From the NCBI GenBank assembly GCA_039586365.1, contig JBDHKN010000035.1, positions 8,124 through 72,123 on the forward strand: 64,000 nucleotides of DNA. Reading direction: 5' to 3'. Position numbers and translations under genes: made by a program. The stretch's first letter is position 1. Every line of letters begins with the position of its first letter. A model generated the notes under the pieces. That model was not told the origin of the DNA. It saw nothing but the letters and a program-made list of their open reading frames with translations, and ran no database searches. Below, piece after piece: positions 1 through 64,000 of the stretch. The DNA is from Gemmatimonadota bacterium (GTDB lineage Bacteria > Gemmatimonadota > Gemmatimonadetes > Gemmatimonadales > GWC2-71-9).

Positions 1-363
1 GAGTAGCTGCAGCACGCCGCCCAGCACGATAGTGGCTGCGACAAGTAGCAGTATCACCTCGGCGGGGTCCACATCCAGCGCCGTGAGCGCAGGATCCTGC
101 ATGGCTCGGACGATCACCGACGTCACCAACACAGACATCGGGGCGGTGGCAATCGAAATCTGTGCCGGGGTGCCACCGAACAGACCCGCCAGAGCGCCAG
201 CTATGATGGTGGCGTAGAGACCAGCCAGTGCTCCCTGGGCCACATACTCAGGCCCGAGCGGCGCCAGGGCTGCGACACCGAATGCGATGGCCAGTGGCAG
301 GGCGACCACCGAGGTCGTGATGCCACCGAGGATGTCGTTGCGTATGTTGGAAAGCAGTTTCAC
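1..363 (-). CDS. SulP-family anion permease, N-terminal part (runs off the window)
   Basis: Manual translation from GTG at 363: MKLLSNIRNDILGGITTSVVALPLAIAFGVAA...GLYATIIAG...LFGGTPAQIS, the SulP N-terminal signature; not in the ORF track. Confidence 0.85.
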   Translation of the reverse strand, partial: MKLLSNIRNDILGGITTSVVALPLAIAFGVAALAPLGPEYVAQGALAGLYATIIAGALAGLFGGTPAQISIATAPMSVLVTSVIVRAMQDPALTALDVDPAEVILLLVAATIVLGGVLQLL

Positions 364-939
364 GTGAGAGCCTGAAATAGCCGTTTTGGAGGCCCGCGTC
401 AAATGACTCTGGACTGTCGGATCGAGTCACGGGTCCTAGACCTGCAACGCGGCTCGGAACCGGCCGATCGCAGCTGCACCGGCTCGCGTTAGCCTGTCGC
501 GGGACCGCATCAGCCTGTCGCGCCATCGCGCCGCGCCAGCGACATCAGTAGCAGTTGAACGTCACCGACCGCACAGCGATATGCCGCGGCCGGCGTTGGT
601 CACCCCGCAGCAAGCCGCCTGGCCAACAAGCGTTTCTGGCGCGCGGCAGCCCACAGGAGTCCACGGTTGCGCTGGAGCAGCTGAGTCTCTTTTTGTCGGG
701 CTCAGCCCTGCGGTCGGTCCGGGACTTCCGTGATGACTGCCGCGCGGCGACACTGCGGGCAAGTGACGTGCCATGCCACGGTAACCACCGTAGCCACCGA
801 ACATTTAACGCTGCCACACCGCGTGTGGAGACTCGCATGAGGTGCGGAGATGGTTTGGCTGGGCGTGTCGGCAGGACATCGCCCAAACACGAAGCCCACT
901 CAGTAACCAACCGCTCAGATCGGCTCCGCTGGCGGGACG

Positions 940-1317
940 CTACCGCCGCATGATGACTTCGATCGCACCTCCGGTATACCCGGTGCCCCACCGTGTGGTC
1001 GCATCGGACGGACTGATGTAGCGCAGTTGCTGGACGTTCTGAGTGCTGATCGAACGCAGCATCTCCAGATCGCCGGCCCGCACGTTGTCGATGACCACCA
1101 CGGGCGCGGTCGTGCCAGAGCGGGTCCGGAACCATGTGGATCTGAGCCGTTGGATCGCGTCGTACACATCACCCAACCCACCCAGGCTCGCCAATTCCTC
1201 CGCCGTGATGACGTTGCGGTTACCCACAGACCGGCCACTCGTCTGACCACCTGAGGCGCATGCCATGGCCAAGACGGCCGCCGCCGGGACAATTACGCGA
1301 AGCCTGTTCATACTCAT
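940..1317 (-). CDS. Small lipoprotein resembling a stand-alone TonB-dependent receptor plug domain
   Basis: GGGAGG RBS before ATG 1317; lipobox AMAC; VITAEEL...VYDAIQRLR, PVVVIDN, YISPSDATTRWG...GGAIEV. Confidence 0.7.
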   Translation of the reverse strand: MSMNRLRVIVPAAAVLAMACASGGQTSGRSVGNRNVITAEELASLGGLGDVYDAIQRLRSTWFRTRSGTTAPVVVIDNVRAGDLEMLRSISTQNVQQLRYISPSDATTRWGTGYTGGAIEVIMRR

Positions 1318-1519
1318 CCTCCCATGGGTATCGGCATCAGTCTGTCCGTGAAGCAGAGCCATTAAGATGCGGTGATGGCCCCGGGTACGCGAGAGGGCTA
1401 CGAGGCACGGGCTGGCCTGGCTGCCATCGCAGGTCTGGTCGCGCCCTCCCCAACGACCTATCTTCGCGCACCACCCAAGGTCGGGCCGGTCCTGAGGATT
1501 CCCTGCGACGGAGGTTTAC

Positions 1520-2974
1520 ATGCGTCACGTATGGTCATTCACGTCATTGGCGTGCGGCATGGCGCTGGTCTCGACAGCGTCTGCTGCCGGCCAGACCACT
1601 GACACGGAACGCCAGGCAGCGGGAGACGTTCTGCGCCAGATAGAGGCACTGCAGCAACGGCTCCAGCCCACACAATTGGCGCGCAGTCTGGCTGCTGGGA
1701 AGCATGCCGGGTTGGACGGTGTGTTCGAGCGCATCGACGAATTATGGGCGTCCGAAATGCAGGATCTGAGCGACCACATAGGGCACAATCCTGAGGTGGG
1801 CTTTGAGGAATTCCACACCGTCGACACCCTGACCGCGGTGCTCAGATCGCACGGTTTCGCGGTGGAGACCGGGATGGCCGACCTCGCCACGGCCTTTGTT
1901 GGCGCCTGGACCTCTCCAGCCGGACCCAACGGACCCGCCCTCGGCGTCATAGTCGAGTACGACGCTTTGCGCTCCACTCAGGGGCCATTCCACGGCTGCC
2001 AGCACAATGCACAGAGCCCCGTGGGATTCGCGGCCGCCGTGGCGGTAGCACAGCACATGGAGCGTAACCAGATCCAGGGCAGCGTTATCGTGTACGGCAC
2101 GCCGGCAGAGGAGATGGGGCCTCCCGCCAAGGAGATCATGTGGCGGGCCGGGGTCTTCCGAGGCGCCGACATCCTGGTACGAAGTCACGGTGCCAGTGAG
2201 ACGGCCCGGGGGAAAGCCGGCTTCGGTATCTGCTGCCTCAACATCAACATGGTCAAGTACACGTTCACCGGCCGCCCATCGCACCAGCGCGCCTCTTGGT
2301 TCGGGCGCAACGCCCTGACCGCGGCGGTGAGGTTCTACGACGCCGTCGACGGCCTCAGGCCGACCTTCCGGCCCGAAGCATCGATCCAAGGCGTGATTCC
2401 TGAGGGAGGAATCGCCCCCAACGTGGTACCGGACCGCACCGTAGTCGACTACTACATCCGCTACCCCGACGAGGTGTATCTCGAGCACATGACCGCAATG
2501 ATGGCCGACGCCGCCCGGGGGGCCGCACTAGCAACCGGGACGCAGGTCGAGATAGAGACGTACGGCCGCCTGCGCGATGGCATCACCACCGGAAGCCTCG
2601 AGGAGTTGGTCTACGCGTACGCCGAGGTCTTGCAGGCACCACAGCTCAGGCCGGAACCACAGCGACCCGCGGGTTACGAGGAGACGGGCTTCGTGTCGCG
2701 CGACGTCCCGGGCGTTGGTGTCAGCGTCTTCAGCTCACCCGCTGCGGGCCACTCCTATGAGCGATTCGAGGACTCACTGAGACCGGTGGGTCATCAAGGT
2801 TTCCTCCTCGACGCCAAGATCATGGCCGCGGTGCTGTATCACTTCCTCACCGACGAGCGGTTCCGGAACACGGTGCAAGAAGAACACTCCATCCTGTCCG
2901 GGCTGCTGGACGAGTACCTTAGCGGGCTCAGGACGGCCTACGGGGCCGAGGTGGGAGCCGCGAGGCAACCATGA
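1520..2974 (+). CDS. Secreted M20-family amidohydrolase (AbgB/ACY1L2-like)
   Basis: Signal peptide; HNPEVGFEE, EYDAL, HGCQHN, GTPAEE, GRNAL, GGIAPNVVP motifs. Confidence 0.85.
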   Translation: MRHVWSFTSLACGMALVSTASAAGQTTDTERQAAGDVLRQIEALQQRLQPTQLARSLAAGKHAGLDGVFERIDELWASEMQDLSDHIGHNPEVGFEEFHTVDTLTAVLRSHGFAVETGMADLATAFVGAWTSPAGPNGPALGVIVEYDALRSTQGPFHGCQHNAQSPVGFAAAVAVAQHMERNQIQGSVIVYGTPAEEMGPPAKEIMWRAGVFRGADILVRSHGASETARGKAGFGICCLNINMVKYTFTGRPSHQRASWFGRNALTAAVRFYDAVDGLRPTFRPEASIQGVIPEGGIAPNVVPDRTVVDYYIRYPDEVYLEHMTAMMADAARGAALATGTQVEIETYGRLRDGITTGSLEELVYAYAEVLQAPQLRPEPQRPAGYEETGFVSRDVPGVGVSVFSSPAAGHSYERFEDSLRPVGHQGFLLDAKIMAAVLYHFLTDERFRNTVQEEHSILSGLLDEYLSGLRTAYGAEVGAARQP

Positions 2975-3206
2975 CTGGAGATCCTGCCTCACGCCGACGG
3001 CCGGCTCGTGGTCCAGGCTGACAGAACCGCCGGTCGCAGAGGCTTGCAGGCCGAATGCAGCTGCTTCTCAAACCGGGAAACCTATCCAGCGCGTGTCGCC
3101 TAGAGGAGAAGCGCAGGGGACCCAGTCACAGCCCCCAACTCGCCTGATCAGCGACTGAGACCACCAGCAGACCAGCTCGGCGCTTAGCTGGACAACCATA
3201 GGCTGG

Positions 3207-3256
3207 GGTGATTCTGGCTGCAGCACGTCCCGGTGATTCTGGCTGCAGCACGTCCC
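3207..3256. repeat. Exact 25-bp tandem duplication
   Basis: GGTGATTCTGGCTGCAGCACGTCCC x2 in the intergenic region upstream of the ClC gene. Confidence 0.9.
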
Positions 3257-3394
3257 GCACGTCGGCTTGCGAAAAAGGCCCGCAGGCACCTGCACCGCGT
3301 TCTAGACGGTATCGGGTGGTGAGACAAGGGGACTGCTCCTGTTGCGCGGGGTTGGGATGCGCGCCCGCGAGGCCTATCTTCCGGCCACCACATA

Positions 3395-5185
3395 ATGGCC
3401 GATCTCTCTCGCATCGTCGCCTGGCGCCGCCGTGTCGAGGCACGCATTACTGAGCGCGCCCAAGCACTGATCTCAAGGCTGTCACGCCTGGGATTGGACG
3501 AGAATGCACTGCTGCTGGGATTCGCAGTGACCATAGGCGGTGCAGTCGGGGTCGCGGTAATAGCCTTCTACAAGCTCATCGACCTGTTCCAGAGTGTCGC
3601 TCTCTCGGCTGCGGGTCGGCTTACGGGGTTGGGTAGTCTGTCGATCCTGCTCGTCGTGGTGGTTGGGATCGCCCTCACCCGCTTATTGATCAAGTACGGT
3701 ACGGGCGATTCGGACGGCGAGAACATCCCCGATGTAATGCGAGCGGTGGCTAAGAGGGGCGGGGTCGTTCACAGCGTGCCCGTGGCCGTCAAGACCGCGG
3801 GAGCCGCCCTCGTCATGGGCCTCGGTGGATCGGTGGGGGCCGAAGGACCGGTGGCGGTCGCCGGATCGGCGCTGGGTTCGAGGATCGGCCGCTCGTTTCG
3901 GTCTGGGCCGGCACGTCTCAAGCTTCTCGTCGGTTGCGGTGCGGCCGCCGGCATCTCCGCGGCGTTCAATGCACCCATCGCGGGCGTTTTCTTCTCATTG
4001 GAGAAAGTGGTTGGCAGTTTCGGGGTCACGTCCTTCCCCCCGGTGCTCGTCGCCAGCGTCATCTCGGCGGCAATCTCCCGGGCCGCCTTCGGTGACACCC
4101 CCGTAATAGAGATCCCAACGGAATACGGCGTGGGCTCTGCCAGTGAACTCGTGCTATATGCGCTGCTAGGCGTTGTAACAGGCGTCGTCTCCGTCTTCTA
4201 CACCAGAGGACTACATGGGATGGGAGATCTATTAGGCCGCCTGCGGAACGTCTGGCAACGGATCTTGGTGGGGGCGCTCGTAGTCGGTGTACTCGATATC
4301 CTGTTCCGCGCCGATCTGTGGGGTCGCGGCCACGAGAGCTTCACCATCGAGATGATCGGAGATCGCGCCGGTCTCTTCCTCATCGCACTCGCCTTCGCGA
4401 AGCTGGTTGCCACGGCTGCTACGATTAGTGTCGCCAGGGCGGGAGGGGTGTTCACGCCCGCGATGTTCATTGGCGCCACACTAGGGGGTGGCCTCGCCGT
4501 GCTCGGAGCCAGGGTCCTACCGGGGTTCACGATCGTTCCGGAGGCGTTTGCGTTGGTTGGAATGACGGGCCTGGTTGCGGGTTCGACGCATGCACCGCTC
4601 ACAGCCATCATGATCGTGTTCGAGATGACCAGCGATTACGCTCTGATCCTGCCGCTCATGTTGTGCGGTGCGATCGCGTACATCACTGCACGGCGGATCT
4701 ATCCCGAGTCGATCTATTCGGAATGGTTGGTGCGCCGCGGAGAGAATATCCACGCCGGGCGCGACACGGCGGTGCTCGAGCGGCTCAAGGTACAGGATTC
4801 GTACAACAACGATCCCCACGTAGTAAGCGAGAACGCCTCGGTACCCCAGATCATTGCCGCTATCAGTGCCAGCACGCAGATCGAATTCCCGGTGCTGGAT
4901 GGCAACCTGGGACTAGTTGGAATGATCACCTACGGCGATCTCCGCACCGTGCTCGCCGACGCCGATAAGCTGGCGCCGGTACTCCTGGCCGGCGACCTCG
5001 CGAACCAGGAGTTCGAGTGGGTGACGCCGGAAGATTCGCTCCGCACGGCTCTCAGGAAGCTGGCGATCCGCGGCCGGCACCACATTCCGGTACTCGATAG
5101 CAAAGACCCCGATAGGCTCTTGGGCCTGATCAGCCGGCAAGAGATCCTGTCGGCGTACGACAGGGAGTTCTTGAGGGAAGGTTAG
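3395..5185 (+). CDS. ClC-family chloride channel/transporter with two C-terminal CBS domains
   Basis: GGSVGAEGP, AAFNAPIAG, GGVFTP, HAPLTAI, SIY motifs; CBS pair at the C-terminus. Confidence 0.93.
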   Translation: MADLSRIVAWRRRVEARITERAQALISRLSRLGLDENALLLGFAVTIGGAVGVAVIAFYKLIDLFQSVALSAAGRLTGLGSLSILLVVVVGIALTRLLIKYGTGDSDGENIPDVMRAVAKRGGVVHSVPVAVKTAGAALVMGLGGSVGAEGPVAVAGSALGSRIGRSFRSGPARLKLLVGCGAAAGISAAFNAPIAGVFFSLEKVVGSFGVTSFPPVLVASVISAAISRAAFGDTPVIEIPTEYGVGSASELVLYALLGVVTGVVSVFYTRGLHGMGDLLGRLRNVWQRILVGALVVGVLDILFRADLWGRGHESFTIEMIGDRAGLFLIALAFAKLVATAATISVARAGGVFTPAMFIGATLGGGLAVLGARVLPGFTIVPEAFALVGMTGLVAGSTHAPLTAIMIVFEMTSDYALILPLMLCGAIAYITARRIYPESIYSEWLVRRGENIHAGRDTAVLERLKVQDSYNNDPHVVSENASVPQIIAAISASTQIEFPVLDGNLGLVGMITYGDLRTVLADADKLAPVLLAGDLANQEFEWVTPEDSLRTALRKLAIRGRHHIPVLDSKDPDRLLGLISRQEILSAYDREFLREG

Positions 5186-5294
5186 GCTAGACCTCAGTGT
5201 CCCGACGGTACCACCCGCCCGTCCACCCGATTTGACAACCAGGTTGAGAAACAGTAACGTCTTGACCCTCAAACTCTTAGGTGCGGAGTACAAC

Positions 5295-6701
5295 ATGTCA
5301 CGATATGCTACTGTCTTCGCGGTGGGAGCCCTCGCGGTCGCATTTGCGGGGCACTTGACGGCACAGGGCTTTTCTGTAAACGAGCACGGCACCTGTGTCA
5401 TGGCCCGCGGCGGCACCGGGGTGGCGTCACCGTGCTCTGATGGTTCGACCATCCTGTTCAATCCGTCTGGGATCGCCGGCGTGACCGGCTTCTCGGTCGC
5501 TGTCGGTACGACCCCGATCTTGGCGCTGGGATCTTTCATCGACGATCAGCTGGAGAACGAAGCTGAGCTGCAGAACGAAGTGGTGTTCGTGCCGCATGGC
5601 TACATCACCTACGGTGTGAACAGCCAGTTGGCCGTGGGATTCGGCTTCTTCGTCCCCTTCGGGCTGGGGACGGAATGGGAAGACACGTTTGAAGGTCGGT
5701 TCAACGGGTACAACAACGACCTACAGTCCATCTACCTCCAGCCCACTGTGGCTTTCCAGCCGCATCCCAAGGTGAAGATCGGAGCGGGACTGGACTTCGT
5801 GTTGGGTAAGGTGAAACTGACTCAGCGTGCTGACCTGTCAGAGTTCCAGGCCATACCTGGAGTCACCTTCGGGCAACTCGGGATTCCATTTCACACCGAC
5901 TTCGCCGACGCCAAGCTCGAAGCGGTCAATGCCACGGGTGTGGGAGGCAACTTCGGCATCACCATCGAGCCGGCTGACTGGATCAGCTTCGGGGCCCGGT
6001 ACATGATGCGGGTGAAGTTGGACTACGACGCCGACGTGGAGTTCCAATCGATCCCGACAGGAATTATTCTGCCGCCAGGCAACCCGCTGTCGCTGTCATT
6101 GGGACTGGACCCGACGAGTCCCCTTCCCCTTGACACCGTGTTAGCAGCTGCCGACCTGTTTGCCGCCGGAGGGCCACTGGGCAACCAGACGGCTGCCACG
6201 AGCATAACGATGCCGGATCAGCTGGTCGCCGGCGTGGCGCTGCAGATCTCGCCGACCGCGAAGTTTCTGTTCGACTGGCAGTACATCAACTGGACGGTGT
6301 TCGACACGTTGGTCGTCGATTTCGAGAATCCGGCTACGCTGGACCGCACTCTGGCGGAGAACTATAAAGGCACACACGGGTTCCGGTTCGGTCTCGATCT
6401 GGCCGCGACCGACTACCTCGCAGTGCGGCTCGGCTATCTCAACCACAAGGGGGCGGCCCCACCAGAGAACGTCACACCGCTGCTACCTGAGGGCGACAGA
6501 AACGAATTCACGATTGGGTTCGGCTACAGTTTTGCCAACCGAGCCAGTCTCGATCTGGCCTACCAGTACCTCAAACAAAACGACCGACGCGGTCGGGTCC
6601 GTGAGCCGGTGGCGGGTGAGGCACCGTCTACTGAGCTGAATAGCGGGATCTACAAGTTCTACGGCCACCTGTTTGGGGCCACCTTAGCGGTGCACTTCTA
6701 A
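5295..6701 (+). CDS. FadL/OmpP1-family outer-membrane lipid transporter
   Basis: Signal peptide followed by QGFSVNEHG, FNPSG, PFGLGTEW; beta-barrel pattern; C-terminal Phe. Confidence 0.9.
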   Translation: MSRYATVFAVGALAVAFAGHLTAQGFSVNEHGTCVMARGGTGVASPCSDGSTILFNPSGIAGVTGFSVAVGTTPILALGSFIDDQLENEAELQNEVVFVPHGYITYGVNSQLAVGFGFFVPFGLGTEWEDTFEGRFNGYNNDLQSIYLQPTVAFQPHPKVKIGAGLDFVLGKVKLTQRADLSEFQAIPGVTFGQLGIPFHTDFADAKLEAVNATGVGGNFGITIEPADWISFGARYMMRVKLDYDADVEFQSIPTGIILPPGNPLSLSLGLDPTSPLPLDTVLAAADLFAAGGPLGNQTAATSITMPDQLVAGVALQISPTAKFLFDWQYINWTVFDTLVVDFENPATLDRTLAENYKGTHGFRFGLDLAATDYLAVRLGYLNHKGAAPPENVTPLLPEGDRNEFTIGFGYSFANRASLDLAYQYLKQNDRRGRVREPVAGEAPSTELNSGIYKFYGHLFGATLAVHF

Positions 6702-6736
6702 TGTCAACGCGCACACGAGTGGTAGAGGATTACACA

Positions 6737-8023
6737 ATGACTCGCCGCAACAGATTGAATCGCATTGTCGGGGGAGTAGCTCTCGGCACCCTCCTGCTCC
6801 TGAGTGCCTGCGACAAGGACACGCTCACGCCGCCAACGGCGTCGAACGTTCCGGTCGAACTGCAGGACGTCTTCATGCGCTATGTGGCGATCGGGACCAG
6901 CATCACGGCCGGAATGCAGGGCTTCGGAATAAACGACGCTACGCAGCTCCAGGCCTATCCCGTGCTCCTGGCACGGCAACTCGGCTTGGATGTTCCGACC
7001 CTGACCAATCCGGTAACCAAGGAGTTCAACGTCCCCCTGATGCACGGCCCGGGATGTCCGCCGCCAATAGTCAACATCTTCACCCAGGAACGTATTGGCG
7101 GTGCTGACCAGACCACATGTCTATTCCGCACCGAGCCGATCCCGGAGTTCATCAACAACGTCGCGTTCCCCGGGGCGGACGTGGTTGAGACATTCGATTA
7201 CTACGACCCGGCAATTGTCGGGAGCGTTACGGACGTGTTCAAGACCTTCTTGCTAGGTGGTAGCACTCAGCTAGAAATCGCCACTGAATTGGAGCCCACG
7301 TTCGTGACAGTCTGGATCGGAAGCGGGGACGCCCTGAACGCGATCCAGGATCAGACCGATCCGGGCAACGCGAACCTCTACCCGGACCCCGCCCAGTTCG
7401 CCGCCTGGTACGGCGAGTTGATGGATGGCCTCGCAGCCATCGGCAGCATCGAGGGCGGTGTGTTGCTAGGAGCCGTCCAGGTGACTGGAGCTCCGTACGT
7501 GTCCGTGGGAGGAGCATACTTCCAAGCCGCACAGCAGATTCCGACCCTCACTGTGGACGCGAACTGCCTCGCAACGGCACCGATTCCGGGATCTGCCGGG
7601 ACAGCGTCCGTGCTGGTTCCGTTCCACTACGGCGCGGTCTTGATGGGTCAGGCCGCGGCGGGAGTCCCGACCACGCTGGACTGTTCGGTACCACAGGTGA
7701 TTACGGCCGACGAAGCTGCCGCGCTGATCGTGACTGTGGCACAGTACAACGCGGCCATCGAGCAGGCAGCCGACGACCTGGGGTGGATCTATCTCGACCC
7801 CAACGAGTTGCTGCTACAGTTGGCCCAAGATCCGACAGCCATTCGGCCGTTCCCCGCCTTCAGCGATCAAGATCCGCAACACCTCACGGCACCGTTTGGC
7901 TGGGCCTTGAGCACGGACGGTCTCCACCCCAGCGCAAGCGCACACGTGCTGGTAGCGAACGCATTGATCGAGGCGATCAACACCGAATACGCGACGTCGA
8001 TCGATCCAATCGCCACGCAGTAA
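6737..8023 (+). CDS. SGNH/GDSL-family hydrolase lipoprotein
   Basis: Lipobox LSAC; YVAIGTSITAG, NNVAFPGA, WIGSGD, DGLHP blocks; directly follows the FadL gene. Confidence 0.85.
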   Translation: MTRRNRLNRIVGGVALGTLLLLSACDKDTLTPPTASNVPVELQDVFMRYVAIGTSITAGMQGFGINDATQLQAYPVLLARQLGLDVPTLTNPVTKEFNVPLMHGPGCPPPIVNIFTQERIGGADQTTCLFRTEPIPEFINNVAFPGADVVETFDYYDPAIVGSVTDVFKTFLLGGSTQLEIATELEPTFVTVWIGSGDALNAIQDQTDPGNANLYPDPAQFAAWYGELMDGLAAIGSIEGGVLLGAVQVTGAPYVSVGGAYFQAAQQIPTLTVDANCLATAPIPGSAGTASVLVPFHYGAVLMGQAAAGVPTTLDCSVPQVITADEAAALIVTVAQYNAAIEQAADDLGWIYLDPNELLLQLAQDPTAIRPFPAFSDQDPQHLTAPFGWALSTDGLHPSASAHVLVANALIEAINTEYATSIDPIATQ

Positions 8024-8046
8024 CGGGTCTGATCTCCCTATGTGGG

Positions 8047-8084
8047 ACCGGGGGGCCGATTTGGTCGGCCCCCCGGTTGTGTTT
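8047..8084 (+). terminator. Intrinsic terminator
   Basis: 13-bp stem ACCGGGGGGCCGA/TCGGCCCCCCGGT with a T-rich tail after the SGNH gene. Confidence 0.75.
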
Positions 8085-8098
8085 AGATTGACGCGATT

Positions 8099-9802
8099 AT
8101 GTTTGCCCTGCTCCGCGACATAGCACTGCGGTCGGGTGGTCGCTCGGTCCGACAACTAAAAGGGTTCGGCGGCGTCACGGCGAGACGAGTCGTGCCGTTG
8201 TTTCGAACCGCGACCATCCTCGTGAGCGTAACGGCCTCATCGGCCACTGTAGCCTCTGCCCAGTACCCAGATACCTACGTTCTTGGCAAAGGCGTCCTGC
8301 GGGTGAGTTTCGAGCCCTGGTACATGAATGCCAAGGAGAGGTTCGACGCCGGAGGAACAATCGAACCGTTGGGGACGGATCTGACCCGCGATTCGGCGGG
8401 TGTCAACTTCTTTCCGTCCCTGGAGCCGGCCGAGCGAGCCGTCCAATCGATCATCGGGGACGAGACGTTCCGGATCAACGCCGGGGTCTTCCAGACCAAA
8501 CAAGAAGCAGATGTGCGTCGCTTCCCGTTCAACTTCCAGCTGGGACTGAGCAACAGACTGACCCTGTCGGCTTCCATACCGGTTGTGACAACACGCTCGC
8601 AGGTGTCGTTCACCGTGGACGACGGCAGCTCCAGTGTCGGCTTGAACCAGGTGATGGACGGCACGGCACTACAGGCTGCGGTTGCCCTGTTGGGCGAGCT
8701 GGAAGCCTCCGCAAGCTCTCTCGAGTCTATGATCGCAGGCAACGCGTTCGACTGTCCCAGCGGCCCGCAGTGCAATAGCGCTCGTGACTTGGTAACCAGA
8801 GCCCGCGCACTGAGAGCGGATCTCATGCTGCTGACCGGAGTGCTGGGAGACGGCAGCCTCTCGCCACACCTGCCCCCGTTCGCACCGCTCGGCTCGTCAG
8901 CCTCGGGCCAGGCGATACTGGCTGCCATCCAGAGCATCTCGACCGAGCTGCAGTCGTTCGGTGCTCCGAGTTTGACGAGCACCCTGCCGCTCCCTGAGGC
9001 GGTGGTAGGTGCCGAGGACGTCAACGCTGTACTCACCGAGTCGCTGTATGGCTACGAAGCGGCCTGGCCGCTCGACTTCATCAAACGCAAGGAGAAACTG
9101 GGCGATCTCGAGGTGGGACTGCGTTGGGGGCTGGCACAGGGCAGCTCGTTCAGAGCCGTGGTGTCGACGACGGTGAGGTTGCCGACGGGTGTGCGGGACC
9201 AGCCGGACAACTTCGTCGACATCGGCACCGGAGACAAACAGACTGACGTCCAGCTTGGTCTGGAGGCCGCCTTCGAGCCCGGAAGCGTGGCGAGCCTCGC
9301 AGTATCCGGCTACTACAATTTACAGCTGCCTGACAAGCTACCGCGCCGCTTGGCCCCACACACCCGGCCGATCCAGCTCGCTGTCTACCAGCTGGGTGTT
9401 TCGCGCAATCTCGGGGATGCGTGGCGAGTAGGCGCCTTCCCGGCGGTCCGCCTGGCCCAGGGATTCACAGCCTACGGATCGATCGACTACTTCCGCAAGG
9501 GCGGCGACAAGTACAGTCTGCTGGACCCGTATCCCGGGGACGGTGAGGGTCCGACCGTGCAGGATCTGGAGTTCGAGACGGGCGCGGAGCTGCTCAGTGT
9601 TGGAGGCGGCATCCACTACCGCTCGACCGGCAGGTCAGGCACGAGTCTCCCGGTCGAGGCGGGAATACGCTACCACGCTGCGTTCAGCGGTTCCGGAGGC
9701 CAAGTGCTGAAGACCAGGGGCATCAGCTTCTATTTGCGGCTGCATTTCTGGCTGTTCGGCAAACCGGCAGCACCGGAAGCCGAGGCAGCACCGCCTCCCT
9801 AG
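8099..9802 (+). CDS. Hypothetical exported/outer-membrane beta-barrel protein (start uncertain)
   Basis: 567-aa ORF, signal-like ASA-Q, KLGDLEVG and RLPTG...DIGTGD motifs typical of MetA-pathway-like barrels. Confidence 0.65.
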   Translation: MFALLRDIALRSGGRSVRQLKGFGGVTARRVVPLFRTATILVSVTASSATVASAQYPDTYVLGKGVLRVSFEPWYMNAKERFDAGGTIEPLGTDLTRDSAGVNFFPSLEPAERAVQSIIGDETFRINAGVFQTKQEADVRRFPFNFQLGLSNRLTLSASIPVVTTRSQVSFTVDDGSSSVGLNQVMDGTALQAAVALLGELEASASSLESMIAGNAFDCPSGPQCNSARDLVTRARALRADLMLLTGVLGDGSLSPHLPPFAPLGSSASGQAILAAIQSISTELQSFGAPSLTSTLPLPEAVVGAEDVNAVLTESLYGYEAAWPLDFIKRKEKLGDLEVGLRWGLAQGSSFRAVVSTTVRLPTGVRDQPDNFVDIGTGDKQTDVQLGLEAAFEPGSVASLAVSGYYNLQLPDKLPRRLAPHTRPIQLAVYQLGVSRNLGDAWRVGAFPAVRLAQGFTAYGSIDYFRKGGDKYSLLDPYPGDGEGPTVQDLEFETGAELLSVGGGIHYRSTGRSGTSLPVEAGIRYHAAFSGSGGQVLKTRGISFYLRLHFWLFGKPAAPEAEAAPPP

Positions 9803-9908
9803 GCACCGGCAACACACAGCCCACCGCCGACCCAGCACGCCAACCCTCAGCTCGTTGCTAACCCCGGTCGGCATCCCGGGGACCGCCCGGAGGACCACCG
9901 GTTGGCGG

Positions 9909-11621
9909 CTACCCCCGGGAGGGAGCCCGGGGACCACCGGGCCCCCCGCCCCGCCCCGTTCCTTCTCCCCGCCTCCTAATCATCTCCGCGGCATGCTTGA
10001 GTGCAACCGGATCCTCCGCATCACCGAGCATCCGGGCGAGTTCGACCACTCTCTCGTCGCCTGTGAGTACCCGGACCTGTGAACTCGGCATCCCGTCACG
10101 AACCGGCTTGTCTACCCTCAAGTGATGCCCGGCCCGGGCGGCGATCTGCGGCAGGTGTGTGATTATCAGCACTTGGCGTGACAGTGCTACCTGAGCCAGA
10201 GCAGCGGAAACCTGCCCAGCGACTTCGCCACCAATCCCCTGATCGACTTCGTCGAACACCAGCGTTGGTATCGCGTCGTGCTGTGCCAGCACCACTTTCA
10301 ACGCCAGCATCAAACGCGACAACTCGCCTCCGCTCGCGACTTGTGCCAGCGGCCGTGGTTCCATCCCGGGATTCAGATTCACCAGAAACTCGATCACGTC
10401 CTTGCCTGCCGAGGTTGCTCGCTCTGCTGGCTGTAGCGCCACGGTGAGTTTGCCGTGCTCCATGCCCAGACCGGGTAGCAGGGCATCCACGGCCGACTCG
10501 AGGCGGGCAGCAGCATTCTTCCGCCCCACGGTCAGCTCGTTGGCCACGGCCTCCAGCTCACGTTCCGCCACCTCGCGCTCCTCACTGATACCTGCCAGGT
10601 CCAGATCAGCCGTATCCAACAGCTCGAGCTCCCCAAGTGCCTGCTCACCGGTTCGAATGACGTCTTCAACAGCCGGTCCGTACTTCTGCTTGAGCCTGTA
10701 CAACACGTCTCTGCGAGCCTCGACCTGTGCCAGCCGTTGGGGATCGGTTTCAATGTTCGTTACATACCGTCTCGCTACTTGGACCAGTTCCGCGACGTTT
10801 GCCTCCGCCGAATCGATCCACTCGCGCCAACCCGAGACACTTCCGTCTATCCGCTCCAGCTGCGCCACTAGCCTAGTCGCTTGCCCCAGGGCTGTGAGGA
10901 CGGCGCCACCGTCTCCGTCGAGGAGCTGCAGCAAAGCCTCTGCGTATTTGGTGAGGTCCTCCACATTGGACAGTCGCTTGCTCTCTATCTCGAGCTCTTC
11001 GTATTCACCTATGCGTGGATCGGCCTCGGTTATCTCTTTGGCGACGTGACGCAGATAGTCCGCCCTTCTCTTCACGTCTTCCTTTCGCGCAACCAGATCG
11101 GCTTCCCGGCTCCGTAGAGCCGAGGCCCGCGCGAACGCGTCTGCCGCGGCCTGCCTGGTCGCACCGAGGTTGCCGAATGCGTCGAGGATATCGCGCTGAG
11201 CCGCAATCTTGAGGAGTGACTGCGCTTCGTGTTGTCCGTGGAGATCAACCAAACGTCGCCCGAGAGACGCGAGCGCAGTTACCGTGGTGGGACTTCCATT
11301 GGCCCAGGCGCGGTTCCGGCCTGCGGCGTTGATATCGCGGCGAAAGATCAGTTGATCACCGATCAGTTCGACACCGGCCTCGTCCGCCGCTCCCAGCAGG
11401 TCGCCCTCGCCTATGTCGAATGCAGCCTCGACCACAGCACGGTCCGAACCGGGCCTGATGAGGTCACTCGTCGCCCGTTCGCCCAGCAGCAGGGCGAGGG
11501 CATCCACCAGCATCGACTTGCCGGCTCCGGTCTCGCCGGTCAATACATTCAGGCCGGGACCGAGAGAGAGTGTTACGTCTTGTATGACCGCGAGATCGCG
11601 AACGCGGAGTTCGGTGAGCAT
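9909..11621 (-). CDS. recN: DNA repair protein RecN
   Basis: TGETGAGKS Walker A, LHGQHE, ASGGELSR, FDEVDQG, ITHLPQ. Confidence 0.97.
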   Translation of the reverse strand: MLTELRVRDLAVIQDVTLSLGPGLNVLTGETGAGKSMLVDALALLLGERATSDLIRPGSDRAVVEAAFDIGEGDLLGAADEAGVELIGDQLIFRRDINAAGRNRAWANGSPTTVTALASLGRRLVDLHGQHEAQSLLKIAAQRDILDAFGNLGATRQAAADAFARASALRSREADLVARKEDVKRRADYLRHVAKEITEADPRIGEYEELEIESKRLSNVEDLTKYAEALLQLLDGDGGAVLTALGQATRLVAQLERIDGSVSGWREWIDSAEANVAELVQVARRYVTNIETDPQRLAQVEARRDVLYRLKQKYGPAVEDVIRTGEQALGELELLDTADLDLAGISEEREVAERELEAVANELTVGRKNAAARLESAVDALLPGLGMEHGKLTVALQPAERATSAGKDVIEFLVNLNPGMEPRPLAQVASGGELSRLMLALKVVLAQHDAIPTLVFDEVDQGIGGEVAGQVSAALAQVALSRQVLIITHLPQIAARAGHHLRVDKPVRDGMPSSQVRVLTGDERVVELARMLGDAEDPVALKHAAEMIRRRGEGTGRGGGPGGPRAPSRG

Positions 11622-12494
11622 CTAGGCATTCTCTCGGTCGCTCAAGTCACCCCACTGTAGTTTTTCACGTACTCGGGTGAAGTACCCTTTCCGTCCAATC
11701 CGTACCAATTTCACCGCATCCTTGAGTCGCTTCACCACGACGCGATCGCGTGGCTTCAGCGTCGACTCGAGCTGACCATCGTATGACAAGACAACTTCGT
11801 CTCTAAGCGGCGGCGCTTGTTGCAGGTATATCACTGCGTCACCGGAGACGACGAGTGGGCGGACGGCCAGCGCATGTGGGCAGATCGCGGTGATGATGAG
11901 TGCATCGACCTCGGGCATGACCATGGGGCCGCCGGCACTCAGGGAGTACGCCGTAGACCCTGTCGGTGTGGATACTATGATGCCATCGGAACTGTACTGC
12001 CCTACCTCCTCCTCATCGATCCAAACGGTCAAGCGGACTACCCGGGCCACACCCTCTTTGTGAAGCACTATGTCGTTCAACACCACAGAACGGGCTCGCT
12101 CCTCACCTGCCTCATCGACGATACACGCTTCCAGGGCGCCACGCTTCTCGATCCAGTGTTCGCCGCGAACAAAGGCATCCAAGGCGCTCTCCAAATGGTC
12201 CGGCTTCGTGCTGGTGAGGAACCCGACCCGACCGATATTCACACCCAAGATGGGAACGTCCCGGCTGGCAACCAGCCGAGCGCCTCTGAGCAGAGTGCCG
12301 TCACCTCCAAATGTTATCAGCAGATCGATATCGGGTAGTGCGGTGTCAAACTCTGGTACAGGATTCGGCCACATGTGTGCCAGCGTTGGCTCAGTGACTA
12401 CCGTGACACCAAGTGCGGATACTCGTGTATGCAGCTGTGCTAGGAGTTGCGGTAGGTTCTCGTAGCGTTCATTGCCGACTACCGCGACTTTCAT
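11622..12494 (-). CDS. nadK: NAD+ kinase
   Basis: GGDGTLL, GRVGFL, STPTGSTAYSLSAGGP. Confidence 0.96.
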   Translation of the reverse strand: MKVAVVGNERYENLPQLLAQLHTRVSALGVTVVTEPTLAHMWPNPVPEFDTALPDIDLLITFGGDGTLLRGARLVASRDVPILGVNIGRVGFLTSTKPDHLESALDAFVRGEHWIEKRGALEACIVDEAGEERARSVVLNDIVLHKEGVARVVRLTVWIDEEEVGQYSSDGIIVSTPTGSTAYSLSAGGPMVMPEVDALIITAICPHALAVRPLVVSGDAVIYLQQAPPLRDEVVLSYDGQLESTLKPRDRVVVKRLKDAVKLVRIGRKGYFTRVREKLQWGDLSDRENA

Positions 12495-14395
12495 TTGCTC
12501 GGGACGCTTTCTTGAGCTGCCCAGGCCCTCACGCTAGCGGCAATCGCGTCCGCACTCAAACCGGCGTCGCTGAGTTGTTGTGAGCGCGAGGCGTGTTCGT
12601 AGGTCCGATCCGGTGCACCCATGACGACGACCCTCACGTCGTGAGCACGCGCCTCCACCGCCGCAGCCACAAAGGCACCAAATCCGTTTGCCCCGGTACC
12701 ATCCTCAACGGTCACGAGCACCCGGTGCTTGGCAACCAGTTCCTCCATCAGCGCGTGGTCTAGTGGCTTGATGAACCTGCAGTTCACAACCGTCGGATCC
12801 AGTCCCTCAGAGGATAGTAGCTCGGCCGCCCGCAGTGCCGGCTGACACATCACTCCAACAGCGAGAATCGCACATTCATTGCCATCACGTAGCACCTCCC
12901 ACGTGCCGTACGGGACCGGTTTCACTTCGGCCACCGCGGGAGCTGGGACGGATACGCTGTCCCGTGGGTAGCGAATAGAGAATGGACCATGCTCGTGCTC
13001 CAGAGCACAACGCAACAGCCCAATGAGCTCGGCAGCGTCTTTCGGTTGCGTGACAGTCATGTTGGGTACCGAAAGCATATAGGCGATGTCGTACAGACCC
13101 ATATGTGTCTGTCCGTCGGCACCGACCATTCCGGCCCGGTCCAGGCAGAATATCACGGGCAGCTTCTGGATGGCCACGTCGTGGATGACGCAATCATACG
13201 CTCGCTGGAGGAACGTTGAGTAGATCGCCACCACGGGACGCACTCCCTGCGTCGCGAGGCCCGCGGCAAATGTGGTCGCGTGAGCTTCGGCTATGCCGAC
13301 ATCGAAGAAGCGATCCGGCCACTTCTGCTGAAACAGGTCGGTGCCGGTCCCTGACGGCATCGCAGCCGTTATTGTCACCAACTCGGGGTACTCGCCAGCC
13401 AACTCCGCTAGCGCCTGACCGAATATTCGCGTCCACGACAACGACCCATCCGCCTTGCTGGGGCGCAGGATCCCGGTTACCGGATCATACGGGCTACGCG
13501 CGTGGAACCTCTCGTGGTCCGACTGCTCCCCAGGGAACCCCTTTCCTTTCTCGGTGAGAACGTGCACGATGCGGGGCCCGTGCAGGCTCTTGACCATTTC
13601 GAACGTCTTGAGCATCGCCTCGATGTCGTGTCCGTCGAGCGGCCCGAAATACCTCAACCCGAACTCTTCGAACAGCATGCCGGGGGACCAGAGATTCTTG
13701 ATACTCTCCTCGATGTTGCGGGCCAGGTCCACCATGCGGGCACCACCCACGACCTTTGACGTCCGCTCTATTACATGTTTGATGCGCTCACGCAATCGGT
13801 TGGTCACGGGGCTAGCAATGATGGAACCGAGATATCTACTCATCGCTCCGACGTTGGGGGCTATAGACATCCCATTGTCGTTGAGTACCATGATGATGTC
13901 CCGTTCCGAATGGCCCGCGTTGTTCAGACCCTCGTACGGGAGACCGCACGTCATCGATCCATCACCCACGACAGCTACGACGTGGTAATCCTCTCCCCTC
14001 AAGTCCCTTGCCGTCGCAATGCCGTAGGCCGCCGACATGGCCGTACCGGCATGTCCGGCCCCGAAGATGTCGTGGTCACTTTCATCTCGGCGCAGGAAAC
14101 CGGACAAGCCGCCTTGCTGTCTCAACGTGTTCAGGCGGGCGTTGCGGCCGGTGAGCACCTTCCAGGGGTAGCCCTGATGCCCGACATCCCAGACGATCTT
14201 GTCGCGCGGTGACTCAAAGCTGTACAGCAAAGCCACGGTTAGCTCGACCACTCCGAGACCCGCGCCTATGTGACCCCCGGTTTCGGAAACAACCTCGATG
14301 AGCCGCCTGCGCACTTCGTCAGCTAGCTCTTGCAGCTGCTCCTTCGTGAGCCGCTTGACGTCTTCAGGTCCCTCTATCGATTCCAGCAATCCCAT
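12491..14395 (-). CDS. dxs: 1-deoxy-D-xylulose-5-phosphate synthase
   Basis: GGHIGAGLGVVELT, WDVGHQ, GDG...NDN ThDP motif, IAEAHA, YSTFLQR. Confidence 0.97.
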   Translation of the reverse strand: MGLLESIEGPEDVKRLTKEQLQELADEVRRRLIEVVSETGGHIGAGLGVVELTVALLYSFESPRDKIVWDVGHQGYPWKVLTGRNARLNTLRQQGGLSGFLRRDESDHDIFGAGHAGTAMSAAYGIATARDLRGEDYHVVAVVGDGSMTCGLPYEGLNNAGHSERDIIMVLNDNGMSIAPNVGAMSRYLGSIIASPVTNRLRERIKHVIERTSKVVGGARMVDLARNIEESIKNLWSPGMLFEEFGLRYFGPLDGHDIEAMLKTFEMVKSLHGPRIVHVLTEKGKGFPGEQSDHERFHARSPYDPVTGILRPSKADGSLSWTRIFGQALAELAGEYPELVTITAAMPSGTGTDLFQQKWPDRFFDVGIAEAHATTFAAGLATQGVRPVVAIYSTFLQRAYDCVIHDVAIQKLPVIFCLDRAGMVGADGQTHMGLYDIAYMLSVPNMTVTQPKDAAELIGLLRCALEHEHGPFSIRYPRDSVSVPAPAVAEVKPVPYGTWEVLRDGNECAILAVGVMCQPALRAAELLSSEGLDPTVVNCRFIKPLDHALMEELVAKHRVLVTVEDGTGANGFGAFVAAAVEARAHDVRVVVMGAPDRTYEHASRSQQLSDAGLSADAIAASVRAWAAQESVPSK

Positions 14396-14433
14396 TATTC
14401 AGCCACCATAGAATTCCTACCGGAACTAAGCTG

Positions 14434-15339
14434 CTAGTTGCTCCGCTCCGTAATGAAGTGAGCCAGCGCACCGAGCAATCCAGAATCTAGTCCTACAGAC
14501 GCCAGGTGGTCTACGGCTCGTTGAACATGCCCTGCGGCTTCCTGGGTGGCCTGTTGCACACCCACCAGGGTCGCGAATGTGGCCTTGCGCTGCTGCGCGT
14601 CCTTGCCTGCCGTCTTGCCCAGATCCAAGGATGTCCCCGTGGCATCCAGGACATCATCCACTATCTGGAATGCCAAACCCGCCTCATTCCCATACATCCG
14701 TACAGCCTCGACCTGTTCCTGCGCGGCCTCCGCCGCCAACGCTCCCATCACGCCACTCGCTGTGATCAAGGCTCCTGTCTTTGCCTCGTGAATCCGTACC
14801 AATTCGTCGCGCGATATTTCACGCCCCTCTGCCTCCAAATCCAGCACCTGACCGCAGATCATTCCAGCAGCCCCGGCCGCGCGAAACAACTCGAGTGCAA
14901 CGGCACAGGTCGTTCGGTGTGACAGTCTCAGTTCGCTCGCTCCCACGACGAGTATCCGCCCAGCGAGAGGCACCATGCGAAACGCGGCCTCGGTCGCGGT
15001 GGCGACATCAAACTGGCGATGGGTGGTAGGGCGACCCCGTCGCAAGTCGTCGTCGTCCATGCAGGGTAGATCGTCGTGCACCAGCGAGTAGGTGTGCACC
15101 ACCTCCACGGCCGCGGCCAGCTCGGCGGGATCCCCACTGCCACCCAACTCGCGGTAGGCCGCTGTGAGCAGAGCCGGCCTCAAACGCTTGCCGGAAGTGG
15201 ACAGGCTGTACGCCAAGGCCTCACCCACAGCTCCAGAGTGTTGCCCTTTCATCCGCTGACCCCAGCGTTCCAGTACTCGGTCCACAGCCTCTTTTGTAGC
15301 TGTGAGGAACGGGCGAGGATCAGAGATCGAGGTGGTCAG
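14434..15339 (-). CDS. ispA: Polyprenyl synthetase (geranyltranstransferase); start codon uncertain
   Basis: GKRLRP, SLVHDDLPCMDDDDLRRG, FQIVDD, GKTAGKD; xseB-ispA-dxs synteny. Confidence 0.92.
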   Translation of the reverse strand: MTTSISDPRPFLTATKEAVDRVLERWGQRMKGQHSGAVGEALAYSLSTSGKRLRPALLTAAYRELGGSGDPAELAAAVEVVHTYSLVHDDLPCMDDDDLRRGRPTTHRQFDVATATEAAFRMVPLAGRILVVGASELRLSHRTTCAVALELFRAAGAAGMICGQVLDLEAEGREISRDELVRIHEAKTGALITASGVMGALAAEAAQEQVEAVRMYGNEAGLAFQIVDDVLDATGTSLDLGKTAGKDAQQRKATFATLVGVQQATQEAAGHVQRAVDHLASVGLDSGLLGALAHFITERSN

Positions 15340-15574
15340 TGCTGACGGAACCGTCCGCTTCCTCCAATACGCGTCTGACAGTGAGTTCAGATTGCTGCAA
15401 CAACTCGCGGGCCCTACTGAGACTGCGTACTCCGTCTTCAAATAGCTTCAGGGCTCGATCGAGGTCCACGTCGTTCCCCTCGAGCGCACGTACGATCTCT
15501 TCCAGTCGTTCAATTTCGGCTCGAAACGAGACCTTCTTAACCTTCGCTTCAGCTGGCTTCTTCATACCGCTCAC
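15320..15574 (-). CDS. xseB: Exodeoxyribonuclease VII small subunit
   Basis: LEEIVRALE...LDRALKLFEDG; follows xseA. Confidence 0.92.
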   Translation of the reverse strand: MSGMKKPAEAKVKKVSFRAEIERLEEIVRALEGNDVDLDRALKLFEDGVRSLSRARELLQQSELTVRRVLEEADGSVSTDHLDL

Positions 15575-15577
15575 CCG

Positions 15578-16750
15578 CTACCCCACGGTTCCGTCTGTCT
15601 TAGCCCTCACATCTCCGTCCGAAACCGTGAGGCGGAATTCCTCACCGGCAACGAAGTCTCGCACGCATCTACGCACTTTACCCGTATCGGCCCGCGCTAC
15701 TGAGTACCCCCGCTGGAGAACCTTGAGAGGGCTGAGCGCATCGAGCTTGCCACTGAGTCGATCGACCAGCGCCCCACAGCGTCCGACCTGCATCTGAACA
15801 GCAGCCGTGAGCCGGTCAGCCGTGCGCGCCAAGCGTTCTTTCCCGAGATCGGTGTGGCTCGTCAGTCCCTGGGCCAGGCGGCCGGCCAGCGCATCGAGCG
15901 CAGCGGTAACTGATTCACGATCAGGCACAGCCGTCTCTGCAGCCGCGGACGGCGTCGGAGCACGAACATCGGCCACGAGATCAGTGAGTGCCAGATCGGT
16001 TTCGTGACCCACCGCCGAGATCGTCGGGACCCTGACCGCTGCAACCGCCCGCGCGACCATCTCACTGTTGAAGGTCCATAGATCCTCGCGAGACCCACCG
16101 CCCCGTCCTACGAGCACGAGATCCACGTCCGGGATGCGATTGACCAAGCGCAGCGCAGTGCAGAGCTCCTCTTCCGCCCCCTCACCCTGTACTCGCGTCG
16201 CGACTACCAGCACTTCAACCACCGGCCAACGACGTTCGATAACGTACACGATGTCCCGCAAAGCTGCCCCATCGGGGCTAGTTACCACGGCGATCCTGCG
16301 TGGATAGGTCGGCAACGACTTCTTGCGTGCCGGATCGAGCAGTCCGTCCCTCTCCAAAGCAGCTTTCGCCTTTTCCAGCCGGATCTGCCACAGACCGCCG
16401 GTTTCGGTGGGAACGAGCTGTCTTACAGTGAGCCGGAACTCGCCCCGTTCCTCCCACACAGTGGGTCGCGCATCCACGAAGACCTGCATGCCATCGTCCG
16501 GTGGACCCGGCAGGCGCTGGTTGTCGCTACGCCACATGACACAGCGGACCTGGGATTGAGCGTCGCGCAACGAGAAATACCAATGGCCGCTTTGGTATGC
16601 CTTGAACCCAGTCACCTCACCTCGTACCCACAGACGGTCCAGCCCTGACTCGATCAGACGACGCGCGCGTTTCGTTACGTCCGAAACGCTCCACGCACCC
16701 TCGTTCGAGTCGCTGGCAGAGTTGGAGAATAGGTCTAGGCCTGCGCCCAC
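15578..16750 (-). CDS. xseA: Exodeoxyribonuclease VII large subunit
   Basis: SGHWYFSLRD, RGGGSREDLW, SAVGHETD, PTPSAAA. Confidence 0.96.
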   Translation of the reverse strand: MGAGLDLFSNSASDSNEGAWSVSDVTKRARRLIESGLDRLWVRGEVTGFKAYQSGHWYFSLRDAQSQVRCVMWRSDNQRLPGPPDDGMQVFVDARPTVWEERGEFRLTVRQLVPTETGGLWQIRLEKAKAALERDGLLDPARKKSLPTYPRRIAVVTSPDGAALRDIVYVIERRWPVVEVLVVATRVQGEGAEEELCTALRLVNRIPDVDLVLVGRGGGSREDLWTFNSEMVARAVAAVRVPTISAVGHETDLALTDLVADVRAPTPSAAAETAVPDRESVTAALDALAGRLAQGLTSHTDLGKERLARTADRLTAAVQMQVGRCGALVDRLSGKLDALSPLKVLQRGYSVARADTGKVRRCVRDFVAGEEFRLTVSDGDVRAKTDGTVG

Positions 16751-17622
16751 CGCTTGGCAGCCTGCACCGTGTTATGGAGGAGCATCGTTATCGTCATCGG
16801 CCCCACACCGCCGGGAACCGGAGTGATGGCCGCAGCCACTTCCTTAGCTTTGTCGAACTCGACATCACCCACCAGCCGATAGCCTTTGTCCGCGGAGGGA
16901 TCCACCACTCGGTTCGTTCCGACGTCGATCACCACCGCTCCCGGCCTGATCCAGTCGGCTTTGACGAACTCTGGCACGCCAATCGCAGCAATCAAGATAT
17001 CTCCCTGGCGAGTGACCGTAGGAAGCTCCTTAGTGCGAGAGTGACAGACAGTGACGGTTGCATTGGCCCCTTTCGCCTTCTGCAGCAACAGTGACGCCAT
17101 CGGCCGCCCGACGACATTCGACCTGCCGACTATCACCACATGGGCTCCTTCGACCTCCACCCCAGAGCGCACTAGCATGTGCTGAACGCCAAAGGGCGTT
17201 GCCGGACAGAACCCGGTTGGATCGCCATTCGCCACTTTGCCCACGTTTACCGGATGGAACCCGTCAACGTCCTTTTCGGGAAGGATGCGGTGCAACGCCT
17301 GGCGCTCGTTGATCTGACTGGGAAGCGGCAGCTGTACCAGAAATCCGTGGATCCTCGAGTCCGCATTCAGCCGGTCGATCACGGCCAGCAAGTCGCTCCC
17401 GGTGGCATCGGCCGGTAGCTTGATGGTTTGGCTGTGAATGCCGATCTTCTCGCAGGCTTTCCCCTTCATGCGCACGTACACCTGACTGGCCGGATCATCG
17501 CCAACCAGCACCACGGCCAAGCCCGGCGTTACTCCACCTGCCCTCAGCTCCTCTATTTCCGTGGCGAGCTCCGCCCGCATTTCTTCAGCTATCGCCCTGC
17601 CGTCGATGATCTTAGCGTGCAA
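16735..17622 (-). CDS. folD: Methylenetetrahydrofolate dehydrogenase/cyclohydrolase
   Basis: YVRMK, KDVDGFHP, GRSNVVGRP, TPVPGGVGPMT. Confidence 0.97.
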   Translation of the reverse strand: MHAKIIDGRAIAEEMRAELATEIEELRAGGVTPGLAVVLVGDDPASQVYVRMKGKACEKIGIHSQTIKLPADATGSDLLAVIDRLNADSRIHGFLVQLPLPSQINERQALHRILPEKDVDGFHPVNVGKVANGDPTGFCPATPFGVQHMLVRSGVEVEGAHVVIVGRSNVVGRPMASLLLQKAKGANATVTVCHSRTKELPTVTRQGDILIAAIGVPEFVKADWIRPGAVVIDVGTNRVVDPSADKGYRLVGDVEFDKAKEVAAAITPVPGGVGPMTITMLLHNTVQAAKRWAQA

Positions 17623-19192
17623 AATCCACAGCCCTCGTTTCTCGAATCACCACCACCTTGATCTGTCCCGGATACTGGAGCTCATTCTCAATCCGCCGCG
17701 CAATTTCGTCGGAGAGAGACACGGCTCGTTCGTCACCGACTGCATCAGGAGACACGACTATCCGGATCTCTCGTCCCGCCTGTATCGCGAAGGCTTTCTC
17801 GACCCCTTTGAAGCCGGTGGCAATATCCTCGAGATTGGTCAATCGCTTGACATAGGTGTCGAATGCCTCGCGACGCGCCCCTGGCCGTGACCCGCTCACA
17901 GAATCCGCCGCCTGTACAATTACCGAGATTGGGGTTTCGTGGGCAACGTCGTCGTGATGCGCAGCTATGGCATTCACCACGACCTGGTGCTCGCCGTACC
18001 TCTCGGCCACCTCAACCCCAAGTTCTACATGGGTACCTTCGTGTTGGTGAGTGAGCACCTTGCCGATATCGTGCAGCAGCGCACCACGTTTGGCTAGATG
18101 AACGTCCAGCTTAAGTTCGGCCGCCATTATGCCGGCCAGCCAGGCGACCTCCTTGGAGTGAGCGAGAATATTCTGACCGTAAGACGTACGGTATTTCATC
18201 CGCCCTACCAGCTTGATCAGCTCGGGATGCATACCGGTTATTCCAAGCTCATACGCCGTTTGCTCACCCGCGTCAACGATGTCCTCTTCGATCTGCTTGC
18301 TGATCTTCGCCACGACTTCCTCGATACGCCCCGGATGGATGCGACCATCCGCAATGAGCTCTTCGAGAGCGAGCCTAGCAGTCTCGCGCCGTACCGGGTC
18401 GAAACACGAAATCACCACGGTATCGGGAGTGTCGTCGATTATCACGTCCACTCCTGTCGCCGTCTCGAATGCCCGGATATTGCGGCCTTCCCGGCCGATA
18501 ATGCGGCCTTTCATTTCGTCGGAGGGCAGCGCCACGGCAGACACGCTGGTGTTCGCCGCATGCTCGGAAGCAATCCGCTGCACCGCGAGAGCGACGATCT
18601 TCTTGGCCTCTCGATCCGCACCACGTCTTGCCTCTTCTTTGATGTCCCGTATCGTGGCAGCGGCATCGCTCTTAGCCGCGTCGGTCATCTCCTGAATCAA
18701 CAGCGCCTTGGCTTCCCCCTCGCTCATGCCGGACAATTCCTCGAGCCGCTTGCGATGCTCTGTGATTGCTTCCGTCACGCCCTGTTCCTTCTCGGTCAGG
18801 TGCTTCTCCCGATCGCGCACTGACTGCTCGCGCCGTTTCAGCTCCTTGTCACGATCGTCGAGCGCATTGAGCTTCCGGTCGATCAGCGTTTCTCGTTCGC
18901 CGACTCTCGCTTGCAGCCGATCCAGTTCTTCACGACGGCGCTTCTCCTCAGTATCCCACTCCTCGCGCAGCCTTATCACTTCTTCCTTGCCAGCCAGCAC
19001 CGCTTGGGCACGGGCTGCTGCTGCATCGCGCCCAGCTTCGGCTAAGATCCGTTGGGATTGCTGCTCGGCTGATTCCCCGGCTGCATCGGCTATGCGCCGT
19101 TCGACCCGCCTCCCGAATACGTAAAAGACCGCCCCGGCAATCACTGCAGCGCCGAAAGCGGCCATCACCAAAACGAGGAGGTCCGTACCCAT
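17612..19192 (-). CDS. rny: Ribonuclease Y
   Basis: N-terminal TM helix, coiled coil, KH domain (KGRIIGREGRNIR), HD domain (LLHDIGK). Confidence 0.97.
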   Translation of the reverse strand: MGTDLLVLVMAAFGAAVIAGAVFYVFGRRVERRIADAAGESAEQQSQRILAEAGRDAAAARAQAVLAGKEEVIRLREEWDTEEKRRREELDRLQARVGERETLIDRKLNALDDRDKELKRREQSVRDREKHLTEKEQGVTEAITEHRKRLEELSGMSEGEAKALLIQEMTDAAKSDAAATIRDIKEEARRGADREAKKIVALAVQRIASEHAANTSVSAVALPSDEMKGRIIGREGRNIRAFETATGVDVIIDDTPDTVVISCFDPVRRETARLALEELIADGRIHPGRIEEVVAKISKQIEEDIVDAGEQTAYELGITGMHPELIKLVGRMKYRTSYGQNILAHSKEVAWLAGIMAAELKLDVHLAKRGALLHDIGKVLTHQHEGTHVELGVEVAERYGEHQVVVNAIAAHHDDVAHETPISVIVQAADSVSGSRPGARREAFDTYVKRLTNLEDIATGFKGVEKAFAIQAGREIRIVVSPDAVGDERAVSLSDEIARRIENELQYPGQIKVVVIRETRAVDFAR

Positions 19193-19291
19193 GTATCTAT
19201 CTCCAGCGACAACGGGCTAGTGGTCCCAGCACCGCTGTCGTACCAAGCAAGCTGACGTCAGACAGCAATCCGAACCGGCTAACAGCGAAAG

Positions 19292-19627
19292 TTACGTTCC
19301 TTCACCGGACGGAGCAAATGACCCAGTCGCCCGCGAACTCCGTTTGACAGGGGGAAGAACTCGACAGAGATCCGTAGCCATGTTACTTACCCGGTCTGCT
19401 ATCTCGTGAGCTAGCCTGCGTTCCTGGAATAGCTCATCCGTGATGGCCAACGCCACAAGGATGGCCGCCTTGTGTGTCTCCACCATCGTTCCAGAAGACA
19501 AGACTTCTTTGAGCGCTCGGTCGACATGCTCGGCTACGGCTTTCGTGTATTCGACAGGACGATCCGACTTGAGCGTGTACTCGTCGGCACCGATGGTGAC
19601 CTTGACAATAGTCCTGTTGCTCGTCAT
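19292..19627 (-). CDS. zapA: Cell division protein ZapA
   Basis: VKVTIGADEYTL...KAAILVALAITDELF; pheT-x-zapA-rny synteny. Confidence 0.9.
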   Translation of the reverse strand: MTSNRTIVKVTIGADEYTLKSDRPVEYTKAVAEHVDRALKEVLSSGTMVETHKAAILVALAITDELFQERRLAHEIADRVSNMATDLCRVLPPVKRSSRATGSFAPSGEGT

Positions 19628-19920
19628 CGGCTCTGCTCCTCCAGTTCAACCTGCTCCTCCAGGAACTCCAGACGAGCCAGGAGATCGGCCATCCTCCGTC
19701 GAGCAGCGTTCAGGCGGCTCGTCACCTGCGCATTCTCGGTCTCGAGCTCCTTGATCTTTGCGTGAGAAGTCACGACATCGTGCTCGACCCCAATCGAAGC
19801 TCGTTCTGACTCCGCTTTCAATGCTCGACGCCGCCACGACGCGAGCTCGTCCTTCACGTGTTCAAGGACTCGCGACAGCTCGTCGAGCGCTGCGAACTCA
19901 GGCCTGTCTGAGTTCGACAC
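19624..19920 (-). CDS. Coiled-coil protein, ZapB-like position
   Basis: 98-aa coiled coil between pheT and zapA, overlapping both. Confidence 0.7.
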   Translation of the reverse strand: MSNSDRPEFAALDELSRVLEHVKDELASWRRRALKAESERASIGVEHDVVTSHAKIKELETENAQVTSRLNAARRRMADLLARLEFLEEQVELEEQSR

Positions 19921-22255
19921 TCAATTGCTCCTTGAGTCCTTTGAGCACGCGTTGCACGATTCGGTCAACTTCCTTGTCCTTGAGGGTCCGCTCCGGAGCC
20001 CTGAACACCAAGCGCCAGGCGACACTGCGTCCGGCGAGATCGTCGGCCCGGTACTCGTCGAACAACTCTACCCCCTCGAGTAGACCGCCGGCAGCCTCCC
20101 GCATCGAAGCCTCCACGTGTTCGGCTCGAACACCGGGCGGCAAGACCAGAGCGAGATCGCGCTCAACCGGTGGAGTCGCGGGTAGCGGTCGATAACGCGC
20201 ACCGCTCCCATCTGAGGATACGACGTCGAACTCGAACCCAAACAGCGGTGCGGCCCAAGCCGGACGCTCGGCCTGCAGGGCGCCAGCCCAAGCCCGCGTG
20301 TGCCCCTCAGCATCTACCTGGACCCACGCACCGTCTCGCCAGCTCAGCGCACCCGCTGGCCCACACGCGTTGCGGGCCTCTTCAAAAATATGCTTCAGAT
20401 CCCAAAGATCGTAATCGGCGGCCGGTGACCCTGACGACCAATGTGACGGGTTACGGGACCCCGATACGATCCCAGCCAACCGCAAGGTCTCTTGAGGTTG
20501 GACTCCAGGTCCCCGGGCCTCAAACACCGTTCCAATCTCAAACAGTCGAATATCGCGCTCCCGAACTGACCAATTGCGATCTGCTGCTCTTGCCAAGCCA
20601 TCCAGCAGAGATTCCCTCAGCCTCACTTCAGCCGCCGACATCGGATTGAGTATCGCCTGAGCGCGCTCGCCTCCGGTCGCCACCAACGAGATCGTACGGG
20701 CCTCGTTCATGCCAAGTTGGGTGAGCAGACGTCTGGCTCGGCCCTTCAAAGACTCCACCGGATCGTTTGGCACTGTGCTTGGTCTGAAGGGCCGCATCTC
20801 AACCGGGAACTCGTCGTAACCCTTGAGACGCGCTACCTCCTCAATAAGATCCACTTCACGAGTCACGTCGGGACGCCAGCCAGGCACCTGAACCGCCATC
20901 CGATCGTTCTTGGGGGCTACCACGAATCCGACGCTGACGAGATGCCGTTCTATCTCCTCGTTGGTCACAGGGGTGCCGAGCAGGTGCTCGACTCGTGCCG
21001 GACGCAGGAAGATCGAGCTGCTCTTCACAGGCTTGGGATATACATCCACGGCCGCTTCGATCTCTTTTCCCCCGGCCACGGCGCGAATCAGCGCCACCGC
21101 ACGACGCACCACATCGGGCATCGCATGAATGTCCAGTCCCCGCTCGAACCTGTAGGAGGCCTCAGTGTTCATCCGCAGCTTCTTCCGGGTCGCACGAATC
21201 CTCTTGCGATCGAAATGCGCGCACTCGAGAAGAACGTCGGTGGTAGCGTCGGACACCTCTGACTCAGCCCCACCCATGACCCCGGCAATAGCCGTGGGAC
21301 CTTCCCCGTCACAGATCAGTGTCATACCCGGCTCGAGCTCGCGCTTCTCGCCGTCGAGGGTCGTCATGTGCTCGCCAGGTAGCGCCGAGCGGATTACGAG
21401 CCTGCTGCCCCGAACCTTGGCGAGATCAAATGCGTGCAACGGTTGGTTCAGTTCGAATAGGATGTAGTTGGTCGCATCCACGACGTTGTTGATTGGTCGA
21501 GCACCGACGCTACGAAGCCGAGCCTGCAGCCAATTGGGCGACGGACCAATCTGAACTCCGCGGATCGCTGCAGCGATGTAGCGAGGACAGCCGGCGGGGT
21601 CTTCGACGATCACGTCTATTCCATCCACGCTGCCGGAACCCCTGGTCCGTCGCGGATTGCCACCTTCAGACGGGGCGCCAGGGATCGGCTCCAGACGCAC
21701 CACGCCGTGGTATGCCGCAGCCAACTCCCGCGCGACACCCTTGTGGCACAATAGGTCGGGTCGGTTTGCGGTCACATCAAGCTCTAGCCGCGTGTCTGCC
21801 AGACCCAGTGCCTCAGTCAGTTCTGTTCCAGGCTCGGCATCGACGTGAAGCTCCATGATGCCGGCGTGGTCCACACCCATTTCCAGCTCACGCTCCGACA
21901 GAAGCATACCATGCGACGTTACTCCACGGATCTTCCGGGACGTGAGCTTGAGCCCCCCCGGCAGCTCGAGGCCAACTGCCGCGTACGGATAGGTCTTCCC
22001 GGCCTGGACATTGGGTGCCCCACACACGACTTCGACTACCTTTGATCCGTCGTTCACCTGACAGACAGAAAGTCGGTCCGCATTTGGGTGCTGTGCGACG
22101 TGCTCGACCAATCCGACGACCACACCTTCGAGCCCTTGATATAAGGGCTCAACACTGTCCACGGGAGCTCCGAGCATTGCCAGCTTCTGCGCGGCTTCGG
22201 TGGGATCAATTTCCTGACCCAGCAGGCTTGCAAGCCAGTTGACGGAAACGTTCAT
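19898..22255 (-). CDS. pheT: Phenylalanine-tRNA ligase beta subunit
   Basis: HPNADRL, VCGAPN, TANRPD, FERG, DLIEEVAR, FDX-ACB C-terminus. Confidence 0.97.
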   Translation of the reverse strand: MNVSVNWLASLLGQEIDPTEAAQKLAMLGAPVDSVEPLYQGLEGVVVGLVEHVAQHPNADRLSVCQVNDGSKVVEVVCGAPNVQAGKTYPYAAVGLELPGGLKLTSRKIRGVTSHGMLLSERELEMGVDHAGIMELHVDAEPGTELTEALGLADTRLELDVTANRPDLLCHKGVARELAAAYHGVVRLEPIPGAPSEGGNPRRTRGSGSVDGIDVIVEDPAGCPRYIAAAIRGVQIGPSPNWLQARLRSVGARPINNVVDATNYILFELNQPLHAFDLAKVRGSRLVIRSALPGEHMTTLDGEKRELEPGMTLICDGEGPTAIAGVMGGAESEVSDATTDVLLECAHFDRKRIRATRKKLRMNTEASYRFERGLDIHAMPDVVRRAVALIRAVAGGKEIEAAVDVYPKPVKSSSIFLRPARVEHLLGTPVTNEEIERHLVSVGFVVAPKNDRMAVQVPGWRPDVTREVDLIEEVARLKGYDEFPVEMRPFRPSTVPNDPVESLKGRARRLLTQLGMNEARTISLVATGGERAQAILNPMSAAEVRLRESLLDGLARAADRNWSVRERDIRLFEIGTVFEARGPGVQPQETLRLAGIVSGSRNPSHWSSGSPAADYDLWDLKHIFEEARNACGPAGALSWRDGAWVQVDAEGHTRAWAGALQAERPAWAAPLFGFEFDVVSSDGSGARYRPLPATPPVERDLALVLPPGVRAEHVEASMREAAGGLLEGVELFDEYRADDLAGRSVAWRLVFRAPERTLKDKEVDRIVQRVLKGLKEQLSVELRQA

Positions 22256-22257
22256 TC

Positions 22258-23283
22258 CTATTCCAAGAATTGGCCCAAGAAACGCATATCATTGTCGAAT
22301 AGCAGCCGGATGTCCGGTATGCCGTACCGGTGCATCGCGATGCGGTCCGGACCCATACCGAACGCGTAGCCACTGTAACGTTCCGAATCGATGCCGCAGT
22401 TCTCCAGTACCGCTGGATGGACCATACCAGCACCCATGATCTCGATGTAGCCGCTGTTCTTACAGGTCGAGCATCCGCTTCCGTTACAGACGTGACATTG
22501 CACGTCAACCTCCGCCGAGGGCTCAGTGAACGGGAAGAACGACGGTCGAAAGCGCTCTTTGGTGTCCGCACCAAAAAACCGCTTCACGAAGAAATCGATG
22601 GCTGCCTTGAAGTCGACGAAACTGACGCCTTCGTCTACCACGAGGCCCTCGATTTGCTCAAACACGGGTGAGTGTGAGGGATCCCAAGCGTCTCGTCGAT
22701 ACACGCGGCCGGGCACCAAGATGCGGACGGGTGGTTTGAACCGCTCCAACGTTCTCGCCTGCATCGGTGATGTGTGCGTTCGGAGCACTATACCGGGTGT
22801 GAGGTAGAAAGTGTCCTGCATGTCGGCAGCAGGATGATCCAACGCAATGTTGAGCTTGGTAAAGTTGTAGTCCTCGGTCTCGGCTTCCGGGCCCACTACC
22901 CGCGTGAATCCGAGTTCTTTGAATACGTCGCAGATCTCATCAACCACCGCCGTCACCGGGTGGACGGCCCCGCGCCAAGTCGAACGTGCCGGCATGGACG
23001 GGTCGAGTTGGCTAACCTCCGTCGCCAGCGCTGCCAGTTCCCCCTCTCTGTCGGCTAAGGCTCGCTCGATACTGCGTTTCACCTCATTAGCTCGTATCCC
23101 CACGGAGCGACGTTCTGCAACGGGCATCTCATTCAGGGAACGCAGCACCACGGTCAGCACGCCAGCTTTGCGGCCCAACAGCTCGGTGCGCAACTCAGCT
23201 AGACGTGCGGAGTCCGCCCTGGCAACTTCGTCCACGGCGTTCAGTGCCTTTTCGAGGTGATCGTATACGGTCGGATCTGACAT
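22258..23283 (-). CDS. pheS: Phenylalanine-tRNA ligase alpha subunit
   Basis: HPAADMQDTF, LRTHTS, FRPSFFPFTEPS, GYAFGMG. Confidence 0.97.
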   Translation of the reverse strand: MSDPTVYDHLEKALNAVDEVARADSARLAELRTELLGRKAGVLTVVLRSLNEMPVAERRSVGIRANEVKRSIERALADREGELAALATEVSQLDPSMPARSTWRGAVHPVTAVVDEICDVFKELGFTRVVGPEAETEDYNFTKLNIALDHPAADMQDTFYLTPGIVLRTHTSPMQARTLERFKPPVRILVPGRVYRRDAWDPSHSPVFEQIEGLVVDEGVSFVDFKAAIDFFVKRFFGADTKERFRPSFFPFTEPSAEVDVQCHVCNGSGCSTCKNSGYIEIMGAGMVHPAVLENCGIDSERYSGYAFGMGPDRIAMHRYGIPDIRLLFDNDMRFLGQFLE

Positions 23284-23298
23284 GGTTACCCGACCCGC

Positions 23299-23652
23299 CT
23301 AGAGGCTCTTCTTCGCGACCTCCGCAAGCTCACTGAAGGCCGCTGGGTCACGCACTGCCAGGTCGGCCAGCATCTTGCGGTTGATCTCGACCCCCGCCTT
23401 CTTCAGACCGGCGATGAAGTGGCTGTAGGAGAGGTCGTGAAACCGCGCGGCCGCATTGATCCGTACGATCCACAACTGGCGGAAGTCCCGCTTCTTGCGG
23501 CGCCGATCCCGATATGCATACCGGAGACCGCGCTCGACCGTTTCCTTGGCGGACTTGTAAAGCTTGCTTCGTCCTCCGCGCGCTCCCTTTGCCGCCTGCA
23601 TGATCTTCTTCTTACGCTTGAGGCGCGCGACGGCGCTCTTGACTCTTGGCAT
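23299..23652 (-). CDS. rplT: 50S ribosomal protein L20
   Basis: MPRVK...[24 protein letters not shown]. Confidence 0.98.
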
Positions 23653-23658
23653 CTTGTC

Positions 23659-23853
23659 TTAAGCCTCCAAGAGCCGCTTTATCCGAGACTCGTCCGCACT
23701 CGAGACAAGCGTGCCCTTCCGCAGGTTTCTCTTCCGCTTCGGATGCTTCTTTGTGAGTATGTGGCTCTTGTAGGCCTTGAAGCGCTTCACCCTCCCCTTG
23801 GCGGTCAGCCGGAATCGCTTCTTAGCACCGGAGTTGGTCTTTTGTTTTGGCAT
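23659..23853 (-). CDS. rpmI: 50S ribosomal protein L35
   Basis: [14 protein letters not shown]...HILTKK. Confidence 0.97.
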
Positions 23854-23941
23854 CTCGGTTACTTCCTGACACTCTAATTCGGCTACCCTCACCAATCCCG
23901 GAATGGATGGCAAGGGACGGTTACCTCTCCACCTCTCACTA

Positions 23942-24032
23942 CTAACCACTAACTGCTGACTGCTAACTGCTGACCACCAACCGCCGACCGCGGCCGCCTA
24001 ACCGCTCCCTGTTCCCTGCTCTCCGTTCCCCA
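23942..24032. repeat. Degenerate 7-bp tandem repeats
   Basis: CTAACCA CTAACTG CTGACTG CTAACTG CTGACCA CCAACCG... then CTCCCTG TTCCCTG CTCTCCG between infC and rpmI. Confidence 0.75.
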
Positions 24033-24035
24033 TAC

Positions 24036-24572
24036 TCACTTCGGCGCCAGCACCATCGTCATGTTGCGGCCTTCTAGTTTCGGCTCAACCTCGATCTTCC
24101 CGACGTCCTCGACCTCACGGTAGGCACGCATCAAGACTTCTTGTCCCAGCTCGGGATGGGTAACCTGCCGCCCGCGGAACATCATCGTCAGCTTCACTTT
24201 GTTCCCATCCTGCAGGAACTTGCGCGCGTGCCGGGTCTTGAACTCAAAGTCATGATCGCTGATCCCCGGCCGATACTTCACCTCCTTGAGGTGGATAACG
24301 TGTTGCTTCTTCTTGGCTGCGCGCGCCGCCTTGGCCTGTTCAAACCGATATTTCCCATAGTCCATCACCTTCACAACCGGTGGGCGCGCACCGGGAGCAA
24401 CTTCCACGAGGTCCAGGCCACGTTCGGCGGCGGTACGCTGTGCTTCCTCTACTGGGACAATCCCAACCTGCTCACCGTCGGCGTCGATCAGCCGTACTGG
24501 ACTGATCCTTATCTGCTCGTTTACCCGGACGCGCTGCTCCTCTTTGTCGTTGCGGACGTTACGTACGGTCAG
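24036..24572 (-). CDS. infC: Translation initiation factor IF-3 (probable CTG start)
   Basis: RVNEQIR, DLVEVAPGARPPVVKVMDYGKY, KEVKYRP, FRGR; infC-rpmI-rplT order. Confidence 0.97.
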   Translation of the reverse strand: MTVRNVRNDKEEQRVRVNEQIRISPVRLIDADGEQVGIVPVEEAQRTAAERGLDLVEVAPGARPPVVKVMDYGKYRFEQAKAARAAKKKQHVIHLKEVKYRPGISDHDFEFKTRHARKFLQDGNKVKLTMMFRGRQVTHPELGQEVLMRAYREVEDVGKIEVEPKLEGRNMTMVLAPK

Positions 24573-24589
24573 TGAGGCCACCTCCTCCC

Positions 24590-24750
24590 GAAAATGTTCA
24601 ACAAAAAAGCGGCTCCAGGTTCACCGGAGTCCGCCATGGCCGAAACCGGCCATACTGACCTTTCCTGAGAACCCTAAACGCACACGCGGACCTAACCGGT
24701 GGCAATAGGGTGAAGCGCTCACGCGCTTGCTTTCCTATTATTTCAGTTCC
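24590..24750 (-). promoter_or_regulatory. Structured leader with terminator upstream of infC (candidate L20-leader-type attenuator)
   Basis: Minus strand: hairpin ATGGCCG-GTTT-CGGCCAT, then GCGGACTCCGG-TGAA-CCTGGAGCCGC followed by TTTTTT just before the infC RBS. Confidence 0.55.
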
Positions 24751-24754
24751 CAAG

Positions 24755-25705
24755 CTACGCTGGGCCCGGAACAGTGTCAAGGACCTTGCAGGCAAACGAC
24801 TTAGAGTCCCGCTCAACCCTGCCCGATACCACTTCGGGATCGTGCTCGAAGAACATTGACCACCCCTCGACCTCGGCCCTTGCGAGTAAGGCACGCTTGG
24901 TCTCCAACGTCACCATGGGCTCGAGGTCGTACCCCATGATCCAAGGAAGTGGAATGTGAGCCGCAGTCGGAACTAGGTCACCCACGAAACAGACTGTTTC
25001 CCCGGCTTTCGTTATGAGCACTGACTGGTGGTGGGGCACGTGCCCGGGGGTGGGGATCAGCTCTATGCCCGGCAAGACCTCTGCCCGACCGTCAACCAGC
25101 TGCCACCGCCCGGCTGCTGTCACGGGATCGAAGTTCGGCGCGAGATAGCTAGCAGCCGTGCGCTCGTTGGTCTTCAGCGCGAAATCGAGTTCGCCCCGCT
25201 GTACCACATAGGTGGCGTTGGGAAAGGCGAGTCGGATCTCCTTTGCCCCGTCTGCCCCCGAGCCTTGGTGCTGTGAGCGGGCAGGATCAGCTGCCACGCT
25301 ACCGCCCCGCCGCTCGATGGATGTATTCCCGCCAGCATGGTCGAAATGCAGATGGGTATTGATAACCCAACGAACTTCCTCCGGCTCCACACCAGCTTCC
25401 CGCAGCGCGTCTTCGAGTTGCGTCGGCCCGACGGCACCGCTGTTCTCGACCCCGTAGATCCCGAGGAACTTCCCGCTCTGCTTGTTGCCGATTCCGGTGT
25501 CGATCAGAACCGGCCCCGCGTCGTGCTCGACCAGCAGGCATCGCAGGGCCAGCGGAATGCGATTCAGCTCGTCGGGTTGTATGCGCTCCGCCCAGAGTAG
25601 CTTGGGAACGACACCAAACATCGCACCGCCGTCGAGATGCTGTCGCCCGGCCTCCAGAGCATGACACCGCATGGTTCCGACGTTGAACGACTTGATCAGC
25701 GTCAC
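24755..25705 (-). CDS. MBL-fold metallo-hydrolase (YtnP-like)
   Basis: LDGGAMFGVVPK, THLHFDHAGG, TPGHVPHH, GDL, MGYD, FEHDP. Confidence 0.92.
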   Translation of the reverse strand: MTLIKSFNVGTMRCHALEAGRQHLDGGAMFGVVPKLLWAERIQPDELNRIPLALRCLLVEHDAGPVLIDTGIGNKQSGKFLGIYGVENSGAVGPTQLEDALREAGVEPEEVRWVINTHLHFDHAGGNTSIERRGGSVAADPARSQHQGSGADGAKEIRLAFPNATYVVQRGELDFALKTNERTAASYLAPNFDPVTAAGRWQLVDGRAEVLPGIELIPTPGHVPHHQSVLITKAGETVCFVGDLVPTAAHIPLPWIMGYDLEPMVTLETKRALLARAEVEGWSMFFEHDPEVVSGRVERDSKSFACKVLDTVPGPA

Positions 25706-26547
25706 AACGTGTCCGTCGATCGGGGAAGTGCACTTCGTTTGCGGGACCGGAGCCGTCCCAGTCTGCGGAGGTCATCAAGTGTGACTGCGCCGCGATCCCG
25801 GGCCAGATCTAGCAGCCGCTGTAGCGCTCTCGCTGTCGCGAGCGCATCGTCGGCGGCACGATGCCTGTTGGCAATCTCGATGCCGAAATACGCCGCCACG
25901 CTATCGAGATTCCGGGACCGCAGACCGGGAAGGAGTCGGCGTGCAAGATCGACAGTGCATAGGCGCGGCCCCTCCAGCACCACGTCACGCGCAGAGCGCA
26001 TCTCTCGTGCTAAGAAGAGCCAGTCGAACCTGACATTGTGCGCCACGAACACTCGCCCTGCCAACGCTGCCAGCACATCGTCGGCAAGCTCGCTGAACGT
26101 GGGTTTGCCACGCACCATGGACTCGGTGATCCGGGTCAAAGCGCTGGTAAACCGAGGTATCGGCCGTTCCGGGTTCACCAGTGACTGGCAGACAGTCTCG
26201 ATGTTCGATCCGACAAGCGCGATGATGGCGATCTCGACTATGCGATCACCGCCGCCTGGCCGCGTGCCCGTGGTCTCAAGGTCTACCACGGCAAAGGCGC
26301 AGTCACTCAACCTCGGCGAGCCGAGCTTTACCTGGGCAAGTGCCCACCGTCCATCACTCAGCCGCTGAATCCGCGGATCCGCCCCTAGTAACGCCACTGC
26401 GACCCGTTCCGCGACCAACGTGGGGACCTTGCCAAGTCCTATCACGTCTCGAGCTAGGCTCGCACTCTCCACCGGTCCGGAGGATAAGTGCTCGATGGCA
26501 CGATCCACTAGGGTACCTCCGGGATGACTGATGATCCCGTGAGACAC
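25702..26547 (-). CDS. DEDDh 3'-5' exonuclease (DnaQ/PolC-epsilon-like)
   Basis: VVDLETTG, VAHNVRFD, HRAADDA. Confidence 0.92.
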   Translation of the reverse strand: MSHGIISHPGGTLVDRAIEHLSSGPVESASLARDVIGLGKVPTLVAERVAVALLGADPRIQRLSDGRWALAQVKLGSPRLSDCAFAVVDLETTGTRPGGGDRIVEIAIIALVGSNIETVCQSLVNPERPIPRFTSALTRITESMVRGKPTFSELADDVLAALAGRVFVAHNVRFDWLFLAREMRSARDVVLEGPRLCTVDLARRLLPGLRSRNLDSVAAYFGIEIANRHRAADDALATARALQRLLDLARDRGAVTLDDLRRLGRLRSRKRSALPRSTDTL

Positions 26548-26965
26548 TAGAGGTCGCCTCTCCGTGTGGCAACAGTCATGCGCAGTGGTCCGCCGCCAAC
26601 GCGGAGGATTTCAGCACCCTCCACCGTGATGACGGCTCTCTGCCCCCCGCTATTTGCGGTTCATCGGTAGGGAGATTGGCAGCTGGCACGACGCTCAAAC
26701 CGGCATGCTCGAAATAATCGAGTGTCCTCGCATTCACCCGAATATCCGACCACCTAACCCGGCCGAATCGCAGACATTTTGCACCCTGATCCCCACTGGT
26801 CCCACTTCTGCACACCGCAGCGCCTGGCGGACTGGAAATCGACGCGATCGTCGTACAGATATGCCCTTCTGGCTCCGAGTGTGACAGCGAGGAGTTCGTG
26901 CCCGGGGTGCGTTCCAAGACGGCCCGGGGCGGGCCGATCTCTGACGTAACATGCACTGATGGCAT
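26547..26965 (-). pseudogene. arcA: Arginine deiminase remnant (frameshifts and a large internal deletion)
   Basis: Pieces in different frames: MPSVHVTSEIGP.RAVL / HPGHELLAVT...YLYDD / NARTLDYFEHAG / VEGAEILRVGGGPLRMT..RRGDL*; only 419 nt against about 1.2 kb for an intact gene. Confidence 0.8.
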
Positions 26966-26973
26966 GTGCCAAT

Positions 26974-27594
26974 CTAGCGATTGCGCAGCGCGTAACTCAA
27001 CGTTTCCAATTCGAGGGCCATGTTCACGTTCTTGACCACCACTTCGTCGGGGTGCGACACCTGAACCGGCGCAAAATTCAAAATGGCCTTGATCCCAGTA
27101 GTGACGATACGATCCACCAGCGACTGCACCGCACACGCTGGAGTGGCAACAATGGCGATATCTGCTGGCTCCCGTGCCAGATCCGCCTCGATATTGCGCT
27201 CATCCTGCACCTGCAGTCCGTCCAAGCTGACACCTACTTTGTCCCTGTCATTGTCGTACAACAGCACGATGTGGAAGCCACGACTGACGAATCCCTGGTA
27301 GCCGACCAGCGCTCGACCGATCTTGCCCGCTCCAATGACGACTACCCGATAGGGCCGGTCCAATCCCAGTATGTCCCGCAGCTGAGCAATCAGCTCCGGA
27401 ACCGAGTACCCCAATCCCCTCTTGCCGAAAGAACCAAAGAAGGAAAGATCCTTGCGCACCTGAGCTGGAGTGGTGTGTCCCTGGCCGGCCAACTCCTGGG
27501 AACTCACGGTACCCTTCCCTCGGGTTGCGAATTCCTCCAGCAGCCTGAGGTAGACGGACAATCTCCGAACCGTGGACTCCGCGATCCTTCCCAT
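26974..27594 (-). CDS. rex: Redox-sensing transcriptional repressor Rex
   Basis: TVRRLSVYLR, QVRKDLSFFGSFGKRGLGY, GAGKIG, ILNFAP. Confidence 0.97.
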   Translation of the reverse strand: MGRIAESTVRRLSVYLRLLEEFATRGKGTVSSQELAGQGHTTPAQVRKDLSFFGSFGKRGLGYSVPELIAQLRDILGLDRPYRVVVIGAGKIGRALVGYQGFVSRGFHIVLLYDNDRDKVGVSLDGLQVQDERNIEADLAREPADIAIVATPACAVQSLVDRIVTTGIKAILNFAPVQVSHPDEVVVKNVNMALELETLSYALRNR

Positions 27595-27600
27595 GGGGGT

Positions 27601-27618
27601 TTGTGAAAGATTTCACAA
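27601..27618. promoter_or_regulatory. Rex operator
   Basis: TTGTGAA-AGAT-TTCACAA, an exact match to the Rex consensus, 6 nt upstream of the rex ATG. Confidence 0.92.
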
Positions 27619-27642
27619 CATATCCCATGCAGGGCCTGAGCG

Positions 27643-28509
27643 TCAACGCGGTACAGCCCGGAACAGGCTCACAAAGATGGGGGGTGACAACATCTCCGGC
27701 CGCGCTGTGGGGTCGATTCCCAACCCGATCAGGATCTCTTCGCAATCCTGCCGGCTCAAATTGACCAGCGAACGAAGGCTGCCCCGGAGCTGCTTTCTCC
27801 GGCGGGCAAAGAGCGCCGTCACAAAGCGGCGGAAAGGTTGCTGTTCCTCATCTTGCAGCAGCACTTCCGTTCTCGGCCTGATCCGAACCACCACTGAGTC
27901 AACTTTCGGCGGCGGATGGAACGAACCCGGCTTGACGTTCAGTACTCTGTCAGCCTCGGCTAGAGATTGAACTCCCACAGACAGGGCCCCGTACGTCCTC
28001 GAGCCCGGTACGGCCAACATACGTTCAGCGACTTCCCGCTGCAGCAAGAACACGGTGACACTCGGACGTGGTGGGGTCAGAGCTTTCTCAATCAATGGGG
28101 ATGAGGCGTAGTAGGGGATGTTGCCGATAACCTTGAACGATGTGAGCAGCGAACCTCGAGCGGCGACCGGATCTGGCAGCAGAGAAACCCAGTCAAGCTG
28201 CAATGCGTCACCCGCGACAACGGTCACATTGTCTGGTAGCGGCGGAGCGTCTCGGCATCCTTCCTGTCTGGCGGCGGCGACCTGCTCCCCTGCCCCGGCT
28301 CTCCGCTCTCCCCTCAGTTCGGCAACCAGCGCCTTGTCGCGCTCGATTGCGAGTACTCGACCTACTAGCGGGGCAAGCCTCCGTGTGAGGCTCCCCCTTC
28401 CCGGGCCCACTTCGATCACCAGATCTTCTGAACAAGGTTCCAGAGCGGCGACGATCCGGTCGAGGATCGCCGGATCAGTCAAGAAATGCTGTCCGAGTCT
28501 CCGGCCCAC
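27643..28509 (-). CDS. rsmA: 16S rRNA m6,2A1518/1519 dimethyltransferase
   Basis: LGQHFL, EVGPGRG, GNIPY, QREVAER, FHPPPKVDS. Confidence 0.96.
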   Translation of the reverse strand: MGRRLGQHFLTDPAILDRIVAALEPCSEDLVIEVGPGRGSLTRRLAPLVGRVLAIERDKALVAELRGERRAGAGEQVAAARQEGCRDAPPLPDNVTVVAGDALQLDWVSLLPDPVAARGSLLTSFKVIGNIPYYASSPLIEKALTPPRPSVTVFLLQREVAERMLAVPGSRTYGALSVGVQSLAEADRVLNVKPGSFHPPPKVDSVVVRIRPRTEVLLQDEEQQPFRRFVTALFARRRKQLRGSLRSLVNLSRQDCEEILIGLGIDPTARPEMLSPPIFVSLFRAVPR

Positions 28510-30051
28510 TCAGGCCCTAAGTACCAGGACCGTCCGGTCATCTGACGCCGGGCCGGCGAACTGTGTCACCGCTTCGACGACGGCCTGCACGATCGCTGCT
28601 GCTGGCACGTTTCTGTGGGCATCGACGACATCGAGCACACCTGCCTCACCGAACATGGTTCCATCTTCGCTGGCGGCGTCGGCGATACCGTCCGAAAACA
28701 GCACCAGGAGGTCTTCACCCTGCTCCCACCTGGCCTGCGAGGCAGCTATGGCATCCCCGTCAGCCAGACCCAGGGGAGGGCTGGTAGCTCCGAGACGCTC
28801 CCGCTGGCCATCGTATGCGACTCTAAAGGCGTGGGGGTGGCCCGCGTTGGCATATCTCAGGGTCCCGCCCCGGGCGTCGATAACACCATAGAACAGCGCG
28901 AGATGCATTTCGGTCTCCGCCAACTCATTCCGAATTGAGCCCAGCAGGGCCCGGAGTGCGTCGTCGGGTGTGGTCGCTTCCGCAGCGTGGATGCCCGCAG
29001 CCGACAGGACCAAGGCCATGATCAGAGCCGACGAGAAACCGTGTGACGAAACGTCACCCAACATGACTCCAACCTGGCCCTGTTGCAGCCGCAAGAAATT
29101 GTAGAAGTCTCCGCCCACACTTTGGGCCGGCTGGCAGTGTGCTGCTGCGTCGACCTTGGGGCCGAGCACCGAGGGAGATGGCAGCAACTTGAGCTGCAGG
29201 TCGTGGGCAAGTTGCAGCTCATGGCGCAGGCGCTGCTGGTCCAGATCGCGTTCCACCAAACGGGCATTCTCAATAGCCACTGCGATCTGACTGGCAATCG
29301 CCTGAACCAGCCTTCTCTCGCCTCCGCTGAAGGAATCAGTGCCCGTGCGGTCGGTCAGGTTGATCACACCGACCGGACGCTGGCTGCCATCCGGTGCAGC
29401 ATAGATTATGGGCACGGAGAGAAATGCGGAGCCGACATAGTCACGTCCGTCAGGACACCCGGGACTGCTGGCTTGGGAGTCCCTCGGATCGAACGTGATC
29501 GTCTTCTTTTCCCGAAAGACCTGAGCCGCAATGGAACAACCATCGTCCACGGGAATCGGATCGAAGCGGGCAACGTCTTTACCAACCCACGCAACCGCTC
29601 TGAGCAAACCGGCATCCTGGTCGTGGACCAAGATCGACGCCCTGTTCGCGGCCACCCCTCGGCTCACCACCTCCACGATCTTCTGAGCTGCGTCTTCGAG
29701 CCGTATGGTTCGCCCCAGCGTCTCGCTGATCGTGTACATGAGTTCGATTTCCTCCAAGCGAGCGGCGAGGGCCTTAGCCAGTCGCAGGGTATCCCGCTCT
29801 CTGTGGAGGAGGCTCGGGAGGATCGGCGCGAGCTTGTGGAGAACTTCTTTGGAATCGCCGCGCTCAGCCACAACCTCGTACCAGTAGCCAGCCAACTCCG
29901 TCACCGGTGCCAGCGCACGATGCTCATCGAGGGGGCTGACCTGACCGTCACTTCCAACCACTATGGTCGGGGCGGATGCACCGTCGCAGCCCAATACCGG
30001 CCTGAGACGCCCCCGTCCGAAACGCCATATCAGGATGCGGCACTGTAACAA
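28510..30051 (-). CDS. GAF-domain PP2C/SpoIIE phosphatase (RsbU-like); start uncertain
   Basis: GAF domain, then VGGDFY, GDVSSHG, NAGH, FSDGI, DDRT. Confidence 0.92.
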   Translation of the reverse strand: MLQCRILIWRFGRGRLRPVLGCDGASAPTIVVGSDGQVSPLDEHRALAPVTELAGYWYEVVAERGDSKEVLHKLAPILPSLLHRERDTLRLAKALAARLEEIELMYTISETLGRTIRLEDAAQKIVEVVSRGVAANRASILVHDQDAGLLRAVAWVGKDVARFDPIPVDDGCSIAAQVFREKKTITFDPRDSQASSPGCPDGRDYVGSAFLSVPIIYAAPDGSQRPVGVINLTDRTGTDSFSGGERRLVQAIASQIAVAIENARLVERDLDQQRLRHELQLAHDLQLKLLPSPSVLGPKVDAAAHCQPAQSVGGDFYNFLRLQQGQVGVMLGDVSSHGFSSALIMALVLSAAGIHAAEATTPDDALRALLGSIRNELAETEMHLALFYGVIDARGGTLRYANAGHPHAFRVAYDGQRERLGATSPPLGLADGDAIAASQARWEQGEDLLVLFSDGIADAASEDGTMFGEAGVLDVVDAHRNVPAAAIVQAVVEAVTQFAGPASDDRTVLVLRA

Positions 30052-30086
30052 CTTGCCGAGCCCGCCGATGATGGCTTCGAGTTCGT

Positions 30087-30557
30087 CTAGGCGCAGCGCA
30101 TTATCATGCAGATTGAGTTACCTCTATCGTTGAACCGAACTTCGTCCACGAGTTGGTGAATGAGGAACAGCCCCCGCCCGTCCGGTTGCTCCACATGTTC
30201 CGGAAGAGTTGGATCGGGGATCCTCGTAGTATCGAACCCCTCTCCTTCATCCCTCACGTGCACTGACACCGACTCTTGCGTGACAATCACCCGTACGTCG
30301 ACGCGCTTGCCAGGATCCATACGATTCCCATAGACGATCGCGTTCGCGAGTGCTTCGGATAAGGCCACACGAAGCTTGAAGCGCGCCGCCCGCGGCGGCA
30401 CCCCGGCTGCCAGGCAATGGCGCGCAACGAGGTCCACCGCCTCTTCCACGATCTCGAGATCAGTCGGGACCCGAAGCGAAATCTCGATCCGACGATCCGG
30501 CGCATCCAGAGGTGGCGACTCGCTCCTCCGGACGGACAACCTGAGCGGGGCTGTCAC
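30087..30557 (-). CDS. Anti-sigma factor Ser/Thr kinase (RsbW-like)
   Basis: EALANAIVYGN, DEGEGFD, GRGLFLI HATPase motifs. Confidence 0.92.
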   Translation of the reverse strand: MTAPLRLSVRRSESPPLDAPDRRIEISLRVPTDLEIVEEAVDLVARHCLAAGVPPRAARFKLRVALSEALANAIVYGNRMDPGKRVDVRVIVTQESVSVHVRDEGEGFDTTRIPDPTLPEHVEQPDGRGLFLIHQLVDEVRFNDRGNSICMIMRCA

Positions 30558-30561
30558 TTAC

Positions 30562-30900
30562 TCAGAACGCGGACAACGCCTCTTCGAGCGAATCGCTGAT
30601 CGCGAAGAGCGCATCGAGCTTGGTGAGCTCGAAGAGCGTGTGAAGGTCGTCGTTGAGACTGGCCAGGCGTAGCTCACCGTCCACCTCACGAATCTTCTTG
30701 GACAGGGAGACCAGCACCCCCAACCCAGAAGAGTCTATGTACCCGGTTTCCGAGAAGTCGATCAAGAACTTCCGCTCACCAGCCTCGAGGGCGTCCAGCA
30801 CCTTCTGTTTGAGCTCATGGCGGTTTCCCACGATGAGCTGCCCGTCCACCCCCAACACCACGACCCCTTTGTCCTCGTCCCTGCGAAACGTGAAACTCAT
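30562..30900 (-). CDS. STAS anti-anti-sigma factor (RsbV-like)
   Basis: YIDSSGLGVL phospho-acceptor motif; GGAGG RBS before ATG 30900. Confidence 0.93.
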   Translation of the reverse strand: MSFTFRRDEDKGVVVLGVDGQLIVGNRHELKQKVLDALEAGERKFLIDFSETGYIDSSGLGVLVSLSKKIREVDGELRLASLNDDLHTLFELTKLDALFAISDSLEEALSAF

Positions 30901-30919
30901 TGAGCCCTCCAGGTTATTG

Positions 30920-31897
30920 CTAAGCCGATCCAGCCGCTTGCAGCAGGGCGACCGCGGCCACATCGACGATGTCAGACGGTGTGGCACCCCGCGACAGGTC
31001 TGCCATTGGCCGCTGCAGCCCCTGAACGATCGGCCCAATCGCCCCGGCACCAGCCAATCGCTGCACCAGTTTGTATGCTATGTTCCCGCTGTCAAGATCG
31101 GGAAACACAAGGACATTGGCCCGTCCCGCCACAGGCGACCCCGGGGCCTTCCTGTCTCCAATCTCCGGAACCAGTGCCGCATCTCCCTGAAGCTCTCCAT
31201 CACAGGGGACGTTCGGAGCGAGGCGCTTGAAATAGCCGAGGGCCTCCAAGACCTTGTCGACCCTGGGCCCACTGGAGCTACCCTTCGTACTGTAGGACAA
31301 GAATGCCACCACCGGTGAATCCCCCACTACGAGCGCCCTGTCGCGAGCGGCCGCCCATGCGATTTCCGCCAGCTGCTCTGCGGTTGGATCGGGCACGACC
31401 CCGGCGTCCGTGAAGGTCAGCACGATGTCTCCAGCACCCTCAGCCCCACGTGTCCCCCGACAGAATTCGTAGTACGGTGTGCCAGGTGGCAGGACCATGT
31501 AGAACGAACTGCTTACGGTCTTGACACCCGAGGCCGGTCCAATCGCCCACAGTCCAGCTCTAATCACGTCCGCAGTAGGGCACGTGGCCCCGGCGACAGC
31601 GGCATCCACCTCCCCCAGAGCAACGAGACCGGCTGCAAGCCGTATCGGGTCGTTCGCCAGTTCCAGGGCCTGCTCCATGTCTCGGACTTTGTCTGGTTTG
31701 CGGGCCAACAGCAGCTCCGCCACTCGTGCAAGCCGAAGGTCCCCGCTCGTAGACCTATCGAGAACGATCACCTCGGCGATGCCGTGACGTTCGATTTCCG
31801 CCGCAGCAGTGCGAATCCGCTCGTCCCAGCCCTCCGCCAGAACCACCTTGCCGCTGGTGGCGGCTGCCCTCTGACGGAGGGTCTCTCTAAAAGTCAC
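30920..31897 (-). CDS. pta: Phosphate acetyltransferase
   Basis: [40 protein letters not shown]. Confidence 0.94.
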
Positions 31898-32376
31898 GCT
31901 CTAAAACGCTCCCGCAGAGCTCGCTCGACCACCGGGTGCACAAGCTCACTCACGTCACCACCCAAGCTGGCAACTTCGCGGACCAGGCTGGAGCTGAGGA
32001 AGGTGAGATCTACCGCCGGCATCAAGAAGACGGTCTCCAATTCGCTGTGAAGTCGCCGATTCATCAACGCCATCTGGAGCTCAAACTCGAAATCACTCAC
32101 GGCCCGCAATCCGCGGATCACAAGCCGAGCGTCGTTCGTTCGCGCGTAGTCCGCCAACAGTCCGTCGAACGAACGGACCTGGACACCTTCCATCGCACCA
32201 AATACCTCTTGCAGCAAACGGAGCCGCTCCTCCAGGGTGAATAGCGGTGCTTTCGACAGGTTCACAGCTACGGCGACAATGATGCGATCCGCGAAAAGCA
32301 GACTTCGACGCACGATGTCTTCGTGTCCCCGCGTCACGGGGTCGAAGGAGCCAGGGTAGATAGCAGTCCGTGTCAT
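31894..32376 (-). CDS. coaD: Pantetheine-phosphate adenylyltransferase
   Basis: [31 protein letters not shown]. Confidence 0.97.
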
Positions 32377-32548
32377 GCAATCCGTACTGAGCAGTTAGAA
32401 TCGGTTCGATCGGCACCTGTATGTTGTTGTGCCCCGTCGCCTTGGGCAACCCTTACATGCGCATGTGCTACCACCCACGTAGCCTCGCTAACATGACACG
32501 AGCCAACCGAGGCACACCTGGCCGTCCGGTGCAAGCAGTATCCAACGT

Positions 32549-33064
32549 TCAATGTTCGTAGCAGAAGGTCACGGCGACATCTCCGTATCGCCGGGTCTCA
32601 TCCCCGTGGCACTTCAGTGCGGCTGAGTGTTCCACACTCAACACGTTGGTAAAGGGGCGGGCATGGAACTGCGTCAGGAGGCGAAGAGCTTGATCAGTGG
32701 AATATGGCGGGTCTGCCAACACGATATCATAAGATCCCCCTCCTAGCCGTCCGACAAAACGAAGAGCGTCACCGCGGTAGATCCGTGTTACTGCGCTGAC
32801 CCCGAGAACCGCCACGTTCGAGCGTATTGTTCTCACACAATCGGCTGACAGATCGACGAAATCCGCCTGCACAGCACCTCGAGACAGAGCCTCCAGCCCC
32901 AGCACGCCCGATCCAGCGAACAGATCCAGCACACGTGCGCCGGGCAGTGATGGAGCGAGAATGCTGAGCCAAGCCTCGCGGACTCGTTCGGTCGTGACCC
33001 TGACTCTGCGATCGCTGGGTCGTTTGAGCCTGCGACCTTTGAACTGGCCGGCAACTATCCTCAC
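32549..33064 (-). CDS. rsmD: 16S rRNA m2G966 methyltransferase
   Basis: VRIVAG, LDLFAGSG, EALSRG, DPPY; GTG overlaps the recJ stop. Confidence 0.93.
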   Translation of the reverse strand: MRIVAGQFKGRRLKRPSDRRVRVTTERVREAWLSILAPSLPGARVLDLFAGSGVLGLEALSRGAVQADFVDLSADCVRTIRSNVAVLGVSAVTRIYRGDALRFVGRLGGGSYDIVLADPPYSTDQALRLLTQFHARPFTNVLSVEHSAALKCHGDETRRYGDVAVTFCYEH

Positions 33065-34770
33065 TAATCCGCCGGCTTGATTTGGACAACTCGTGCTTGC
33101 AGAGTACTTCGGCCGCGCCACTCGTGCCGATCGAGCCGCAACGCTACGTCGACGGGCCTATGCCACCAACCCTGCTCGACCCTGTCCGCCCAGTCGAACC
33201 CGATTGCCGGCAGCTTCCCCGAGTCGTCTTCCAATGTGAACTTGAGGTGATTCGATCCCACCGTCTCAGGCGTCCTGGCGAAGGCACGTTCAACACCCAG
33301 GATCGGAGCAGGGTTTCCAGGACCGAAAGGTTCCAGGTGCCGTATGAGGCGTTCTAGCTCGGCGTCGAACGACGAGACGTTGCCAACTATGTCGACCCGC
33401 TGGGTGGGTATCAGGTCTTCTGCAGACAGTTCTTGAGCGGCAACCTGGTTGAATACAGCACGAAACGGCTCCAAGCGATCTCGTCTGAGTGTCAGGCCAG
33501 CTGCCGCACGATGCCCGCCCCACCGATCAAGGTGCTCGGCGCTGCGCCCCAATGCGTCGTGCAAATCGAAGCCCGGGATGCTCCGCCCTGATCCTCTCCC
33601 CTCACTCCCTTCCAGGGCCACGAGTATGGTGGGCCGATGGTAGCGTTCTACGATTCTGGAAGCCACGATGCCTATCACGCCCGGATGCCATCCCTCCCGC
33701 GCCAGTACAAGCCCACGCGAGCTTTCCAGATCAACGGTGCACTCGATGTCTTCGATGGCCTCCGCCAGTATCCTCTCGTCTAGCTCCTGCCGCCGAGCGT
33801 TGATAGTATCGAGTGAACGCGCGAGGTCATGTGCAGTGTGCTCGTCGTCGGTCAGCAGGAGACGAAGACCGTCCATAGCATCGCCAATCCGACCAGCCGC
33901 ATTCAACCGGGGGCCCAAGACGAATCCAACCTGCCCTGCCCGAATCGGTTTGCCGGCGAGCCCTGTCACCTCAAGCAGTGCACGGAGACCCGGCCAGCGG
34001 GTTTGTTCCATCATCTTGAGACCGAATCGTACCAGTGTACGATTCTCGCCGACCAGGGGCACGATGTCCGCTACGGTAGCCATCGCGACCAAGTCGAGCA
34101 CATGTAGCGGCGCGTTCTCAGCCAGGCCCAGTTCCATACAGACAGCCTGTGCCAACTTGAATGCAACTCCGGCACCGCAGAGTTCCTTGCTGAGAGAAGC
34201 ACAGTCTTCGCGTCGCGGATTGACGACCGCATCGGCAGGAGGAAGCTCGCCCGGTAGATGGTGATCCGTTACAACCACCGCCAGTCCAGCTTCCCTCGCC
34301 CGGGTCACCGTCTCATGGGCTGTAACGCCGCAGTCACAGGTAACCACCAAAGACGCACCGTTTTCAATGGCCGCTCTCAATCCGGCGGGCCCGAAGTCGT
34401 ACCCATCGCGCAGCCGGTGTGGAACAAACGGAATCACCTCCGCACCCGCCAGGCGAAGTATCCGAGTTAGTAGTGCGGCAGCGCACTGGCCGTCTACATC
34501 GTAGTCACCGTGTACGAATATGCTCCGTCCCGCGCGCACCGTGTCGGCAATCAGCCTGGCAGCCTGCTGCATGTCCTTGAGGAGATACGGGTCACTCAGG
34601 CCACCGAGCGAGGGCCTCAGGAACACTTTGGCTTCCTGGGGAGAAGTGAATCCCCGCTGTATCAAGAGGGCGGCCAACGTCGGCGGCAGGTTCAGGACGG
34701 TAGCTAGCGACCGGACTTCTGTCAGGTCCGCGGGTGGCACAATCTCCCAACGGGAATATCTCCGCATCAT
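33064..34770 (-). CDS. recJ: Single-stranded DNA exonuclease RecJ
   Basis: GDYDVDG, TCDCG, TDHH, PRLNAAGR, GSGRS, GGH. Confidence 0.97.
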   Translation of the reverse strand: MMRRYSRWEIVPPADLTEVRSLATVLNLPPTLAALLIQRGFTSPQEAKVFLRPSLGGLSDPYLLKDMQQAARLIADTVRAGRSIFVHGDYDVDGQCAAALLTRILRLAGAEVIPFVPHRLRDGYDFGPAGLRAAIENGASLVVTCDCGVTAHETVTRAREAGLAVVVTDHHLPGELPPADAVVNPRREDCASLSKELCGAGVAFKLAQAVCMELGLAENAPLHVLDLVAMATVADIVPLVGENRTLVRFGLKMMEQTRWPGLRALLEVTGLAGKPIRAGQVGFVLGPRLNAAGRIGDAMDGLRLLLTDDEHTAHDLARSLDTINARRQELDERILAEAIEDIECTVDLESSRGLVLAREGWHPGVIGIVASRIVERYHRPTILVALEGSEGRGSGRSIPGFDLHDALGRSAEHLDRWGGHRAAAGLTLRRDRLEPFRAVFNQVAAQELSAEDLIPTQRVDIVGNVSSFDAELERLIRHLEPFGPGNPAPILGVERAFARTPETVGSNHLKFTLEDDSGKLPAIGFDWADRVEQGWWHRPVDVALRLDRHEWRGRSTLQARVVQIKPAD

Positions 34771-35486
34771 TCGTGGTCTGCGTTGTACACCAGCACTCCG
34801 CACGCTTCACACGGCTCAACAGACTGCCCTGCTTGGATCTGTTGACGCCGATGGAGGGGGACGGACGTAAAGCAGTGACCACAGGCTCCGCCTCGCAACG
34901 GGTAAAGCGCTTGAGGAGCTCTGCCACGCAGGATCTTCTGATAGAGATCCAACAGATCGGGGCCAATCTGCTTGGCGGCTTCGTCTCGCTCCCTCCTCGC
35001 CTGCGCCAATTCAGCCTCGAGTTCGCTGGTTCGAGCAGCCAGCTCTTGCCTGGTCGGCTCCTGCGTTTCTCTCGTCTCCTGGACCTCTCGCTGCATCTCA
35101 GCGAGCCTGTGCTCTGCCTCCTGCACCTTGTCCGCTGAACGAATCCACTCGGCTTCCTCTTTCGCCAGCACGGTGCGAGCTAGGTCCAGCTCGGCCATGA
35201 TGGTCGCGGCTTCCTTCGCTCCCCTCACCCACTCGAGTTTCTGCCGGCGCCGCTCCTGCATGACGCGATAGCTCTCGATTCTTTCTTCCAGTTCGGCCCT
35301 GCGGACTTCTGCATCTCCGGCGTCCTTCTGGGCCAGCGCCAGTTGCTCTTCAGCCTGCGCCAGGGCAGTATCGAGTACCTCGATCTCCGGCTGGAGTGCA
35401 TTGAGTTGCTCTTCCACCATCATCACGGCTCGATCTTTCTCCTGCAGATTCAACAAGACCGCCAAATCAACCTGCACCTGTGTCAC
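34767..35486 (-). CDS. Coiled-coil protein with C4 zinc ribbon (DUF164/CT398-like)
   Basis: Long coiled coil, then CGHC...CEACG. Confidence 0.88.
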   Translation of the reverse strand: MTQVQVDLAVLLNLQEKDRAVMMVEEQLNALQPEIEVLDTALAQAEEQLALAQKDAGDAEVRRAELEERIESYRVMQERRRQKLEWVRGAKEAATIMAELDLARTVLAKEEAEWIRSADKVQEAEHRLAEMQREVQETRETQEPTRQELAARTSELEAELAQARRERDEAAKQIGPDLLDLYQKILRGRAPQALYPLRGGACGHCFTSVPLHRRQQIQAGQSVEPCEACGVLVYNADHE

Positions 35487-37263
35487 CTCCTCGACGAATC
35501 ACATTCCATTCGGATGTATTCAACTTCCGCGACTCTCGACTGAGCGCGGTCTTTTCTTCGAGCAGCCTGATCTTCTCGTCCTCGGCAGCTACGGCGATCT
35601 CCCGCGAGACCGCACGTTTCCTTTCCCGAAGAGGACGATTTTCCAAGCGGTTGAGTGCTCCCTCAACAATCGCGTCCACGTTCCCTTCACCGAGTCCTTG
35701 ATCGATCAGCCCCGCAACCAGCATTCGTTTGTTCCCTTCAGTGAAGCTCAGGAACTCGTGCGCTCTGGTGTCCGGTTCAGCACCCGCCACCAACTGTATC
35801 AACTCACCCTCCGGTTGATGCAGCGAACCTGTTTCGGGTACGAGGTCCCCAATCCGCTGGCGCCACTCCGGCGCGTGCAGCATGACACGCAGCAGTTCTC
35901 GTTCGGGTATCGCACGAGCGCTGGACGGGGTGGAGTCTGCCCGAGCTGCGCTTGCACGGCTGGTAGCGCTGACTGGACCGGAGCCACGGCGTCCTGTTTC
36001 TGCCTCCCGGCGAACCGACTCCCCGGATACACCCAACGCCTCAGCCGTGCGGCTCACGTATAGATCACGCGTAACCGGATCGGCAGCAGCGCGGATAGTG
36101 GGTACGATCCGGTCGAGGGCCTTGCGGCGCCCCGACAGCGTGCCCAGCCACCCTTTGCGTTCCAGTAGCTGTAACTTCCGTTCGAGCACGTCGATGGCAT
36201 CTTCCATGAGCTGCCGAATCACAGCCGCACCGCCTTGCTGAGCCAGGGTGTCGGGATCCTGTCCCAACGGAAGAGTTGCTATGGATACCCTCAATGAGGC
36301 CCGCAGGAACTCGTCGGCAGCCCGGAACGTCGCCCGCAAACCGGCTGGGTCACTGTCATACAGGAGCGTTACGTTCTTGGTGTACCGCTTGAGGACGTTA
36401 GCCTGATGTTCCGTGAGCGAGGTGCCCAAAGGGGCGACGACCTCCTCGATCCCCGCCTCTACGAGTCGCAGAACATCGAAATAACCTTCTACGATAACCG
36501 CCCGCTCTGCCCTACGAATCGCGTGCTTCGCTTCGTGCAGGTTGTAGAGTAGTCGGCCCTTGTGGAATAGCTGCGATTCGGGTGAGTTGAGATACTTCGG
36601 TTCGCCCTCACCGAGTACCCGTCCGCCGAACCCCACAATACGGCCACGCAGGTCGTGGATGGGGAACAGCAATCGGTTCCAGAACCGGGGGCGTATGCTA
36701 CCGTCCTCCCGCTTCACGGTGAGGCCCGCCTGCAGCAGGATCTCTCCGGTCACGCCGAGAGTCTTCATCGCGTCCAGGAACTCATTGCCTTTGGGCGAAT
36801 AGCCCAAGCCCAGGGGGCCAGCCTTTTCCAATGGGACGCCTCGCTGCTCCAGATAGGTCCTCGCCGGACCAGCATCGTCCGCCTCGAGCAGCCTCCGGGT
36901 GAACCACTCCCCAGCCACTGACACTGCCGAGAACAGCGGCTCACGCGGGTCTGGTCCGCCGGTGGGCCGGTCAGGAATCGAGATACCACAGCGGCGCGCC
37001 ACCTCCCTGACTGCCGTGGGATACTCCATACCAAGACGCTTCATGAAGAAAGTGAAGACGTCTCCCGCCTCATGGCACACGAAGCAGTAGAACATCTGCT
37101 TTCTCGGAATCACCGCGAAGTTGCGGTGTTTGCCGCCATGAAACGGACAAGGACCACGATAGTCCGTGCCGGTGCGCTTGAGCTCGACGTGTTCGCCGAT
37201 GATCTCGACAATATCGGCGGTGTCGCGCACTCTCTCTACGAGTTCGTCAGGTATGCTGCTCAA
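35467..37263 (-). CDS. dnaG: DNA primase
   Basis: CPFH...CFVC zinc finger, FGGR, KYLNSPE, VEGYFD, YDSDPAG. Confidence 0.97.
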   Translation of the reverse strand: MSSIPDELVERVRDTADIVEIIGEHVELKRTGTDYRGPCPFHGGKHRNFAVIPRKQMFYCFVCHEAGDVFTFFMKRLGMEYPTAVREVARRCGISIPDRPTGGPDPREPLFSAVSVAGEWFTRRLLEADDAGPARTYLEQRGVPLEKAGPLGLGYSPKGNEFLDAMKTLGVTGEILLQAGLTVKREDGSIRPRFWNRLLFPIHDLRGRIVGFGGRVLGEGEPKYLNSPESQLFHKGRLLYNLHEAKHAIRRAERAVIVEGYFDVLRLVEAGIEEVVAPLGTSLTEHQANVLKRYTKNVTLLYDSDPAGLRATFRAADEFLRASLRVSIATLPLGQDPDTLAQQGGAAVIRQLMEDAIDVLERKLQLLERKGWLGTLSGRRKALDRIVPTIRAAADPVTRDLYVSRTAEALGVSGESVRREAETGRRGSGPVSATSRASAARADSTPSSARAIPERELLRVMLHAPEWRQRIGDLVPETGSLHQPEGELIQLVAGAEPDTRAHEFLSFTEGNKRMLVAGLIDQGLGEGNVDAIVEGALNRLENRPLRERKRAVSREIAVAAEDEKIRLLEEKTALSRESRKLNTSEWNVIRRGGDTGAG

Positions 37264-39668
37264 GAGATGAACTCCACCACTGTGACACCGCTGCCGCCCT
37301 GCTCTGCCGGCGCCAGTGTGAACCTCTTCACGCGGCCATCCCGCTGCAAAACCTCTCCCACCCGCGCCCTCAACACTCCTGTACCCTTGCCGTGGATGAT
37401 CCTCAACCAGGGGAGGTCATCAGCCACCGCGTAATCGAGCGCGAGTATCACTGCCGCCTCCGCTTCGTCTCCCGTCATGCCCCGGATGTCAATGTCGGAG
37501 GTGGCCGCAGGGACTTCGGGTTGGCGCATCATCGGACGGGATCGTTCGGGGGGCGAGGATACGGGACCGGTATCGGACGTTGACGGCGGCACCTCCTGGA
37601 TCTTCCCTTTGGCGCGATGCTCGGCCCGGATACCACCCGACCTAGCTAACTGCTCCCCACTCGCCGTCACTCTCCATCCCTTCTTCGCCAACTGTTCCAG
37701 TTGTTTCAGCGCCTCCCCTTCCTCCTTCACTCCCGCTTCCACCAACCGGCGCGCTTCCTTTGCTGCCTTCTCTGTCGCTGCAGTGCGGGCGAGCCCCAGC
37801 GCCTCTTCAACACGACGCCGAGCCTGGAGCAGGAACTGGCGGGCTTGTTCTCTCCCATCTCGCTCGAGTTGACGCTCCTGCTCGCGGAGTCGCTGCTCCC
37901 TCCCCTCGAGAGACTCGCTGAAAACCGTGTTGTCGCGACGGAGTCTCTCGAGACGAGCCGCCTCAGCTGCCAACTCTTCCGCTTGGCCAGAGAGCTCGAC
38001 TTCCTTTCGCTCCAAGTCGGCAAGTATGGCGTCGAGCGACCGAGCTTGTTCTGGCAGGAGCGCCTCGGCGCGTTCAAGCACCTCCACCGGCAAACCCAAT
38101 CGACGGGCTATTGCCAAGCCAAACGAACGGCCAGGCTGGTCTTTGACGAAGCGGTACGTGGGCGCGAGCGTCTCCATATCAAACTGTAGCGAGCCGTTCA
38201 CAATTCCTGCTGTCCGAGCTGCGAGATCTTTGAGGTCGCTCAAGTGAGTGGTTGCGATCGTAGTGCTACCACGGTCGTTTAGTGAAAGCAGCGTTGCACC
38301 TGCCAGCGCAGCTCCCTCCACCGGATCGGTGCCACCCCCCACTTCATCTAGCAACACCAAGGACCGGGAGTCTGCCGTGACAAGCACCTGCTTGATCTCG
38401 GCGACATGGGCGCTGAAGGTCGACAAGCTAGCCGCAATGGACTGGTGATCCCCAATGTCGACGAAGAAGTGATGAAACACAGGTAACACGGTACCCGGAC
38501 CCACGGGAGGGATGATCCCCGACTGCGCAAACGCGCTCAGGAGTCCCATAGCCTTGAGCAGCACGGTCTTGCCGCCCGCGTTGGGACCGCTGACCAGTAA
38601 CGTGCGTTCGTTATCTGCCAATTGCAGCTCGAACGGAACCGGTTGTGACGACTCCGCCCGCAGCAACGGATGTACACCTCGAGACACCTTCAGTTCGGAC
38701 GGAGGTTCAACCATCGTCGGTGTGGTACCGTCCATCTCCACCGCGTAGCGGGCGCGGGCGTAGGTATCATCCACGCGCTCGCACATCAACAGGCCACGAG
38801 CCAGCTCGCCACCGTGGGGCCGCAGACGCCCGGTCAGCTCACGCAGTACTGCCAGCACAGCTCGAGCTTCCTGTGCCTCCCACGCATTCAACTCGTTGCC
38901 TAACTCTACCGCTTCGGGCGGCTCGACGAAGAGCGTCGCGCCGGAACTCGACTCTTCATGCACGATCCCTCTGACCCTGTTGCGGTCGTCGCGCCGGACT
39001 GGGATGACGTAGCGTCCCCCCCTTACCGTCACCTCCGCTCCGCTCACTTCCTGCCCGTACCGTCGCAGCTGCTGCTCCAAGAAAGCGACCAGCCTCGACC
39101 GGGTCTCTCTTACGCGCCGGCGGGCCTTGGCAAGCTCCGGTGACGCCTCGTCTTTCACCCGTCCATCCGGATCCAACGATCGGGCTATCGCGGCCGCAAT
39201 CTCTGCAGGAGGTACTTCCACCGCAAACGCAGCGACACGCGGTGCGTCGGGCGCGATGCGAAGCAGGCTGCCGCGGACTGTGCGCATGCCTTCGATGGCC
39301 GACCCAACCGCGTTCAACTCCTCGGGCTCGAGAACGTTCCCGGGAACTGCGAGTTTCTCAACCACAGACGTGAGGTCCTGAACTGCTTCCGGCCTGAAGG
39401 GGTCGCCTGAATCCAGCAGGCGCTGCAGCTCGGCCACGGTGGCGAGTTCAGCTTCGATCCACTCCAAATACCGCTGGGGGACCCGCCTGCGGACCGACGC
39501 AGCTCCCAATTCCGAAACGGCATACCGGGCAACGGTTTCCAGCGCTGTCGTGAACTCCAGTTCTGCCAGAACTGCAGTCGTGGCCGATGCTGGAAAAGCG
39601 GAAGGGGTGCTGACAACCACAGTCGCCAACACCCCTGGTCGCTCTTCGGCCGGGCCCCTGTCTGTCAT
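37260..39668 (-). CDS. mutS2: Endonuclease MutS2
   Basis: SGPNAGGKT, SLSTFSAH, DEVGGGTDP, TTH; C-terminal Smr domain IIHGKGTG. Confidence 0.95.
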   Translation of the reverse strand: MTDRGPAEERPGVLATVVVSTPSAFPASATTAVLAELEFTTALETVARYAVSELGAASVRRRVPQRYLEWIEAELATVAELQRLLDSGDPFRPEAVQDLTSVVEKLAVPGNVLEPEELNAVGSAIEGMRTVRGSLLRIAPDAPRVAAFAVEVPPAEIAAAIARSLDPDGRVKDEASPELAKARRRVRETRSRLVAFLEQQLRRYGQEVSGAEVTVRGGRYVIPVRRDDRNRVRGIVHEESSSGATLFVEPPEAVELGNELNAWEAQEARAVLAVLRELTGRLRPHGGELARGLLMCERVDDTYARARYAVEMDGTTPTMVEPPSELKVSRGVHPLLRAESSQPVPFELQLADNERTLLVSGPNAGGKTVLLKAMGLLSAFAQSGIIPPVGPGTVLPVFHHFFVDIGDHQSIAASLSTFSAHVAEIKQVLVTADSRSLVLLDEVGGGTDPVEGAALAGATLLSLNDRGSTTIATTHLSDLKDLAARTAGIVNGSLQFDMETLAPTYRFVKDQPGRSFGLAIARRLGLPVEVLERAEALLPEQARSLDAILADLERKEVELSGQAEELAAEAARLERLRRDNTVFSESLEGREQRLREQERQLERDGREQARQFLLQARRRVEEALGLARTAATEKAAKEARRLVEAGVKEEGEALKQLEQLAKKGWRVTASGEQLARSGGIRAEHRAKGKIQEVPPSTSDTGPVSSPPERSRPMMRQPEVPAATSDIDIRGMTGDEAEAAVILALDYAVADDLPWLRIIHGKGTGVLRARVGEVLQRDGRVKRFTLAPAEQGGSGVTVVEFIS

Positions 39669-39805
39669 ACGAAGCAGCCGTAATGCACCGTGCATACCAA
39701 GCGGCGTGTACTCGACCTGCGAGTCATACCTGCTAAGTGAGTCTGGAACACTTCGAACTGAACGACCGGAGAGCTAATGCGCCTACTCACTCCTAGGAGG
39801 ATACA

Positions 39806-39994
39806 CTAATACCTGTACGGGCGACGTCTCTTCCGTTTGGCGGCATTGATCTTCCTCTTGCGCCGCTCGCTCGGCTTTTCATAATGGCGGTGCTTACGAA
39901 GATCCGAGAGGATGCCAGCCTTCTCACATTTCTTCTTGAAACGGCGCAGCGCGCGCTCGAAGGACTCATCTTCGCTGATCAGTACTTCCGCCAT
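39806..39994 (-). CDS. rpsU: 30S ribosomal protein S21
   Basis: [12 protein letters not shown]...[12 protein letters not shown]. Confidence 0.97.
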
Positions 39995-40079
39995 CAATCT
40001 CCTGCCACTGGGACTCAAATGCGAAGAGGATACGCAGAATTCCCAATTTAGAACTGGCTCCGCCTAATCTCAAGGAGCA

Positions 40080-40424
40080 TCACCCTGGTGGCCACCTCAT
40101 CACCCGCCCCCCCAACACGTGCGCGTGGAGGTGAAACACCGTCTGCCCCGCATCCGCATTCGTGTTGATTACAACTCGATAGCCACGCTCACCGAGGGCC
40201 TCATTGCTGGCGATCTTCTTGGCGAACAGCAGTAGCCCCCCCAGCGTGTCGGCCTCTTCGGCCTCGTTTAGCGACGTCACATGTTCGCGCGGGATGACCA
40301 GAACATGCGTTGGAGCCTGAGGATTGATGTCTCGGAAGGCAAAGAACTGGTCGTCTTGAGCAACTGGCGTCGCTGGGATTTCGCCTGCAGCGATCTTGCA
40401 GAACAGACAGTCTGTCGCGGTCAC
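40080..40424 (-). CDS. Histidine triad nucleotide-binding protein (HinT-like)
   Basis: DCLFCKI, DINPQAPTH, GQTVFHLHAH, WPPG. Confidence 0.95.
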   Translation of the reverse strand: MTATDCLFCKIAAGEIPATPVAQDDQFFAFRDINPQAPTHVLVIPREHVTSLNEAEEADTLGGLLLFAKKIASNEALGERGYRVVINTNADAGQTVFHLHAHVLGGRVMRWPPG

Positions 40425-41572
40425 GCCCCGAAAGCCTCTTTCATTCGGTTCCAGATCCGTCGGCCGATACTGTCCTCCTCCGGAGGATCCCCCTCCAGAT
40501 CGGAGAGCCGCTCGAACAGCTCCCTCAGTTCGGCAGTGAGCTTGGCAGGCGTCCACACCTGGACATGAACATGCAGTGTGCCACGCTTCCCCGAATTCAG
40601 ATTGGGAAGTCCCTTCCCATGCTGCGGTAGAATGGTGCCCGATTGGGTTCCAGGAGGAACCTCTATCATCTCGTCACCGTACGGAGTGGGGATGCTGAAT
40701 TCTGCACCCAACGCTGCTTGGCTGAAGGCAACCTGAAGATTGTAAATCAGGTCGTCGCCATGTCGCTCGAACCGCGGGTCATCTTCCAACTCCAGCTCTA
40801 CCAGTAAGTCGCCCGGGGGTCCATTTCGCGGCCCCGCAGCACCTTTTCCCCGCAGTGTGAGGTAGTTCTCGCGCGCGACTCCGGGAGGTACCTCGATGTC
40901 CACCACCGACTCTGAGCGGACTCTGCCGTCACCACGACACTCCTCACAAGGTTCTGAGATGACCGTGCCATCTCCGTTGCAGCTCGGACAGGTCGTGACG
41001 GAAACGAGCTGACCGAACAGCGACTGCTGGGCACGACGGACCTCACCTACTCCACCGCAGGTTTGACACACGCGCGTGGAGCTGCTGGGTTCCGCTCCTG
41101 TTCCGTCGCAGCGTTTGCACTGCTGTAACGACTTGAGCTTTATCTTGCGTGTTGTCCCGTGCGCGATGTCCTCCAAACCGAGGCGAAGCGATACACGGAT
41201 GTCTTGACCGCGATGCCGAGTTCTCCTACCGCGCTGGCCTCCACCGAAGAACGCATCGAATCCACCCAAGTTGCCGAAATCGCGCATGAACATGCTGAGC
41301 GCTTCTGAAAGATCGAAGGGATGGAACCCGTAACCGCCAGCGGCACCACCCTTGAGACCGGCCATCCCATATCTGTCGTAAGCCGCGCGCTTCTGGGGAT
41401 CGTTCAGAACGTCATACGCCTCGCTCACGTCCTTGAAACGCTCTTCCGCCTGTTTGGAGCCTTCATTTCTGTCCGGATGGTACTGCATCGCCAGCTTCCG
41501 ATACGCCTTCTTGATCTCGTCAGCCGACGCATCGCGCGAAACGCCAAGTGTCTGGTAGAAATCCTGTGTCAT
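40421..41572 (-). CDS. dnaJ: Chaperone DnaJ
   Basis: HPD J-domain, G/F-rich region, four CxxCxGxG repeats. Confidence 0.97.
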   Translation of the reverse strand: MTQDFYQTLGVSRDASADEIKKAYRKLAMQYHPDRNEGSKQAEERFKDVSEAYDVLNDPQKRAAYDRYGMAGLKGGAAGGYGFHPFDLSEALSMFMRDFGNLGGFDAFFGGGQRGRRTRHRGQDIRVSLRLGLEDIAHGTTRKIKLKSLQQCKRCDGTGAEPSSSTRVCQTCGGVGEVRRAQQSLFGQLVSVTTCPSCNGDGTVISEPCEECRGDGRVRSESVVDIEVPPGVARENYLTLRGKGAAGPRNGPPGDLLVELELEDDPRFERHGDDLIYNLQVAFSQAALGAEFSIPTPYGDEMIEVPPGTQSGTILPQHGKGLPNLNSGKRGTLHVHVQVWTPAKLTAELRELFERLSDLEGDPPEEDSIGRRIWNRMKEAFGA

Positions 41573-41583
41573 CGCAGTTGGCG

Positions 41584-42618
41584 CTAGTGGACGAGGTCAC
41601 TCATGAGACGGCTAGCGTGTTCCACCAGCGCAACGACCTTTCGGTAGGGCATCCGGGTCGGGCCCATGACGCCAATGACGCCGGAGAGCGACCCGGACAC
41701 ATAGGTCGACGTGACCAACGTGAATTCGCTCAGCTTGGGGTTCAGGTTCTCGCCACCTATGGTAACGGTTAATCCGGGTCCGTTCCGCTGCTCCAGGGCC
41801 TTACGCAACGGATCTCGCTGTTCGGTCAGTTCCAGCAACGTGCGCATGCGGACGTTGGAGCTGAACTCAGGTTGGTCCGCCAACATCTGAGCGCTGCTTA
41901 GCACCACTGAACCGCTCTCAGATTCCTGGGAGTGAAACAGGGATTCGGCCTCTTCGACAAAGATGTTGAGGAGTTCATGGCCTTGCGCTACCACCGAGGC
42001 GTCCTGTAGGCGTTCGCGCAGCGTTCTCCTGACTTCCAACAGTGTTTGTCCGGCCAGGCGCTCGTTGAGAACCCGAGCCAGACTGTCAAGTGCTTCACGC
42101 GGCAGTGCATTGCTGACCTCGACAAAGATGGTCTTGGCAGCACCACCCCTCAGCAGCAGGACGATCAAGATACGCTCAGCCGACACGCTCAGGAGTTCCA
42201 GCCGCTCCAGCAGGGCATCGTCAAATGAAGGTGCGACCGCAACACCGAGTTCTTGGGTGAGCACCCCCAATACCTGAGCAGCGTTCTTGAGGATGCCCTC
42301 AATGGCTGTGGCATCACTGCGAAGTTCCCGCAACAGCGCGTCCTGCTCCATCGGAGTCGGAGTCGAGCGTTCCATGAGACTGTCCACGTACACGCGGTAG
42401 GCCCGGTCCGTCGGTATCCGACCAGCAGACGTGTGCGGGTGATAGAGGTATCCGCGCTCCTCTAGGTCGCTCATCGTGTTTCGCACCGTGGCGGCGGACA
42501 CTCCGAGCTTGAACCGTTTTGCTATGCTGCGCGACCCAGCAGGCTCCGCAGACTCAACGTAGCTCACGATGACCGCCTCAAGGACCTGCCGTTCGCGCTC
42601 AGTCAAATCATCCAGCAT
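41584..42618 (-). CDS. hrcA: Heat-inducible repressor HrcA
   Basis: SAATVRNTM, PHTSAGRIPT, GPTRMPY. Confidence 0.96.
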   Translation of the reverse strand: MLDDLTERERQVLEAVIVSYVESAEPAGSRSIAKRFKLGVSAATVRNTMSDLEERGYLYHPHTSAGRIPTDRAYRVYVDSLMERSTPTPMEQDALLRELRSDATAIEGILKNAAQVLGVLTQELGVAVAPSFDDALLERLELLSVSAERILIVLLLRGGAAKTIFVEVSNALPREALDSLARVLNERLAGQTLLEVRRTLRERLQDASVVAQGHELLNIFVEEAESLFHSQESESGSVVLSSAQMLADQPEFSSNVRMRTLLELTEQRDPLRKALEQRNGPGLTVTIGGENLNPKLSEFTLVTSTYVSGSLSGVIGVMGPTRMPYRKVVALVEHASRLMSDLVH

Positions 42619-42647
42619 ATTACTCCAAGTCATGATCGGACAATAAA

Positions 42648-43847
42648 TTAGCCACCTTTGCCCGAGGTGGTCAAGGCAGCCACCAATGCGTCCAACCGGA
42701 GCCATCCTGCCGGGGTCAACCGGGCCATGCCTGCAGCGACTACCATCCAGCCGCTGTCGAGCGCGGCCTCCAGCACCGTCGGCTCCAGATCACCCAGACC
42801 ATCATACCGGAGACCCTTTGCAGTGCGCAGTGACAAGTAAACTCGCTCCAAGCGTTGCTGATCCGGTGTCAGCCGCTCTCGCCCGGCGACGGGTAGACTG
42901 CCAGTGACCACAACTCTCTCGTACTCGGCCCAATTACGTACGTTCCACGACCGCTCAACACCGTCGAAGCTGTGTGCGGCAGGCCCCAGCGCTCCATAAG
43001 GCACCCCGCACCAATAGGCGCGGTTGTGCTGGGACTCGTGGCCCGGTCGGGCGTAGCTGGAGACTTCATAGTGGTGGTATCCGGCGCCGCTCAGTATCTC
43101 ATGCGCCAGCATGAACTCATCCGTATAGCGACCTTCGGCAACCGGGACTGCGTCGCCTCGTGCAATCCAGCGCGACAGCGGCGTCTTCGGCTCTACCGCC
43201 AGGCCATATGCCGAGATGTGATCGGGGCCCAGCTCCACTGCTCTGTGCAGATCGGCTGCAAAGTCCGCCTGTAGCTCACGCGGCAAGGCGAATATCAGGT
43301 CCAGTGAGACGGACTCGATGCGACTCTGCTGCAACAGTCTCACGGCATCGCTAGCCTGCTCGGCCCGGTGAGTCCGATGCATCCAGTCCAAGACACGCTG
43401 GTCAAACGATTGGACGCCGAGTGAGACGCGATTCACACCGGCCGAGAGCCAGTTCTCTACGGCACGTGGGTAGACGTCTTCCGGATTGGCCTCCAGGGTC
43501 ACCTCTGGTTCTGCGCGGCCGTGCCGTGCCAAGCCTGGATGGTGAGGGACGGTGAATGGCGGTGAAGGACGGTGAAGGATCGGGCTCTCACTGCTGTCAC
43601 GCACCAGGAAGTGAGTGACGATTCGTGCCACCTGCTCGGGCGGGAGCTTGGAGGGAGTGCCACCACCTAGGTACAACGTTTCAAGCGGCGCTGCGTCCCA
43701 CGCACCGTGCAATCGCTTCAGGTCGTGCTCTTTGAGTACTGCAGCGACATAGCGGCCCGCCGGGATCTCCCGCCGCACTGCGATGGCAAAGTCGCAATAC
43801 GAGCATCTGCGGCTGCAGAACGGCACATGGATGTAGAGGTGCTGCAT
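42648..43847 (-). CDS. hemW: Radical SAM heme chaperone HemW
   Basis: LYIHVPFCSRRCSYCDF, GGGTPS, HNRAYW; upstream of hrcA. Confidence 0.92.
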   Translation of the reverse strand: MQHLYIHVPFCSRRCSYCDFAIAVRREIPAGRYVAAVLKEHDLKRLHGAWDAAPLETLYLGGGTPSKLPPEQVARIVTHFLVRDSSESPILHRPSPPFTVPHHPGLARHGRAEPEVTLEANPEDVYPRAVENWLSAGVNRVSLGVQSFDQRVLDWMHRTHRAEQASDAVRLLQQSRIESVSLDLIFALPRELQADFAADLHRAVELGPDHISAYGLAVEPKTPLSRWIARGDAVPVAEGRYTDEFMLAHEILSGAGYHHYEVSSYARPGHESQHNRAYWCGVPYGALGPAAHSFDGVERSWNVRNWAEYERVVVTGSLPVAGRERLTPDQQRLERVYLSLRTAKGLRYDGLGDLEPTVLEAALDSGWMVVAAGMARLTPAGWLRLDALVAALTTSGKGG

Positions 43848-43860
43848 ACAAACTGACAGC

Positions 43861-44958
43861 TTACAGCCGACAACTGCCAACCGCCATGCGAAACATTTTG
43901 CCGGGTTCCTGGTCGACCAGGCCGCGGATCTCCAGCGAAGTCAATGCGGCAAGCGCCTCGCCAGCGGATGTGCCCAGCTGCTGCGCTATCTCGTCCACCT
44001 GTTCGGCACCCAGTTCCAGAGCATCGATCGCACGTCTTTCTGTCTCGGTTAGGTCATTCGGGAGCGACATGCCGGGTCGGCCCTTGCCTGAGATCCCATA
44101 TTCCTCTAGGACGTCCCGTAGACCGAGAGCGGGCTTCGCTCCATGCTGGATGAGTCGGTTACAGCCGAGCGACAAGGGACTTGTGATCGGACCCGGTACC
44201 GCAAGCACTTCCTTCCCTTGCGCCAAGGCACAATCTGCAGTGATCAACGTACCGGATCGCTCACCGGCCTCGACCACCAGAGTGACCATGGCCAATCCGC
44301 TGATCAGTCGATTACGGCGCGGGAAGCTCCCGGCGCTCGGTCGCTCACCCGGAGGGAACTCGGTGACAATGCAGCCTGCAACCGCGATTCTGTCATAGAG
44401 AGCGCGGTTGGCAGCTGGATACACCACTCCCAGCCCGTTTCCTAGCACTCCGACAGTGCCACCACCACTATCCAGGGCTGCCTCGTGTGCGATTCGGTCT
44501 AAGCCGCGCGCCATACCGCTCACTACGACCAGGCCCGCACGGCTCGACCCTCCTGCGAACATCCTGCAGACCCCAGCGCCATATCTGCTGTGCGATCTAC
44601 TCCCGACCACAGCGACACTGGCAGTATTGAGGTAATCCAGCCGGCCGACTGCAAACAGGAGCGTGGGGGCATCGGGGATCTCACGGAGGCTGGCTGGGAA
44701 GTCCTTGCCGGTTGGCAGCAGGACGTGACCACCCAAGTCTCGAGTCTGTTGCACGACCCGCTCACCCAACCCCGGCGTTGCTTCACCGATCGCGGTAGCT
44801 GCAGCACGGCTGATCGACGATACGCTCAGCAACTGCTGAGACGAAGCGCCCAGAACCGCGTCAGCAGTCCGGAACCGCGCCAGCAGCATTTCGAGCCTAG
44901 CTCGACCTATCCCGGGCACGAGTGCGAGTGTGACATAAGCGATGTCGGCCTGATTCAC
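43861..44958 (-). CDS. dprA: DNA-processing protein DprA
   Basis: VVGSR, SGMARGLD, FPRRNRLISGL, C-terminal winged helix. Confidence 0.96.
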   Translation of the reverse strand: MNQADIAYVTLALVPGIGRARLEMLLARFRTADAVLGASSQQLLSVSSISRAAATAIGEATPGLGERVVQQTRDLGGHVLLPTGKDFPASLREIPDAPTLLFAVGRLDYLNTASVAVVGSRSHSRYGAGVCRMFAGGSSRAGLVVVSGMARGLDRIAHEAALDSGGGTVGVLGNGLGVVYPAANRALYDRIAVAGCIVTEFPPGERPSAGSFPRRNRLISGLAMVTLVVEAGERSGTLITADCALAQGKEVLAVPGPITSPLSLGCNRLIQHGAKPALGLRDVLEEYGISGKGRPGMSLPNDLTETERRAIDALELGAEQVDEIAQQLGTSAGEALAALTSLEIRGLVDQEPGKMFRMAVGSCRL

Positions 44959-45977
44959 GGTAGGGGTACCGCCTGATCTGGATCGGGCTGTTCGCGGGGC
45001 CGGGTCAGCAACTGCCAGACGCTCTCCTTGAGTTCGCCCAAGCCCCGGTTGGCAGCAGCTGAGACCAGCAAAATGTCTGTGGCGCCGGGGGCAGCCAGCT
45101 TAGGTGGCTCCTCATTCGGCGGCAGAAGGTCGGCTTTGGTGAGCGCCACGATGTACGGTTTGTTTGCCAGTGCCGGGTCGTAGGCGCGAGCCTCATGCCG
45201 AATCACGTCCAGGCTCGCTTGCGGGTCAGGAGCGTCTAGCGGTACCAGGCAAACCACCACCCGAGTCCTTTCGACGTGCTGCAGGAACTTGTGGCCTAGC
45301 CCCTTGCCCTCATGCGCCCCTGCGATGATGCCAGGGATATCCGCGAGCACGAAGGAGCGCCCTTCAGCGAGCCCCACAACTCCGAGATGCGGCTCCAGCG
45401 TTGTAAATGGGTAATCAGCGATCTTCGGCCGCGCCGCAGACAGCGTAGCTAGCAGTGTGCTCTTGCCTGCGTTCGGCTCACCGAGGAGCCCTGCATCGGC
45501 AATGAGCTTCAGCACTAACTCTATCCGCCGGTCTTCTCCCGATTCACCCGGTTCCCACTCACGCGGTGCCTGATGGGTTGACGTAGCGAAGGCCGCGTTA
45601 CCGCGTCCGCCCCGACCACCTCTTGCCACGCAGACTGTCTGCCCTGGCGCCAGCAGCTCGGCGATCAACTCCCCGCTGCCTGCATCGGTTACCACGGTCC
45701 CCGGTGGAACGGGGAGATACTCGTCCGCCCCGGACCTTCCAGTCTTGTTGGAGCCCTTGCCATGCTGCCCCCGCTCGGCCTTCCAATGCGTGCGGTAGCG
45801 GTAGTCCAGGAGGGTGGAGAGTTGGGGGGCGACTACGACGAACACACTGCCGCCGGCGCCTCCGTCGCCTCCGTCCGGACCTCCCTTCGGCACGAACCTC
45901 TCACGGCGAAACGAGGTGCAGCCGGAGCCGCCTATGCCGCCGGTGACGTGGATTGTGGCGCGGTCGATGAAGGTCAT
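44955..45977 (-). CDS. obgE: GTPase ObgE
   Basis: FRRERFVPKGGPDGGDGG, GEPNAGKS, DYPFTT, DIPG, TKAD. Confidence 0.97.
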   Translation of the reverse strand: MTFIDRATIHVTGGIGGSGCTSFRRERFVPKGGPDGGDGGAGGSVFVVVAPQLSTLLDYRYRTHWKAERGQHGKGSNKTGRSGADEYLPVPPGTVVTDAGSGELIAELLAPGQTVCVARGGRGGRGNAAFATSTHQAPREWEPGESGEDRRIELVLKLIADAGLLGEPNAGKSTLLATLSAARPKIADYPFTTLEPHLGVVGLAEGRSFVLADIPGIIAGAHEGKGLGHKFLQHVERTRVVVCLVPLDAPDPQASLDVIRHEARAYDPALANKPYIVALTKADLLPPNEEPPKLAAPGATDILLVSAAANRGLGELKESVWQLLTRPREQPDPDQAVPLP

Positions 45978-46101
45978 GATCAGCTGCCGCTGGCAGGTAT
46001 CAACTGGCAGCCGTCAGCAGGCTGCACCGGCTGCTCCGCCCTGTTATGCGAAACGTCTAACAGTCGCATCGCCCAAATCTCTCAGCGCTCTGGCCACGGT
46101 C

Positions 46102-47118
46102 CTAATCGATTCCGCGCCTGCTTAACCCAACGAACGAGACTCCCCCCGTGGGACCAACAGCTCCAACCGCTATTCCCCGTGTGTTGTGGACAGGCAACTC
46201 TGCAAACTGCGGGACGACCGATGAGGGGGCCGGATCAAGCTCCAGTTGGTCCAACACGGCCACCAGCGCGACCATAGCGCTCATTGCATCACCGTCTTCC
46301 ACTTTCAGGGCGATGCCGAGTCCGCGGTCCAGCAGCGCTGCCAGATAGAGACCCTCGGCGCCCACTTTGGCAACCAGCTGCCCTGGATAGGCGAGCATGA
46401 GGTCGGTTGCCAGCCGAGCGGTGCCCGCCACGAGGTGTGGATGCTCCACCATGGCTGAGACCACCGTCCTCTCAGCCACCCCCTCGCCTGCGACGAGTCG
46501 AGCCATAGCCAAAGCCAGGTTGAATAGAGGGAGCGCAAAAGTGACCGCCGTGCAGCCATCGATGCCTTCTCTGATGGCCGATTCTGACAATCCACTCCAC
46601 CGCGCCAACTCACGCTTGATACGCTGCTGGACCGGGTGGCCCGACGCCTGATAGCCTTCCGTCTCCCAATCGTGGTGTCGCGCCAGTGCCAGCATACCGG
46701 TGTGTTTGCCAGAACAGTTGCTCGACAACGGTGCAGCCGGTGCCAGCAGTTCAGGATCGAGCGGCGGAACGGAGTATGTCGCTCCGAGCGCGCGATGAGG
46801 ACCGCAGGCCAGGTCGCTTTCTGCGCAGCCGATCCGCCGTAGGAATTCGGCAACGATCGCCACCTGATCCTGTTCGGAGTTGTGTGATGCGCAGGCAAGT
46901 GCGAGTTCCTGTGACGTGATGCTGAAGCGATCAACCACTCCGTCTTGAACCAGAGGCAGTGCCTGGAATGGCTTCACGGTTGACCGCGTGACAGTAACCA
47001 ACTGAGGGTCACCCGACGACGCCACCAGCCTGGCGTCAGGGGTAACGATGGCGACGGAGACGCGGTGAACAGATTCGATGATGCCAGAGCGGGTCGATTC
47101 AATTCGTAGTTCACTCAT
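46102..47118 (-). CDS. Asparaginase II family (rhizobial AnsA-type, class 3)
   Basis: RSTVKPFQA, CASH, NCSGKH, DGC, KVGAEG, KVEDG. Confidence 0.9.
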   Translation of the reverse strand: MSELRIESTRSGIIESVHRVSVAIVTPDARLVASSGDPQLVTVTRSTVKPFQALPLVQDGVVDRFSITSQELALACASHNSEQDQVAIVAEFLRRIGCAESDLACGPHRALGATYSVPPLDPELLAPAAPLSSNCSGKHTGMLALARHHDWETEGYQASGHPVQQRIKRELARWSGLSESAIREGIDGCTAVTFALPLFNLALAMARLVAGEGVAERTVVSAMVEHPHLVAGTARLATDLMLAYPGQLVAKVGAEGLYLAALLDRGLGIALKVEDGDAMSAMVALVAVLDQLELDPAPSSVVPQFAELPVHNTRGIAVGAVGPTGGVSFVGLSRRGID

Positions 47119-47407
47119 TGGTGGCTGAAGATAGGTGCACAGGTGCGTGGGTGCATAGGGGCATGGTCGGAGTGGGGAAGGAAACGCTGGTACAGGAGCC
47201 CATACATTCGCAGATCGAGCGCGGCCACACCGTTTCATCTGACAGCGTGGGGAGGAACTGGGTTGGCTAGGTACCATCGGGCGGTGGCGGGTCAGGGTGC
47301 TCCCGCCGGGGTTAAGCGATGGAGTGTGGGGTCCTCCTTGACTTGTCACTGCCCCCTGACCACCTATTCTGGACATCGGTAGTACCTGCACAGAAGGAGA
47401 ACCCAGA

Positions 47408-47791
47408 GTGCGCAGGATCTTGACGCTCGGTCTCATGGCCGGTGTGCTAGCAGCATCCGGCCCATTAACCGCATGCGGAGGCCTGGGCCCGGACGACATC
47501 GCGGGTCGATACGTACTGACGTACGCCCAGGGCATGGAAGTCCCGACCACGGTTGAGGTCGGAGAACTCATTTTCGACATCATCGGCGGCTGGTGGCAGC
47601 TCAACAGTGACCGCACCTGGTCATCCCACCTGGAAACCGACCAGACTATCTCGGACGACTCCGGAACTTATGAGAATGACGGAGAGTTCGTGACATTCTC
47701 CAACGACACGCCGTTCGAGACAATAGGGACCATAGACGGGGATCGCCTCATTGTTGTGGAGGGCGAGCTAGTACTGATATTTGTGAGGTGA
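47408..47791 (+). CDS. Small lipocalin-like lipoprotein
   Basis: AAGGAG RBS; lipobox LTAC; IAGRYVL, DSGTY beta-rich pattern. Confidence 0.7.
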   Translation: MRRILTLGLMAGVLAASGPLTACGGLGPDDIAGRYVLTYAQGMEVPTTVEVGELIFDIIGGWWQLNSDRTWSSHLETDQTISDDSGTYENDGEFVTFSNDTPFETIGTIDGDRLIVVEGELVLIFVR

Positions 47792-47853
47792 CGGATCGGC
47801 TATCAGCAATCAGCCGCAAGCCGCTGGCTGTCCGTTGTCAGCCCTACCCTATC

Positions 47854-47885
47854 CGCTTCCCGTACGGGAAGCGTAAAGTTAGAAT
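47854..47885 (+). promoter_or_regulatory. Candidate sigma70 promoter of tRNA-Val, overlapped by a perfect 20-bp palindrome
   Basis: TTCCCG-17 nt-TAGAAT; CGCTTCCCGTACGGGAAGCG at 47854-47873. Confidence 0.5.
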
Positions 47886-47920
47886 GATTGTTGGCCGGTC
47901 GATCCTGCGGCCAACAAATT

Positions 47921-47994
47921 GGGTGGTTAGCTCAGTTGGTTAGAGCGCCGGTCTCACATACCGGAGGTCGGCGGTTCGAATCCGCCACCGCCCA
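47921..47994 (+). tRNA. tRNA-Val(CAC)
   Basis: Acceptor stem GGGTGGT/ACCGCCC, D-arm AGCTCAGTTGGTTAGAGC, anticodon arm CCGGT-CTCACAT-ACCGG, T-loop TTCGAAT; CCA not encoded. Confidence 0.97.
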
Positions 47995-48005
47995 TTGAAC
48001 AAAGC

Positions 48006-48041
48006 GAAGCCCCGCAATCAATTACGTGGTTGTGGGGCTTC
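48006..48041 (+). terminator. Hairpin downstream of the tRNA
   Basis: GAAGCCCCGCAATC...GGTTGTGGGGCTTC. Confidence 0.55.
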
Positions 48042-48091
48042 ATCGACACCGCCAAAACACACCCATCATCGACACCGCCAAAACACACCCA
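48040..48091. repeat. Exact 26-bp tandem duplication next to the tRNA
   Basis: TCATCGACACCGCCAAAACACACCCA x2. Confidence 0.9.
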
Positions 48092-48293
48092 GGCAGGTGC
48101 TATCCCGGCCCCGGCCGCACGCGGCATTTCGCCCCTGCAACGGTTCCTCCAATTAACTGACAGGAGTGGAGCGGTTAACCGTCGTTGAAGCGGCACTTGA
48201 GGTCGTGGGCTCGCCCGTGGGTGATCTTTTTGTTGTCGCCCACCAGCGAGGGCTACGACCTCAGCACTCCAGCAGATCGGTGACGGGCAAGCT

Positions 48294-48539
48294 CTACTTG
48301 GTGGGATCGTACCTGCGATCGCCCGGGACCTCAGTAATGAATGCGGTTCGATGGCAGGGCATACAATCCACCCGCCATATGGGACCCAACGATCCACCGC
48401 CCTCAATTGGTCCCCGAACGCTCAACTCACCCTGGCACAGCGGACAAGCCGGGGGCCCGCCTCGAGCGCCGAGGCTTTCGCGGATCTCCCGGGCCTGCTC
48501 CGGGGAGAACGTAACCGGTGTCTCAGAGTACCTGGAGAT
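48294..48539 (-). CDS. Small zinc-ribbon protein lacking a canonical start (ATC); may be a pseudogene
   Basis: Manual translation: ISRYSETPVTFSPEQAREIRESLGARGGPPACPLCQGEL...WRVDCMPCHRTAFITEVPGDRRYDPTK*; two CxxC pairs. Confidence 0.55.
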   Translation of the reverse strand: MSRYSETPVTFSPEQAREIRESLGARGGPPACPLCQGELSVRGPIEGGGSLGPIWRVDCMPCHRTAFITEVPGDRRYDPTK

Positions 48540-49121
48540 GGCTCACACTCACGCTTGGTCGTTATGAAAACTGCGCTGCGGTCCGGCTGGCCACAATGGC
48601 GGCACCTTGCTTTGGATTGCCGCCAGGTGTTGCGTCAGAGACACGGCTCGTCGTAAGCCAATAATTTCAAACGACATGCGGCGCACATTGCACACCCAAC
48701 ACTGACTTGACCCTGCAACAGGACGAGCGGTTGGGGTCTGCCACAATCAATATTGGTGTGCGTCATCTGCACCGTGCGCCCTGCCCACAGACTCGACGAA
48801 CGCTCGCAGGGTGGTCCTGCTCAATCACACCCCTTCAGTCAGCAGGAAGGCACTGAGGCGGGCCACCTCGTGGGATCCGTTTCGCCACGACGCGTTCACA
48901 CTCAGGTGACCTCGACGCCGAACAAGCGATAGACGAAACATACGCTACGCAAGAGTACCTGGCCCGCTTCATGCAAACCGTCCAGTACCATCGAAATCCT
49001 GCCCGGATGCCGTCCGGGATGTTGCGTTGAAGAAAGGCCGGTTAAGCCAGTGTCCACCAGAGGCGTGAAGACACCGCGCTCGCGAGTCGCAGCGCGCGTG
49101 CAGCCCAACACCCCCCCCACC

Positions 49122-50324
49122 ATGCCTGAATTCACTACCCAGGGCCTGTCGGGAGACAGAGTCCCCTTGGCATATCGAATACCTGGCGTCGATCCCAGGT
49201 CGTTAGGCCCGTCTGAATCCAGGATAGAGAACGTGGAGTCGGCCCTTCCGAGATTGCTGGCGGTATTCCAACGCTGCCTCGAAGTGGCCGATGTCGACGG
49301 CGTGGTCGACGTTTGCCTCGAAGAACTGCGACTGAATACTCATCAGTTCAGTGCCGCCGCTATGCTGATGGCCCTGTACCGCAATCTGCTCAAAGAGGAC
49401 GACGTAGAAGGATACCTCGTGACGACTGCCCTGTTCGCGCGGCTGCAGGATCCCAAGCTCGCAGAGCTGGCGGCAAGGGACTTCCTCATCGAGACAGCGC
49501 GGCGGTATGCCAACCACACATCGCATCTTTTCCCCGTCCTCCACAAGCACGCGTCGGCCGCTTTGACGATGTGCAAGTTGGCAAACCGCAGCAGAATCCG
49601 GCTCTTTCTGCGGGACGCCCTTGTCTTTTGGCCATCCCTGCTCGCATTGCGACCAAGAGTCTTCGAGATACCGCTGGATTTTCTGGTGTTCACCCGCCCT
49701 CTCAAGGACAACGGACGCAGCCCATTGGTATTCTCGGACGACGGCTCTGGCGTTCTGAAGCGCAGTGCCCAGCACTGCGTGCCCCGCACCCTGGTACTCG
49801 ATGTGGGCCTGTATGGGACTCTGGTCAAAGAGCTCGACGGGAAAGGATTTTTCGCGGGCGACGGCTCCGTGTTGTTCCTGGGAAGCCGGAATCCGCACAT
49901 ACCGGGATTTCTCAACGAGCTGAGGTTGCGCGAGGCGCCCGCTGAAGTGGTTGTTCAACAGCAAGATGTGGTCAGATACGTAGACACGGTCGAGTGCCTG
50001 CTCAAACCGTTCCTGTTACTACCATCCCTCGATGGGAACATGGTCTTCTTGGAGCTGGGTGACGGTATTTCCTTTGTCTGCTCGGTGGTATTTCTTTGGA
50101 GTTTGTATCGCTACTCCCTAAGTGCGGACAAGTTCGATAGTCCTCACTCTGCGGCAGACCTGCTGTCGCCCGCCGCTGCTCTGGAGAAGCGGTGGCTACT
50201 AGGCGAGCCGATTCCCGCTTGGACCAAGGCAAAGGACTTCGTCGCGAATTGGTCCGCGCATGACCTGAAATCTGCCGCCGAAACTCGGGAATGGCTCGAC
50301 CGCTGGAAGAGGAACGACCCATAG
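49122..50324 (+). CDS. Hypothetical protein with a PRTase-like motif set
   Basis: 400-aa ORF; RLFLRDA, LVLDVGLYGTL, VDTVECLLKP; overlaps the next gene. Confidence 0.7.
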   Translation: MPEFTTQGLSGDRVPLAYRIPGVDPRSLGPSESRIENVESALPRLLAVFQRCLEVADVDGVVDVCLEELRLNTHQFSAAAMLMALYRNLLKEDDVEGYLVTTALFARLQDPKLAELAARDFLIETARRYANHTSHLFPVLHKHASAALTMCKLANRSRIRLFLRDALVFWPSLLALRPRVFEIPLDFLVFTRPLKDNGRSPLVFSDDGSGVLKRSAQHCVPRTLVLDVGLYGTLVKELDGKGFFAGDGSVLFLGSRNPHIPGFLNELRLREAPAEVVVQQQDVVRYVDTVECLLKPFLLLPSLDGNMVFLELGDGISFVCSVVFLWSLYRYSLSADKFDSPHSAADLLSPAAALEKRWLLGEPIPAWTKAKDFVANWSAHDLKSAAETREWLDRWKRNDP

Positions 50325-51085
50325 AACTCAACCACGCCATAGCCGACGCAAACAGGAACGGCCGTCTCGGGCTGGTTCTCTACACCATTCCGGGCTTTCC
50401 GACTGCCCCGGATTATCTGGCCACGCTCGACTTGCTGAACAAGAGCGCCGCAGTGTCGATTGTCGAGATGACCATTCCCGTCGCCACAGGCTTCTCGGAC
50501 CATGCCAACGAGACAATTCGGCGTGCCCACATTCAGGCCGTCAAAGAGACGGAGTCGCGGGACATTCCTAGACCCGGCAAACCGGCTCTATGCGTCCTGT
50601 ACAAGTCCACGTCCGATACCCGTGGGTTTGAATCTGTTCTGGTCGATACTCTCGGTCAGTTTGAGGGACTCATTCTCGAGTGGGCAGAAGAAGATGAATC
50701 CTCATATGTTGCGATCGCTCGCAAACACGGACTGGAGCTGGTGCAGTGCGTCGGCCCATGGATGAGCCCCGATACTATCCAGCGAGTGGTGGAACGAACC
50801 GAGGAAGAGCCTTTAATCTATCTTATGTCAGCACCCATGACCGGTGCGCAGCTGTTCTCCAACCAGGAGCTCGACAGTTGCATTCTAGCGGCGAAGAAGC
50901 ACAGGCCGAAAGCAAAGGTGGCGGCAGGATTCGGAATCGGTAACGGCCAAGACGTGCGGCGCTTGGCCGAGATAGACGCCTTGGACGCGGTCATTATTGG
51001 TACAGCTTTTCTCCAAGCCATGGGCGCCGGGCCGGAGGCAACCATGAAGCTGCTCGCAGACGTCGAACCGGCCTTGGAACGCTAG
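50291..51085 (+). CDS. Divergent tryptophan synthase alpha-like TIM barrel
   Basis: YTIPGFP, IVEMTIP, IYLMS..MTG, AAGFGI, DAVIIGTAF; canonical PFSDPxADGP loop replaced. Confidence 0.85.
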   Translation: MARPLEEERPIELNHAIADANRNGRLGLVLYTIPGFPTAPDYLATLDLLNKSAAVSIVEMTIPVATGFSDHANETIRRAHIQAVKETESRDIPRPGKPALCVLYKSTSDTRGFESVLVDTLGQFEGLILEWAEEDESSYVAIARKHGLELVQCVGPWMSPDTIQRVVERTEEEPLIYLMSAPMTGAQLFSNQELDSCILAAKKHRPKAKVAAGFGIGNGQDVRRLAEIDALDAVIIGTAFLQAMGAGPEATMKLLADVEPALER

Positions 51086-51102
51086 CAACAGCTCACGCGA
51101 CT

Positions 51103-51804
51103 ATGTGGGACCAATCATCAGGCCGGACTCGGATAAAGCTATGCGAGTTCGAATGCCTCGACCCAGCCTACGAAGCCAGCCAGATGGGTGTCGACGCGCT
51201 CGGTTTTCACATCTTCCAACACCAGGACGCGCTCGAAAAGGCAGCGCGGTTCGCTGAAGTTTTTCGCTACCTTCCTGCTGCGGTAACCAAGGTCCTGCTG
51301 ACCGACCTGGAGCTGGACTTCCTAGTTGGAGACGTTCTGCCGCTACTCAGATGTGATGCGATTCAGCTGTACCCAGACTGGTCCGCCGAACAAATCGCAC
51401 GGCTGCGAGATGCATCTCCTTCCGAGCTGAGAATACTCAAGGTCATGTCGGCTAACACTGATGAGAACAAGTTCGGGAATGACGACGAGTTCCTCCACTA
51501 CTACGACAAAGTCGTGGATGCTTATCTACTCGATAGCCATCGAATTGGCGGGACGGGTCGCGTAGCCGACTGGCAGCATTGCGGGGATATTGTCACCAAG
51601 ACCTCACTGCCCGTCTTCTTAGCCGGTGGTCTCACCGCAGAGAACGTCGCCGAGGCCATTCAGGTCGTGCGCCCCTACGGTGTGGATGTGGAGAATGGAG
51701 TAAGTGATCGCATTCCTGACGGACCTCTGGTGAAGAACATGGCGAAGTGCCGCGAGTTCGTCGCCGCGGTACGTAGCGCAGATCGAGAGTCGGGAAGAGT
51801 CTGA
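51103..51804 (+). CDS. Divergent phosphoribosylanthranilate isomerase-like protein
   Basis: RIKLC, DALGF, DAIQL, YLLDS..GGTG..DW, FLAGGLTAENV, PYGVDV. Confidence 0.88.
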   Translation: MWDQSSGRTRIKLCEFECLDPAYEASQMGVDALGFHIFQHQDALEKAARFAEVFRYLPAAVTKVLLTDLELDFLVGDVLPLLRCDAIQLYPDWSAEQIARLRDASPSELRILKVMSANTDENKFGNDDEFLHYYDKVVDAYLLDSHRIGGTGRVADWQHCGDIVTKTSLPVFLAGGLTAENVAEAIQVVRPYGVDVENGVSDRIPDGPLVKNMAKCREFVAAVRSADRESGRV

Positions 51805-51860
51805 GCGCCGATACCCTGTCAGAGCCCGCCCGAGCCTGATCGAGGTCAGGTCACGCGAGA

Positions 51861-53003
51861 CTAGCGGAATGGTGCCGGGAGCCACCGACTGGCCCACCGG
51901 GCCAACGGGGTGGCGAACGAGGCCTTTTCCTTAACCGTGGGCTTCACTGTGTGCTCCAGCAGTCGACAGAAGCGGCACTTCGGCAGCCGGGAGGAGAAGA
52001 TGCACATGCTCGCGTGCTGCCGTGCCCCGGTGGCCATCTCGTTCTTCCAACGAGCCGAATCTCCCAAGAAGTCCAGCAGCCGATATCCCTGCGTAAAGCC
52101 ATCCTCGACGATATGCCCGAACAGAACCGCACCCGGCGAAAGTTGGCGATACCCCTGTCGGTACGAGGTCTTCAGGGCGTAGAGCTGACCGTCGAAGATC
52201 ACGCCGAACACGTGTGCGATCGACCGCGAGTCGAGTTGGAGCAGGTAGATGCGCAGCCATCCGCTGCGGGCACAGCGCAGCGCCAGGTCACGGAAGAAGG
52301 TCTCGAGCCCGGACTCGGTCGTAAGGGAGGTGTGCTCGCCCTCCTTCCAACTGTCGCGCTCGATTGAGAACACCTCATCCATGGCAGCGTCCACTTCCTC
52401 AGGGACCGAAACCACCCTCCACTCGGCACGACCGGCCTGTATCATGGCCTTACGTTTGCGGCGCAGTTCGCTCCGGAAGTGGCGCGACCGGCTGGATAGA
52501 TACGACTGCCAATCTTTCTCGAATTCCAGAATGGGAGCTTCCGTGTCGGGTTTCGTCGTTGTGAGCATGTGGTGGTGTGCGGCCACCTCCGGCACCACTC
52601 GCAGCGTAGCCGCATCCTCAAGCACTCGCTTCAAACCAACCTTCACGGGCTGACCCCGCTGACGCAGATACCCGAGCGCGGCATCGATTATCTCATCCGG
52701 CTCGCCCTCGCAGACGATGTCTTCTCGTCGCGTCTGAGGATTGACCGGCAACGTGAGGGTCTTGGGACACCACAACTCTCCGGCAATGTCTTGGATCAAG
52801 GGAATCAGGCCAACCAGCCGCTCGGCGCGCCACACAAACAGAAACGCGATTGGTTTTCCGCGCCAGAACGCGTTGAGCCAGGAAATCAACCATTCATAGC
52901 TGCCAAAGAGGTCCCGGTTGGAAGACCGGCTCAACAGACTCTCCCATGCCTCACGGTAGTCCGCGAGTAAGTCTATGTCGTTGATCTCTTCAACGCGCAA
53001 CAC
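51861..53003 (-). CDS. GNAT family protein (CelD/BcsL, Acetyltransf_6 type)
   Basis: AGGAG RBS and GTG 53003; WQSYL.SRSRHFR, SWK, LSPGAVL, DFLGD...WK. Confidence 0.88.
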   Translation of the reverse strand: MLRVEEINDIDLLADYREAWESLLSRSSNRDLFGSYEWLISWLNAFWRGKPIAFLFVWRAERLVGLIPLIQDIAGELWCPKTLTLPVNPQTRREDIVCEGEPDEIIDAALGYLRQRGQPVKVGLKRVLEDAATLRVVPEVAAHHHMLTTTKPDTEAPILEFEKDWQSYLSSRSRHFRSELRRKRKAMIQAGRAEWRVVSVPEEVDAAMDEVFSIERDSWKEGEHTSLTTESGLETFFRDLALRCARSGWLRIYLLQLDSRSIAHVFGVIFDGQLYALKTSYRQGYRQLSPGAVLFGHIVEDGFTQGYRLLDFLGDSARWKNEMATGARQHASMCIFSSRLPKCRFCRLLEHTVKPTVKEKASFATPLARWASRWLPAPFR

Positions 53004-53040
53004 GCCTGCACTCCTAGCCGATTCAGTGCCACTCAAGCCA

Positions 53041-53625
53041 CTACTCCACAACCCTGCGCAGCCACCCCTCTTTCCAAAAGAGAAAGCAGGTGCGATCGCA
53101 GCCCGCCCAATCGCAGTCGATGTGTCTGGGTGGCTCACAGAACACCTCGTCGAGCAGCACGACGTTCTTGACCTTGACCATGCGCCAGCTGCGCTCGTCG
53201 AAAAAGCGGACCGCCCGCTTTCGAACGGTGTACGTTTGCCCACAGTACCGATCCATCAGGGCCGGGATGTACGCTAGCCCCTCGAACTTGCCCTCTTGGT
53301 CCAGCGTCGCGCCGATCTCTTCAACCGATTTGACTTGAACTCTGTCACCCGGCTCGAGCCCGAGGACGTCAGGTTGGGTTCGCGTCCCCCCCGAAGGATC
53401 CGGCTTAGCGCGCCTGGCTTGGATACGCTCCAGTGCCCGCCTCGGAAGCAGGCTCGGCGTCCTGACGAGTTTCCAGAGACGCAATCCTTGCAGCATCAGT
53501 ATCCGCTTCAGCCGCTCGGCGTGCACTTCCGCCGCGGACGGTGGATCCCCTGCGGCGGTCAGGACCTCAAGCTGACAGATCCTATCGACCGGCTCCCGGT
53601 TGTCATTCAAAATCACTGCGATCAT
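53041..53625 (-). CDS. Conserved hypothetical protein, SH3-like with a Cys cluster
   Basis: LEPGDRVQVKS.EEI.ATLD..GK..GL...M..YCG...C...CDRTCFLFWKEGWL. Confidence 0.75.
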   Translation of the reverse strand: MIAVILNDNREPVDRICQLEVLTAAGDPPSAAEVHAERLKRILMLQGLRLWKLVRTPSLLPRRALERIQARRAKPDPSGGTRTQPDVLGLEPGDRVQVKSVEEIGATLDQEGKFEGLAYIPALMDRYCGQTYTVRKRAVRFFDERSWRMVKVKNVVLLDEVFCEPPRHIDCDWAGCDRTCFLFWKEGWLRRVVE

Positions 53626-53646
53626 CGCTCCCGGATATCGGGTGAG

Positions 53647-53659
53647 CCGCCACCGCCCA
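53647..53659 (+). mobile_element. Possible attR: direct repeat of the tRNA-Val 3' end
   Basis: CCGCCACCGCCCA identical to 47982-47994, same orientation, intergenic. Confidence 0.45.
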
Positions 53660-54088
53660 GCCCCACACTGCGAAACCGAGTCGGTGCCCGTGGCTCACGA
53701 CGCACGGGCGTGTCTCACATAGCAGGTCTGCCCGCTGCAGGTGGACCGCTGGTCACCATTCCCAGATGGCAAATACCGCGCCGTTGCCATCCGTCGGAGA
53801 CTCTAAGGTAAGTTAGCTACTCTGGCTTCGAACGGCCGTTTGTCAGAAGTCGGGTGAGATCCGACCCGGGATCTCTCCCCGGTCACAGCCCGACCGCCAC
53901 CCTCGGACCTCGCGTGATTTTGCGCGGACCAGAGGGTAAGACGGGGGTCTCAAACCAGGCTCAAGTTCCCTGCCTCATTCTCAAAGACGCATTGCGGTGA
54001 CCCGTAGCCAGTCCTGTCTGCCGAATTGGCGCCATTAGTTTCCGCGAAAAGGAGCACTCCGGCTCGCCCCGGGTGCGGCGGAGCTGCT

Positions 54089-54318
54089 GAGGTAGCGTTC
54101 CGGGACGTGGAGGAGGCGTCCCCGCTCACGGAGGAAGCGTTCCCGATGACGGAGGAAGCGTTCCCGACCGCTGGGAAGCGTTCCCGACGGCTGAGGAAGC
54201 GTTCCCGATGACCGAGGAAGCTTTCTCGCTGATCCAGAACGCGTGCCGGGCCGTCCAGGAGGCGAGCTGGACAAAGGAGGAGGCGTTCCCGACCGCCCAG
54301 GAAGCTCGGCTTGCGGCA
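54089..54318. repeat. About 11 degenerate 21-bp tandem repeats
   Basis: Consensus GAGGAAGCGTTCCCGAYGRCN; one unit is 20 bp. Confidence 0.85.
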
Positions 54319-54809
54319 CGTAACTACCTGTAATACAACGAGATAACGCACGGCGGGTGGGTGATCCGCTGTGATTTTGGAGGGTTGAGTCACAGCTCCA
54401 CTGGGGAAGGCAGGGTGAGGGGGGCGATGTCAGCGTGGCAGAGGACACCGACGGACTCGAAACAGCGGTACAATCGCGCGCACATGTGACAAGCCTGTTC
54501 GTTTTCGGGCCCTTTCGGGCGCCAGCCTCAAAAATCGCGGGACAAACCTGAAAAAGTCGGCCGAGGGACATCACCTTTGCACCCATAGACATGGACGGCT
54601 TCGCACCAACAAGGGTCCCCTGCCGTTCATTGGGCTGCGGAGTTGCAGCAGCACCCCTACGCACAGGTCGCTCGGCTGAGGAGTAACGCATCGCGGCCCA
54701 CGAGAAGTCTTTGTGACGACCGGAGGAGGGCTGTGGCAACACTGGGAAGCACAGACTGTACACTCTAGGATCGCTTCAGCCCCAATGCGTCCAAGGAAGT
54801 AACACCGTC

Positions 54810-57444
54810 CTATTCAGACCTCAGCACCACCATCGGGTCTACCCTGCTTGCACGCCATGCGGGCACGTAGCACGCCAGCGCCGCAACCGCAAGCAGGATG
54901 AGCGGTCCCGCCACGAAAGTGCCGGGATCAGCACTGCTGATGCCGTAAACCAAGTTCTTCATCACACGGCTCAGCCCCAGGGCTCCAACCAACCCGAGCG
55001 CGATGCCGGCCGCCGTGACAAGCATTCCCTGGCGGATTATGAAGCGCACGATTCCAACCTGGGCGGCCCCGAGCGCCACGCGGATCCCGATCTCTCGGGT
55101 GCGGCTCGCGACCGAATAGGAGAGGACGCCGTACACGCCGAGTACGGCTAGCAGTAGGCCCGTCAAAGCAAATGCCGTCATCAATGTGGCGGCGAATCGC
55201 TGCTTTGCAGTCGAGGCCTTCACCAGGCTCGCCATTGTGCGGACGTTTGAGATCGGTTGCCTCGGTTCGATCTCAGCGACAACCGCCCGCACCTGCGACA
55301 CCAAGCTGGCCGGCTCGAGCTCAGTCCTGATCGCGAGCGACATCTCTCCGAATGGGAGTTGGGCGTACGGTGCGTAGAATTGCGGTAGGTCGTCCTCGTA
55401 CACGTGCAGTATGCGTGAGTGGCGGACTATCCCCACGACCGTCCAGCTCTCACCGAGCATGGAGATCTCCCTACCAACGGCGTCTCCATCCGCCCAGTAC
55501 CGCGCAAGCTTCTCGTCAATCACCGCCACGAACGGGGCCGCCTCACGCTCGTCATCATCCATCGTGAAGCTCCGCCCGGCAACGAGCCCTATGCCCATAG
55601 TCGCGAAATAGCCGGGCGTGACGGGCATGTAGTCGACCATGGGAGATTCCTGTCCATCGACCAACGCATCCGGCCTGCAATCGCTCTGATTCCGGTTGGC
55701 GTATCCCAACGGTAGCGTCCCCGTGGCCGCTGCCGACTGGACCCCGGGCACGGACCGCAGGCGTTCGAGGAGGGTTTCGAAAAAGGTCACGCGAGCCCTG
55801 TTGTCATCGTAGCGGCTGCGAGGTAGTGCCACGTCGACCGCAACCAGGTTCTCCGCAGTGTAGCCGGGGTTGGAACGCAGCATGAGACCGAGGCTACGAA
55901 CCAAGAGTCCTGCACCGGTCAGCAACACCAGTGAAAGTGCGACCTCGGCCACTACGATGACATTGCGCGTTCGCGCAGCTCGTCCAATCCCGGCCACGCT
56001 GAGCACTGGAACTCTGAAATGCCGGTGTGATACCACAGAGAACCGCAGTCACCAACGCAACAGATCCGGTGAAGGCAAATATGTGGCCGTCGACCGCGAC
56101 GCTGCGACTGCGTGGCAGATTGTCCGGAGCCAGCCCGATCAGTGCATCTAGACCGTAGACTGCCAGGACGAATCCAAGCGCACCACCGACGGCCGCAAGC
56201 ACACCACCTTCCATGAAGGTCAGCCACATGATGCGACTGCGGGAGGCTCCGAGAGCCGAGCGCACTGCAATTTCCTGAACGCGCAATTGCGATCGGGCCA
56301 ACATCAACGTAGCGATGTTTGCGGTGGCGATTAGCAACAGGAACCCGACGGCGCCCAACAGAAGCAGCAGGACTGGGCGCACATCCTTCACGAGATCCTC
56401 CTGAACGGGAATCGCCGTATACGTGAACCCATTGTCACCGTACCACTCGGCATCCTGCTGTGCACCGAGTGCGGCCAGTTCGGCAGTGGCCTGATCGAAG
56501 TTCACCCCGTCCGCGATACGCGCGAGGACGGCGAAACTGTGCTGTCCGCGGGGTGCATTTGCCAGGTCGGCCTTCTCAGGTATCCAAATCTCGGCCCCGC
56601 TAGGCTGGCCGAGGCTGTGGTGGATCTGGAAATCGAAATCTCGCGGCAGTACGCCCGTGATGGTCGTCTCTCGACCGTCGAGATTCACGGTACGACCTAC
56701 GACCGCGGGATCGCTACCAAACCGGCGGCGCCACAGACCGTCACTTAGCACTACGACGTAAGGCGCTCCGGGAGCATCTTCTCCGGCGAGGAATGTCCTT
56801 CCCTGCACCGCGTTCACCCCGAGCAACTCGAACACATTGGCCGACGCAGACGCGGCACTCACCTGCTCTGGCTCGCCCACTCCCGTCATCTGTGACGTGC
56901 CCGTTCTGAGTGCGGCGAACGCCGTGAACGACCTAGCCTGCTCGCGCAGCTCGTGAATCTGTGGGCCGGACACCGAGGCTCGGGGAAACCCGATCCAGTC
57001 GAGTCGGTCCCAGATGTAGACCAACTGCTCAGGCGCGCGGTATGGTAGCGGACGGAGCAGCACCCCGTTTACCACACTGAAGATTGCGGTGTTAGCACCG
57101 ATGCCGAGCGCGAGTGTCACTACCGCGAGTATGCTGAAACCGGGAGAACGCTTGAGTACGCGGGTGGCATACTGGACATCCCTGAGTAGAGAGCTCACGG
57201 GCGTGCGCCAGCTCGCGGGGGAGAGGCTCTGATCTGTGGAATCAAGTCGTCTTGCTTCCCGCCCGAGCGAGATCCACTGGACTGAGAGAATCTCCCGCCA
57301 CAGTGCCCGCCTTGCGAAACGCACGCCGCGAAGCTCAACGTCCAAGCGATAGACCTGCTCGATCTCTTCCAAGACCGACTCGCGCCAGTGTCTCGGCAAC
57401 AGCAACCGCAGGAGCCACTCGGGCACCCTCGGCAGCCCGCTCAC
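54810..57444 (-). pseudogene. ADOP-family (duplicated MacB-like) ABC permease split by a frameshift near 55.99-56.02 kb
   Basis: First half LALGIGANTAIFS...EIAVRSALGA in ORF 55894-57444; second half VVAEVALSLVLL...REIGIRVALGA...DPMVVLRSE in ORF 54810-56036, a different frame. Confidence 0.85.
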
Positions 57445-57779
57445 GCGTGCCTCAAATCAGACGCCGTTTCCAGTCCCTCCCACATCTGCTCCATTCGGCT
57501 GCGGGCGTCCTGCAACGCCGCGATGCCCTTCTCAGTAACTGTGAAGTACCGTCTGGCCTTGCCCCCCCGTACCGGGGTGGGGTCGGCCATGTGCGACTTC
57601 GCATACCCTTTCTTCTGCAGTCGCATCAGAGTCACGTAGATGGAGGAGACTGTGAGCGTTCGCCCTATTCGCTGAGCTACTTCCTCGCGGATTGCCGCTC
57701 CAGTGGCTTGCTCACCGACCCGCCACGCGGCCAGGAGGATCAGCTGTTCCCCCTCCCCCAGGTTGCTCCCTTTGGTCAT
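57441..57779 (-). CDS. PadR-family transcriptional regulator
   Basis: LGEGEQLILLA, SIYVTLMRLQKKG, RGGKARRYF; overlaps the ADOP start. Confidence 0.92.
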   Translation of the reverse strand: MTKGSNLGEGEQLILLAAWRVGEQATGAAIREEVAQRIGRTLTVSSIYVTLMRLQKKGYAKSHMADPTPVRGGKARRYFTVTEKGIAALQDARSRMEQMWEGLETASDLRHA

Positions 57780-58049
57780 ATCGACTCCGCCAATTATTAC
57801 GACAACGTCAATAATATATGCAACATCTGTGAAAGAAAAGCCCTTGCGGCGTGGGACAGCCTCGTTAGGTAGCACGGCTCAGGTCAGATGGCAGTTTCGA
57901 TACCGCTAGGTTATTTGGGAACCAAATCCAATGTCCTCACAACACGACGGAACCCTTTCGTGGGGTCCAAAGCGAATGTCCCGCCTACGTACCGTCACGT
58001 ACCCAGACCGCACTGGCGGGCCTGCCTGTGGTATCGGATCTTAGGGTAA

Positions 58050-58116
58050 GATCAGGATGTGCTACGTGGAACGGTTCGTATCGGGTTATGCAGGTCTGTC
58101 CATTACTGATTAGGCG
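58050..58116 (+). repeat. attI-like sequence, copy 1 (copy 2 at 59081-59146)
   Basis: 58-nt direct repeat, 49/58 identical, last 21 nt identical (TATGCAGGTCTGTCCATTACT). Confidence 0.7.
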
Positions 58117-58173
58117 CCCTATGCCAATTGAGGTCAAAGGTGTGTGGGGATCGAATCGAGAGGTGTGTGGAAG

Positions 58174-58902
58174 ATGCAGCTTTTAGACATCAGCGCTGAC
58201 ACGGAGAGAGCCTTCTTCAGTTGTCTGCACCTTCAAGATCCAGAGGACGTGGAGTTCACAGCTCACAGCAGAAGTTGGTACGCGGAATACAGAGACAGAG
58301 GATACAAGGCCCAGGTTCTCGTACTCAACGATGGCAGAATCGTGGGCAAATGTCATTACATACCGGTTGAGCATTCACCTTTCGTTGGCAAGGACTTGCT
58401 GGCCATCCTATGCATAGCAGTCTGGCCGTACGAGCATCATGTTGGCGATCAGCGAAGTAGAGGATATGGTCGGTTCATGCTGGAGCATATCGAGCAATAC
58501 GCTCGGTCTTCGGATTTCAAAGGTGTTGTCGCGTGGGCTATGGACTGGGATTGGAACCCTGTTTCATTCTACGAGCACCTGGGTTACTCAAGGGTCGATG
58601 CAGAAGACAAGGTAGTGGTGGTGTGGAAGCAGTTTTGCGAGGATGCAGAGCCTCCCAGACTTCTCCGCCTAGACGAAGTGCCGAGTGAAGGTCGGGAAAA
58701 GGTCCGTGTCGTAGTTGCTGACAATCAGTGGTGCGACTGCAATATGAAGCTGATGAAAACCAGAGAAGCCATTGAGGGAATTGAGCACCTTGTTGAATAC
58801 ACTGAAGTAGAGCCTCCTTGCTGCAATAGGATAATACACTTGGGATATGTCGGCGGTGTGTTCTTGGACGGCATTGCGAGAAGAAATCATCCGACTCCAT
58901 GA
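58174..58902 (+). CDS. GNAT family N-acetyltransferase (YoaP-like); C-terminus possibly truncated
   Basis: ILCIAV, QRSRGYGRFML acetyl-CoA loop, SFYEHLGY; thioredoxin-like WC tail. Confidence 0.82.
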   Translation: MQLLDISADTERAFFSCLHLQDPEDVEFTAHSRSWYAEYRDRGYKAQVLVLNDGRIVGKCHYIPVEHSPFVGKDLLAILCIAVWPYEHHVGDQRSRGYGRFMLEHIEQYARSSDFKGVVAWAMDWDWNPVSFYEHLGYSRVDAEDKVVVVWKQFCEDAEPPRLLRLDEVPSEGREKVRVVVADNQWCDCNMKLMKTREAIEGIEHLVEYTEVEPPCCNRIIHLGYVGGVFLDGIARRNHPTP

Positions 58903-59080
58903 GCGAAAGCAGCAATAGTTGGATCCTTGCCGTTGACAATGGCGGGTAAGTTCGGCGTAGCACATCTTAGCGGTGGGACGAATCGCCCTGACGAGTGCTG
59001 TTCCCTTGATAACAGGACTATCGCAGCGAGGGGATATGCGGGCATGCTCTGCAGCCCAAATCCAGAAGTCCCGCGTGGGA

Positions 59081-59146
59081 GATCGGGAAATGCTGCGTGG
59101 AAAGGTCCATACCGGGCTATGCAGGTCTGTCCATTACTAGTAAGCG
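59081..59146 (+). repeat. attI-like sequence, copy 2
   Basis: Matches 58050-58107; lies just upstream of the higB promoter. Confidence 0.7.
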
Positions 59147-59159
59147 CGACAACGTGTGC

Positions 59160-59188
59160 TTGTGGCCTATTACGACCATCGTTATAAT
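59160..59188 (+). promoter_or_regulatory. higBA promoter with overlapping operator
   Basis: TTGTGG-17 nt-TATAAT; imperfect inverted repeat TATTACGA-CCA-TCGTTATA; ATG 7 nt after the -10. Confidence 0.7.
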
Positions 59189-59195
59189 AGATAGT

Positions 59196-59489
59196 ATGAT
59201 AAGGTCCTTCGCGGACTTGGCAACTGAGGATCTTTTCAACGGCGTTTCCAGTCGACGGGCTCGCCAGGCTTGCCCTGTCGAACTGTGGCCTGTCGTACGG
59301 CGCAAATTGACTCAGTTGAACCGCGTTCAAGGACTCAGCGAACTCAAAGTACCGCCTGGGAATCGCCTACAACGGTTGCGCGGCGACCGGGTGGGACAGT
59401 ACAGCATTCGGATAAACGATCAGTACCGGATCTGCTTCCGATGGGAGGATAGCTATGCCGACGATGTCGAAGTCACGGACTACCACTAA
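59196..59489 (+). CDS. higB: HigB (RelE/ParE family) toxin
   Basis: MIRSFAD..TEDLF, PPGNRL..L.GDR.GQYSIRINDQYRICFRW...DYH. Confidence 0.95.
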   Translation: MIRSFADLATEDLFNGVSSRRARQACPVELWPVVRRKLTQLNRVQGLSELKVPPGNRLQRLRGDRVGQYSIRINDQYRICFRWEDSYADDVEVTDYH

Positions 59490-59838
59490 GAAGCGTTCAG
59501 GCGGTCTGACCGTACAGCGTCGCCTTCCGACCCACAGGCCACCTACTCACCCGGGCGAGATGTTGCTCGAGGAGTTTCTCAAGCCTCTTGGAATTTCACA
59601 ATCTGCCTTCGCTCGACAACTGGAGGTGTCCTTTCCTCGGCTGAACGAGATCATAAATGGCAAGCGGAGTGTGACCACGGACACGGCTTTGCGCCTGGCG
59701 AGAGTGACAGGCATGAGCGCAGAATTCTGGCTTGGTCTGCAGCAAGACTGGGACCTCTGGCATGCCCTCCGATCTGAAGAGGCCGACGAGATTGCGAAGC
59801 TTGAACCTCTTGCTGGAATGAGGGACGTTACGCGCTAA
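59455..59838 (+). CDS. higA: HigA antitoxin
   Basis: PTHPGEMLLEEFLKP, HTH, TALRLA, FWLGLQ. Confidence 0.95.
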   Translation: MPTMSKSRTTTKKRSGGLTVQRRLPTHRPPTHPGEMLLEEFLKPLGISQSAFARQLEVSFPRLNEIINGKRSVTTDTALRLARVTGMSAEFWLGLQQDWDLWHALRSEEADEIAKLEPLAGMRDVTR

Positions 59839-59966
59839 CTAGCGGGTGAACCTGACGGGCGGCTGTGGCAGGAGTTGATTCGTGCGCGTGGCAGGACCAG
59901 TGATTCCGGAGAGAATGTTGCTGTTGGCGAGGTGTCGCCAACAGGTTATCCGCAGGACCGTTAGTC
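59833..59966 (+). mobile_element. Integron attC site
   Basis: R'' CGCTAAC contains the higA stop; GCGGGTGAACCTG pairs with CAGGTTATCCGC leaving one extrahelical G; R' GTTAGTC; length 134 bp. Confidence 0.75.
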
Positions 59967-59996
59967 TCCCACTTCCGTAAGTCGCTATATCCAACA

Positions 59997-60072
59997 TGCT
60001 CGGGGCGGGACTCGAGCCGTCGCCCCTAGCCCCACGCCCACCGCCAGCAGACTTCTCGGCCGTTGCGCCTCT
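59997..60072 (-). pseudogene. Degenerate tRNA (Leu-like) 3' remnant, probable old att site
   Basis: Minus strand GGCTCGAGTCCCGCCCCGAGCA resembles a T-arm plus acceptor 3' end; eroded anticodon-arm-like sequence nearby. Confidence 0.5.
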
Positions 60073-60306
60073 GCGACTCTTGCGGTTCAGCGTATCGGAC
60101 TGCAAGCTAGGTCGTCGCCCTCCAGCCATTGAACTGACAGTAAACGCCGGTGGCCTTTTGCGTGCCCCGCCGCCAGAGTAGACGCCATAACTGGACGCCC
60201 TAGACGCGGTAGTAGGACCCCGCAGTAGACGCCACAGTAGGACGCCCGCCCGACGACGAGACCCGAGACCACCGAGAGTGGCGCTAATATGCCAGAGGAG
60301 GATGCC

Positions 60307-61959
60307 ATGCGCTCCGCATCGCGTGTGCTAAGAACATGGTTACGACTGGCTTTGGTACTGATCGCTGGTCCCAGATTCGTCGCCTGTGCAGACGGCCCTA
60401 CCGAGCCGGCGGCGGTCCCGGTCACTTCGTGGACCGTTGACGTGCCTCCAGTATACCCTCTTACCGACGTATGGGGCACTTCGTCGAGCGACGTATATGC
60501 AGTTGGCTACGGCGGCACGATCCTGCACTACGACGGGGCCGGCTGGAGTGAGATGACGAGCGGGACGAGCGCGCCGCTGAGAGCGGTGTGGGGCACGTCA
60601 TCCAGCGATGTCTATGCAGTGGGGAACAGCGGCACGATCCTGCACTTCGACGGGACCAGCTGGAGTGAGATGACGAGCGGGACGAGCGCCACCCTGAGTG
60701 CCGTATGGGGCACCTCTCCGAGTGACATCTTCGCGGTGGGAAGCGCCACGATTCTGCACTTTGACGGGACCAGTTGGAGTGAGATGACGAGCGGGACAGA
60801 CCTGCCCTTCGATGCCATATGGGGCAGCTCATCGACCGATGTCTACGCGGTTGGACATTGCGGGGCCGCCATGCACTACGACGGGACCAGTTGGAGCTCG
60901 ATGCCGGGTGCCCACCTCCGTGCCGTATGGGGCACATCGTCGAACGATATCTACGGGGTGGGCGACGACGGCACGATCCTGTACTACGACGGGACCAGTT
61001 GGAGTGAGATGACGAGCGGTACGAATGAGTACCTCTCTGGCGTGTGGGGTGCATTATCGAGCGATGTCTTCGCGGTCGGATCGGACGGCACGATCCTTCA
61101 TTACGACGGGACCGCCTGGAGCGATATGACCAACGAGACGAGCGAGAGCCTGACCGGCGTGTGGGGCTCGTCATCGACCGCCGTCTACGCAGTTGGCTCC
61201 GACGGGGCAATCCTGCACTACGATGGAACCGCCTGGAGCGGCATGGCGAGCGGGACGGAAAGGGACCTCGAGGCGATCTGGGGCGCGTCATCGAGCGACC
61301 TCTTCGCGGTTGAAACCTACGGCATGATCCTGCACTACGACGGCACTGGCTGGAGTGAGATGCCGGTTGGGGCAGACGTCCGAGACGTCCACCTCAATAG
61401 CGTGTGGGGAACGTCATCGAGCGACGTCTACGCGGTGGGAGGCAGCGGTATCATCCTGCACTACGACGGGTCCGCCTGGAGTGCGATGACAAGCGGGACG
61501 AGCGCGTGGCTACTAGATGTGTGGGGAACCTCGTCTACCGACATTTATGCAGTGGGGTGGACCTCCCCGGCGACAGGGGGCGGCACCATCCTGCACTACG
61601 ACGGAACCGGCTGGAGTGAGATTCACAGCGGGATGACCGAGGAACCCGTCGGAGTTTGGGGCACGTCGCCGAGAGACGTCTACGCAGTTGGATACGAAGG
61701 CGCGATCCTCCATTACGACGGGGCTGCCTGGAACGCGATGCCAAGCGGGACAAGTGCCTACCTTCGCGACGTCTGGGGCACGGCAGAAAACGATGTCTAC
61801 GCGGTTGGATGGGACGGCACGATCCTGCACTACGACGGGACCGGCTGGAGGGAGATGTCGACTGGGACGACCCTGTCGCTCTCAGGCGTGTGGGGCACGT
61901 CTACGGAGGTCGTCTACGCGGTCGGCTCGTATGGCATAATCCTCCGGGGGTCACGTTGA
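60307..61959 (+). CDS. Lipoprotein with 13 repeats of about 39 aa (beta-propeller)
   Basis: GAGGAGG RBS; lipobox FVAC; repeat LxxVWGxSxxDVYAVGxxGTILHYDGxxWxxM. Confidence 0.9.
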   Translation: MRSASRVLRTWLRLALVLIAGPRFVACADGPTEPAAVPVTSWTVDVPPVYPLTDVWGTSSSDVYAVGYGGTILHYDGAGWSEMTSGTSAPLRAVWGTSSSDVYAVGNSGTILHFDGTSWSEMTSGTSATLSAVWGTSPSDIFAVGSATILHFDGTSWSEMTSGTDLPFDAIWGSSSTDVYAVGHCGAAMHYDGTSWSSMPGAHLRAVWGTSSNDIYGVGDDGTILYYDGTSWSEMTSGTNEYLSGVWGALSSDVFAVGSDGTILHYDGTAWSDMTNETSESLTGVWGSSSTAVYAVGSDGAILHYDGTAWSGMASGTERDLEAIWGASSSDLFAVETYGMILHYDGTGWSEMPVGADVRDVHLNSVWGTSSSDVYAVGGSGIILHYDGSAWSAMTSGTSAWLLDVWGTSSTDIYAVGWTSPATGGGTILHYDGTGWSEIHSGMTEEPVGVWGTSPRDVYAVGYEGAILHYDGAAWNAMPSGTSAYLRDVWGTAENDVYAVGWDGTILHYDGTGWREMSTGTTLSLSGVWGTSTEVVYAVGSYGIILRGSR

Positions 61960-62353
61960 TTTGGTCAGCGGAGCCCTCCGCCACCAAGCGCAGCGGCTCC
62001 CTGTGAGCCAATGGTGCTACTGAATACCAGCGCCTGTTGGTCTTGACTGCCCCCGGGCGTCTCGCGGCGGTCGGGACTAGAAACCATAGATGGGTGTCGA
62101 CCGACCCAGCCCTGGTGTCATTGGTGCAACTCCGGTTCCTTAAATCGCTACGCGGTGTTGAACGTGCCGATGTCAGGCAGGTGAAGGGGAGGGGTGGCGC
62201 TCCCGGCTTGGGTGGTTTTCCAGCTGTGAAGGTTTTTGATCGTCCACTGCCCCCTGGACCGGACCAGGTTGCTTTCATTCCATCACCTTGCCCACGAGCT
62301 TCATCCGCATGTCGGACGGCGGCCGATAACTGACATACACGTGGACCGGCACG

Positions 62354-62839
62354 TTAGTACTCCGGCGGTTGAAGTGGTCGGGTCCGCATTTGGTAAACCC
62401 AGACTCCTACAAGAGCTAACCGGCAGAGTCGGACGCTGTTGTCCTCAGGTTCTAGCGGCCTGACTAGCACCCCCACATCGGTCCCGTCTGGCAATACCAC
62501 ACTCCATCCAGCACCCGACGTAACACCCATGCCGCGACGCACGAGCTCTTGTGCCAACTGTGCAACCGCTGCGCTCGAGAACGCATAAGAAGGCTTAGGA
62601 TCAGATTGAGGCACGACTTCGGTGGCCATAAGATCACTTACGACATCGGTTGGCAGCGCAGCGACCAGCCTTCCGAGCGTCTCCTCGGCGACTTCGCCGC
62701 GGCAAGTTCGCGCGAGATCGCGGGCAAACCGCAGGGTCTCAGTCGGAGGAAAGCCGGCTTCTTCAACAGCCCCGAAGCGCTCAGCAATCTCGTTTGGTGA
62801 CAGTACGGAGTCAAAGGACTCAGTCATGGAGCCATACAC
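62354..62839 (-). CDS. Hypothetical protein
   Basis: 161-aa ORF with GAGGAG RBS, 22 nt downstream of the next gene. Confidence 0.5.
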   Translation of the reverse strand: MYGSMTESFDSVLSPNEIAERFGAVEEAGFPPTETLRFARDLARTCRGEVAEETLGRLVAALPTDVVSDLMATEVVPQSDPKPSYAFSSAAVAQLAQELVRRGMGVTSGAGWSVVLPDGTDVGVLVRPLEPEDNSVRLCRLALVGVWVYQMRTRPLQPPEY

Positions 62840-62861
62840 TCCTCTGAACTAAGGGGAACAG

Positions 62862-63734
62862 TCATTCACGCTCTTCTGCAGCCGCCGCGTCGGCGGTCCC
62901 AGTAGGTTTTAGAGGGTAGTGGTCGAATGCGGCCTTCGCGTCATCATTGTCAGCGAACAGGTGAGGATTCCACAGAAAAAGGGTGTTGTTCCGAACTCCA
63001 CCTAGCGAGTAGCTCTCATCGTTGCAAAAGCCGATGAAGTGGATGCGTTCTCTGACATACCTTGCTGCTCTCTGGTGTGTGTTCTTGTCATCAAATAGGC
63101 CGAGGATGGGGTGCCGTTCTCCCTTTCCGTTCTTCCAGGAATAAGCATGGTACGCCTTGTCAATTGGAAGTCCTGCGCGCCCATATACGATCTGGCGGTA
63201 GTCCCAGACATCCCCACCAGTGATACCGTATCCTCTCATGTCAACGAGAATAACGTGGTACTGGCCTGGCACTGGCTCAGTGAACTTCGTAGGGCCCTGT
63301 GAACCGAGCACCTTTTGCCCAATCTTTTGCTGCACAAGGAGTGTTTCACCTTCAATGCTTTGAGTTTGATCTTCCGCGTCCGACTGTAGGTCAGCTCCAA
63401 AGAAGAGTCCGTCCTCCCAAGAGGCCCGTTTCAACGCGTCGCTGGTGAGGACGGACACGAGTTCGACGAGCCAACGGGCACCCGGCACCTCGAACTCGAA
63501 ATCCACAGTCGAATCACCGGGTCCTGTGGGAGCCTCATACTTTGGGGACAGATGTTCACCGTGGGCGTCACCTGCAAAGCGAAGCTCAAACAGCAAAGGT
63601 TTCGTTGAGTACGTCCAACTGTTCATATTCCCAACACGTTTGAGGAGTGGCTCTGCCCATTCGGCATTCTTCAAACGTTCTACAAGGTCAGCGCAGTACT
63701 CGACTTCCTTGGTGGTCAAAATCTCACCCCACAT
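62862..63734 (-). CDS. Hypothetical protein, PD-(D/E)xK restriction-endonuclease-like
   Basis: LFELRFA...YE......TVDF........VELVS pattern; lower GC; AGGAGG upstream of ATG 63734. Confidence 0.6.
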   Translation of the reverse strand: MWGEILTTKEVEYCADLVERLKNAEWAEPLLKRVGNMNSWTYSTKPLLFELRFAGDAHGEHLSPKYEAPTGPGDSTVDFEFEVPGARWLVELVSVLTSDALKRASWEDGLFFGADLQSDAEDQTQSIEGETLLVQQKIGQKVLGSQGPTKFTEPVPGQYHVILVDMRGYGITGGDVWDYRQIVYGRAGLPIDKAYHAYSWKNGKGERHPILGLFDDKNTHQRAARYVRERIHFIGFCNDESYSLGGVRNNTLFLWNPHLFADNDDAKAAFDHYPLKPTGTADAAAAEERE

Positions 63735-63893
63735 TGAACCGTTTGTCCTCCTATCATTAGGCCGCGTGCTCGTAAGGCTGTGCCGATTCTGAGCGTTGGC
63801 ATGAGACACCTCGGGGTTTTTCCCAACACCAAAGTGGCGCGAAGCCTGATCAAGTGATAGTGCGCTTTTGGGACTTCATATGTCGTTTTGATC

Positions 63894-64000
63894 CTATAAA
63901 GAAGCTGGCCTCCTCGGGGTGCCGCCGACAGATTCGGCAGCGATGGTGGATTTGAGGTGGAGACCCCGAGAGGAGGCCAGCATGTTGTACGCAGGCATTG
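63894..64000 (+). mobile_element. Probable IS110-family element left end and transposase start (cut by the window edge)
   Basis: AGGAGG RBS; ATG 63982 gives MLYAGI(D), like the DEDD IS110 N-terminus; TATAAA and a long hairpin leader upstream; only 6 codons visible. Confidence 0.55.

Follow-up and report, generated by a model that had tools for sequence, protein, structure and literature searches.

A conserved three-gene unit of a predicted PRPP-dependent transferase with divergent TrpA-like and TrpF-like barrels in Gemmatimonadota

The locus and its setting

The window, a term used here for the whole 64,000-nucleotide stretch of DNA analysed, contains three co-oriented open reading frames, of which gene 1 and gene 2 overlap by 34 nt and gene 2 and gene 3 are separated by 17 nt, the arrangement given by an earlier interpretation of the letters alone (the sequence-only reading). 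The features are the following:

47920..47995, + strand: tRNA-Val(CAC), detected by ARAGORN, 1.1 kb upstream of gene 1
49122..50324, + strand: gene 1, 400 aa, open reading frame from ATG; unnamed family, predicted PRPP-dependent ribose-5-phosphate transferase
50291..51085, + strand: gene 2, TrpA-like, 264 aa; (beta/alpha)8 barrel in a subfamily of its own, predicted to be a retro-aldolase that acts alone
51103..51804, + strand: gene 3, TrpF-like, 233 aa; barrel in a clade of its own, predicted to be an Amadori isomerase

An alternative upstream start of gene 1, a GTG at 49050, yields a protein of 424 aa. The tRNA-Val upstream of the triplet is as the sequence-only reading placed it, and a tRNA occupies the corresponding position in the close relative L010. 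The island in which that reading set the genes fares poorly: neither end of the tRNA (≥14 nt) has a second copy in the assembly, leaving no attachment-site repeat, and the G+C content is 0.57-0.58 against a genome value of 0.60. We reject a tRNA-anchored island on these grounds, and no evidence points to the tRNA-Val as an integration site for the triplet. Across 11 loci, with the window covered from 48842 downstream, tRNA is the sole Rfam match. Scans for promoters and terminators are at chance level (2 versus 1.3 and 5 versus 3.5). In one sediment metatranscriptome (n = 1), three short contigs with a depth of ∼3 fall on genes 2 and 3 and none on gene 1, a result that is neutral either way as DNA carry-over is possible.

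A predicted transferase related by profile to glycan phosphoribosyltransferases

Gene 1 has no match in Pfam or NCBIfam, and no family from either collection occurs in more than one of 93 members of its own family, which comprises 123 representatives at 50% identity. The phosphoribosyltransferase (PRTase) models of the two collections (E 0.1) match none of these 93 members, and neither does PHROGs. Comparison by hhalign relates gene 1 to A4, a HAD-gPRT alignment, with a probability of 96.7% (E 4.2e-10, 145 columns) against 0.1-0.5% for reversed and unrelated controls, where A4 was chosen through motif 1 and the remainder of the alignment on its own gives E 5.5e-4 and a probability of 30%. A4 itself matches 7SHG (E 6e-76) and Bcs3 (1e-55). 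PDB sequences compared with the profile of gene 1 itself give nothing at E 0.001 and weak helical matches at E 0.03 or worse. The top scores in the ESM Atlas, 0.86 for TPR fragments and 0.89 for unnamed, partly viral clusters, both lie below the 0.9 level of a lead.

The FLRD and LVLDVGLYGT motifs singled out in the sequence-only reading are confirmed, with key residues near-invariant in the 93-member alignment: R164 is kept in 89, D165 in 93, R192 in 90, D227 in 91, G232 in 93, Thr or Ser at position 233 in 91, and E291 in 93. Counterparts of the CriT PRPP-site residues R679/D680, S707/R708, and E818...T825 are retained. The PRPP loop holds a single Asp rather than a vicinal acidic pair, and the RD motif contributes the second acid, an arrangement shared with CriT. 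The proposed PRTase-like character is thus upheld at the level of profiles, whereas the classical type I assignment with its vicinal acidic pair gives way to the CriT/gPRT type. TrpD and a classical type I PRTase were both considered for gene 1 and rejected on the absence of that pair and of any family-model match among the 93 members.

These patterns lead to the prediction that gene 1 is a PRPP-dependent ribose-5-phosphate transferase, in which E291, aligned with the conserved Glu of gPRT, is the likely counterpart of E874, the base proposed for CriT. The protein is a stand-alone 400 aa chain without the helical insert, with a long gap relative to A4 between the motifs, and a HAD phosphatase is neither fused to it nor adjacent in the loci read. 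As the active-site helical insert of CriT and the phosphatase that removes the 5-phosphate are both absent, a 5'-phosphorylated small product may be left for the two phosphate-binding barrels. The sole characterised relatives of gene 1 make O-glycosides on glycans.

Two barrels with altered substrate sites

Gene 2 matches Pfam PF00290 at 56.5 bits and TIGR00262 at 44.6 bits, below the 102-bit equivalog cut-off, compared with 225.6 bits for the canonical TrpA of the host. It falls in a TrpA-like subfamily of 55 proteins with 39-100% identity. Public records name its relatives 'tryptophan synthase subunit alpha', and carriers of the subfamily include Sorangium sp. So ce1014 and Archangium violaceum. 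The TrpA residues reported earlier are in place, namely E59 (equivalent to Glu49), Y177 (Tyr175), T184/G185, G213-F214-G215, and G237. Among 53 members of the subfamily, E59, Y177, the G213-F214-G215 stretch, and G237 are present in all 53 and T184 in 52. The position of Asp60, essential in TrpA, is D70 in gene 2 and more variable in the subfamily (Asp in 23, Glu in 17, and Ala, Ser, Pro, or Asn in 13 of 53). Newly conserved residues are S69, H71, N73, H80, and W131; relative to maize BX1, loop 2 has gained two residues and loop 6 has lost one. Asp56 and Pro57 of TrpA, which we take to be beta-subunit contact residues, correspond to positions that are variable or Gly in the subfamily, and trpB lies beside the triplet in none of the loci read. 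Gene 2 is annotated here as a predicted stand-alone retro-aldolase. The TrpA tree (FastTree) is unrooted and leaves the protein of the distant relative G747 unplaced.

Gene 3 matches Pfam PF00697 at 62.3 bits and contains the TrpF features claimed for it, with C14 for Cys7, D144 for Asp126, and the GGTG and LAGGL sites. In a tree of triplet and comparison TrpF sequences, the 10 triplet rows are set apart from the others by a branch with support 95/100 and a length of 3.5, and all 10 keep C14 and D144. The canonical comparison comprised 14 rows, from which two mis-extracted TrpC halves of fusions were left out of residue counts (n = 12). The position of Arg36 is Ala or Val in 10 of 10 TrpF-like proteins and Arg in 12 of 12 canonical ones; that of Glu184 is Ser in 10 of 10 and Glu in 12 of 12. 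His83, presumably a residue around the anthranilate site, is replaced by Tyr in all 10 and is His in 10 of 12 canonical sequences. The TrpF sequence DVSSGVE reads DVE[NST]GVS in all 10, a change of Ser to Glu within the DVSSG motif that we assume to be part of the phosphate site. Arg36 has been tied to handling of the anthranilate carboxylate, with Glu184 as its partner (PMC9088769). The retained acid-base residues suggest that gene 3 may be an Amadori isomerase.

Conservation and distribution

The order of gene 1, TrpA-like gene, and TrpF-like gene is kept in eight of nine informative related loci across Gemmatimonadota, Nitrospirota, and Myxococcota, so the triplet is conserved beyond this genome, a result on which the sequence-only reading had made its proposal depend. 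All three genes show dN/dS of 0.07-0.16 against two relatives, which indicates purifying selection and rules out degenerate pseudogenes. The unit also occurs in incomplete forms. L005 has gene 1 and the TrpF-like gene but no TrpA-like gene at the locus, nor was one found elsewhere in its genome; a second copy in G402 consists of an intact TrpA-like gene next to a gene-1 remnant, without a TrpF-like gene. In G747, a distant relative of gene 1 (gene 1') adjoins a prenyltransferase-fold gene and a TrpA-like protein that shares the loop-2 insertion and loop-6 deletion of the subfamily, and the triplet-type TrpF is missing; this variant has a G+C content of 0.57-0.61, against 0.67 in its flanks.

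Within the host genus, gene 1 was found in two of eight genomes, and the unit sits at three different loci. Strong gene-1 matches in genome samples, in which four to seven candidates were scored per genome and misses are possible, are G000 of 401 genomes (own phylum), G404 and G747 of 401, G403 of 251, and G747 of 251. The TrpA-like subfamily was found in 0 of 201 and 0 of 121 myxobacterial genomes, overlapping sets that lack a positive control. Plasmids give no match to gene 2 or gene 1' of G747, phages none to gene 1, and viral contigs none with alignments A3 or A5. The flanking genes are not conserved and suggest no acceptor; nearby genes in other genomes encode chaperones, sugar transport, polysaccharide functions, an NRPS, and a GNAT. 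The L007 unit is embedded in a polysaccharide gene cluster, and its immediate neighbours recur at L013, while six of eight intact related loci have no such cluster in the DNA read. No trpC lies beside the triplet in any locus read. Matched divergence of gene 1 and TrpA-like proteins is not significant (n = 10 pairs, rho 0.36, p 0.10), with a presumptive pairing in seven of the 10, all except the window, G402, and an L007-type pair. Full-text searches, mostly of literature outside subscription journals, showed no description of this three-gene unit.

Host tryptophan genes

The window lacks trp operon genes, as had been noted: in tblastn with host genes, trpB, trpC, and trpD match contig C126 only, and trpE lies on C12. 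The host thus has canonical trpD, trpC, trpB, trpA, and trpE elsewhere in its genome, which rules out a displaced trp operon. The separate canonical trpA and the position of both triplet barrels outside the canonical groups agree with the divergence first ascribed to them.

The situation of trpF is different. The TrpF-like gene of the triplet has no other TrpF-family gene beside it in the host genome G000 (profile search, filters off) or in the single-contig G402, both of which have trpE, trpD, trpC, trpB, and trpA, with trpC abutting trpB. G401 and G403 contain canonical trpF and trpA alongside triplet genes. G407, G408, and G411 (69-94% complete) have canonical trpA and trpE, and trpC abuts trpB in the parts of them that were read, but no trpF and no triplet was found there. 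The sequence-only reading had conceded that its proposal would fall if genes 2 and 3 were the only trpA and trpF of the genome, clustered with canonical enzymes, and complemented auxotrophs; gene 3 is indeed the sole member of its family, but the three relatives in which no triplet was found likewise lack trpF. An ortholog of a HisA-like gene is present in those three and in G000 and G402/G410, and neither HisD nor HisB scored over cut-off in any of the five. Given that relatives in which no triplet was found share the lack of trpF, this lone HisA-like gene (contig C58, 63011-63724, in G000) more probably takes the place of the missing canonical trpF than gene 3 does.

A proposed pathway and its alternatives

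Our preferred reading, to which we assign a probability of about 0.45, is that the triplet works outside tryptophan synthesis and joins PRPP and an amine into a small nitrogen heterocycle. Gene 1 would transfer the ribose-5-phosphate of PRPP to the amine, and the TrpF-like protein would convert the N-ribotide to the 1-amino-1-deoxyribulose 5-phosphate by an Amadori rearrangement. Because TrpA-type enzymes cleave a glycerol phosphate carried on a ring, the scheme requires a ring closure after the TrpF-like and before the TrpA-like step; an electron-rich or ortho-diamino acceptor would make this closure on the C2 ketone with no need of TrpC. Cleavage by the stand-alone TrpA-like protein would then release both glyceraldehyde 3-phosphate and the heterocycle. 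In net terms, C1-C2 of the ribose would become a new ring on the acceptor, the logic of indole synthesis with another entry enzyme and substrate. We infer all four steps, their order, and the acceptor. The repurposed mini-pathway of the sequence-only reading survives as a conserved, non-housekeeping unit of PRTase-like, TrpF-like, and TrpA-like proteins, although its scheme skipped ring closure.

A precedent for Amadori rearrangement with ring closure is Chlamydia TrpF, which, with no TrpC, takes a ribosylamino-pyrimidinone to dihydroneopterin phosphate (PMC4161248). The pathway is favoured by the TrpF-like clade keeping the acid-base pair while losing Arg36 and its partner Glu184. It is opposed by the O-glycosides of the gene-1 relatives, as the Amadori step needs an N-glycoside, and by the incomplete units of L005, G747, and the second G402 copy, which make the unit non-obligatory. 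The 13 of 53 non-acidic residues at the Asp60 position, the Glu in the DVSSG motif, the non-significant matched divergence, and flanking genes that give no acceptor also count against it. A wider version, which we regard as doubtful, makes gene 1 an undescribed N-ribosylating class derived from the glycan-ribofuranosyltransferase fold and the hub of mobile cassettes (at least 123 clusters at 50% identity), whose swappable TrpF-like, TrpA-like, and prenyltransferase-fold partners would give new heterocycles by TrpD- and TrpC-free indole chemistry.

It is unlikely that gene 1 is a TrpD stand-in acting on anthranilate or an aniline, with the TrpF-like protein isomerising the product, host TrpC closing the ring, and the TrpA-like protein freeing indole, substituted or not, as maize BX1 does. 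In favour of this route, G000, G402, and G747 possess TrpC, the Glu49 position is invariant and that of Asp60 acidic in 40 of 53 TrpA-like proteins, IGPS can turn over the carboxylate-free substrate, ∼1000-fold more slowly (PMC7681013), and BX1 is a precedent for stand-alone TrpA (PMC12930369). This route conflicts with the absence of trpC beside any triplet read, the replacement of Arg36, His83, and Glu184 in 10 of 10 TrpF-like proteins, the new H71, N73, H80, and W131 in the TrpA-like pocket, and a host already equipped with TrpD; TrpC was also not found in triplet-bearing G404, a fragmented assembly. Slightly less likely again is O-transfer in the manner of CriT, with gene 1 acting on a hydroxyl of a sugar, glycan, or phenol and the barrels serving as an accessory sugar-phosphate isomerase and aldolase that tailor or salvage ribose phosphate, with no heterocycle formed. 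O-Ribofuranosyl transfer is the activity of the characterised homologs, the invariant E291 lines up with the gPRT Glu, L007 has a polysaccharide setting and L013 its immediate neighbours, and either barrel can be missing; retention of the Amadori Cys and Asp in 10 of 10, the lack of the phosphatase and helical insert, and the six of eight loci without a polysaccharide cluster speak against it.

Improbable in our estimation is a housekeeping role, with the TrpF-like gene as the PRA isomerase missing from the lineage and the rest as passengers. Its sole-copy status in G000 and G402, with their otherwise full trp sets, would fit, as would the PRA activity that a repurposed Chlamydia TrpF can retain (PMC4161248), but neither trpF nor triplet was found in G407, G408, and G411, the HisA-like ortholog is present in all five genomes, and canonical trpF coexists with the triplet gene in G401 and G403. 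The most improbable account is the defence role raised in the sequence-only reading, in which an island anchored at the tRNA would encode an anti-phage system for the synthesis or destruction of a nucleotide-like molecule. The patchy, mobile distribution of the unit and the lower G+C of the G747 variant are compatible with it. PADLOC gives no match for the three triplet proteins and, among 16 proteins scanned, hits only for an HTH protein and a GNAT protein; with no attachment-site repeat and no defence setting in the neighbourhoods read, the role is unsupported.

Comparison with known systems

The triplet resembles the tryptophan pathway TrpD-TrpF-TrpC-TrpA in a predicted phosphoribosyl transfer followed by TrpF- and TrpA-family barrels with their main catalytic residues. 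It differs in an entry enzyme that matches no TrpD model, in the lack of adjacent trpC and trpB, and in barrels that stand apart from the canonical groups, have altered residues on the substrate side, and coexist with canonical trp genes. With gPRT-PRP (7SHG) and Bcs3 CriT-CrpP (8A0C), gene 1 shares profile homology over both PRPP motifs, an acidic pair split between RD and DxGxxGT, and the conserved Glu that follows downstream, whereas it is stand-alone, has no HAD phosphatase or helical insert between the motifs, and is partnered with TrpF/TrpA barrels, not glycosyltransferases.

Maize BX1 and other indole-3-glycerol phosphate lyases are likewise TrpA paralogs without TrpB that keep Glu49; BX1 keeps Asp60, while the triplet subfamily has Asp in 23 of 53, altered loops 2 and 6, and a linked upstream transferase and isomerase. 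Chlamydia TrpF, working with RibA in folate synthesis (PMC4161248), also handles a non-anthranilate N-ribotide before ring closure to a heterocycle with a three-carbon phosphate side chain, but its substrate comes from GTP ring opening rather than a PRTase, it keeps PRA activity, and it has no TrpA-like partner. PriA/AdeK of nucleoside antibiotic clusters (PMC13055916) is a duplicated phosphoribosyl isomerase recruited to specialised metabolism with HisG homologs; those are HisA/HisG systems in large actinomycete clusters, in contrast with three genes of TrpF/TrpA and gPRT type.

Implications

The analysis gives a protein family without a Pfam entry a testable function, and small-molecule chemistry may be a further use of the glycan phosphoribosyltransferase fold, which was described only recently. 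A three-gene metabolite route may be hidden behind barrels annotated as ordinary trp enzymes, and since the two named myxobacterial strains carry the TrpA-like subfamily, its product may be reachable in culture. The stand-alone bacterial TrpA variant and the TrpF with a rebuilt pocket offer natural cases for the study of substrate change in model barrels.

Organization and conservation of the unit

The three open reading frames proposed from sequence alone, on contig C59 of the host genome (G000), are borne out, with their 34-nt overlap, 17-nt gap and upstream tRNA-Val:

49122..50324, + strand: gene 1
50291..51085, + strand: gene 2, TrpA-like
51103..51804, + strand: gene 3, TrpF-like

The TrpA-like protein scores 56.5 bits against the TrpA Pfam family, well under the curated cut-off, and the TrpF-like protein 62.3 bits against the TrpF family. 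Purifying selection acts on all three genes, with dN/dS values, in gene order, of 0.095, 0.073 and 0.126 against locus L009 and 0.138, 0.158 and 0.111 against L006.

A gene-1 pattern search returned four genome loci and nine metagenome loci. L015 repeats L008, leaving 12, and three (L010, L014 and L016) stop in or just past gene 1, leaving nine informative loci. Gene 1, a TrpA-like and a TrpF-like gene, ordered as in the window, recur in eight of these (L006, L007, L008, L009, L011, L012, L013 and L017); at L005, gene 1 is directly joined to a TrpF-like gene. As L011 is nearly identical to L012, and L007 and L013 have common neighbors, the independent cases number fewer than eight. Titled records place the unit in Gemmatimonadota, Nitrospirota and Myxococcota, a conservation across phyla that the sequence-only reading had left to be established.

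The unit is rare and mobile. The host genus, to which both the host genome (G000) and G410 belong, has gene 1 detected in two of eight genomes, with the unit at three different loci and one copy decayed. Flanks vary from sugar transport (L006) to a polysaccharide cluster (L007), chaperones (L011) and a GNAT gene (L017). At L008 (4164-8036), and among the loci read only there, a one-module NRPS (C-A-T-TE) of the same orientation begins 46 nt past the TrpF-like gene. A second copy in G402 (L054:8915-9946) consists of a broken 3' gene-1 remnant and an intact TrpA-like gene, lacks a TrpF-like gene, and has a downstream neighbor similar to that of the copy in G405. In the window, an Acetyltransf_6 GNAT gene and a 194-aa uncharacterized gene (51861-53625, - strand) converge with the triplet; this pair does not adjoin it in the other loci read. 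A small HTH protein (59455-59838, + strand), similar in look to a HigA-type antitoxin, draws weak PADLOC matches only.

Gene 1 and the glycan phosphoribosyltransferases

With 29 close members, and 123 representatives at the 50% identity level, the gene-1 family shows no meaningful match in Pfam, NCBIfam or PHROGs for any of the 93 members aligned. The family profile matches 27 long proteins weakly at an RD motif, 24 of which carry an F-x-x-R-[DE]-G-type motif. An alignment of 13 of them matches the ribofuranosyltransferase 7SHG (E 6e-76) and Bcs3 (E 1e-55), and the gene-1 profile matches this alignment at 96.7% (E 4.2e-10), against 0.1-0.5% for unrelated and reversed controls. Because the aligned proteins were chosen via the first motif, the remainder of gene 1 was aligned on its own, giving E 5.5e-4 and 30% probability and bringing both the DxGxxGT loop and E291 into register. 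The available text of PMC10299916 assigns the CriT PRPP site to S678/R679/D680, S707/R708 and E818-T825 and proposes E874 as base. Each of the gene-1 counterparts (R164, D165, R192, D227, T/S233 and E291) occurs in 89-93 of the 93 members, and E291 probably corresponds to E874. The PRTase-like character first suggested for gene 1 thus holds by profile, via gPRT/CriT homology, but not as a match to any classical family. Gene 1 differs from gPRT/CriT in lacking the helical insert between motifs and a phosphatase partner, so that its predicted product would retain the 5-phosphate required by both barrels. Among 401 Myxococcota genomes sampled, 24 contain HAD-gPRT ribofuranosyltransferase-like genes that match weakly (L062-L085).

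Divergence of the two barrels

The TrpF-like proteins form a clade separate from canonical comparison rows. Numbered from the 1LBM alignment, and with two mis-extracted TrpC halves (L035 and L036) excluded, Cys7 and Asp126 are kept in 10 of 10. Arg36 is found in none of the 10 versus 12 of 12 comparison rows, Glu184 is replaced, the His83 position, near the anthranilate site, is Tyr in all 10, and many clade-specific invariants are added. Arg36, salt-bridged to Glu184, is linked to shielding of the anthranilate carboxylate, with little direct substrate contact seen (PMC9088769, available sections).

Of the 55 proteins in the TrpA-like subfamily, 53 were aligned. The subfamily keeps Glu49, Tyr175, Thr183 and the phosphate glycines, has two more residues in loop 2 and one fewer in loop 6, and gains S69, H71, N73, H80 and W131. 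Both barrels retain their main catalytic residues and show the rewritten substrate side described from the window alone. Position 60 is Asp in 23 of 53, Glu in 17 and other residues in 13. Since TrpA loses its activity when D60 is replaced by Asn, Ala or Tyr (PMC12930369, in part), some of the subfamily, at the least, are unlikely to cleave indole-3-glycerol phosphate in the canonical manner.

A variant unit in a myxobacterium

The myxobacterial genome G747 carries a variant unit, of G+C below its flanks:

L087:1504-4362 (G747:C23): remote gene-1 relative, prenyltransferase alpha-alpha toroid gene, different TrpA-like gene

The gene-1 relative escapes tblastn with gene 1 at E 1e-5 but scores 264 bits against the family profile. 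The TrpA-like protein has both loop indels of the subfamily, with Ala in place of Asp60; the genome yielded no triplet-type TrpF. The variant shows a deep association of gene 1 with a TrpA-like barrel and a third partner that can vary. Indirect backing for the link comes from gene-1 clusters whose longest contig equals in size that of a TrpA-like cluster (8 of the 28 close clusters other than self, and 2 of the 20 distant clusters checked). G747 also has a second, stand-alone TrpF paralog past a peptidase-like gene (L098:1456-2163, G747:C34) and a canonical trpF on C12.

Relation to tryptophan biosynthesis

The triplet is not the trp operon. Separate canonical genes, whose presence the sequence-only reading had left to a genome check, lie on C126 (trpD, trpC, trpB and trpA) and C12 (trpE) of the host, and G401 and G403 have triplet genes in addition to a canonical trpF and trpA. 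In the C126 cluster (L004:4990-12765), a lexA-like gene of opposite orientation lies between trpD and trpC, and two further genes, one HD-GYP-like in look, separate trpB from trpA; G402 and G408 share this layout. In G407 the canonical trpA is split over two frames (L049 and L052, C252), by frameshift or assembly error.

The sole TrpF-family gene in the host and in G402 is the triplet gene. In this genus trpF is missing from the trp cluster, and its loss looks like a trait of the lineage, since G407, G408 and G411, in which trpC abuts trpB, have neither a trpF match nor a detected triplet. The host has a lone HisA-like gene, of which G402 and these three genomes also carry an ortholog:

L102:1498-2211 (G000:C58:63011-63724): HisA-like gene, downstream of ftsZ and a peptidase-like gene

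Its immediate neighbors are the same in G402 and G408, and the host, G402 and G408 each have one strong HisA/HisF-family match; HisD and HisB were not found over cut-off in five of five genomes. Among 23 genomes of the host's family (orthologs at >=43% identity, G417 left out, TrpF matches of G412 and G023 counted unread), 13 have the HisA-like ortholog and no non-triplet TrpF over cut-off, four such a TrpF only, one both and five neither. The exclusion is not universal, as four genomes of a neighboring family hold a 37-41% HisA-like homolog together with TrpF.

Proposed chemistry and alternatives

We regard the unit as a dedicated non-tryptophan module (probability about 0.8), a claim much firmer than any single chemistry. 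TrpA chemistry requires a ring bearing glycerol phosphate, so a ring-closing step has to follow the Amadori product and precede cleavage. As none of the triplets read has trpC next to it, the most economical route would be an acceptor whose Amadori product closes its ring by itself before TrpA-like cleavage. By analogy with Chlamydia TrpF, which converts a ribosylamino-pyrimidinone to dihydroneopterin phosphate (PMC4161248, in part), this route is a tentative favorite, at somewhat below even odds. The main weakness of the N-ribosylation it calls for is that all characterized gene-1 homologs make O-glycosides (PMC10299916 and PMC11294581, available portions), which favors O-ribosylation by gene 1 with accessory barrels, an improbable reading in our judgment. 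An indole shunt borrowing the host TrpC, which would draw on the tolerance of IGPS for carboxylate loss (PMC7681013, in part), is unlikely, and the defense role first entertained for the unit is the least probable.

The unit is real, conserved and apparently undescribed. Trp and his enzymes are known to be recruited into specialized metabolism. Judged from search listings, the literature covered, mainly openly accessible texts, shows no description of the unit; the available part of PMC5270213 contains nothing relevant, and a stand-alone gPRT-type transferase that has TrpF- and TrpA-like proteins as partners, with TrpD, TrpC and TrpB lacking, was not found described there.

That the TrpF-like protein is simply the housekeeping TrpF would fit its being the sole family member in two genomes, but is very doubtful given the three genomes in which neither trpF nor the triplet was found. 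TrpF activity is known in HisA-family proteins (PMC9088769 and PMC13055916, available sections), and the lone HisA-like gene would thus be the likelier housekeeping isomerase. This gene would then be a likely TrpF stand-in outside Actinomycetota.
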